NCBI GenBank assembly: GCA_030604855.1 | Contig: JAUVVC010000007.1 | Location: 30,001 to 62,000 of the forward strand | Direction: 5' to 3' | Source of the DNA: Erysipelotrichaceae bacterium | Lineage (GTDB): Bacteria > Bacillota_I > Bacilli_A > Erysipelotrichales > Erysipelotrichaceae | Length of the DNA stretch: 32,000 nucleotides | Part shown: in pieces, positions 1 through 32,000 of the stretch | How the letters are laid out: each line of letters starts with the position of its first letter | Numbering within the stretch: the first letter of the stretch is position 1 | Made by a program: the position numbers and the translations under genes | The notes under the pieces: generated by a model | The model's input: the letters and a program-made list of their open reading frames with translations, nothing else | What the model was told of the DNA's origin: nothing | Database searches by the model: none

Positions 1-192
1 GATGGTTCCAGAACTCGGTAATAACAGTGCATTCAAATGTTGAACCAAAGTACTCTTGCCACTTCCGGTGGGACCGATGATGGCGGTGATCTTATTCAAC
101 TCAATCGCGAGATCGATTCTTTTTAGAGCTTCATACTCAAAAGGGGTCTTAGGAGCATAAATGTAATTTACTTGTTCAAAAGCAATTGGCAT
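1..192 (-). CDS. ecfA2: ECF transporter ATPase EcfA2, first 64 codons only (gene runs off the window start)
   Basis: Absent from ORF track (edge). Manual reverse-strand translation from ATG (192-190): MPIAFEQVNYIYAPKTPFEYEALKRIDLAIELNKITAIIGPTGSGKSTLVQHLNALLLPSSGTI. Walker A GPTGSGKST. Overlaps ecfA1 3' end by 25 nt. ecfA1-ecfA2 pairing is typical downstream of rplQ in Firmicutes. Confidence 0.85.
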   Translation of the reverse strand, partial: MPIAFEQVNYIYAPKTPFEYEALKRIDLAIELNKITAIIGPTGSGKSTLVQHLNALLLPSSGTI

Positions 193-995
193 AATTCGTC
201 CACCATCCCTTCCATATCCCATGCTTGTTTGACAGGGATGCCCAACTTCTTAAGCTCATTGGCAAGCCGAACACTGTATGGTGCCGCAAGCTTCAAACGA
301 ATCAACTCTTCTTCATTCTTCATGACTTCACTGGGTGTTCCATCTTTGACGATACGTCCTTCGTACATGACGATGACATGATCGCTCTTTAAAACTTCTT
401 CCACATCGTGGGTGATGGAGAGGATGGTCATGTTGTTTTCTTTATGCAGTTGCTTTACAAGCTTGTTGATGTCTTCCTTACCTTCAGGATCCAGCATCGA
501 GGTGGCTTCATCCAGAATTAGAATATCTGGTTTCATAGAAAGAATACCCGCTATGGCAACACGTTGCTTCTGTCCACCGGATAAGCGTGTTGGTTCATGA
601 TCAAGATATTCCGACATACCCACTTCACGCGCATAATTCTCGATGATCACATCCATCTCACTGGGTTCAACTTGATGATTCTCCAGACCAAATGCGATAT
701 CATCCCGAACCGTGGCTCCGATAAATTGGTTGTCTGGATTTTGAAACACGATACCGATCTTACGACGTATGCCTTCAATCGATTCAAGACTCAATTCTTC
801 ACCATCTATCAAGATGGATCCTTTTTCCTTTTCAAGCAAACCGATGATAAGTTTTGCGATCGTACTTTTTCCACTTCCATTGTGACCAATGAGTGTTGTA
901 TAACTCCCTTTTTTAACGACAAAAGAGACGTCTTTTACGACATCTTGTGTTTGATCGTATGAAAAATTCAAATTCTTAATTTCAATTGGATTCAT
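168..995 (-). CDS. ecfA1: ECF transporter ATP-binding protein EcfA1
   Basis: 275 aa. Walker A GHNGSGKST, ABC signature LSGGQKQR, Walker B ILILDEATSMLD, H-loop ITHD. ATG at 995 preceded by GAAGGA. Confidence 0.9.
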   Translation of the reverse strand: MNPIEIKNLNFSYDQTQDVVKDVSFVVKKGSYTTLIGHNGSGKSTIAKLIIGLLEKEKGSILIDGEELSLESIEGIRRKIGIVFQNPDNQFIGATVRDDIAFGLENHQVEPSEMDVIIENYAREVGMSEYLDHEPTRLSGGQKQRVAIAGILSMKPDILILDEATSMLDPEGKEDINKLVKQLHKENNMTILSITHDVEEVLKSDHVIVMYEGRIVKDGTPSEVMKNEEELIRLKLAAPYSVRLANELKKLGIPVKQAWDMEGMVDELCQLLLNK

Positions 996-1005
996 AGTTC
1001 CTTCT

Positions 1006-1464
1006 TTAATTGCTCTTCACAAAATGATAATCTTGATAAATCCCATGTGCATTCGCTGCAAGTTGTGCAACACTCAAAACGGCATCAAACGCACTTTGAA
1101 CGTCTGCGTTGATCTGTTCTTTGAATACACAGTGAACCGCATCGGATTGTTCTTGCAATGTATACTGAGATCCGAGTTTCGTCTTGAAGATATCGCAGTT
1201 GACTTCATCTACAAAACTGATGGTATGTGTACATTCCAAGGTCGTTGCCTCTGGAAAAGCCTCCAATAAGACTTTCGTTTGGACACGATAGTTTTGAACG
1301 ATCGCAGGATCAAGTGTGATGTCTTCTTTAAGTTGTGCAAGCTCAGGATTTTTCTGATCGATATCCAGCTTTGATGGAAGATTCTTCTGTATATTTTTTT
1401 TAACCAGTTGTGCAACACCATAAGCAGCCGCACCAAGTGCGAATAGTTTGAGTAATGTTTTCAT
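1006..1464 (-). CDS. Hypothetical protein with N-terminal membrane anchor or signal sequence
   Basis: 152 aa. N-terminus MKTLLKLFALGAAAYGVAQLV is hydrophobic; the rest is soluble. Its ATG overlaps the upstream methyltransferase stop (ATGA at 1464-1461), suggesting translational coupling. No family recognised with certainty. Confidence 0.6.
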   Translation of the reverse strand: MKTLLKLFALGAAAYGVAQLVKKNIQKNLPSKLDIDQKNPELAQLKEDITLDPAIVQNYRVQTKVLLEAFPEATTLECTHTISFVDEVNCDIFKTKLGSQYTLQEQSDAVHCVFKEQINADVQSAFDAVLSVAQLAANAHGIYQDYHFVKSN

Positions 1465-2090
1465 CGGGATTCTCCTTTGGTTATCATATCACAATCTATG
1501 CTTTCTGGGTATTTACGCCATATCAGCAAGACTCCATCCCCGACATCGTACTTATGCGTGATGTAATTTGGATTCCCTTCAAGCACTTTTTGAAAATGCG
1601 CGATTTTTTCAACCATGTGACGTAAATTCTTACGTAAGACAAGTTCTGAGCGATTCGCGACATGACCATGAAAATCGATGTTGTCCACCAAAATCGTTCC
1701 CTTGGCAGATAGATTGTCAATAAAGAGATTGAAATAATTGAGTTGTTGAGCTTTGGGTCCATCCAAAAAGATCAAATCAAACTTTTTGTCGGTTTGATAA
1801 TCCTTAGCATCCATCCATATGCATTCAATTTGATGATCAAGATTAAAGCTTTTAACGTTCATCAATGCTTCAACATAGCGTGCATGACTGAACTCAATTG
1901 TAGTGATCTTGATCTTGGAATCCAACAACGCCATTGCAATACTCCAATAGCCCACTGCTGTACCAATTTCTAGAATATTAACGACATTATGGGAACGTAT
2001 GAAGTCTTGGCAAAACAAAATACCCGCATCTTCCATGATGGGGACATTGTTCATGATCGCTTTATACTTGATTGCATTCAAACGTTCCAT
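1461..2090 (-). CDS. Class I SAM-dependent O-methyltransferase, YrrM/TrmR-like
   Basis: SAM-binding motif ILEIGTAVGYWSIAMA, then DLIFLDGPK; N-terminal NVPIMEDAG resembles B. subtilis YrrM HVPIMEKAG. The track ORF (to 2165) starts at GTG inside rplQ and reads through the rplQ terminator hairpin. Trimmed to ATG at 2090 (MERLNAIKYKA...). Start is uncertain because no SD is visible. Confidence 0.75.
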   Translation of the reverse strand: MERLNAIKYKAIMNNVPIMEDAGILFCQDFIRSHNVVNILEIGTAVGYWSIAMALLDSKIKITTIEFSHARYVEALMNVKSFNLDHQIECIWMDAKDYQTDKKFDLIFLDGPKAQQLNYFNLFIDNLSAKGTILVDNIDFHGHVANRSELVLRKNLRHMVEKIAHFQKVLEGNPNYITHKYDVGDGVLLIWRKYPESIDCDMITKGESR

Positions 2091-2118
2091 AAATAAGAAA
2101 GGGGAGCAGACGCTCCCC
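2091..2118 (-). terminator. Rho-independent terminator after rplQ
   Basis: Minus strand reads GGGGAGC-GTCT-GCTCCCC then TTTCTTATTT. 7-bp GC-rich stem starting 6 nt after the rplQ stop. Confidence 0.8.
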
Positions 2119-2124
2119 AATGTT

Positions 2125-2487
2125 TTAGACCAACTCGATGGTTGCCATCGGGGCTGCATCCCCACGACGTACGCTTGTCTTCAAGACGCGAGTATAGCCA
2201 CCTTTTCGGTCAGCATACTTCGGTGCGATTTCATCAAATAATTTCTGCAATGCAGTTTGGCCTGTCTTCTTATCCGCAATGACATCGCGAACAAAAGCAG
2301 CTGCTTGACGACGTGCATGCAAGTCGCCCTTTTTAGCAATGGTGATCAACTCATCCACAACGGAACGAAGATCCATTGCCTTCATTTCTGTTGTTTCGAT
2401 TTTACCACTGACAATCAAACTGGTTGCTAAGTTGCGTAACATCGCTTTGCGGTGATCGGCAGTCCGTCCAAATTTACGATTTTCCAT
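2125..2487 (-). CDS. rplQ: 50S ribosomal protein L17
   Basis: 120 aa. [25 protein letters not shown] is the canonical L17 N-terminus. Follows rpoA. Confidence 0.95.
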
Positions 2488-2502
2488 AGTTTATCTCATT
2501 CC

Positions 2503-3462
2503 TTAATCATAGACCTTGAAGCCGAGGCCCATGTCGATCAATTTTTCTTTAACTTCTTTTAATGATTTCTTACCTAAGTTACGAACACGCATCATTTCTT
2601 CTTCACTGCGTTGTGTGAGTTCGTCAACCGTTTGGATACCAGCACGCTTCAAACAGTTGTAGGAGCGTACGGATAAGTCTAGATCTTCAATCATCATGAC
2701 CATACCTTTATTGGTACTTTCATTCGTAGATTCTTTGATTACGGAATCCATGGATGAAACTTGATCATTGATATCACTGAACAAATCCAAGTGATCGGTC
2801 AAGATACGAGCCGCCAATGCCAAGGATGCTTGAGGTGTGATTGAACCATTGGTCCAAACTTCCAAAATCAACTTGTCATAACGAGCATCTTGCCCGACAC
2901 GTGTCGGTTCCACATTGTAGCTGACACGTTTGATTGGTGTATAAATGGAGTCGGTATAAATCGTACCAATCCCTTGTGCGCCCCCTTGGTGAAGCGACTT
3001 GTTTTGGTCAGCAGAGACATAGCCACGGCCATTCTTTGCCTTCATTTCCATTTCAAGTACTGCGCCTTCTTCCAAAGTCGCAAGAACGTGATCCTTATTC
3101 AAGATTTCTACGTTTGCTGGGCATTCGATGTCACCTGCGGTCACAACCTTGCTTCCCTTTGCATTGATGCGAAGAGTATAGGTGTCATCATCACTGATGC
3201 TTAGAATCAAGTCCTTTAAATTTAGAATAATATTAGTGACATCTTCCACGACACCAGGAATTGAGGTGAATTCGTGATATACGCCTTCAATTTTAACAGA
3301 ATAAACCGCTGCTCCCGGTAGCGAGGAGAGTAACACTCTTCTTAATGCGTTGCCAATCGTTGTCCCAAAACCACGTTCCAAAGGTTGTACTTCGAATTTT
3401 CCGTAGCTTTGTGACTCTACATATTCCTGTATTTCAAATTGTGCACGTTCAAATTTTTGCAT
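2503..3462 (-). CDS. rpoA: DNA-directed RNA polymerase subunit alpha
   Basis: 319 aa. GFGTTIGNALRRVLLSSLPG in the N-terminal domain; C-terminal domain LDLSVRSYNCLKRAGIQTV..L..RNLGKKSL. GGAGG SD. Confidence 0.95.
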   Translation of the reverse strand: MQKFERAQFEIQEYVESQSYGKFEVQPLERGFGTTIGNALRRVLLSSLPGAAVYSVKIEGVYHEFTSIPGVVEDVTNIILNLKDLILSISDDDTYTLRINAKGSKVVTAGDIECPANVEILNKDHVLATLEEGAVLEMEMKAKNGRGYVSADQNKSLHQGGAQGIGTIYTDSIYTPIKRVSYNVEPTRVGQDARYDKLILEVWTNGSITPQASLALAARILTDHLDLFSDINDQVSSMDSVIKESTNESTNKGMVMMIEDLDLSVRSYNCLKRAGIQTVDELTQRSEEEMMRVRNLGKKSLKEVKEKLIDMGLGFKVYD

Positions 3463-3485
3463 TTCAGCCCCTCCTCAATGTAAGA

Positions 3486-3875
3486 CTAACCACGTGGTCG
3501 TTTTGGTGGACGACAGCCGTTATGTGGAATAGGCGTTACATCATTGATGACTGTAATGTTCATGCCTGCTACTTGCAAGCTACGAACAGCAGATTCACGG
3601 CCTGGTCCAACTCCTTTAACCAATACTTCAACGGTACGCATTCCATGATCAATCGCTGCTTTAGCGGCTGCTTCAGATGCTTGAGAAGCGGCATAAGGCG
3701 TTGACTTACGTGAACCTTTATAACCCAATGCACCAGCACTGGACCAAGAGATTACGTTACCTTGTTCATCGGTGATCGTTACGATGGTGTTATTGAAGGT
3801 TGAATGAATGTGCGCGACACCGCGAGCAATATTCTTACGTACTTTACGTTTACGTGTTGCTTGTTTTGTTGCCAT
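3486..3875 (-). CDS. rpsK: 30S ribosomal protein S11
   Basis: 129 aa. [38 protein letters not shown]...[12 protein letters not shown]. Confidence 0.95.
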
Positions 3876-3888
3876 GTTTCAAGTCCTC

Positions 3889-4254
3889 CTATTTCTTCTT
3901 GTTCGCTACAGTACGACGTGGTCCTTTACGCGTACGAGCATTCGTACGTGTTCTTTGTCCACGAACTGGCAAACCTTTACGATGACGTAAACCACGGTAT
4001 GAACCGATTTCCATCAAACGTTTGATGTTCAAGTTGATTTCACGACGTAAATCCCCTTCAACTTTAATATTATCTACTTCCTTACGAATCGCGTTGACTT
4101 GATCATCACTTAAGTCTTTTACGCGGATGTCCTCAGAAATTTGTGTAGCTTCCAAAATCTTCTCAGCCAAAGGACGGCCGATTCCATATACATATGTCAA
4201 TGATACAACCACACGTTTATCGCGTGGAATATCAATCCCTGCTATACGAGCCAT
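3889..4254 (-). CDS. rpsM: 30S ribosomal protein S13
   Basis: Track ORF trimmed to [15 protein letters not shown] (ATG at 4254), preceded by GGAGG 11 nt upstream. 121 aa. Confidence 0.93.
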
Positions 4255-4272
4255 GTTTCTATGTTCCTCCAA

Positions 4273-4386
4273 TTATCCTTGACGTTGTTTGTGCTTAGGA
4301 TTCTCACAAATAACCATTACGCGACCATTTCGTTTGATGATCCGGCATTTGTCGCATATGGGTTTGACTGATGGTCTAACTTTCAT
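4273..4386 (-). CDS. rpmJ: 50S ribosomal protein L36 (zinc-ribbon type)
   Basis: Below the ORF-track size cutoff. Manual translation: [44 protein letters not shown] upstream. Lies between infA and rpsM as expected. Confidence 0.93.
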
Positions 4387-4404
4387 ACTTGTCACTCCTT
4401 GACA

Positions 4405-4623
4405 CTACTTGTGTCTAAATGTAATTCTCCCACGTGTTAAATCATACGGTGAGATTTCAACGGTTACGCGGTCACCTGGTAAAATGCGAATGTAGTGCAT
4501 GCGGATTTTACCAGAAACGTGGGCTTTAAGCATATGCCCGTTGGTCAATTTCACGTCGAAGGTCGCATTCGGTAGAACTTTCTCTACCACGCCTTCAATT
4601 TCAATAACGTCTTGTTTACCCAT
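4405..4623 (-). CDS. infA: Translation initiation factor IF-1
   Basis: 72 aa. [22 protein letters not shown]...[25 protein letters not shown]. Confidence 0.95.
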
Positions 4624-5389
4624 TCAGTAAAGTTTCCTCCTTTGAGATGGTGGTTAAGATTTCGTAACCTTCCTCCGTAACAAGTACGGTGTGCTCATAA
4701 TGAGCCGCTAAGGATCCATCTTTGGTTACGACTGTCCAATCATCTTCCAATACTTTGGTAAAAGGTTTACCACGATGAACCATCGGTTCAATCGCCAGCG
4801 TCATCCCAGCTTTGAGAATCGGCCCTTTACCTTTTGGTCCATAATTGGGAATGGCTGGATCTTCATGTAGATTTGCGCCTATTCCATGTCCGGTGTATTC
4901 ATAGGGCACCGAATATCCATAAGAATAGACGTACTCTCCAATCGTGTTGGAGATATCCGACAAATGTACACCTGCCTTAACCATTTTTAAGCCTTCATAG
5001 AGACTCTGCTTGGTGACATCCATCAGGTGCTTCGCTTCTTCGCTTACTTCCCCGACGGCGTACGTCCATGCACTGTCGCCATGATAGCCCTTATAACAAG
5101 CGCCGATATCTACGGATATGATGTCGCCTTCTTTCAAAGCATACTTGGATGGAAACCCATGGACCAATACTTCGTTGACCGAAGCACAAATCGCGGCGGG
5201 GAAGCCATTGTATCCCTTAAATGAAGGTGTTGCCTGATGATCACGAATCACTTTCTCGACAATGCGATCCAGCTCTCCGGTGGTGACACCAGGTTTGATT
5301 GCCTCAGCCACCGCTTGGTGAGCCAATGCAACAATTTCTCCTGCTTTACGCATGAGATCGATTTCACGCTTCGATTTGCTTGTGATCAT
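4616..5389 (-). CDS. map: Type I methionine aminopeptidase
   Basis: 257 aa with the pattern of metal-ligand motifs ([35 protein letters not shown]). 1-nt TAATG overlap with adk. Confidence 0.93.
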
Positions 5390-6036
5390 TACAACTGCCC
5401 CAACACCTTATCAATGTCATGAAATACATCATCGATCGGTCGCGAAGCGTTGATATCGAACACCAAGCCCTTCTTAGAATAGAAATCCAATACAGGTTGC
5501 GTCATGGTCACATGTTCCTTCAAGCGGACTGCGAGTTGTTGAACGGTATCATCTGAACGATGAACCAATTCACCACCACATACATCACACACACCCGAAA
5601 CTTTCGGAGGTTGTGCTTTGATGTGGAAGATCGAGCCACACTTTTCACAAACACGGCGTCCCGTGACACGTTCAGCCAAATCATCCAACTGTACTTTGAG
5701 GTTGATAACCGCTTGTACAGGTCGATCGATTTGAGCCGCTATATCCTCAAACGCTTCTGCTTGAACCAATGTTCTTGGATAACCATCTAAAAGGTAACCC
5801 TTTAAGCAATCTGGTTCAAGCAAGCGTTCTTGAATCATTCTGATCGTCACATCATCTGGTACTAAACGACCTTCATCGATATACTTACGCGCTTCCAATC
5901 CTAAAGGTGTATTTCCATACATATGCGCTCGAAACATATTCCCAGTGGAAATATGCGGGATCGAGTACTTTTGAACAATCAAATGTGCCATCGTTCCTTT
6001 GCCGCTACCGGCCGCGCCCATAATCAGTATGTTCAT
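5389..6036 (-). CDS. adk: Adenylate kinase with zinc-binding lid
   Basis: 215 aa. P-loop GAAGSGKGT. Lid CEKCGSIFH...CDVCGGEL (Cys4). Confidence 0.95.
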
Positions 6037-6045
6037 ACATGCCTC

Positions 6046-7335
6046 CTAATTGATGAAACCTCGGTATACCTTTTGTGTCATCTGTCCTTCCAAATCTTTC
6101 ATTGTTTCCAATGCGACCCCTACGACGATGATGATCCCTGTTCCACCCACCGAAATGGTATTTGGAAGATCCGTGATCATCGGAAGTACATAAGGCAACA
6201 CGGCAATGAAGGTTAAGAAGAGCGCACCTAATACTGTAATACGATTCAATACTTTGGATAGATATTCCTTCGTCTCCGATCCCGGACGAATACCAGGAAT
6301 GTATGTCCCTTGTTTACCCAAGTTCTCCGCAATCTTATCAGGATCAACCTGCAAGTTTGTGTAGAAGAAAGTAAATACGACAATCAAGATGGCATAGATC
6401 GACAAGCCGAGTGGCTTTTGGAAATTGAACACATCATTGAAGAAGGTATACAGACCTTGCGTCTGAGAAAAGAAACTAAATGCGGTTGCAGGTGCCGTCA
6501 TGACTGCCGAAGCAAAGATGACTGGGATGACACTTGCAGAGTTGATCTTCAAAGGTAGGTACGTCACATCGTTCTTACCCTTACGCAGATTGCTCGACGT
6601 GTATTGGATCGGAATCTTCCGTTCAGCCTTCTGCATGAAGATGACCAAGATGATGATCGCCAGATACATGAAGGTAAACAATAAGAAATTGATCACACCA
6701 CTGAAGAGGGCTGCATTGCTACTTGTATCCACCATGGTGTTGAACAAGTTCGCAAATGTGAAGGGAATTCGTGAAACGATCCCAGCAAAAATGATGATCG
6801 AGATACCGTTACCGATACCGAAACTCGAAATACGGTCTCCAATCCACAATAAGAACATCGTACCCGCTGTTAGAACAACAGAGACGTAAATGAAATTGGA
6901 AACACTTGGATCTTGAAGCAATCCATAATTCACATCAAAGGCATAGGTCAGTGTGAACGCTTGGAACAAGGCCAAGAACACAGCCGCATAACGGGTGATC
7001 TTGTCAAGTTGACGTTTACCTTGTTGACCTGACTTCGCCATTTCGGTAAGTGCAGGCACAACATCCATTGCTAAGAGTTGAATGATGATGCTAGCTGTGA
7101 TGTAAGGACCGACCCCCATTGCGAAGATCGAGAAGTTTTGCAACGCTCCACCACCCAACAGGTTCATGATCCCTAGTACGGAGTTATCCGCAACACCCGC
7201 CAACAATGCGTCTGTATCGACCAAAGGCACAGGAATCCCTGCACCCAGTCTGAATACAAACAACATTGCCAACGTGAAGAAAATCTTCTTTCGAATATCT
7301 TTTTGCTTGAACAGATTGACGAATGTCTTGATCAT
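6046..7335 (-). CDS. secY: Preprotein translocase subunit SecY
   Basis: Multi-TM protein between rplO and adk. Start moved to MIKTFVNLFKQKDIRKKI (ATG 7335), which has a GAGGT SD 9 nt upstream and does not overlap rplO. The track start at 7371 would overlap rplO by 35 nt. Confidence 0.9.
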   Translation of the reverse strand: MIKTFVNLFKQKDIRKKIFFTLAMLFVFRLGAGIPVPLVDTDALLAGVADNSVLGIMNLLGGGALQNFSIFAMGVGPYITASIIIQLLAMDVVPALTEMAKSGQQGKRQLDKITRYAAVFLALFQAFTLTYAFDVNYGLLQDPSVSNFIYVSVVLTAGTMFLLWIGDRISSFGIGNGISIIIFAGIVSRIPFTFANLFNTMVDTSSNAALFSGVINFLLFTFMYLAIIILVIFMQKAERKIPIQYTSSNLRKGKNDVTYLPLKINSASVIPVIFASAVMTAPATAFSFFSQTQGLYTFFNDVFNFQKPLGLSIYAILIVVFTFFYTNLQVDPDKIAENLGKQGTYIPGIRPGSETKEYLSKVLNRITVLGALFLTFIAVLPYVLPMITDLPNTISVGGTGIIIVVGVALETMKDLEGQMTQKVYRGFIN

Positions 7336-7336
7336 G

Positions 7337-7777
7337 CTAGATGACCTCAGCTTTTCCGCCTGCTTGTTCAATCAACGCGACAGCTGACTTAGAAAATTTG
7401 TTTGCTTTAACAGTCAACTTCTTTTCTAAAGTCCCAACGCCTAAAATTTTGATTCCGTCCAATTCTTTCTTAACCAAACCAGCTTCAAACAACAAAGTAG
7501 GTGTGACTTCAACGCCATCTTCGAAACGGTTCAACGCTTCGACATTGACGATTGCATATTCAACGCGTGTGAAATTGGTGAAACCACGTTTTGGGATACG
7601 ACGGAAGATCGGTGTTTGACCACCTTCGAACCCTAACGAAACACCACCACCTGAACGTGCTAATTGGCCTTTATGACCTTTACCAGCTGTCTTACCTTGA
7701 CCAGAACCCTGACCACGGCCTAAACGCTTGCTATCTTTACGAGCACCTTCGTTATACTTTAATTCATGTAACTTCAT
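7337..7777 (-). CDS. rplO: 50S ribosomal protein L15
   Basis: 146 aa. [38 protein letters not shown]. Confidence 0.95.
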
Positions 7778-7788
7778 AATGGCCTCCT

Positions 7789-8301
7789 TTAAGCACGCAC
7801 TTCTTCGCGAGTCAATCCACGAAGTTTAGCGACGTCTTCAACAGTCTTCAAGCTCTTAAGGGCTGCAACAGTTGCACGAACCATATTGATTGGCGTACGT
7901 GAACCCAAACACTTGGTAAGGATATCATTGACACCAGCCAACTCAAGAACGGCACGAATCGGTCCACCTGCGATGACCCCGGTACCTTCTGTAGCAGGGC
8001 GAATCAAAACGGATCCTGCTCCGAAATTACCAGTCGCTGTGTGCGGAATCGTTGTTCCTACGATAGGAATTGTAATCAAATTCTTTTTTGCATCTTCGAT
8101 TGCTTTCTTGATTGCATCAGGAACTTCATTCGCCTTGCCGGTACCAAAACCAACACGACCCTTCTTGTCTCCGATAACGACCAATGCAGCAAAACGGAAG
8201 CGGCGTCCACCCTTAACAACCTTGGTTACACGGTTGATCGTGACTACGCGTTCTTCGAACTCTTTAGGCTCTCTTGTATATCTTCTTGGTTTACGTTCCA
8301 T
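7789..8301 (-). CDS. rpsE: 30S ribosomal protein S5
   Basis: 170 aa. [39 protein letters not shown]. Confidence 0.95.
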
Positions 8302-8310
8302 GGCGACCTC

Positions 8311-8667
8311 CTAGAATTCAAGTCCAGCTGTTCTTGCGGCATCCGCAAGCGCTTTGACTCTTCCGTGATAGAGGTATCCACCACGGTCAAACACTACATT
8401 CTTAATATTAGCTTTGATTGCACGATTCGCAAGCTCAGTACCAACAGCCTGGGCAGCGGCAATATTACCGCCGTTTTCCAACTTCAATTCTACACTATTT
8501 GCAGAAACGAGTGTAACACCTTTTACATCATCAATCAATTGACAATGAATGTGGGCATTCGAACGGAAAACGTTTAAACGTGGGCGATCAGCAGTCCCAG
8601 CGACTTTATTCCGTACACGAGCATGTCTACGTTGTCTTTCAAAATTCTTTGATATTTTCTTAAGCAT
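8311..8667 (-). CDS. rplR: 50S ribosomal protein L18
   Basis: 118 aa. [28 protein letters not shown]...[23 protein letters not shown]. Confidence 0.95.
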
Positions 8668-8688
8668 GAACTGTTTTCTCCTTTCCCA

Positions 8689-9234
8689 CTATTTCTTACC
8701 CGCTGTCTTACCTTCTTTGCGGCGGACAACTTCGCCTTTATAGCGAATACCTTTGCCTTTATATGGCTCTGGCTTACGAACGGCACGAATGTTTGCAGCC
8801 CACTCACCGACACGTTGCTTATCAATACCTGATACAACGATCTCAGTAGGTGTCTTGCATTCAATTGTTAGACCCTGTTCGATTTCAAATACAACTGGGT
8901 GCGAGTAACCAATGTTAATGGTCAACTTGCTTCCAGCAACGTTGGCACGGTAACCGATACCAACCAATTCCAATGCACGGGTGTAGCCGTTACTTACGCC
9001 TTCAATCATATTGAAGAGCAAAGCACGGGTCGTCCCATGAAGTTGTTTCGTGTGCTTCTGTTCGTTAGGACGAGAAACAGTCAGAATGCCTTCATTGATT
9101 TCAATCCCTAATCCTGGATTGAATTGACGTGATAAAGTTCCTTTAGGACCTTTGACCGTCACCTCATTCCCTGGGTTGATCGTTACTTCAACACCAGCTG
9201 GAACGGTAATCGCTTTATTTCCGATACGTGACAT
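8689..9234 (-). CDS. rplF: 50S ribosomal protein L6
   Basis: 181 aa. [19 protein letters not shown]...VGIGYRA...GYSHPV...[11 protein letters not shown]. Confidence 0.95.
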
Positions 9235-9249
9235 GGTTTATCCTTTCTT

Positions 9250-9648
9250 CTACCAAACGTAGGCGACAACTTCGCCACCCACACGTTGTGCGCGCGCTTG
9301 TTTGTCGGTAATCAATCCGTGAGAAGTTGAAAGAATTGCTACACCTAAGCCATTAAGGACTCTAGGGATACGCTCAACATCAACATAGACACGTAAGCCT
9401 GGTTTTGAAATACGTTTCAAACCAGATAATACTTTTTCTTTGTTAGGACCGTACTTCAAAGAAATGGTAATGACCTTTTGTAGATCACCCGATACGATGT
9501 ATCCGTTAATGAAACCTTCTTCTTTTAAAATACGAGCAATTTCTACTTTTTCCTTGCTGGATGGAACTTCCACCGCATCGTGACGCGCTTGTACGGCGTT
9601 ACGAATTCTAGTAAGCATATCCGCAATTGGATCTGTCATATTCATCAT
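9250..9648 (-). CDS. rpsH: 30S ribosomal protein S8
   Basis: 132 aa. [14 protein letters not shown]...ILSTS.G..TDKQAR...VGGEV.AYVW. Confidence 0.95.
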
Positions 9649-9663
9649 GGGTGTTCTCCTTTC

Positions 9664-9849
9664 TTACCAGCTTGCCTTTTTGACTCCAGGAATTTGGCCT
9701 AAGTAAGCCAACTCTCTGAAACAAATACGGCAGAGTTTGTATTTAGACAATACGGAATGTGGACGTCCACAACGTTCGCAACGAGTATATTCACGCACTT
9801 TGAACTTTTGAGGACGATTTGCTTTAACGATTAATGATGTTTTTGCCAT
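9664..9849 (-). CDS. rpsN: 30S ribosomal protein S14, short zinc-binding (type Z) form
   Basis: 61 aa. [20 protein letters not shown] (CxxC...CxxC). Confidence 0.95.
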
Positions 9850-9861
9850 GATTCTGTCCTC

Positions 9862-10404
9862 CTATTTCTTTTCAAATGGCATGCCCAAGCCCTTAAGCAA
9901 GGCACGTCCTTCCGCATTGGTTAATGCAGATGTGACAATGACGATATCCATACCGCGAACACGGTTGACTTTATCAAAGTTGATTTCTGGGAAAATCAGT
10001 TGTTCCTTTACACCCAAAGTGTAGTTCCCACGACCATCAAAGGCATTGCCATTGACACCGCGGAAGTCACGTACACGTGGAAGTGCGACATTCATCAACT
10101 TATCCAAGAATTCATACATTTTGTTACCACGTAGGGTAACCTTACAGCCGATCTCCATGCCTTCACGTAATTTGAAGTTCGCAATGGAAGTCTTAGCCTT
10201 TGTAATCACTGGCTTTTGACCTGCCAATTGAGTCAATTCCGCAACCGCTTCATCCAATGCTTTGGAGTTAGCGATCGCATCACCGATACCCATATTGATG
10301 ACTACTTTCAAAACCTTAGGAGCCTGCATGACTGAGGAATATTCGAATTCCTTCATCAAAGCAGGAACCACTACTTGTGCATACTTTTCTTGTAAACGAT
10401 TCAT
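9862..10404 (-). CDS. rplE: 50S ribosomal protein L5
   Basis: 180 aa. MNRLQEKY...MQAPKV.KVVINMG.GDA...FRGV...[18 protein letters not shown]. Confidence 0.95.
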
Positions 10405-10413
10405 GGTGCCCTC

Positions 10414-10725
10414 CTATTCTTTCGCCGCGCTCTTTTTAGCACGGGGTTTCTTTTCTTCTGCTTTTTTTGCAGGAGCCTTTTTGGTCTTCTTCGCCTTAGC
10501 AGCTTTCTCTTCGTAGAGCTGAACGTTTGAAACATGAACCTTAGATTCTTTTTCAATCATTCCGCCTTCAGGATTCGCTTGGTTCGGTTTCAAAGCTTTC
10601 TTAACAAGCTTGACGCCTTCAACGATCACCTTATCTTCTTTAGGGAATGCTTTCAGAACTTCACCAATGGTTCCTTTGTCATCGCCAGTAATGACTTTGA
10701 CTTTATCGCCTTTTTTAATTTTCAT
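10414..10725 (-). CDS. rplX: 50S ribosomal protein L24 with Lys/Ala-rich C-terminal tail
   Basis: 103 aa. KOW motif [23 protein letters not shown]. Tail [32 protein letters not shown]. Confidence 0.93.
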
Positions 10726-10737
10726 CGAGCTTTCCTC

Positions 10738-11106
10738 CTATAACACTTCAGGTGCCAACGATACGATCTTCATGAAGTTTTTATCACGAAGCTCACGAGC
10801 AACTGGTCCGAAAATACGGGTACCCTTAGGTGTCTGATCTTCCTTGATGATGACAACTGCGTTATCATCGAATTTGATGTAAGATCCATTTGCGCGACGT
10901 ACGCCATAAACGGTACGAACAACAACCGCCTTAACGACATCACCCTTCTTAACGGATCCACCGGGTGTAGCTTCCTTGACGGTGCATACAACCACATCCC
11001 CTATACTGGATGTTCTGCGACGAGAACCACCCAAGCAACGGATAACCAAAACTTCCTTAGCGCCAGTGTTATCGGCTACTTTACATCTTGTTTCATTTTG
11101 AATCAT
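10738..11106 (-). CDS. rplN: 50S ribosomal protein L14
   Basis: 122 aa. [31 protein letters not shown]. Confidence 0.95.
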
Positions 11107-11115
11107 GATTGCCTC

Positions 11116-11376
11116 CTATAACACAACGGCTTTTTGGACAACCTTGATCAAACGGAAGTTCTTGGTAGCGGAGAGTTTACGGGTTTCCATAATCTCAACG
11201 ATATCACCAATTCCAGCTTGATTAAGTTCATCATGAGCCTTATATTTTTTAGAATACTTTACACGCTTGTTGTACAAAGGGTGAGTTTTGGAAGTGCTGA
11301 CTTCTACGACAATGGTTTTATCCATTTTATCGGAAACGACTGTTCCACGATATACTTTGCGACTTGTTCTTTCCAT
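11116..11376 (-). CDS. rpsQ: 30S ribosomal protein S17
   Basis: 86 aa. [21 protein letters not shown]......[17 protein letters not shown]. Confidence 0.95.
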
Positions 11377-11388
11377 CGTTCTGCCCTC

Positions 11389-11586
11389 CTATTTCTTCTC
11401 ACTGAGTTCACGCTCAGTGATCACGGTTTTGATTCTTGCGATGGTCTTACGAATTTCCTTCATACGACCAAAGTTTGTGAGTTGACCAGTTGCCTTTTGG
11501 AAGCGCAAGGTGAACAACTCTTCTTTTAAAGAATCGATATCTTTAAGCAACTCGACATTGCTTTTTTCGCGAATATCATTTCTCAT
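11389..11586 (-). CDS. rpmC: 50S ribosomal protein L29
   Basis: 65 aa. EL..LKEELF.LRFQ.ATGQL.N..R.KE.RK.IARIKTV. TAATG overlap with the rplP stop. Confidence 0.93.
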
Positions 11587-12005
11587 TATGCATTCTCCTC
11601 GCCCTTCTTAACAAAACGGGTCTTCACAGAAAGCTTATGTGCTCCCAAACGCAACGCTTCGCGTGCGATTTCTTCACTAACGCCTCCAACTTCAAATAAG
11701 ATACGTCCTGGTTGTACGACGGCAACCCAACCTTCAGGTGCCCCCTTACCACTACCCATACGGACTTCAAGTGGTTTTTTTGTAATAGCTAAGTGCGGGA
11801 ATATCTTGATCCAGACTTGTCCGCCACGCTTCATGTAACGCGTGATCGCAATACGAGCAGATTCGATTTGACGATTGCTCACATAGGCACCAGACTCAGC
11901 TACCAAACCATATTCACCAAACACGACTTCACGACCCGCTTTTGCGCGGCCTTCGTGAGAGACACGGTGCGGTCTTCTAAATTTTGTACGATTTGGCATC
12001 AACAT
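11586..12005 (-). CDS. rplP: 50S ribosomal protein L16
   Basis: The track ORF (203 aa, to 12197) overlaps rpsC out of frame. Trimmed to the canonical [21 protein letters not shown] (ATG at 12005), 1 nt after the rpsC stop. Confidence 0.93.
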
Positions 12006-12006
12006 A

Positions 12007-12786
12007 TTATTCGGCACCTCCCTCTTTAGCGACTTCCGTAGCCGTCTTCGCTTCTTGAGCTTGAGGACGACGAGAATCATTGCGACGTTTGTCATCACGA
12101 CGTGGACGACGATCGCGTTGTTGTTCCTTTGGAGCTTCAGGTTCTTGAACCATTTGACCCGGCAAGACTTCACCGCGACAGATCCAAACCTTGACACCTA
12201 AACGACCATAGGTCGTAGCGGCTTCCGCATGTGCGTAATCGATATCGGAACGCAAGGTATGCAAAGGTACGACACCTTCGGAATAGCCTTCGCTACGCGC
12301 GATATCATTTCCGCCCAAACGACCGGAAACTAAGGTTTTGACACCTTTCGCACCAGAACGCATGCATTGTTGAATGGCACGTTTCTGAGCAGTTCTGAAG
12401 GATGCACGTTGTTCAAGTTGATCAGCGATCAAACGAGCAACCAAGGTCGCATCCAAGTTAGGATTCGCAACAGCCAATACAGTGATCTTAACTGTCTTAT
12501 CACCGATCAACTTTGTCAATTCTTTCTTTAAGTTTTCGATTTCCTTGCCATCTTGACCGATGATCTCACCGGCTTTACCAGCACGGATGATGATTTCGAC
12601 GCGATGTTTCGAACGTTCGATTTCAATACGAGAGACCGAAGCCTTCTTCAAACGTTTGAAGAGGAACTCACGAATCTTGATATCTTCTTGAAGCAATGCT
12701 CCATATTCTTTTTCTGCGTACCAACGGGATTCCCAATCGCGGATAATCCCAACGCGTAATCCTATTGGACTTACTTTTTGACCCAT
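12007..12786 (-). CDS. rpsC: 30S ribosomal protein S3 with ~45-aa charged C-terminal extension
   Basis: 259 aa. [26 protein letters not shown] domain. Tail [44 protein letters not shown]. Confidence 0.95.
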
Positions 12787-12797
12787 GATCGTTCCTC

Positions 12798-13133
12798 CTA
12801 GTTTCTCTCAGCCACGACGACTGTAATATGACTTGTACGCTTTAAGATTTGTGTTGCTGAACCTTTTGCACGAGGCATAAAGCGCTTCAATACAACACCT
12901 TCATCCGCATAACACGCTTTCACGTATAATTTTTCTTCAGCCAATTGGTGATTGTTTACGGCATTCGCCACAGCTGAATGTAAAACCTTACCGGTCGCAT
13001 TCGATGCACTGGTTGGTGTGAACTTCAAGATCGCCGCAGCTTCCTTGACATTCTTTCCACGAATCAGGTCGAGAACGAGACGAGCTTTACGCGGTGGGAC
13101 ACGAAGTGTCTTTGCAGTAGCTTTAACATCCAT
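12798..13133 (-). CDS. rplV: 50S ribosomal protein L22
   Basis: 111 aa. [27 protein letters not shown]....A. Confidence 0.95.
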
Positions 13134-13414
13134 TATTTCTTACCTGCCTTCTTATCATCAGCTCCATGTCCACCATATTTACGTGTTGGGACAAACTCAC
13201 CGAGCTTGTGTCCAACCATATCTTCAGTGACATAGACTGGAACGTGTTCCTTACCGTTATAAACAGCAAATGTGTGTTCGACAAATTCTGGGAAAATGGT
13301 AGAACGACGAGACCAGGTTTTAATGACTTCTTTTTTACTTGCCGCATTCAGTTTTTCCACTTTCTTCATCAAGTGGTCATCAACGAATGGACCCTTTTTC
13401 AAACTACGACTCAT
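13133..13414 (-). CDS. rpsS: 30S ribosomal protein S19
   Basis: 93 aa. [19 protein letters not shown]...[39 protein letters not shown]. Confidence 0.95.
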
Positions 13415-13428
13415 GTGTATCTCCTTTC

Positions 13429-14262
13429 CTACTTGTCATTTCTACGTCTTACGATCAATTTAGTAGACGCTTGTTTTTTCTTACGAGTTTTAACACCCAT
13501 TGCTTTTTTACCCCAAGGTGTCATTGGAGCAGTACGACCGATTGGCGTACGACCTTCACCACCACCATGTGGGTGATCCACTGGGTTCATGACCGAACCA
13601 CGGACGGTTGGGCGAATCCCCATCCAACGTGTACGACCAGCTTTACCTACGTTGACCAAGCTGTGATCTTCGTTACCGACGGTCCCAACTGTAGCGCGGC
13701 AATTGCTCGCGATTTTACGAACTTCACCACTCGCTAAACGAATGATGGAGTATTTGCCTTCTTGACCCAAGATCTGAGCACTGACACCTGCTGAACGAGC
13801 CAATTGTCCACCCTTACCCGGTTTCAATTCAACATTATGAATGAATGTACCATCAGGCATGTTGCCCAATTCCATCGCATTCCCGACTTTGACGTCGGTT
13901 GTGGTTCCACTGACAACTTCCATCCCAACGGTCAAACCCTTAGGAGCCAAGATGTAGCGTTTTTCACCATCTTTATAGTGAAGCAATGCAATATTTGCGG
14001 AACGATTTGGATCGTACTCGATCGTTGCGACTTTCGCTACGATTTCATCCTTGTTCCGTTTGAAGTCGATGATACGGTAGAGTCTTTTGTGACCGCCACC
14101 TTGATGACGTGTTGTGATACGACCGTTGTTATTACGGCCACCCTCTTTACCAAGAGATTGAAGCAATGAACGTTCTGGTTTGTTGGTTGTGATTTCATCA
14201 AAAACCAAACTGGTCATGCCACGGCGACCTGGCGTGGTCGGCTTATACTTTTTAATCGCCAT
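13429..14262 (-). CDS. rplB: 50S ribosomal protein L2
   Basis: 277 aa. [16 protein letters not shown]...[18 protein letters not shown]. Confidence 0.95.
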
Positions 14263-14324
14263 GTGTTTCCTCCTTACGCAGTGTTATCCGGAAATAGCGT
14301 AATTTCTTCCGTTATGTGATCAGC

Positions 14325-14606
14325 TTAGATCAAGTTGATCTTGTGGCCAGCCGCAAGCTTAACAACCGCTTTACGGACAGCACTTGTTGTCCCAACATAT
14401 TTTCCAACACGTTTCGATCTAGGACGTTGGTTGAGAATGTTGACCTTTTCAACTTTGACATTGAAGATTTCTTCAACGGCAATCTTGACTTGGGTTTTAT
14501 TAGAACCACGAGCCACTTCGAAGGTCACCTTATTGTCAACTTCTTGCAAATGCATCGACTTCTCTGTGATGATCGGACGAATGATGATATCTCTTGCGTT
14601 AGACAT
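14325..14606 (-). CDS. rplW: 50S ribosomal protein L23
   Basis: 93 aa. [10 protein letters not shown]........F.V.....K..VK.AVEE.F.VKV..VN. Confidence 0.93.
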
Positions 14607-15235
14607 TAGGCTAATACCTCCCCAGCGGTTTTAACAGCGGCTTCCGTGAAGACGATGTTTGAAACACGCATCATATCAAACATATTGAGGCCTTCAACCG
14701 TTGTGAAGAATACATTTGGTAGGTTACGCATCGCTAAGTATGCAGTTTCCCATTCTTCTTCACCGTTGAAAACGTACAATGTTTTCTTAGTGCAATTCAA
14801 TGCATTTTGGATCTTAACGAATTCTTTCGTCTTCGGTGTATCCATTTTGATTCCATCGATAACGACAACCGCATTTTCCAATAGTCTTTCAGACAAGACC
14901 GAACGAACAGCCAAACGTCTTACTTTACGGTTGATGCGGTATGCATAGGAACGTGGAGTAGGACCGAATGCGATACCACCACCTCTCCATTGTGGAGAAC
15001 GGATGGATCCTTGACGCGCACGTCCAGTTCCTTTTTGACGCCAAGGTTTACGACCGCCGCCACGGACTTCCGCGCGGGTCTTCACACTGTGCGTACCTTG
15101 ACGCATCGAAGCTCTTTGCATCAAGACGGTATCGAAGATGGCTTGTTGGTTGGGTTCGATCCCAAAGACCGCTTCAGCCAATTCGATTTCATGAAGGGCC
15201 TTGCCTTCTTGATTTAATACAGTAATTTTTGGCAT
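14606..15235 (-). CDS. rplD: 50S ribosomal protein L4
   Basis: 209 aa. [47 protein letters not shown]. Confidence 0.95.
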
Positions 15236-15238
15236 GGC

Positions 15239-15946
15239 TTAGTCCTCCTTTGTTGTCTCAACAACTTCTTCTACTTTTGCCGTACGAACCAAGATTTCCT
15301 TAGCAGGAACGGATTTAACACGTTTCACTGTGGTCTTGACAACGACGTATCCACGTTTAGGTCCAGGTACATTACCTTTGACCAACATGACATTCTTGTC
15401 TGTATCGACCATGATGACTTCTAAATTTTGATTCGTTGTGGACAAGTGACCTTCATGACCAGCCATGATACGTCCCTTGTTGATGATCCCATTGTTACGA
15501 CCGATGGTCGCTAATGAACCAGGTCCACGGTGGTGACCAGAACCGTGTGAATTCGGGCCAGTGCTTTGGTTGTTACGGTAAACCGCACCCATGAAGCCTT
15601 TACCCTTTGATGTGCCGGAAACATCGACGATTTCTCCAGCTGCGAACAAATCGGCTTTGATAACGGCACCTACTTCATATTGACTCAGTTCTTCCGAACG
15701 GATTTCCTTGATGAATTTTTTAGGGCTTGTGTTAGCTTTAGCGACATGTCCGACTAGTGGTTTGTTGGCACGTTGAGGTTTGACATCTTCATAACCCAAC
15801 TGTGTTGCAACATAACCATCTGATTCTTTGGTTTTTTGTTGAAGAACGACATTCGGCAATACTTCGAGTACAGTTACTGGAATCAATGTTCCGTCTGTAG
15901 TGAAGACTTGCGTCATACCGAGCTTTCTTCCTAATAGTCCTTTCAT
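15239..15946 (-). CDS. rplC: 50S ribosomal protein L3
   Basis: 235 aa. MKGLLGRKLGMTQVF...GTSKGKGFMG...GH.G...T..NL.V. About 25 aa longer at the C-terminus than the ~209-aa Bacillus form. Confidence 0.95.
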   Translation of the reverse strand: MKGLLGRKLGMTQVFTTDGTLIPVTVLEVLPNVVLQQKTKESDGYVATQLGYEDVKPQRANKPLVGHVAKANTSPKKFIKEIRSEELSQYEVGAVIKADLFAAGEIVDVSGTSKGKGFMGAVYRNNQSTGPNSHGSGHHRGPGSLATIGRNNGIINKGRIMAGHEGHLSTTNQNLEVIMVDTDKNVMLVKGNVPGPKRGYVVVKTTVKRVKSVPAKEILVRTAKVEEVVETTKED

Positions 15947-15962
15947 GATTTTGTGCTCCTAA

Positions 15963-16274
15963 CTATAGTTTGATTTCGATATCGACGCCACTAGGCAATT
16001 CCAAACGACTCAATGCATCGATGGTAGCCGCGGACGGGCCAACGATTTCGATTAAACGCTTGTGTGTACGAATCTCGAATTGTTCACGCGAATCTTTGTA
16101 TTTGTGAACCGCGCGCAATACTGTGATTACCTGTTTTTCGGTAGGTAGTGGAACCGGTCCGATGACTTTCTTTGAACCAAAGTCATTTGCCGCATCGACA
16201 ATCTTCTTTGTCGCCGCATCCAATGATCTTGACTCATAAGCCTTTAGACGAATACGAATGCTATTCTTTGCCAT
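15963..16274 (-). CDS. rpsJ: 30S ribosomal protein S10
   Basis: 103 aa. [14 protein letters not shown]......V.......GP.PLPT.......[20 protein letters not shown]. Confidence 0.95.
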
Positions 16275-16433
16275 GAAATCCTCCTATTTCTTACGCCTCT
16301 GGATTAATACCAATCGCTCAGTACGAATTCTCTGCCTTCTCACTGATCATGACAACGCTTATCAGTGTGTCAGTAACCTCGTACGTCTTTGCGTGCGCTT
16401 CAATATTATACTGCTCTGTCAAATAAAAAGCAA
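16275..16433 (-). promoter_or_regulatory. S10-operon promoter and ~125-nt 5' leader
   Basis: Minus strand: -35 TTGCTT (16433-16428), 17-nt spacer, -10 TATAAT (16410-16405). The leader contains the hairpin CACTGAT-N13-ATCAGTG (16341-16367) and ends in an AGGAGG SD. Confidence 0.6.
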
Positions 16434-16451
16434 GTACTTTTTGTACTCGCT
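16421..16451 (-). terminator. Rho-independent terminator after citrate synthase
   Basis: Minus strand: AGCGAGUAC-AAAAA-GUACUUGCU (9 bp, one G-U pair) then UUUUAUUU. Starts 10 nt after the stop at 16461. Confidence 0.8.
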
Positions 16452-16460
16452 TTACTTGAT

Positions 16461-17819
16461 CTATTTTCTATCTTCGAGTGGACAATACGTTTGCAAGTCC
16501 CCTAAGGTGATGTACGCCGGGCGCATGATTTTATCATCAAGGATTTGCTCCAAGCGATGTGCCGACCAACCCGCGATGCGACTGATCGCAAAGACCGGTG
16601 TATAGAGGTCCTCGGGGATATTGAGCATATCCATGACGAAGCCTGCATAGAAATCCACATTGGCCGCCATCGCATTGTCGTTCTTAACCTTCTCGTTCAA
16701 GATCTCACAACCGATACGTTCAATGTCCGCATAGAGATTGTACTCTTTAATGCGTCCTTTGTGAAGTGCCAATTGCTCTGCTTTTTGCTTAATGATCAAT
16801 GTTCGAGGATCGGATAAGGTATATACCGCATGCCCTAAACCATAGAGCAAGCCTTTTTGATCAAACGCTTCCTTATTCAGGATCTTGCGAAGATACATGC
16901 GCAAATTTTCTTCAGAATAATTCAAGCTTACATTGGCTCTGATGTTTGCGAACATTTCCGACACCATCTTATTCGCACCCCCGTGTTTAGGTCCTTTTAA
17001 GGAACCTAAGGCCGTCGCGATCGCTGAATAAGTATCTGTACCCGTAGACGAAACCACATGGGTCGCAAAACTCGAGTTGTTTCCACCCCCATGTTCCGCC
17101 TGCAAGACCAATAACAGATCCAAGGTTTCGACCTCTTCACGGGTATACTTGCCATCTGGGCGTATCAAGTGTAGAAAATTCTCAGCGGTTCCCACTCCTT
17201 TGATGGGACGATGGATCACCAAACTTTCATGGTTGAAGGTGTGGCGTTTGACTTGGTAACTGTAGGCAGCCAGAAGAGGCAACTTCGCAATCAAATCAAT
17301 CGACTGACGCAAGACATTGTTCACGCTCACATCATCTGGATTATCATCATACGAGTACAAGGTCAAGATCGCGCGTTGAAGTTTATTCATGATATTCGGT
17401 GCAGGAATCTTGATGATCACATCTTCTTTATAGTGTCTGGGTAAGTCACGTCGGACTTCGAGCGCATGATTGAATTCATCCAACTCCTGTGCATTGGGAC
17501 ACTTCCCAAACAAGAGTAGATATACGGTTTCTTCGAACCCCAAACGATGTTCCTTCTGAAAGCCGTTCACCAAATCGAACAGGTCATAACCACGATAATA
17601 CAATCGTCCTTCCGTCGGGATTTTTACTTCGTTTTCTTTACGATAGCCGATTACAGAACCGACACGTGTGATCCCGACCAAAACACCGGTTCCATTCTCA
17701 TTGCGTAAACCTCGCTTGATGTTGTGTTGAGGATAGAGTTTCGGTTCAATGGTGTTTCGTTCTTCGATGATCTTTGACCATGTCTCAATGTGTTGTTCAA
17801 AATCATTCTGTTTTGGCAT
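16461..17819 (-). CDS. citZ: Citrate synthase (Si-type, citrate synthase fold)
   Basis: 452 aa. Family motifs GPKHGGANKMV and GLGHAVYTLSDPR. Start overlaps the icd 3' end by 17 nt. Confidence 0.9.
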   Translation of the reverse strand: MPKQNDFEQHIETWSKIIEERNTIEPKLYPQHNIKRGLRNENGTGVLVGITRVGSVIGYRKENEVKIPTEGRLYYRGYDLFDLVNGFQKEHRLGFEETVYLLLFGKCPNAQELDEFNHALEVRRDLPRHYKEDVIIKIPAPNIMNKLQRAILTLYSYDDNPDDVSVNNVLRQSIDLIAKLPLLAAYSYQVKRHTFNHESLVIHRPIKGVGTAENFLHLIRPDGKYTREEVETLDLLLVLQAEHGGGNNSSFATHVVSSTGTDTYSAIATALGSLKGPKHGGANKMVSEMFANIRANVSLNYSEENLRMYLRKILNKEAFDQKGLLYGLGHAVYTLSDPRTLIIKQKAEQLALHKGRIKEYNLYADIERIGCEILNEKVKNDNAMAANVDFYAGFVMDMLNIPEDLYTPVFAISRIAGWSAHRLEQILDDKIMRPAYITLGDLQTYCPLEDRK

Positions 17820-18852
17820 CTACTTTACCTCTTGAAGCCTTTATGATTTGAATCAGCTTCGTTGTATATTCACGTGTATTCAATGGACCTTTGATATCTT
17901 TAGTAAAATTGGCTTCATCTTGATACAATCGATCAATCGCAGCTCTCAATAAGTCTGCTTCTTTTTTAACGTTGAAATGATCCAACATCATCGCCGCACT
18001 CAATAACAAAGCGGTAGGATTCGCAATTCCCATACCAGCGATATCCGGCGCGGAACCATGGGTGGCCTCAAACAAAGCCATTTCAGTTCCCACATTCGCA
18101 CCGGGAACGAAACCCAAGCCCCCCACGAGCGCGGCTCCTAAATCGGATAAAATATCGCCATACAGATTCTCCGTCACCACCACATCAAACTGATTGGGGT
18201 TCAAAACCATCTGCATGCACATGTTATCCACAAGGATTTCTGTGAATTCAATCGTCGGATAGTGCTTCGATACATCCCGTACCGTATCCAGAAACAAACC
18301 ATCGCTCAACTTCATGATGTTCGCCTTAGTCACGACTGTCACTTTCTTACGATTGTGTTGGACGGCGTATTCAAATGCGGAAGTAGCGATGCGTCTGCTC
18401 GCTTGTCGCGTGATGACTTTGATACTGCGCGCTTCATCCGCACTGACTTGCTCTTCCAGACCCATGTACAAATCTTCGGTATTCTCTCTAAACAGCACGA
18501 TATCCACCGCTTGATAGTGACTGGGTACCTTGCCGATGGATTGAATGGGTCGCACACAAGCATACAGATCATAACGTTTGCGCAGCTCCACATTGATGCT
18601 TCTAAAACCTGTCCCAATGGGTGTGGTGATTGGCCCTTTTAAGGCAACTTTATTCTTTTCAAAGCTATCGTAGATCGATTGTGGCACAAGTGTTCCTGTT
18701 TCCTCAAAGACCTTTAATCCCGCATTGTACTCATCCCACACAAGATCCACATCCAATGCCGCGATGACCTCCTTCATGGATGAGGTGATTTCAGGTCCGA
18801 TTCCATCCCCAGGAATCAAAGTGACGCGCTTTCTATGCAATGGACTTGGCAT
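17803..18852 (-). CDS. icd: Isocitrate dehydrogenase, short (~350 aa) isocitrate/isopropylmalate dehydrogenase family form
   Basis: 349 aa. IPGDGIGPE N-terminus and the NLYGDILSDL signature. Lies between aconitase and citrate synthase. Cofactor (NAD vs NADP) cannot be determined from the sequence alone. Confidence 0.8.
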   Translation of the reverse strand: MPSPLHRKRVTLIPGDGIGPEITSSMKEVIAALDVDLVWDEYNAGLKVFEETGTLVPQSIYDSFEKNKVALKGPITTPIGTGFRSINVELRKRYDLYACVRPIQSIGKVPSHYQAVDIVLFRENTEDLYMGLEEQVSADEARSIKVITRQASRRIATSAFEYAVQHNRKKVTVVTKANIMKLSDGLFLDTVRDVSKHYPTIEFTEILVDNMCMQMVLNPNQFDVVVTENLYGDILSDLGAALVGGLGFVPGANVGTEMALFEATHGSAPDIAGMGIANPTALLLSAAMMLDHFNVKKEADLLRAAIDRLYQDEANFTKDIKGPLNTREYTTKLIQIIKASRGKVDAKTE

Positions 18853-20746
18853 AGTTCAAATAGCCTCCTTGAGTCAAGATTTCACGCTCCCTCAAAGTAG
18901 CACTCAGTGTTACTGTTATTTCTTTTTGTTTTGTTTTATTGAAAACGCTGAAACGTTCATCCTGTTTCACATGTTCAAATAGATTGCGGAATTCAAGTTC
19001 ATCCAACACGTCAAACTCGCCTTCTTCAATGACCAGAGGTAGAATCCCCACATTAATCAGATTGGAACGATGGATGCGTGCATAACTCTTTGCCAAGACC
19101 GCTTTGACGCCAAGATATAAAGGAATCAAAGCCGCATGTTCACGTGATGAACCTTGACCATAGTTCTCACCCCCGATGATGATTCCACCCTTGAGTGCTT
19201 TGACACGCTTCACAAATTCAGGATCGGTCCCATGGAAACAATAATCCGCTAAATAGGGAATATTGGAACGATACGGCAAAAGTTTCGCATACGATGGCAC
19301 AATGTCATCGGTCGTCACGTTATCCTTCGTGATCAAGATGACTTGACTGTCAAATCGATCCACAAGGTGCTCTGCTTTTGGGAAAGGCTGAATATTTGGA
19401 CCTAAGGCAATTTCGATTGAGTTTGGATTATCACTTGGATAAATGAAGTAACCATCAACTTTACCAAAAGAATCGGGCTCTTGGATGTCCAATTTCAAAT
19501 CAAGTTGACTTGGATCTGTTAATACACCCATCAATGCGGAAGCCGCAGCTGTTTCAGGCGAGACCAAATAGACTTGCGCATTGGATGTTCCCGATCGACC
19601 TTTGAAATTCCGATTGAATGAGCGCACAGAGATTCCATTTGAACGCGGTGCTTGACCCATCCCGATACAGGGACCACAAGACGATTCCAAGATGCGTGCA
19701 CCGGCCGATATCAAGGTTGACAAACCGCCGTTTTCTGACAACAATCTCAAAATATTCGCCGAACCTGGTGAAATAACCAGACTGACATCGGGGTGAATGG
19801 TTTTTCCTCTTAAGATCTCTACAACTTTCATCATGTCGGTATAGGATGAGTTCGTACAACTTCCAACCGCGACTTGATCGACTTTCAAACCCGCCACTTC
19901 ATGCACTTCAACCACATTGTCGGGCATGTGTGGTTGAGCAACCATCGGTTTAAGTTGACTCAAGTCGATGGTCAATGTTTGATCGTATTCCGCATTTTCA
20001 TCTGCAGTCAAAGCCACAAAGTCTTGAGCACGTTCTTGTTGGGTCAAGTAGCGTAAGGTATTCTCATCACTAGGAAAGATGGATGTCGTCGCGCCTAATT
20101 CAGCCCCCATGTTGCACACGGTGGCACGATCGGTGACACTGAGATGACGGAGTCCATCACCACTATATTCCATGATGAAACCAACACCGCCTGTCACTTT
20201 GAGTTGTTGGAGAACTTTCAGGATGATGTCCTTGCCATTAATATAAGGATGTGGTTTGTTTATTAGCTTGATGTTGAATATTCTTGGCATGACGATCGTC
20301 GTCCTGCCTGTCGCCATGGCTACCGCCACATCCAAACCGCCCATTCCAATCGCAATCGCACCTAAACCTCCTGCGGTTGGGGTATGACTGTCAGAGCCTA
20401 AGAGTATCGTTCCGGGTTTGGCGAAACGTTCCAAATGAACTTGATGACAAATGCCTGCTCCTGGTTTACTGAAGATGATGCCATGTTTCTGGGCTACGGA
20501 TTGGATGAAGGCATGGTCATCCGCATTTTCGAAGCCGGTTTGAAGCATGTTGTGATCAATGTATGCGACGCTCAAATCCGTTTTGACCTTTGGCACATCC
20601 ATCGCTAAAAACTGTAGATACGCCATTGTGCCTGTCGTATCTTGAGTGAGTGTTTGATTAACTTTCAATTGGACTTCTTGACCAGCGATCAATTGCCCTT
20701 TTAAAAGATTTTGCTCAAATATCTTAGTGCTTAAACTCTTTTTCAT
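18833..20746 (-). CDS. acn: Aconitate hydratase, ~640-aa fused large/small-domain type
   Basis: Fe-S and substrate motifs GSDSHT, CTNSS, CGPCIGMG; swivel domain GENYGQGSSREHAA. Start trimmed to MKKSLSTKIF (ATG 20746) with a GGAGA SD 6 nt upstream. Confidence 0.88.
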   Translation of the reverse strand: MKKSLSTKIFEQNLLKGQLIAGQEVQLKVNQTLTQDTTGTMAYLQFLAMDVPKVKTDLSVAYIDHNMLQTGFENADDHAFIQSVAQKHGIIFSKPGAGICHQVHLERFAKPGTILLGSDSHTPTAGGLGAIAIGMGGLDVAVAMATGRTTIVMPRIFNIKLINKPHPYINGKDIILKVLQQLKVTGGVGFIMEYSGDGLRHLSVTDRATVCNMGAELGATTSIFPSDENTLRYLTQQERAQDFVALTADENAEYDQTLTIDLSQLKPMVAQPHMPDNVVEVHEVAGLKVDQVAVGSCTNSSYTDMMKVVEILRGKTIHPDVSLVISPGSANILRLLSENGGLSTLISAGARILESSCGPCIGMGQAPRSNGISVRSFNRNFKGRSGTSNAQVYLVSPETAAASALMGVLTDPSQLDLKLDIQEPDSFGKVDGYFIYPSDNPNSIEIALGPNIQPFPKAEHLVDRFDSQVILITKDNVTTDDIVPSYAKLLPYRSNIPYLADYCFHGTDPEFVKRVKALKGGIIIGGENYGQGSSREHAALIPLYLGVKAVLAKSYARIHRSNLINVGILPLVIEEGEFDVLDELEFRNLFEHVKQDERFSVFNKTKQKEITVTLSATLREREILTQGGYLNYAKSIA

Positions 20747-20769
20747 CGTATTTCTCCAAAGATACATTC

Positions 20770-20798
20770 ATTCTAAGTCGGGTTGATCTTATAAACAA
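20770..20798 (-). promoter_or_regulatory. Predicted sigma-A promoter of the acn-icd-citZ operon
   Basis: Minus strand: -35 TTGTTT (20798-20793), exactly 17 nt, -10 TAGAAT (20775-20770). Confidence 0.5.
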
Positions 20799-20801
20799 GT
20801 C

Positions 20802-20828
20802 TATTTTCTGAAAGTTTTCTGAAAGTTA
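20802..20828. promoter_or_regulatory. Tandem CodY-box-like operator (TTTTCTGAAAG x2)
   Basis: TATTTTCTGAAAGTTTTCTGAAAGTTAT. Each half matches the CodY consensus AATTTTCWGAAAATT at 13/15 (TATTTTCTGAAAGTT) or 12/15 (AGTTTTCTGAAAGTT). The 23-mer at 20802-20824 is identical to 23027-23049. It ends 3 nt from the predicted -35. Confidence 0.6.
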
Positions 20829-20906
20829 TTCTTTTTTTCGTTGCTCATCTCAGCAGAAACATGGTGATGAACATGGATAGGCTTAGTAAAGGTCGGAAAG
20901 AAAAGC

Positions 20907-22523
20907 CTAACCCAAACTTCCTCTGAGTTTTCCAAGTTTAACAATCCATTCCTTCAATATCTTCATTTCTTCTTCGTGATCGTCAAACAAGTCCTTCTGC
21001 TTACCCAAATTATGCAATAGAATCGGTCGTATCGCTTTAAGCAAGGTATGATAGAAAGCATCTTCACGATACGCTTCATCGGGTTCTTTTAAATGCAGAT
21101 ATTCGATCGCATACAACACATCCTTTTGATAGGCTTCACGTACACGTTCATCCAGAATTCCTCGACTTACTTTTTGGTTCATGTATTTGAGCGCGAAGTT
21201 CAAATCATGTTTCAGTTGCGGATAGGCTTGCAACAGTTCTTTCATACCCTCTTGTCCAAATTTCTCGTTGATCTCATGGAGACCTCTACCAACGCCAATG
21301 AACTCCGGAGGCATGCCAATCGTATATAAAGCAGCGGTAAAACTAATGGCACGTGGGACCGTGCAATGAATGTCGGTATCGATTGCCAAAAGCTCTGCTT
21401 TCAAAGTCGCATCCTCGGTAAGTTCTGCAATTTCAGCCATATGTGCGATTTCACGTACATATTCTAGTCCGGTACGGGAGCTTGCCAAACGGTCACGGTT
21501 TCGTGGTATCAGTTTGGTGATTTCTTCAAGGGGTGAGATCATATCGACAAATGTCGTCATGTAGTGTTTTGTAAAGATTGCGATCATTTCTTGAAGTCGC
21601 TTGATCTCTTGATGCGTAAAAGTTCGGGCTTCTGTTAGGGATGCCTCCACATTCAAGCGATTAACGAGCTTCTTGGTTTCGCTGGATCCGTGGTCGTAAC
21701 GCATTCCTGATTGAATGGTAAAGGTACGAATTCCCCCATAGGTTTCCAAGATGCGATCGACGTTCTTCAGATCCAAGTGACCGCGAAAAGGCAAGGCTCC
21801 ACATCCCAATATCGGGCTGATTTCGACGCCGAGTTCATTGGCAATAGCTTGTGACTTATGAATCGCAATGATGACCGAAAGCACGGAAGCCATCATGCCG
21901 TATGACATGGCTGAATCCGAACGTGCAAACATGACACGAAGCCGCTCAGGCATGACCTGCTTCGTTTTGAGTTCGTTGAGATACGTTTTGAGGATTTGAT
22001 CCACTTGAAGTAAAGCTGGGACACTTTCGATCAAAGGAATCAATCGGATCGTGTAGGGTTCAAACTGAATCGAATAGTTCTTATTCCCCAACTCAATGAC
22101 GGAATTGATGCGCTCTTGAATCTGAAGCATTTCTTCGCCACTTTCAATCATTGGAACGATGGTTTCAAATATACTTTGACCTTTGTTCGCGTCGAAACAT
22201 AAGATATTGGTTTCAACCAAAGACATGATGCTCATCAATTGACGGAAAACCGGCTCCTTTTTCGCATTCGGAATTCGGGGTGTGATAAACGCATCTTGAC
22301 CTAACTTCATATCTTTCTGGATCAAGCCCATTGCGACTTGCGAAGTCTGATGATAAGGTGTCATCTTGCCTTCAAAGTCAATCATGACTTCTTCAATGCC
22401 TAAACCACCTCTTTCTTGTCCAAGGCAAGCGATAATGGCTTCTTCCGGTTCTGCTTGAATGGTGATGTATTGGTCTGCGTTATCTGGATGCTGTGTCGCC
22501 ATTGTGCTGGGTGTTGTTTTCAT
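20907..22523 (-). CDS. ppcA: Archaeal-type (PepcA-like, ~540 aa) phosphoenolpyruvate carboxylase
   Basis: 538 aa. The N-terminal motif STMATQHPDN and the size match the short atypical PEPC family, not the ~900-aa bacterial Ppc. GGAGG SD. Confidence 0.8.
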   Translation of the reverse strand: MKTTPSTMATQHPDNADQYITIQAEPEEAIIACLGQERGGLGIEEVMIDFEGKMTPYHQTSQVAMGLIQKDMKLGQDAFITPRIPNAKKEPVFRQLMSIMSLVETNILCFDANKGQSIFETIVPMIESGEEMLQIQERINSVIELGNKNYSIQFEPYTIRLIPLIESVPALLQVDQILKTYLNELKTKQVMPERLRVMFARSDSAMSYGMMASVLSVIIAIHKSQAIANELGVEISPILGCGALPFRGHLDLKNVDRILETYGGIRTFTIQSGMRYDHGSSETKKLVNRLNVEASLTEARTFTHQEIKRLQEMIAIFTKHYMTTFVDMISPLEEITKLIPRNRDRLASSRTGLEYVREIAHMAEIAELTEDATLKAELLAIDTDIHCTVPRAISFTAALYTIGMPPEFIGVGRGLHEINEKFGQEGMKELLQAYPQLKHDLNFALKYMNQKVSRGILDERVREAYQKDVLYAIEYLHLKEPDEAYREDAFYHTLLKAIRPILLHNLGKQKDLFDDHEEEMKILKEWIVKLGKLRGSLG

Positions 22524-22537
22524 TTCTTTCCTCCAAT

Positions 22538-22564
22538 AAAAAAAGTCGAATCATAAAATTCGGC
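22538..22564 (-). terminator. Weak terminator or attenuator-like hairpin with T7 tract between the DUF2294 gene and ppcA
   Basis: Minus strand: GCCGAAU-UUUAUG-AUUCGAC (7 bp with one mismatch) then UUUUUUUAUU. The tract ends ~15 nt before the ppcA ATG, at its SD. Confidence 0.4.
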
Positions 22565-22607
22565 TTACAAGTTGACTGGTCTGACCCTTCAATCGTCTTC
22601 CGTGTGT

Positions 22608-22961
22608 TTATTCAGTTTCAATATCCTTGTCCGCAATCAAGACGATGATCTTCTCACCCGTTACGGTGCTCACGTCCGAATGAACGCTGATGAACTGGAT
22701 ATTGAGAACGGATTGAACCGTTTCAATAAGTTGTGTCTGTGCATTCTCAAACAATGCACGACGATGTTGCTTGATTAACTCAACGCCTTCTTTTGTAGAA
22801 GCCAAATTCTTCTCTGAAACGCTTAAAAACCCTTTGAGTCGAATGATTATCATATCATGTACGATGTTCGTTCGAATCTTCTCAGGACCTCGTCCCATAT
22901 ACTCGACTTCAAATTTACTCATTGCTTCGCTGATTCTCGCTTCAATTTGTCCTTTTGTCAT
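22608..22961 (-). CDS. DUF2294 (MpsC-like) family small protein
   Basis: 117 aa. MTKGQIEARISEAMSKFEVEYMGRGPEKIRT.I..DMIIIRLKG.L...E..L......ELIKQ.R..L matches my recollection of the DUF2294 family pattern. AGAGGA SD. Confidence 0.7.
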   Translation of the reverse strand: MTKGQIEARISEAMSKFEVEYMGRGPEKIRTNIVHDMIIIRLKGFLSVSEKNLASTKEGVELIKQHRRALFENAQTQLIETVQSVLNIQFISVHSDVSTVTGEKIIVLIADKDIETE

Positions 22962-22988
22962 CGTTGTCCTCTGCTTGTGGATTAAGCA

Positions 22989-23007
22989 AGATTATCTTAG
23001 ATTATCT
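22989..23007. repeat. Two tandem copies (10-bp period) of the 9-bp palindrome AGATTATCT
   Basis: AGATTATCT-T-AGATTATCT, read directly, 28-46 nt upstream of the DUF2294 start codon. Confidence 0.7.
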
Positions 23008-23024
23008 GCGTATGAAATACAAGA

Positions 23025-23054
23025 AATATTTTCTGAAAGTTTTCTGAAAATATT
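23025..23054. promoter_or_regulatory. 30-bp quasi-palindrome containing two CodY-box-like motifs
   Basis: AATATTTTCTGAAAGTTTTCTGAAAATATT. Arms AATATTTTC.GAAA / TTTC.GAAAATATT are self-complementary. Boxes TATTTTCTGAAAGTT and AGTTTTCTGAAAATA each match 13/15 of AATTTTCWGAAAATT. Overlaps the -35 of the aminotransferase promoter by 2 nt. Confidence 0.65.
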
Positions 23055-23081
23055 GTCAGTATGCACAAGATGTGTTTTAAT
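23053..23081 (+). promoter_or_regulatory. Predicted sigma-A promoter of the aminotransferase gene (extended -10)
   Basis: -35 TTGTCA (23053-23058), 17-nt spacer, TGt-TTTAAT (23073-23081). GAGGT SD 6 nt before the ATG at 23107. Confidence 0.6.
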
Positions 23082-23106
23082 TGAAACATTAAGTTGAGGT
23101 AAAGCC

Positions 23107-24285
23107 ATGGACTATCGCTTCGCTCGTCGAGCTACATTGACACAAGACTCCTTCATTACAGAAATCTTTAAGTATTTACAAGATAAGGAGGTTATCTCAT
23201 TTTCAGGTGGATTCCCAAACCCTTTGACATTTCCATTGACTGAATTACAAGTCAGTGCGCAGAAGGTTTTCCTCAATGAAGGCTCGTCTGTTTTACAATA
23301 CGCGACGACCAATGGGGATCTGGATTTACGTCGATTCATCTCTGAGCGTTATCATGTCCGCCAAAGCATCGAAATTCCTGCGGATCAAATCCTGATCACT
23401 AGTGGATCCCAGCAAGCACTCGACTACATTGGTAAAGTCTTTCTTGAACCCGGTGATACAATCTTGATTGAAGAACCTTCCTATCTTGGGGCCATACAAA
23501 CCTTCACCTCATATGAAGTGGATATTCAAACGGTGAAGTTAGAGGAAGATGGTATTGATCTTATCGATCTTGAGGCAAAAATCATACATCATAACCCTAA
23601 ATTGATATACCTGATTCCAAGTTTTCAGAACCCCAGTGGAATCTCATACAGCCAAGACAAACGCAAGGCTGTTGCAAAGATGCTTGATAAACACAATGTC
23701 ATCTTAATCGAAGATGACCCTTATAATGAACTTTATTATAAAGGAAGCGTCCAACAGCCCATCAGCTCATACTTAAAGGATAAATCGCTCTTATTAGGTA
23801 GCTTCTCGAAGACCATTTCGCCCGGGATGCGGGTCGGGTGGGTCTGCGCAAGCATAGAGGTATACAAGAAATTGTTTACTGCGAAAGAAGCCAGCGATCT
23901 ACACTCAAGCTCATTGGACCAAAGAATTTTAGTCAACTATTTGATAGACAATGACTATGATGAACATCTCAATGCACTTCGCACACGTTATGCCCTCCAA
24001 CATCAAATCATGTTGGATGCGATTGCTCGCTACTTCCCTAAAGAAGTCAAAGTGTATCCGAGCAGTGGTGGGATGTTTGTTTGGTTGGAACTGCCTGAAG
24101 GCATGTCTTCCGTCAAACTATTCTATGAAGCCGTTAAAGATAAAGTCGTCTTCGTACCTGGTGATCCGTTTTACGTAAACAAGAAGCATGCCAACTCCCT
24201 TCGATTAAGTTTTGCGAATGAAACAGCAGAACGTATCACTGAAGGCATTCGACGCTTAGGCAATCTTATCCAACAAAGCATTTAA
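23107..24285 (+). CDS. PLP-dependent aminotransferase, class I/II fold, ARO8/LysN-like subgroup
   Basis: 392 aa. ITSGSQQALD, PSFQNPSG, EDDPYNELYY, and the PLP-lysine motif GSFSKTISPGMRVGW. Only + strand gene in the window. Confidence 0.85.
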   Translation: MDYRFARRATLTQDSFITEIFKYLQDKEVISFSGGFPNPLTFPLTELQVSAQKVFLNEGSSVLQYATTNGDLDLRRFISERYHVRQSIEIPADQILITSGSQQALDYIGKVFLEPGDTILIEEPSYLGAIQTFTSYEVDIQTVKLEEDGIDLIDLEAKIIHHNPKLIYLIPSFQNPSGISYSQDKRKAVAKMLDKHNVILIEDDPYNELYYKGSVQQPISSYLKDKSLLLGSFSKTISPGMRVGWVCASIEVYKKLFTAKEASDLHSSSLDQRILVNYLIDNDYDEHLNALRTRYALQHQIMLDAIARYFPKEVKVYPSSGGMFVWLELPEGMSSVKLFYEAVKDKVVFVPGDPFYVNKKHANSLRLSFANETAERITEGIRRLGNLIQQSI

Positions 24286-24308
24286 AGACATCCTCTGGAT
24301 GTCTTTTT
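24285..24308 (+). terminator. Rho-independent terminator after the aminotransferase gene
   Basis: AAGACATCC-TCT-GGATGTCTT then TTTGC. 9-bp perfect stem starting within the stop codon. Confidence 0.8.
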
Positions 24309-24317
24309 GCATAGATA

Positions 24318-24341
24318 GAAAAAAGCCAGTTTGCACTGGCT
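24318..24341 (-). terminator. Rho-independent terminator after tuf
   Basis: Minus strand: AGCCAGU-GCAA-ACUGGCU then UUUUUUCUAUC. Lies 18 nt downstream of the tuf stop. Confidence 0.8.
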
Positions 24342-24358
24342 TTAAGCTTTTTGACTGA

Positions 24359-25543
24359 TTAAGCGATGATGGAAATAACGTTTCCAGCACCGACAGTACG
24401 GCCACCTTCACGGATGGAGAAAGTCGTACCTTGTTCAACAGCGATAGGAGCGATCAAAGTAACTTCCATTTCGACGTTGTCACCTGGCATAACCATTTCA
24501 ACGCCTTCTGGCAATTTGATAACACCCGTAACGTCTGTCGTACGGAAGTAGAATTGAGGACGGTAGTTCGCAACGAATGGTGTGTGACGTCCGCCTTCTT
24601 CTTTACTCAAAACGTAAACTTGCGCCTTGAATTGAGTGTGAGGTTTAACGGATCCTGGTTTTGCCAAGACTTGTCCACGTTCAATTTCGTCACGGTTGAC
24701 ACCACGGAGCAATGCACCGATGTTATCACCAGCAGAAGCGAAGTCCAACAATTTACGGAACATTTCGATACCCGTAACAACGGTTTTCTTTGTGTCATGC
24801 AAACCAACGATTTCAACTTCTTCAGACAATTTCAACATACCACGTTCAACACGACCTGTCGCAACAGTACCACGACCTGTGATTGTGAAGACATCTTCAA
24901 CGCTCATCAAGAAAGGTTTGTCCGTTTCACGAACTGGGTTAGGAATGTATGCATCAACTGCATCCATCAATTCGCCCAATTTAGCTTCCCATTTTGGATC
25001 GCCTTCGCCGCCCTTAAGAGCAGAACCACGGATAACTGGCGCATTATCGCCATCAAAACCGTTAGCACTCAAGAGTTCACGAACTTCCATTTCAACTAAA
25101 TCGATCAATTCTTCATCATCGACCATATCGCACTTGTTCAAGAAGACAACCATGTATGGTACACCAACTTGGTGTGCCAACAAGATGTGTTCGCGAGTTT
25201 GTGGCATTGGTCCGTCTGTTGCGGCTACGACCAAGATCGCACCGTCCATTTGAGCAGCACCGGTGATCATGTTCTTAACATAGTCGGCGTGTCCTGGGCA
25301 GTCTACGTGTGCGTAGTGACGAGCAGCAGTTTGGTACTCAACGTGAGCGGTATTGATGGTGATACCACGAGCTTTTTCTTCAGGTGCACCATCGATTTGG
25401 TCATATGCCATTACTTTAGCACCACCGGACTTAGCCAAGTAATGCGTGATCGCTGCCGTTAAAGTAGTTTTACCGTGGTCAACGTGGCCAATGGTTCCAA
25501 TATTTACGTGCGGTTTGGATCGGTCAAATTTTTCTTTTCCCAT
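24359..25543 (-). CDS. tuf: Elongation factor Tu
   Basis: 394 aa. [25 protein letters not shown] motifs. Confidence 0.97.
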
Positions 25544-25587
25544 AATCTTAAATTTCCTCCTAATTGGTTTTTGTAAAATGCAATTCT

Positions 25588-25616
25588 ATTTTATGCTAAT
25601 CCCTAGTATAAATCAA
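25588..25616 (-). promoter_or_regulatory. Predicted internal promoter for tuf in the fusA-tuf spacer
   Basis: Minus strand: -35 TTGATT (25616-25611), 17 nt, -10 TAAAAT (25593-25588). Followed by a GGAGG SD. Confidence 0.5.
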
Positions 25617-25619
25617 GGA

Positions 25620-27698
25620 CTAGTTACTGCTTGCGTTCTTTTTGGCAACCTTTTCAGCAATGGACTTTGGAACTTCACTGTAGTGGTCGAAAGTCATCGC
25701 ATAGGTACCACGACCTTGCGTGAATGAACGAAGATCGGTTGCATATCCAAACATTTCGGATAGTGGAATCTCAGACTTGACGATGATCGCGTTGCCACGT
25801 TCTTCTTGGTCTTTGATAACACCACGACGGCTGGATACGTCACCCATAACAGAACCCAAATATTCATTTGGTGCTGTGACTTCAACGGACATGATTGGTT
25901 CAAGTAGAACCGGATTACATTTCTTAGCTGCTTCTTTGAGTGCTAAGGAACCCGCTACTTTATACGCCATTTCCGAGGAGTCGACGTCATGGTAGGATCC
26001 ATCAAACAAGGTAGCCTTGATGTCGATGACAGGATATCCAGCAATCAGGCCATTAGCCAAGGATGATTCGATACCTTCCATCGTAGGCTTGATGTATTCG
26101 CGTGGAACGGTTCCACCAACGATGCCGTCAACGAAAGTAAAGCCTTTACCCGTCTCATTGGGTTCAAATTTGACCCAAACATGACCGTATTGACCACGTC
26201 CGCCCGACTGACGAACGAATTTACCTTCACATTCAGCTGCTGCACGAATGGTTTCGCGGTAAGCAACTTGTGGAGCACCAACATTGGCTTCAACTTTGAA
26301 TTCACGCTTCATACGATCGACTAAGATATCCAAGTGCAACTCACCCATACCGGCAATGATGGTTTGACCCGTTTCATGATCGGTAAAGGTTCTGAACGTT
26401 GGATCTTCTTCAGCCAACTTACTCAACGCCAGACCCATCTTATCTTGGTCACCCTTTGATTTAGGCTCAATGGCAACGTTGATAACAGGTTCGGGGAAAG
26501 TCATGGACTCAAGAATGATCGCATTCTTCTCATCACACAAGGTGTCGCCCGTCGTCGTATTCTTCAAACCAACCGCAGCTGCGATGTCACCGGAATAGAC
26601 TTGTTGAATCTCTTGACGGTGATTGGCATGCATCTGCATGATGCGTCCGAAACGTTCACGAACATCTTTTGTAGAGTTGAATACATAAGAACCCGAAGTA
26701 ATGGTTCCTGAATAAACACGGAAATAGGTTAGACGTCCAACAAATGGATCCGTCATGACTTTAAATGCCAACGAAGAGAATGGTTCTTCATCACTGCTGT
26801 GACGAACATCTTCTTCACCATCCATGGTTACACCTGTGATTGCAGGGACATCTAATGGAGAAGGCAAGTAATCCACAACTGCATCCAACATTGCTGTAAC
26901 ACCCTTATTCTTATAGGATGCACCGCAAAGAACTGGATAGAATTCACCCGTGATGGTAGCTTTACGGATCGCAGCCTTGATTTCTTCAACCGTTGGCTCT
27001 TCACCTTCTAGAATCTTCATCACGAGATCATCATCATAGTCCGCGACCATTTCGATCAAGGCATGACGATACTTTTCAACTTCTTCTTTCATTTCTGCAG
27101 GAATATCGGTAAAGGTATCTTCCTTTTCCTTTGCGCCTGAGAAAATGCGAGCTTTTAATTCAACCAAATCAATCAAACCATCAAAGTAGTTCTCAGCACC
27201 GATCGGTAATTGGATCGGAGTCGCTTTAGCACCTAAACGTGTTTGCAAAGATCTGAAAGACATGTAGAAATCTGCACCGGTCGCATCCAACTTATTGACG
27301 AAAACGATACGAGGCACACCATACTTTGTCGCTTGACGCCATACGGTTTCAGTTTGAGGTTCAACCCCAGACTTACCATCTAAGACAGTGACCGCACCAT
27401 CCAAGACACGCAAGGACCGTTCAACTTCAACAGTGAAGTCGACGTGACCCGGTGTATCGATGACATTGATACGGTGACCCTTCCAATGAGCAGTCGTAGC
27501 AGCGGATGTGATGGTGATCCCACGTTCTTGTTCTTGAGCCATCCAGTCCATGGTCGCTGCGCCATCATGAACCTCACCAATTTTATGTGTTACGCCTGTG
27601 TAGTAGAGAATACGTTCCGTCGTTGTGGTCTTACCCGCATCGATATGGGCCATAATCCCGATATTACGTGTATTCTTAATAGAATATTCACGTGCCAT
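25620..27698 (-). CDS. fusA: Elongation factor G
   Basis: 692 aa. [24 protein letters not shown]. Confidence 0.97.
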
Positions 27699-27736
27699 AA
27701 TATGTAGCCTCCTTTCCTAGTAAACCTCGCACTATC

Positions 27737-28207
27737 TTACCAACGGTAATGAGCAAAGGCTTTATTTGCTTCAGCCATACGGTGGATATCATCACGTTTC
27801 TTAACGGATGCTCCTGTTCCATTGGCCGCATCTACGATTTCATTCGCTAAACGAAGTTCCATTGTTTTTTCGTTACGCAAACGAGCGTAGTTCACCAACC
27901 AACGTAAACCCAAAGTCAAACGACGTTCTGCAGATACTTCTACCGGTACTTGGTAGTTGGATCCACCGACACGACGTGCCTTTAGTTCTAACATCGGCAT
28001 GATGTTGGAAAGTGCTTGTTCAAAGACTTCCATCGGATTGCGTCCTGTTTTTGCTTCGATCTTATCGAAAGCATCGTATAGGATGGTTTGCGCGACGCCA
28101 CGTTTACCATCAATCATGATTTTATTAATTAAACGAGTAACCAGCTTTGAGTTGTAAATTGGATCGACCAATACTTCTCGCTTGGCTATATAACCTTTTC
28201 TTGGCAT
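27737..28207 (-). CDS. rpsG: 30S ribosomal protein S7
   Basis: 156 aa. [36 protein letters not shown]...Y. Confidence 0.95.
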
Positions 28208-28221
28208 GGTTCAATACCTCC

Positions 28222-28641
28222 TTACTTGCCTGCTTTAGGACGTTTTACGCCATAAAGTGAACGGCCTTGTTTGCGGTTGTTGACACCAGCACAGTCCAAT
28301 GTTCCACGAATGATGTGGTAACGGACCCCTGGTAAATCTTTTACACGACCTCCACGAATCAAGACGACGCTGTGTTCTTGTAGATTATGACCGATCCCTG
28401 GGATATAGGCCATGACTTCCATTCCATTGCTCAAACGTACACGCGCATATTTACGCAAAGCAGAGTTTGGCTTCTTCGGTGTCATCGTCCCTACACGAGT
28501 ACAAACACCTCGTTTTTGTGGGGAAGAGATGTCAGTTGGGCGACGTTGCAATGTATTCAAGCCTCTGTTTAATGCAGGCGACTTTGATTTGTATGTTTTG
28601 TTTACACGACCTTGACTGACCAATTGGTTGATTGTAGGCAT
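28222..28641 (-). CDS. rpsL: 30S ribosomal protein S12
   Basis: 139 aa. MPTINQL...[61 protein letters not shown]. Confidence 0.97.
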
Positions 28642-28771
28642 ACGCTACTCCTTTCTTTCCTTTGCACACACTTCCGGGTGTGCCTAACTTTTCTACAAAA
28701 TGATATTTCCCTTTCAGGAAATGTCATTTCATAAGCTAGTAAATAATAAATGTTTTTAGAATGCTTGTCAA
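28642..28771 (-). promoter_or_regulatory. str-operon promoter and structured ~95-nt rpsL leader
   Basis: Minus strand: -35 TTGACA (28771-28766), 17 nt, -10 TATTAT (28748-28743). The leader holds a 13-bp hairpin with one mismatch (28698-28729) and a 6-bp GC hairpin GCACAC/GTGTGC (28664-28683). Confidence 0.65.
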
Positions 28772-28782
28772 TACATAGTGAA

Positions 28783-28814
28783 GTGAAACGCCTGAATATT
28801 TTCAAGCGTTTCAC
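28783..28814 (-). terminator. Long hairpin directly after the rpoC stop (no canonical U-tract)
   Basis: GTGAAACGC-x-TGAA-loop4-TTCA-x-GCGTTTCAC (13 bp with one internal mismatch) starting 5 nt after the stop. The downstream sequence TTCACTATG is not U-rich, so terminator function is uncertain. Confidence 0.45.
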
Positions 28815-28819
28815 ATTTA

Positions 28820-31800
28820 TTAATAGTCGGCTTCTTCTTCCTTACCATCACGGATCATTTCCGGAGGTAAGCTCTGTTCTTCCATCAGTCTGCGATTGAC
28901 TTCTTCACGAGCTTCTTTCATTTCACCAGCAAGTTCAATGATTTGCGTCGTACTTTCACGTTCCGCATGAGAACCTGTACCCGCAGGAATCTTCTTACCG
29001 ATGATGACGTTTTCCTTCAGACCCAATAAGTGGTCAACTTTGCCCTTGATGGACGCATCGGTCAATACCTTGGTGGTTTCTTGGAATGATGCGGCAGATA
29101 GGAATGAATCCGTTTCAACCGAGGACTTGGAAATACCCAACAGTACAGGTTTGAAGGTTGCTGGACGACGACCGCTTAACAAGGCTTTCTTATTAAGGTT
29201 GGTGATGTTCGGCAAACTGATCTGAACGCCTGCGCTCATGTGTGTATCACGACCATCCGTGACCACGACCTTACGCAACATTTGTTTGATCATGACTTCA
29301 ATATGTTTGTCAGAGATTTCAATCCCTTGACTTTGGTATACTTTCTTAACTTCTTTGAGGATGTAGTTTTGAACGCTGAGTACGCCACCGACTTCTAAGA
29401 GTTCCTTAGGATCGATATGATCCTCAGTCAACTTGTCACCGGCTTCGATCTCAACACCAACCTTGATCCAAGGACGGATGTGCTGGGTCAAGGATGCGAA
29501 GTGTTCAACACTTTCCTTTTCATTCGTGATGACGATACGCATCAACAAGTCTTTGTTACCGCGACTTTCCGTACCATCTTCAGGTGTCTTGAAGGATTCC
29601 AAATCACGGATCTTCTTGAACTTCTGTTCTTCCGTGTTCACAACCGACAAGAGATAGGAGTAGATATTCGGGTCAACCCCTTCAATCGTAGTGATCGTAC
29701 CAGAGATCTTCGCTAAGAGCGCAGGTTTCTTCGGACGACGGGCTTCAAAGAGTTCTTCGACACGCGGCAAACCTTGTGTGATATCGCCCCCTTCAGCAGC
29801 AGCGACCCCACCGGTGTGGAAGGTACGCATGGTTAACTGAGTACCTGGTTCCCCAATGGATTGAGCAGCCATGATACCAACAGCCTCGCCCACTTCAACG
29901 ATCTTACCCGTTGCCATGTTGCGACCATAACACTTCTTACATACACCGTAGATGGATTCACAAGAGAACACATTACGAATGAGGACCTTCTTGACACCTG
30001 CTTCAACAATTTGGCGAGCGATGTCGTCGGTGATGAGTTCATCACTTTCAACCAAGACTTCCTGGGTTGTTGGATGAATGACATCTTCCTTGGCATAACG
30101 TCCAACCAAACGGTCGTAGATGCCTTCAATAACGGAGTTGGTCTTACGATCCATGATGTCTTCCACAACATACGCACGATCGGTTCCACAGTCTTCTTCA
30201 GAGATCAAGAGGTCTTGCGCAACGTCAACCAAACGACGAGTCAAGTAACCCGATTCTGCTGTTTTCAAAGCGGTATCGGTCAAACCTTTACGGACACCGT
30301 GCGTCGAGATAAAGAATTCGGAAACGTTCAAACCTTTACGGAATGAGGAGTAGATCGGGACTTCGAAGATCGAGGTCGCGTACTTACGTTCACGCAAGGC
30401 TTCAACTTTAACGGCATCACGGACTTCGGTTCCACCTTGATCTGGCGTGTAAGCCACTTCATTGTCTTTGACTTCCAAGAACTTCTTATAGGAGATCTTT
30501 TCAGAATCAATGAGTTTCTTCGCCAAATCATAGAACGAATCATCCAAATCCTTATTGTTCACACGCAATTGTGCGATTTCATCTGAATGCAATGTTTGTA
30601 AAATCTTATCGGACTCCACCTGAATCAACTTGCGTGTCTTCGCGATGAGTTCACGACGTTGCCAACGAGCGATGTGCTCAGTGGAAACTTTGTCTTCTTC
30701 AATCAAACCTTCCGCTACATTGCGGATGAGTTCCATGTTTTTGCCTTTGGCTTCTGCTAGGATCTCAGTTTGAATGCCGCTGAGTAAGCCACGGATTTCG
30801 GCCGCATCGAGCGCCAACATCTCCATGACCAATTTCTTGGTGTCCAAACGATCTAAGAAAGCTTGATCGATACGATTTGCCTTTAGTAATTCCAAGGCGA
30901 TCGAAGGGAACTGCTTACGTTCGATTTGTTCGAGATCGTAAGACTCTTCGACCAAGGCCAAGACTTCACGAGCACCTTCTTCAAGGTAACTTACAGTTTT
31001 GGAAACCATTTCCTTGAGTACGACATACTCTTCGAGTTGGACTTGGGTGAAGCGGCCATCTTCGATGATCGCGTCACTAATACGCTTATGGGAATCTGCT
31101 TTCAGCTTCTTATCTTTGTGTTCATTCAATGAGATGATTTCTTCATCACTGAGTAACTCAATAATGAAATCATCTTGATTCTTCAAACCATCCATGATGA
31201 CTTTACGAAGTTCTGCCTTTTGGAGAAGTTCATCATCCAAACGCAAATCATTCATCAAAGTTTCAATCAATGGCTTCAATTCTTCAGAACGTTGTTTCTT
31301 ACCCTTGATGTTCTTCAGGATGAGTTTATCTTCATCACTCAAGAGGTCCATGATTTCAGGCGTTGCCAAAGCAAGGTGCTCTGCCAACAAGGAAGACTTC
31401 TCTTTGCGAATATCGCTTTCGAGTTTCTCCAACATCTGCATGGAAACACGGTTCTCATCCACCAAGTGTTCCGCAAGTACATTCACATATTCATCACGAT
31501 TCGCACGTTTCAGACGTAAACCATCCAATTCTTTCTGCGTGGTGATGTTTTTAATGAAATTGCTTTCTTTTTCTAGATGTTTCTTGATGAACTCCGGAAC
31601 GATCAAGAGCATGTGTGCTTGTTGGACCTTATCCAAGTTCAAGGCATTGTCATTCATCAAGCTCAACGCAAAGTTGCGTAGACCTTCATGGTTCTTGGTG
31701 CGATTGATGGATTTGAGTTCCAACTTTTGATCCGGCGTCAAAAGGTCGACGATCATAGGGGATTCTTTACTCAAAAGCTCCATAACCGTTACACGCAATT

Positions 31801-32000
31801 GACGTGAGAGTTCTGCTTTATGCAAGGTTTCTTCCGTAACACGGTTTTCTTCTACCAAGCGACGGCCTAAAGCTTGCAGGACTTCTGCTTTTTCCTTCAA
31901 ATCACGAATGGACTTGATGGTTTTGATTTCTGCAGAGGACAATTCAGCGTAGATTTCTTTGGATTCTTCTTTGAGAAGTTCCAAGATGAGACTTTGTTTC
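28820..32000 (-). CDS. rpoC: RNA polymerase beta-prime subunit, C-terminal portion carrying a very large non-canonical helical-repeat region (frame open to the window end)
   Basis: Canonical beta-prime from ...[51 protein letters not shown] (bridge helix), through [21 protein letters not shown] (trigger loop) and [18 protein letters not shown], to the stop. The track's initial M is a TTG codon; the codons before it (..KQSLI) are also open to position 32000. Confidence 0.9.
30467..32000 (-). repeat. At least 8 diverged tandem repeats of ~56-68 codons inside the rpoC frame
   Basis: Units begin near [132 protein letters not shown]. Each ends in an L..L.eenR/K.....L.KaEL-like helix. Similarity shows at the protein level only. 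Confidence 0.75.

Follow-up and report, generated by a model that had tools for sequence, protein, structure and literature searches.

The window, the whole stretch of 32,000 nucleotides analysed here, ends inside an rpoC gene whose product, the RNA polymerase β′ subunit, carries a large all-helical domain at the tip of its F-loop. The domain comprises 633 aa (73 kDa) in total, of which 542 aa lie inside the window and 91 aa past its edge, the latter known from relatives. Its architecture is a tandem array of some nine units, each with ~65 aa and four helices. The region is a lineage-specific, in-frame insertion domain of β′, which may act as an arm on the F-loop; overall we consider this reading likely. 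It occupies a site within a universally conserved domain at which the surveys consulted list no bacterial insertion; its kind, the lineage-specific RNA polymerase insertion, is already known.

The host gene

The C-terminal 1059 codons of rpoC occupy 28820..32000 on the minus strand, with a stop at 28820-28822 and an open reading frame that runs past the window edge. A first-pass annotation had described this frame as uninterrupted from 28820 to the edge, and all 1059 codons of 28820-31999 are indeed open down to the stop. With residues numbered from the window edge, aa 543-1059 (517 aa) are β′ (Pfam RNA_pol_Rpb1_5, E 1e-64), and the match of the fragment to TIGR02386 begins at profile position 714. 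This part holds the bridge helix (within aa 543-596) and the trigger loop (aa 711-754; 29738..29869, minus strand), which has no SI3-type insertion and shares a tip longer by 3 aa with insert-less relatives. The last ~515 aa had been called collinear with canonical β′; the match to β′ stands, but the collinearity with Bacillus subtilis is imperfect, with ~40 extra residues after the trigger loop (aa 774-819). The downstream ORFs in the window (139, 156, 692 and 394 aa) fit the order rpoB-rpoC-rpsL-rpsG-fusA-tuf. The same order is found with Pfam assignments at the related loci L001, L009 and L010, and rpoB lies upstream of rpoC in L004, L006 and L007.

The part of the gene beyond the window can be read in relatives, all of them metagenome assemblies of uncultured organisms. 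There, full-length β′ is one 1928-aa ORF with regions A-E upstream in the same frame, as expected of the in-frame β′ that had been proposed. This length is called in dozens of independent assemblies, and in most of the members listed from two 90%-identity clusters (60 and 73 sequences) drawn from ENA, JGI, NCBI and Logan. The relative L004 aligns with B. subtilis β′ (6wvj_D) in three blocks (residues 2-778 with 3-754, 1412-1644 with 757-984 and 1701-1881 with 1001-1179), and its catalytic NADFDGD motif reads NADFDGDQMAVH, in a region outside the window. The protein belongs to RpoC, with Rpb1 domains 1 to 5 in order in a single ORF whose product is collinear with solved β′.

A functional β′ could nevertheless consist of two polypeptides, split in or near the insert by an internal start, proteolysis or a gene split like that of the cyanobacterial γ/β′ and archaeal A′/A″ subunits, so that the repeats would be terminal extensions. 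RNA polymerase large subunits are naturally split in other lineages (PMC11515920), and public records of three loci show several genes: ORFs 4164-7523 and 7358-9541 in L009, three pieces in L010 and two in L001. However, the break in L001 is a 10-N scaffold gap across which the frame is kept, and where L009 has its frameshift, both L015 and P0126, an independent relative, show one continuous frame. The L010 record is frameshifted also in rpoB, rpsL and rpsG, which indicates an error-prone long-read assembly. We rejected the L009 and L010 gene calls as frameshift artefacts. Two genes with a stop and a new start were not found at these loci, the window's rpoC fragment contains no in-frame Shine-Dalgarno sequence with a start codon, and the 1928-aa length of most listed full-length cluster members also argues against a split of the gene. 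We regard a two-polypeptide β′ as very improbable, cleavage after translation being the form in which it might still arise.

Insertion site and boundaries

The visible 542 aa of the insertion (30374..31999, minus strand) were delimited by their junctions relative to 6wvj_D. The full 633 aa stand in place of two B. subtilis β′ residues, 755-756, between the flanking motifs GLMGKP and SIFEVPI, and the insertion point directly follows the equivalent of Escherichia coli P750 at the F-loop tip, with the bridge helix ~20 residues on. The upstream motif reads TRGLMG in the insert-bearing clade of the window. The domain is thus an in-frame addition of far more than ~50 aa between conserved collinear blocks. 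Its place in the F-loop, a short way N-terminal of the bridge helix, agrees with the first-pass view that it is not of the SI3 type. That the insert would prove larger than the window was also borne out: the first 91 aa, beyond the edge, comprise an N-linker, unit 0 and the start of unit 1. At its other end, a C-terminal linker (30374..30451, minus strand; aa 517-542, YTPDQGG...ALRERKYAT) finishes in RKYATS, the counterpart of KKEYTSS in the short loop that insert-less relatives have. It is followed by the F-loop C-terminal strand and bridge helix (30212..30373, minus strand; aa 543-596, ...VDVAQD), including the motif FRKGL. The variable length of this loop and its tolerance of the insert suggest that the insert lies on the enzyme surface.

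Large in-frame insertions at highly conserved sites of essential enzymes are typically inteins, and an intein or other selfish in-frame element, removed post-translationally to leave a mature β′ of normal size, would account for the one seen here; a serine even follows the insert. Hint domains are β-rich, whereas this insert is all-helical and made of tandem repeats. Searches of Pfam and NCBIfam revealed no Hint, LAGLIDADG or HNH domain in it. It starts with Phe or Ile rather than the N-terminal Cys or Ser of an intein, contains zero Cys, and ends in ...YAT or ...YIP in place of the C-terminal His-Asn that precedes a Cys, Ser or Thr. We give this explanation a negligible chance.

An assembly chimera or contig mis-join has an equally negligible chance. 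Contigs of metagenome-assembled genomes often break here (P0001-P0004 are partial) and one chimeric fragment, P0005, is known. Against this, the four clades supply at least 12 loci, assembled independently and one of them on a closed 2.0-Mb chromosome, that have the same junctions and frame. So do the two 90%-identity clusters (133 sequences), and the window's rpoC fragment aligns gap-free with three of these 12 or more loci at 92% nucleotide identity. A chimera is effectively refuted. Neither of the outcomes that had been named beforehand as refuting, a stop with a restart and chimerism, appeared when sought.

An array of four-helix repeats

We scored the repeats with leave-one-out HMMs, taking the complete insert from a relative with 97% identity and comparing it with shuffled sequences. 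Units 0-5, 7 and 8 reach 10.5-36.6 bits, with shuffled maxima of 5.9-12.6 bits, so that eight units of 57-67 aa lie inside the window, much as had been read from the letters, and seven of these have statistical support. All lie on the minus strand. Units 1 to 3 occupy 31787..31987 (aa 5-71; 32.5 bits against a shuffled maximum of 9.2), 31589..31786 (aa 72-137; 36.6 against 8.7) and 31391..31588 (aa 138-203; 20.1 against 8.7). Units 4 (31199..31390; aa 204-267; 33.2 against 8.9) and 5 (31001..31198; aa 268-333; 16.0 against 6.7) form the first and second halves of a two-unit AlphaFold model. The degenerate unit 6 (30830..31000; aa 334-390) is not significant at 3.2 bits against 6.9; it is helical, keeps the period and aligns in register with the other units. 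Units 7 (30629..30829; aa 391-457; 15.1 against 5.9) and 8 (30452..30628; aa 458-516; 15.6 against 12.6) complete the array.

The visible insert is rich in Leu (15.3%), Glu (12.7%) and Lys (10.5%), and the insert is acidic (pI 5.1, net charge -24), compared with a net charge of +12 for the core. Its GC content of 42.7% (46.9% in the rest of rpoC, 44.1% in the window) fits this E/K/L-rich composition; base composition is unremarkable and lends no support to a recent transfer. At the DNA level, no tandem repeat was found in the insert.

Both AlphaFold models consist entirely (100%) of helix and coil with zero strands, as the proposed all-helical character of the region predicts. The model of units 4-5 (pLDDT 87.5, pTM 0.77) contains a long helix that spans the boundary between the units, as would be expected if the array were continuous and superhelical or rod-like. 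When the whole visible insert was modelled with four orthologues, pLDDT was 56 overall and <50 for aa 331-542, so that the predicted overall shape is unusable; a rod, a horseshoe and beads on a string are all conceivable.

The ~540 aa before SIFEVPI had been judged unlike β′, and aa 1-542 (nt 30374-31999) have no match in Pfam, NCBIfam or PDB sequences; even at E = 1, no Pfam repeat family matches the insert. Foldseek searches against PDB and BFVD gave best hits with E > 1 and TM ≤ 0.31, and the whole-insert model has no Foldseek match in PDB. Among 1.84 billion protein representatives, homologues of the insert are confined to fragments of the same protein; the sole match from outside the family, P0005, is a chimeric fragment whose 74 aa are identical with a stretch of P0001, and it was rejected. 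We also rejected an origin by duplication of neighbouring β′, as the unit HMM has no match in the β′ core, and an EF-hand-like reading of the conserved turn L-x-[DE]-[DN]-[RK]-[VI]-[ST], because this turn is 3-4 residues shorter than the calcium-binding loop and matches no EF-hand profile. With no homologue in the 1.84 billion representatives, the insert may exemplify the birth of a domain by internal duplication inside an essential gene.

Distribution and selection

Homologous inserts of 526-634 aa are carried by four clades of uncultured Erysipelotrichaceae-like bacteria. Homology is evident between the inserts of clades C and D (E 1e-19), and the clade C insert is also homologous to those of clades A and B (E 1e-9), where the unit HMM scores 11.5 bits against a shuffled maximum of 4.1. 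In a neighbour-joining tree of the β′ core, the four insert clades form one bipartition (bootstrap 94/100). Their nearest insert-less relatives have a loop of 15-16 aa at the site, with REGL, and across the 98 closest of them its length is 14-16 aa. The insert is thus found throughout a single lineage and is missing from the closest relatives of that lineage, and these comparisons indicate that it arose once, in the ancestor of the four clades.

The inserted lineage is also marked by a substitution next to the insert. Insert-bearing clades have FRKGL where other bacteria have FREGL, and all six metagenome matches to this signature carry an insert, which makes it a simple means of finding such polymerases. 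The Glu-to-Lys change, found in insert-bearing clades only, probably reflects compensatory adaptation at the base of the F-loop.

The first-pass annotation had taken the array to be old and selected, and the decayed DNA repeats and the single tree group of the four clades agree with this. So does the substitution pattern: dN/dS is 0.047 for the insert and 0.024 and 0.037 for the core, and clades A and B differ by zero indels across 633 aa at identities of 78-80% in the insert and 89-94% in the core. The most conserved parts of the insert are the central units and the N-linker. The insert diverged fast between clades and has been under strong purifying selection within them. Such selection on the coding sequence also indicates that the insert is translated, in one ORF with β′.

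These data bear on the possibility that the insert is passive ballast, that is, a repeat expansion in an insertion-tolerant surface loop, devoid of a regulatory or docking role and kept only because its deletion would upset the folding of the adjoining F-loop. Loop length does vary across life, with 6 aa in the Bacillus type and 15-16 aa in the Erysipelotrichaceae relatives, and a 24-aa archaea-specific insertion is found in the same domain (PMC11515920, Table 2). The inserts of clades A/B, C and D are very different in sequence and range over 526-634 aa, and no partner or motif has been identified for them. However, a dN/dS close to that of the catalytic core, the lack of any indel between clades A and B despite 20% residue differences, and the stronger conservation of the central units and N-linker are hard to reconcile with ballast, and one would expect 73 kDa of useless protein to erode from an enzyme that is essential and highly expressed. 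We consider pure ballast improbable.

A possible F-loop arm

The element that bears the insert takes part in catalysis. The substitution P750L in the F-loop alters translocation and pausing (PMC3959191), and deletion of the central F-loop lowers catalysis ~70-fold, via the trigger loop (PMC3874190). A 2026 report states that the module of rim helices and F-loop must open and close with the trigger loop at every nucleotide addition, that the F-loop is more diverse in sequence than the bridge helix or trigger loop, and that it provides the pocket in which inhibitors of the CBR and AAP classes bind (PMC13342826). The F-loop also contributes to the bridge-helix cap, a structure with a pocket open to the secondary channel (PMC4029172). 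For the docking surface that had been suggested for the repeats, a location on the secondary-channel face would be plausible, given the position of the F-loop in both the bridge-helix cap and the rim-helices/F-loop module (PMC4029172, PMC13342826).

In the mechanism that we propose, the insert would extend from the enzyme surface next to the secondary channel, forming an arm that is an acidic helical solenoid. Its anchor would be the rim-helices/F-loop module, whose opening and closing accompany those of the trigger loop at each round of nucleotide addition. Acting as a load or lever, the insert could bias the equilibrium between open and closed F-loop, and hence elongation rate, pausing and cleavage; as a docking surface it could couple lineage-specific partners, or the access of secondary-channel factors, to catalysis. 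A surface arm of this SI3-like kind, tuning catalysis or docking partners, is a tentative proposal by analogy, to which we give somewhat less than an even chance. A more far-reaching version, in which a 73-kDa solenoid of new fold on the F-loop would be a built-in regulator of catalysis that gates or replaces regulators of the Gre, DksA or HelD type, would likewise move with the rim-helices/F-loop module in each cycle and would be an analogue of SI3, evolved independently on the second of the two mobile elements at the active site; we think it rather unlikely.

To our knowledge, natural variation known in the F-loop has so far been limited to a few residues. With a conserved domain of 73 kDa at the loop tip, this enzyme is a natural experiment on the load that the module can bear and on ways of tuning its motion.

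Comparison with known systems

As a tandem array of all-helical units, the insert resembles HEAT/ARM, TPR and spectrin-like proteins. It differs in its units, which have ~65 aa and four helices where those of TPR, HEAT and ARM have 34-47 aa, and comparison with HEAT, ARM, TPR, spectrin and EF-hand pairs yielded no significant profile or fold match.

With the catalogued insertions of β and β′ it shares a length of >50 aa between conserved collinear flanks and a distribution that follows phylogeny. A 2024 survey (Alvarez-Carreno et al.) placed β′ insertions at seven locations, given as bD2, bD4, bD5, uD5, bD6 and bD7, and none in uD4, the universal domain with the rim helices, F-loop and bridge helix (PMC11515920); our comparison covers this survey, and the Lane and Darst 2010 catalogue lies outside it. 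The surveyed domains are BEAN, HABAS and sLC (PMC11515920), whereas the insert is made of α-helical repeats, and it thus adds an all-α repeat architecture to a catalogue dominated by β-rich SBHM and BEAN domains. The archaea-specific insertion in β′ uD4 (Sulfolobus Rpo1N 756-779; PMC11515920, Table 2) probably lies in the same loop, which runs from the RGLM-equivalent segment to the strand preceding the bridge helix, judging from profile coordinates, in which case the loop would tolerate extra sequence. That insertion differs in being ~24 aa long, non-repetitive and universal in archaea and eukaryotes.

The closest comparison is with SI3, also called β′ insert 6, which has 188 aa in E. coli and ~640 aa in cyanobacteria (residues 370-1008; PMC11515920, Table 2). 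The two have no sequence or Foldseek similarity. The insert described here lies in the F-loop, ~170 residues upstream of the trigger-loop site, and leaves the trigger loop uninterrupted; its all-α units of ~65 aa differ from the β-rich SBHM/HABAS domains of SI3. Both are large, lineage-specific, in-frame domains of repeated units on a mobile catalytic element near the secondary channel, and in both cases the host element undergoes opening and closing with each nucleotide added (PMC13342826, PMC10895346). At 633 aa, the insert equals the largest known example in size, and it may be seen as the F-loop counterpart of the trigger-loop SI3.

A 633-residue insert in an intact beta-prime subunit

The rpoC frame on the minus strand (window:28820-31999) has 1059 open codons, with its stop at 28820-28822 and its 5′ end beyond the window edge. 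On the same strand, it is followed 3′ by open reading frames (ORFs) of 139, 156, 692 and 394 amino acids (aa), whose counterparts in related loci carry the Pfam domains of S12, S7, EF-G and EF-Tu, the classical order after rpoC. Residues 543-1059 of the frame are ordinary beta-prime (Pfam RNA_pol_Rpb1_5, E 1e-64), and their alignment to the NCBIfam rpoC equivalog starts at profile position 714. Residues 1-542 (nt 30374-31999) are rich in Leu (15.3%), Glu (12.7%) and Lys (10.5%), lack Cys, and have no match among Pfam and NCBIfam models or, with single profiles and a repeat profile, among PDB sequences.

A word-indexed search with this insert returned only four partial MAG proteins (78-84% identity), two of which cover the N-terminal junction, with FKAATTGD... 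coming after ...FTQLAGTRGLMGKP. Among GTDB species representatives, a scan yielded six Erysipelotrichaceae MAGs, one of them a closed 2.0-Mb chromosome (OW818653.1). In three of the related loci from other assemblies (L004, L006 and L007), the whole of rpoC is one 1928-aa ORF. Aligned to Bacillus subtilis beta-prime (6wvj_D), L004 residues 2-778 correspond to 3-754, 1412-1644 to 757-984 and 1701-1881 to 1001-1179, so that L004 has 633 residues (779-1411) in place of B. subtilis 755-756. Exact 1928-aa sequences fall into two clusters at 90% identity, with 60 and 73 members (ENA, JGI, NCBI and Logan). The window matches loci L003-L005 with 92% nucleotide identity and zero gaps across the rpoC fragment, which by sequence makes it a further species of that clade. 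The first-pass annotation had held that the insert extends past the window; it does, to 633 aa within a 1928-aa ORF in the relatives, and the clustered ORFs and the gapless match exclude both assembly chimerism and a stop with a subsequent restart.

Apparent splits of the gene are artefacts. In L001, a 10-N scaffold gap (L001:1178-1187) lies between the called genes with the frame kept; it falls exactly at an ENRV motif. L009 has one frameshift in the insert (L009:7200-7360), where the 88%-identical protein P0126 stays in one frame; in L015, an insert of the L009 type sits in an unbroken ORF. L010 comes from a long-read assembly (ERZ21878447 ctg45463l) with frameshifts in rpoB, rpoC, rpsL and rpsG. 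Because of the frameshifts in L009 and L010, pipelines call two or three ‘genes’ for beta-prime in some records. Public MAG contigs (P0001-P0005 and L001) often end or have gaps within the insert; P0005 is a chimeric 74-aa fragment, and P0001, binned as ‘Ignavibacteria’, is probably a mis-binned Erysipelotrichaceae contig.

Other parts of the polymerase also differ in length. A second extra segment of ~40 aa (window 29543-29680, minus strand; rpoC aa 774-819) directly follows the trigger loop; it is missing in B. subtilis and in the insert-less proteins P0007 and P0009, and is shorter in the insert-bearing clade C. The tip of the trigger loop itself (window 29738-29869, minus strand) is three residues longer than in B. 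subtilis (GGVA---GDDITQG), a feature common to insert-less Erysipelotrichaceae relatives and therefore unlinked to the insert. The beta subunit of these organisms has 1391-1413 aa, compared with about 1190-1250 aa in other Firmicutes (rpoB, L004:3207-7382, from a 97%-identical relative; the gene lies upstream of the window's edge), with ~110 extra residues at 387-552 (lobe, beta insert 5 region) and ~40 at 236-279.

The insert is an array of nine helical repeats

The repeats described in the first-pass annotation are real. Pairwise Smith-Waterman scores among its eight units average 42, against 27 ± 6 for shuffled units, and 36% of unit pairs exceed the 99th percentile of that null. In a leave-one-out test, which used the whole insert of a 97%-identical relative and compared an HMM from the remaining units with shuffled sequence, units 0-5, 7 and 8 scored 10.5-36.6 bits (shuffled maxima, 5.9-12.6 bits); unit 6 was non-significant at 3.2 bits, with its period kept and its alignment in register. 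These scores and the register of unit 6 define a full insert of nine units (57-74 aa) between an N-linker of 21 aa and a C-linker of 26 aa, with units 1-8 visible in the window. At the DNA level, tandem repeats are absent from the insert, so the duplications are old; the sole recurring DNA motif is 22 nt long and encodes the LV(D/E)ENRV turn. The unit HMM has zero matches in the beta-prime core.

AlphaFold predicts the 542 visible residues to be all-helical with low overall confidence (pLDDT 56): 65-84 over most of aa 1-330, ~50 at aa 120-190 and below 50 past aa 330. A two-unit construct (units 4-5), predicted from an alignment of 20 unit pairs from the window and homologues, gives a pLDDT of 87.5 and a pTM of 0.77, with four helices per unit. 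A long helix spans the unit boundary in this model, which suggests a continuous array rather than independent beads. The full insert (72.9 kDa) is acidic, with a pI of 5.1 and a net charge of -24, against a pI of 8.7 and +12 for beta-prime without it.

Known helical repeat families were rejected, as neither profiles nor a partial fold search gave a match, and the 20 unit pairs scanned one by one against Pfam at E = 1 gave no recurring match. A HMMER search of 1.84 billion representative proteins with the insert profile returned nothing beyond pieces of the protein itself and one chimeric fragment; in this 50%-identity library full-length beta-primes may hide under insert-less representatives, but a free-standing homologue would still have shown up.

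Distribution, origin and selection

Insert-bearing beta-primes form four clades: A (the window, L003-5 and L013) and B (L001, L006-8, L012 and L014) with inserts of 633 aa, C (L009, L010, L015 and L016) with 526 aa and D (L011) with 569 aa. The C and D inserts are homologous and collinear (phmmer E 1e-19), and C shows a weak but significant relation to A/B (E 1e-9); in L015, the A/B unit HMM finds one unit at 11.5 bits (shuffled maximum, 4.1). Neighbour-joining on 471 core columns, from which the insert was left out, groups all insert-bearing sequences into a single bipartition (94/100 bootstraps), and A+B and C+D are each recovered in 100/100. A single insertion event followed by divergence is the simplest history.

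In the closest insert-less beta-primes (~60-74% identical over the C-terminal core), RGLM and IIEVPI are separated by 14-16 residues (n=98; for example, GKPTQSKSKKEYTSS), compared with 6 in the Bacillus type, and loops of intermediate length were not seen. This insert-less Erysipelotrichaceae-type loop, ~10 aa longer than in Bacillus or Escherichia coli (P0007, P0009, P0010 and ~95 more; for example, TQSKSKKEYTS), could have seeded the repeat expansion. The near-universal FREGL at the base of the F-loop and bridge helix is present in 90 of the 94 nearest insert-less relatives and is FRKGL in all insert-bearing beta-primes of clades A-D (window aa 553-557, about nt 30329-30343, minus strand). 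Scanning metagenome DNA for the FRKGL-region signature retrieved six loci, 6/6 with an insert of 526-634 aa.

Comparing clades A and B gives 78-80% identity in the insert and 89-94% in the core, with zero indels over 633 insert positions; conservation is highest in the central units and the N-linker. Synonymous sites are saturated between these clades, and Nei-Gojobori dN/dS was taken from the close pair L006/L007: 0.047 for the insert, 0.024 for the N-terminal core and 0.037 for the C-terminal core. Such low values argue that the insert is translated and under constraint about equal to the enzyme's own. With its DNA repeats decayed, the array is old and selected, as first proposed.

Site in the F-loop and proposed mechanism

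With high confidence, the region is an in-frame insertion in the beta-prime F-loop, beside the bridge helix and distinct from the trigger-loop insertion SI3, in agreement with the first-pass annotation. It begins after the K-P of GLMGKP, whose Pro is the counterpart of P750 in E. coli beta-prime (MRGLMAKPDGS), and the segment after the insert aligns with E. coli residues 753-944. In Thermus numbering, we take the insertion point to lie between P1048 and S1049, presumably in the central part of segment 1044-1056. P750 belongs to the F-loop, and P750L confers CBR resistance, slower forward translocation and less pausing (PMC3959191). Deletion of Thermus 1044-1056 lowers catalysis ~70-fold via the trigger loop (PMC3874190). 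The bridge-helix cap, with a pocket that leads into the secondary channel, has the F-loop as one of its walls (PMC4029172); in Pol II, alpha-amanitin binds the equivalent region (PMC3874190). Cryo-EM published in 2026 shows that in each nucleotide-addition cycle the rim-helices/F-loop module shuts against the folded trigger loop and then opens again, that CBR and AAP inhibitors act by immobilising this module, and that sequence diversity is greater in the F-loop than in the bridge helix or trigger loop (PMC13342826).

Given this site, its placement at the cap and secondary channel and the motion of the module, we tentatively propose a mechanism, which we consider somewhat less than an even prospect. 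The insert would be a surface arm on the secondary-channel side, riding on a moving catalytic element as SI3 does on the trigger loop. Such an arm could tune the open/closed equilibrium; it could also provide an acidic docking surface or affect how secondary-channel factors gain access. Co-adaptation would fit the lineage-specific replacement of E by K in FREGL at the loop base. The insertion site is mechanistically central and understood only lately, and the insert is huge and conserved. All insert-bearing organisms are uncultured; a recombinant enzyme is feasible and would permit a direct test of how F-loop motion controls catalysis.

Comparison with known insertions

Insertions confined to particular lineages are a well-documented kind in both beta and beta-prime. 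In a 2024 survey, those of beta-prime occupy seven locations (bD2, bD4, bD5, uD5, bD6, bD7) and are all HABAS (SBHM), BEAN or sLC domains; in uD4, the universal domain with the rim helices, F-loop and bridge helix, the survey has no bacterial insertion and lists only an archaea-specific one of 24 aa (PMC11515920, section 2.4, Table 2). In Firmicutes RNA polymerase, beta insert 5 is described as the only major insert (bioRxiv 10.1101/2021.06.06.447298). Our full-text literature searches, with the Lane and Darst 2010 catalogue outside their scope, found no F-loop insertion.

Three known systems were considered and rejected as identities. SI3 is hosted by the trigger loop and has another fold, whereas this insert is all-helical and hosted by the F-loop. 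Inteins have a Hint domain and His-Asn, both absent here, as is Cys. A split beta-prime is encoded by separate genes, whereas the insert-bearing beta-prime is one ORF. Thus, the insert belongs to a known kind and equals the largest known insert in size, and, on the sources covered, its site and architecture are new.
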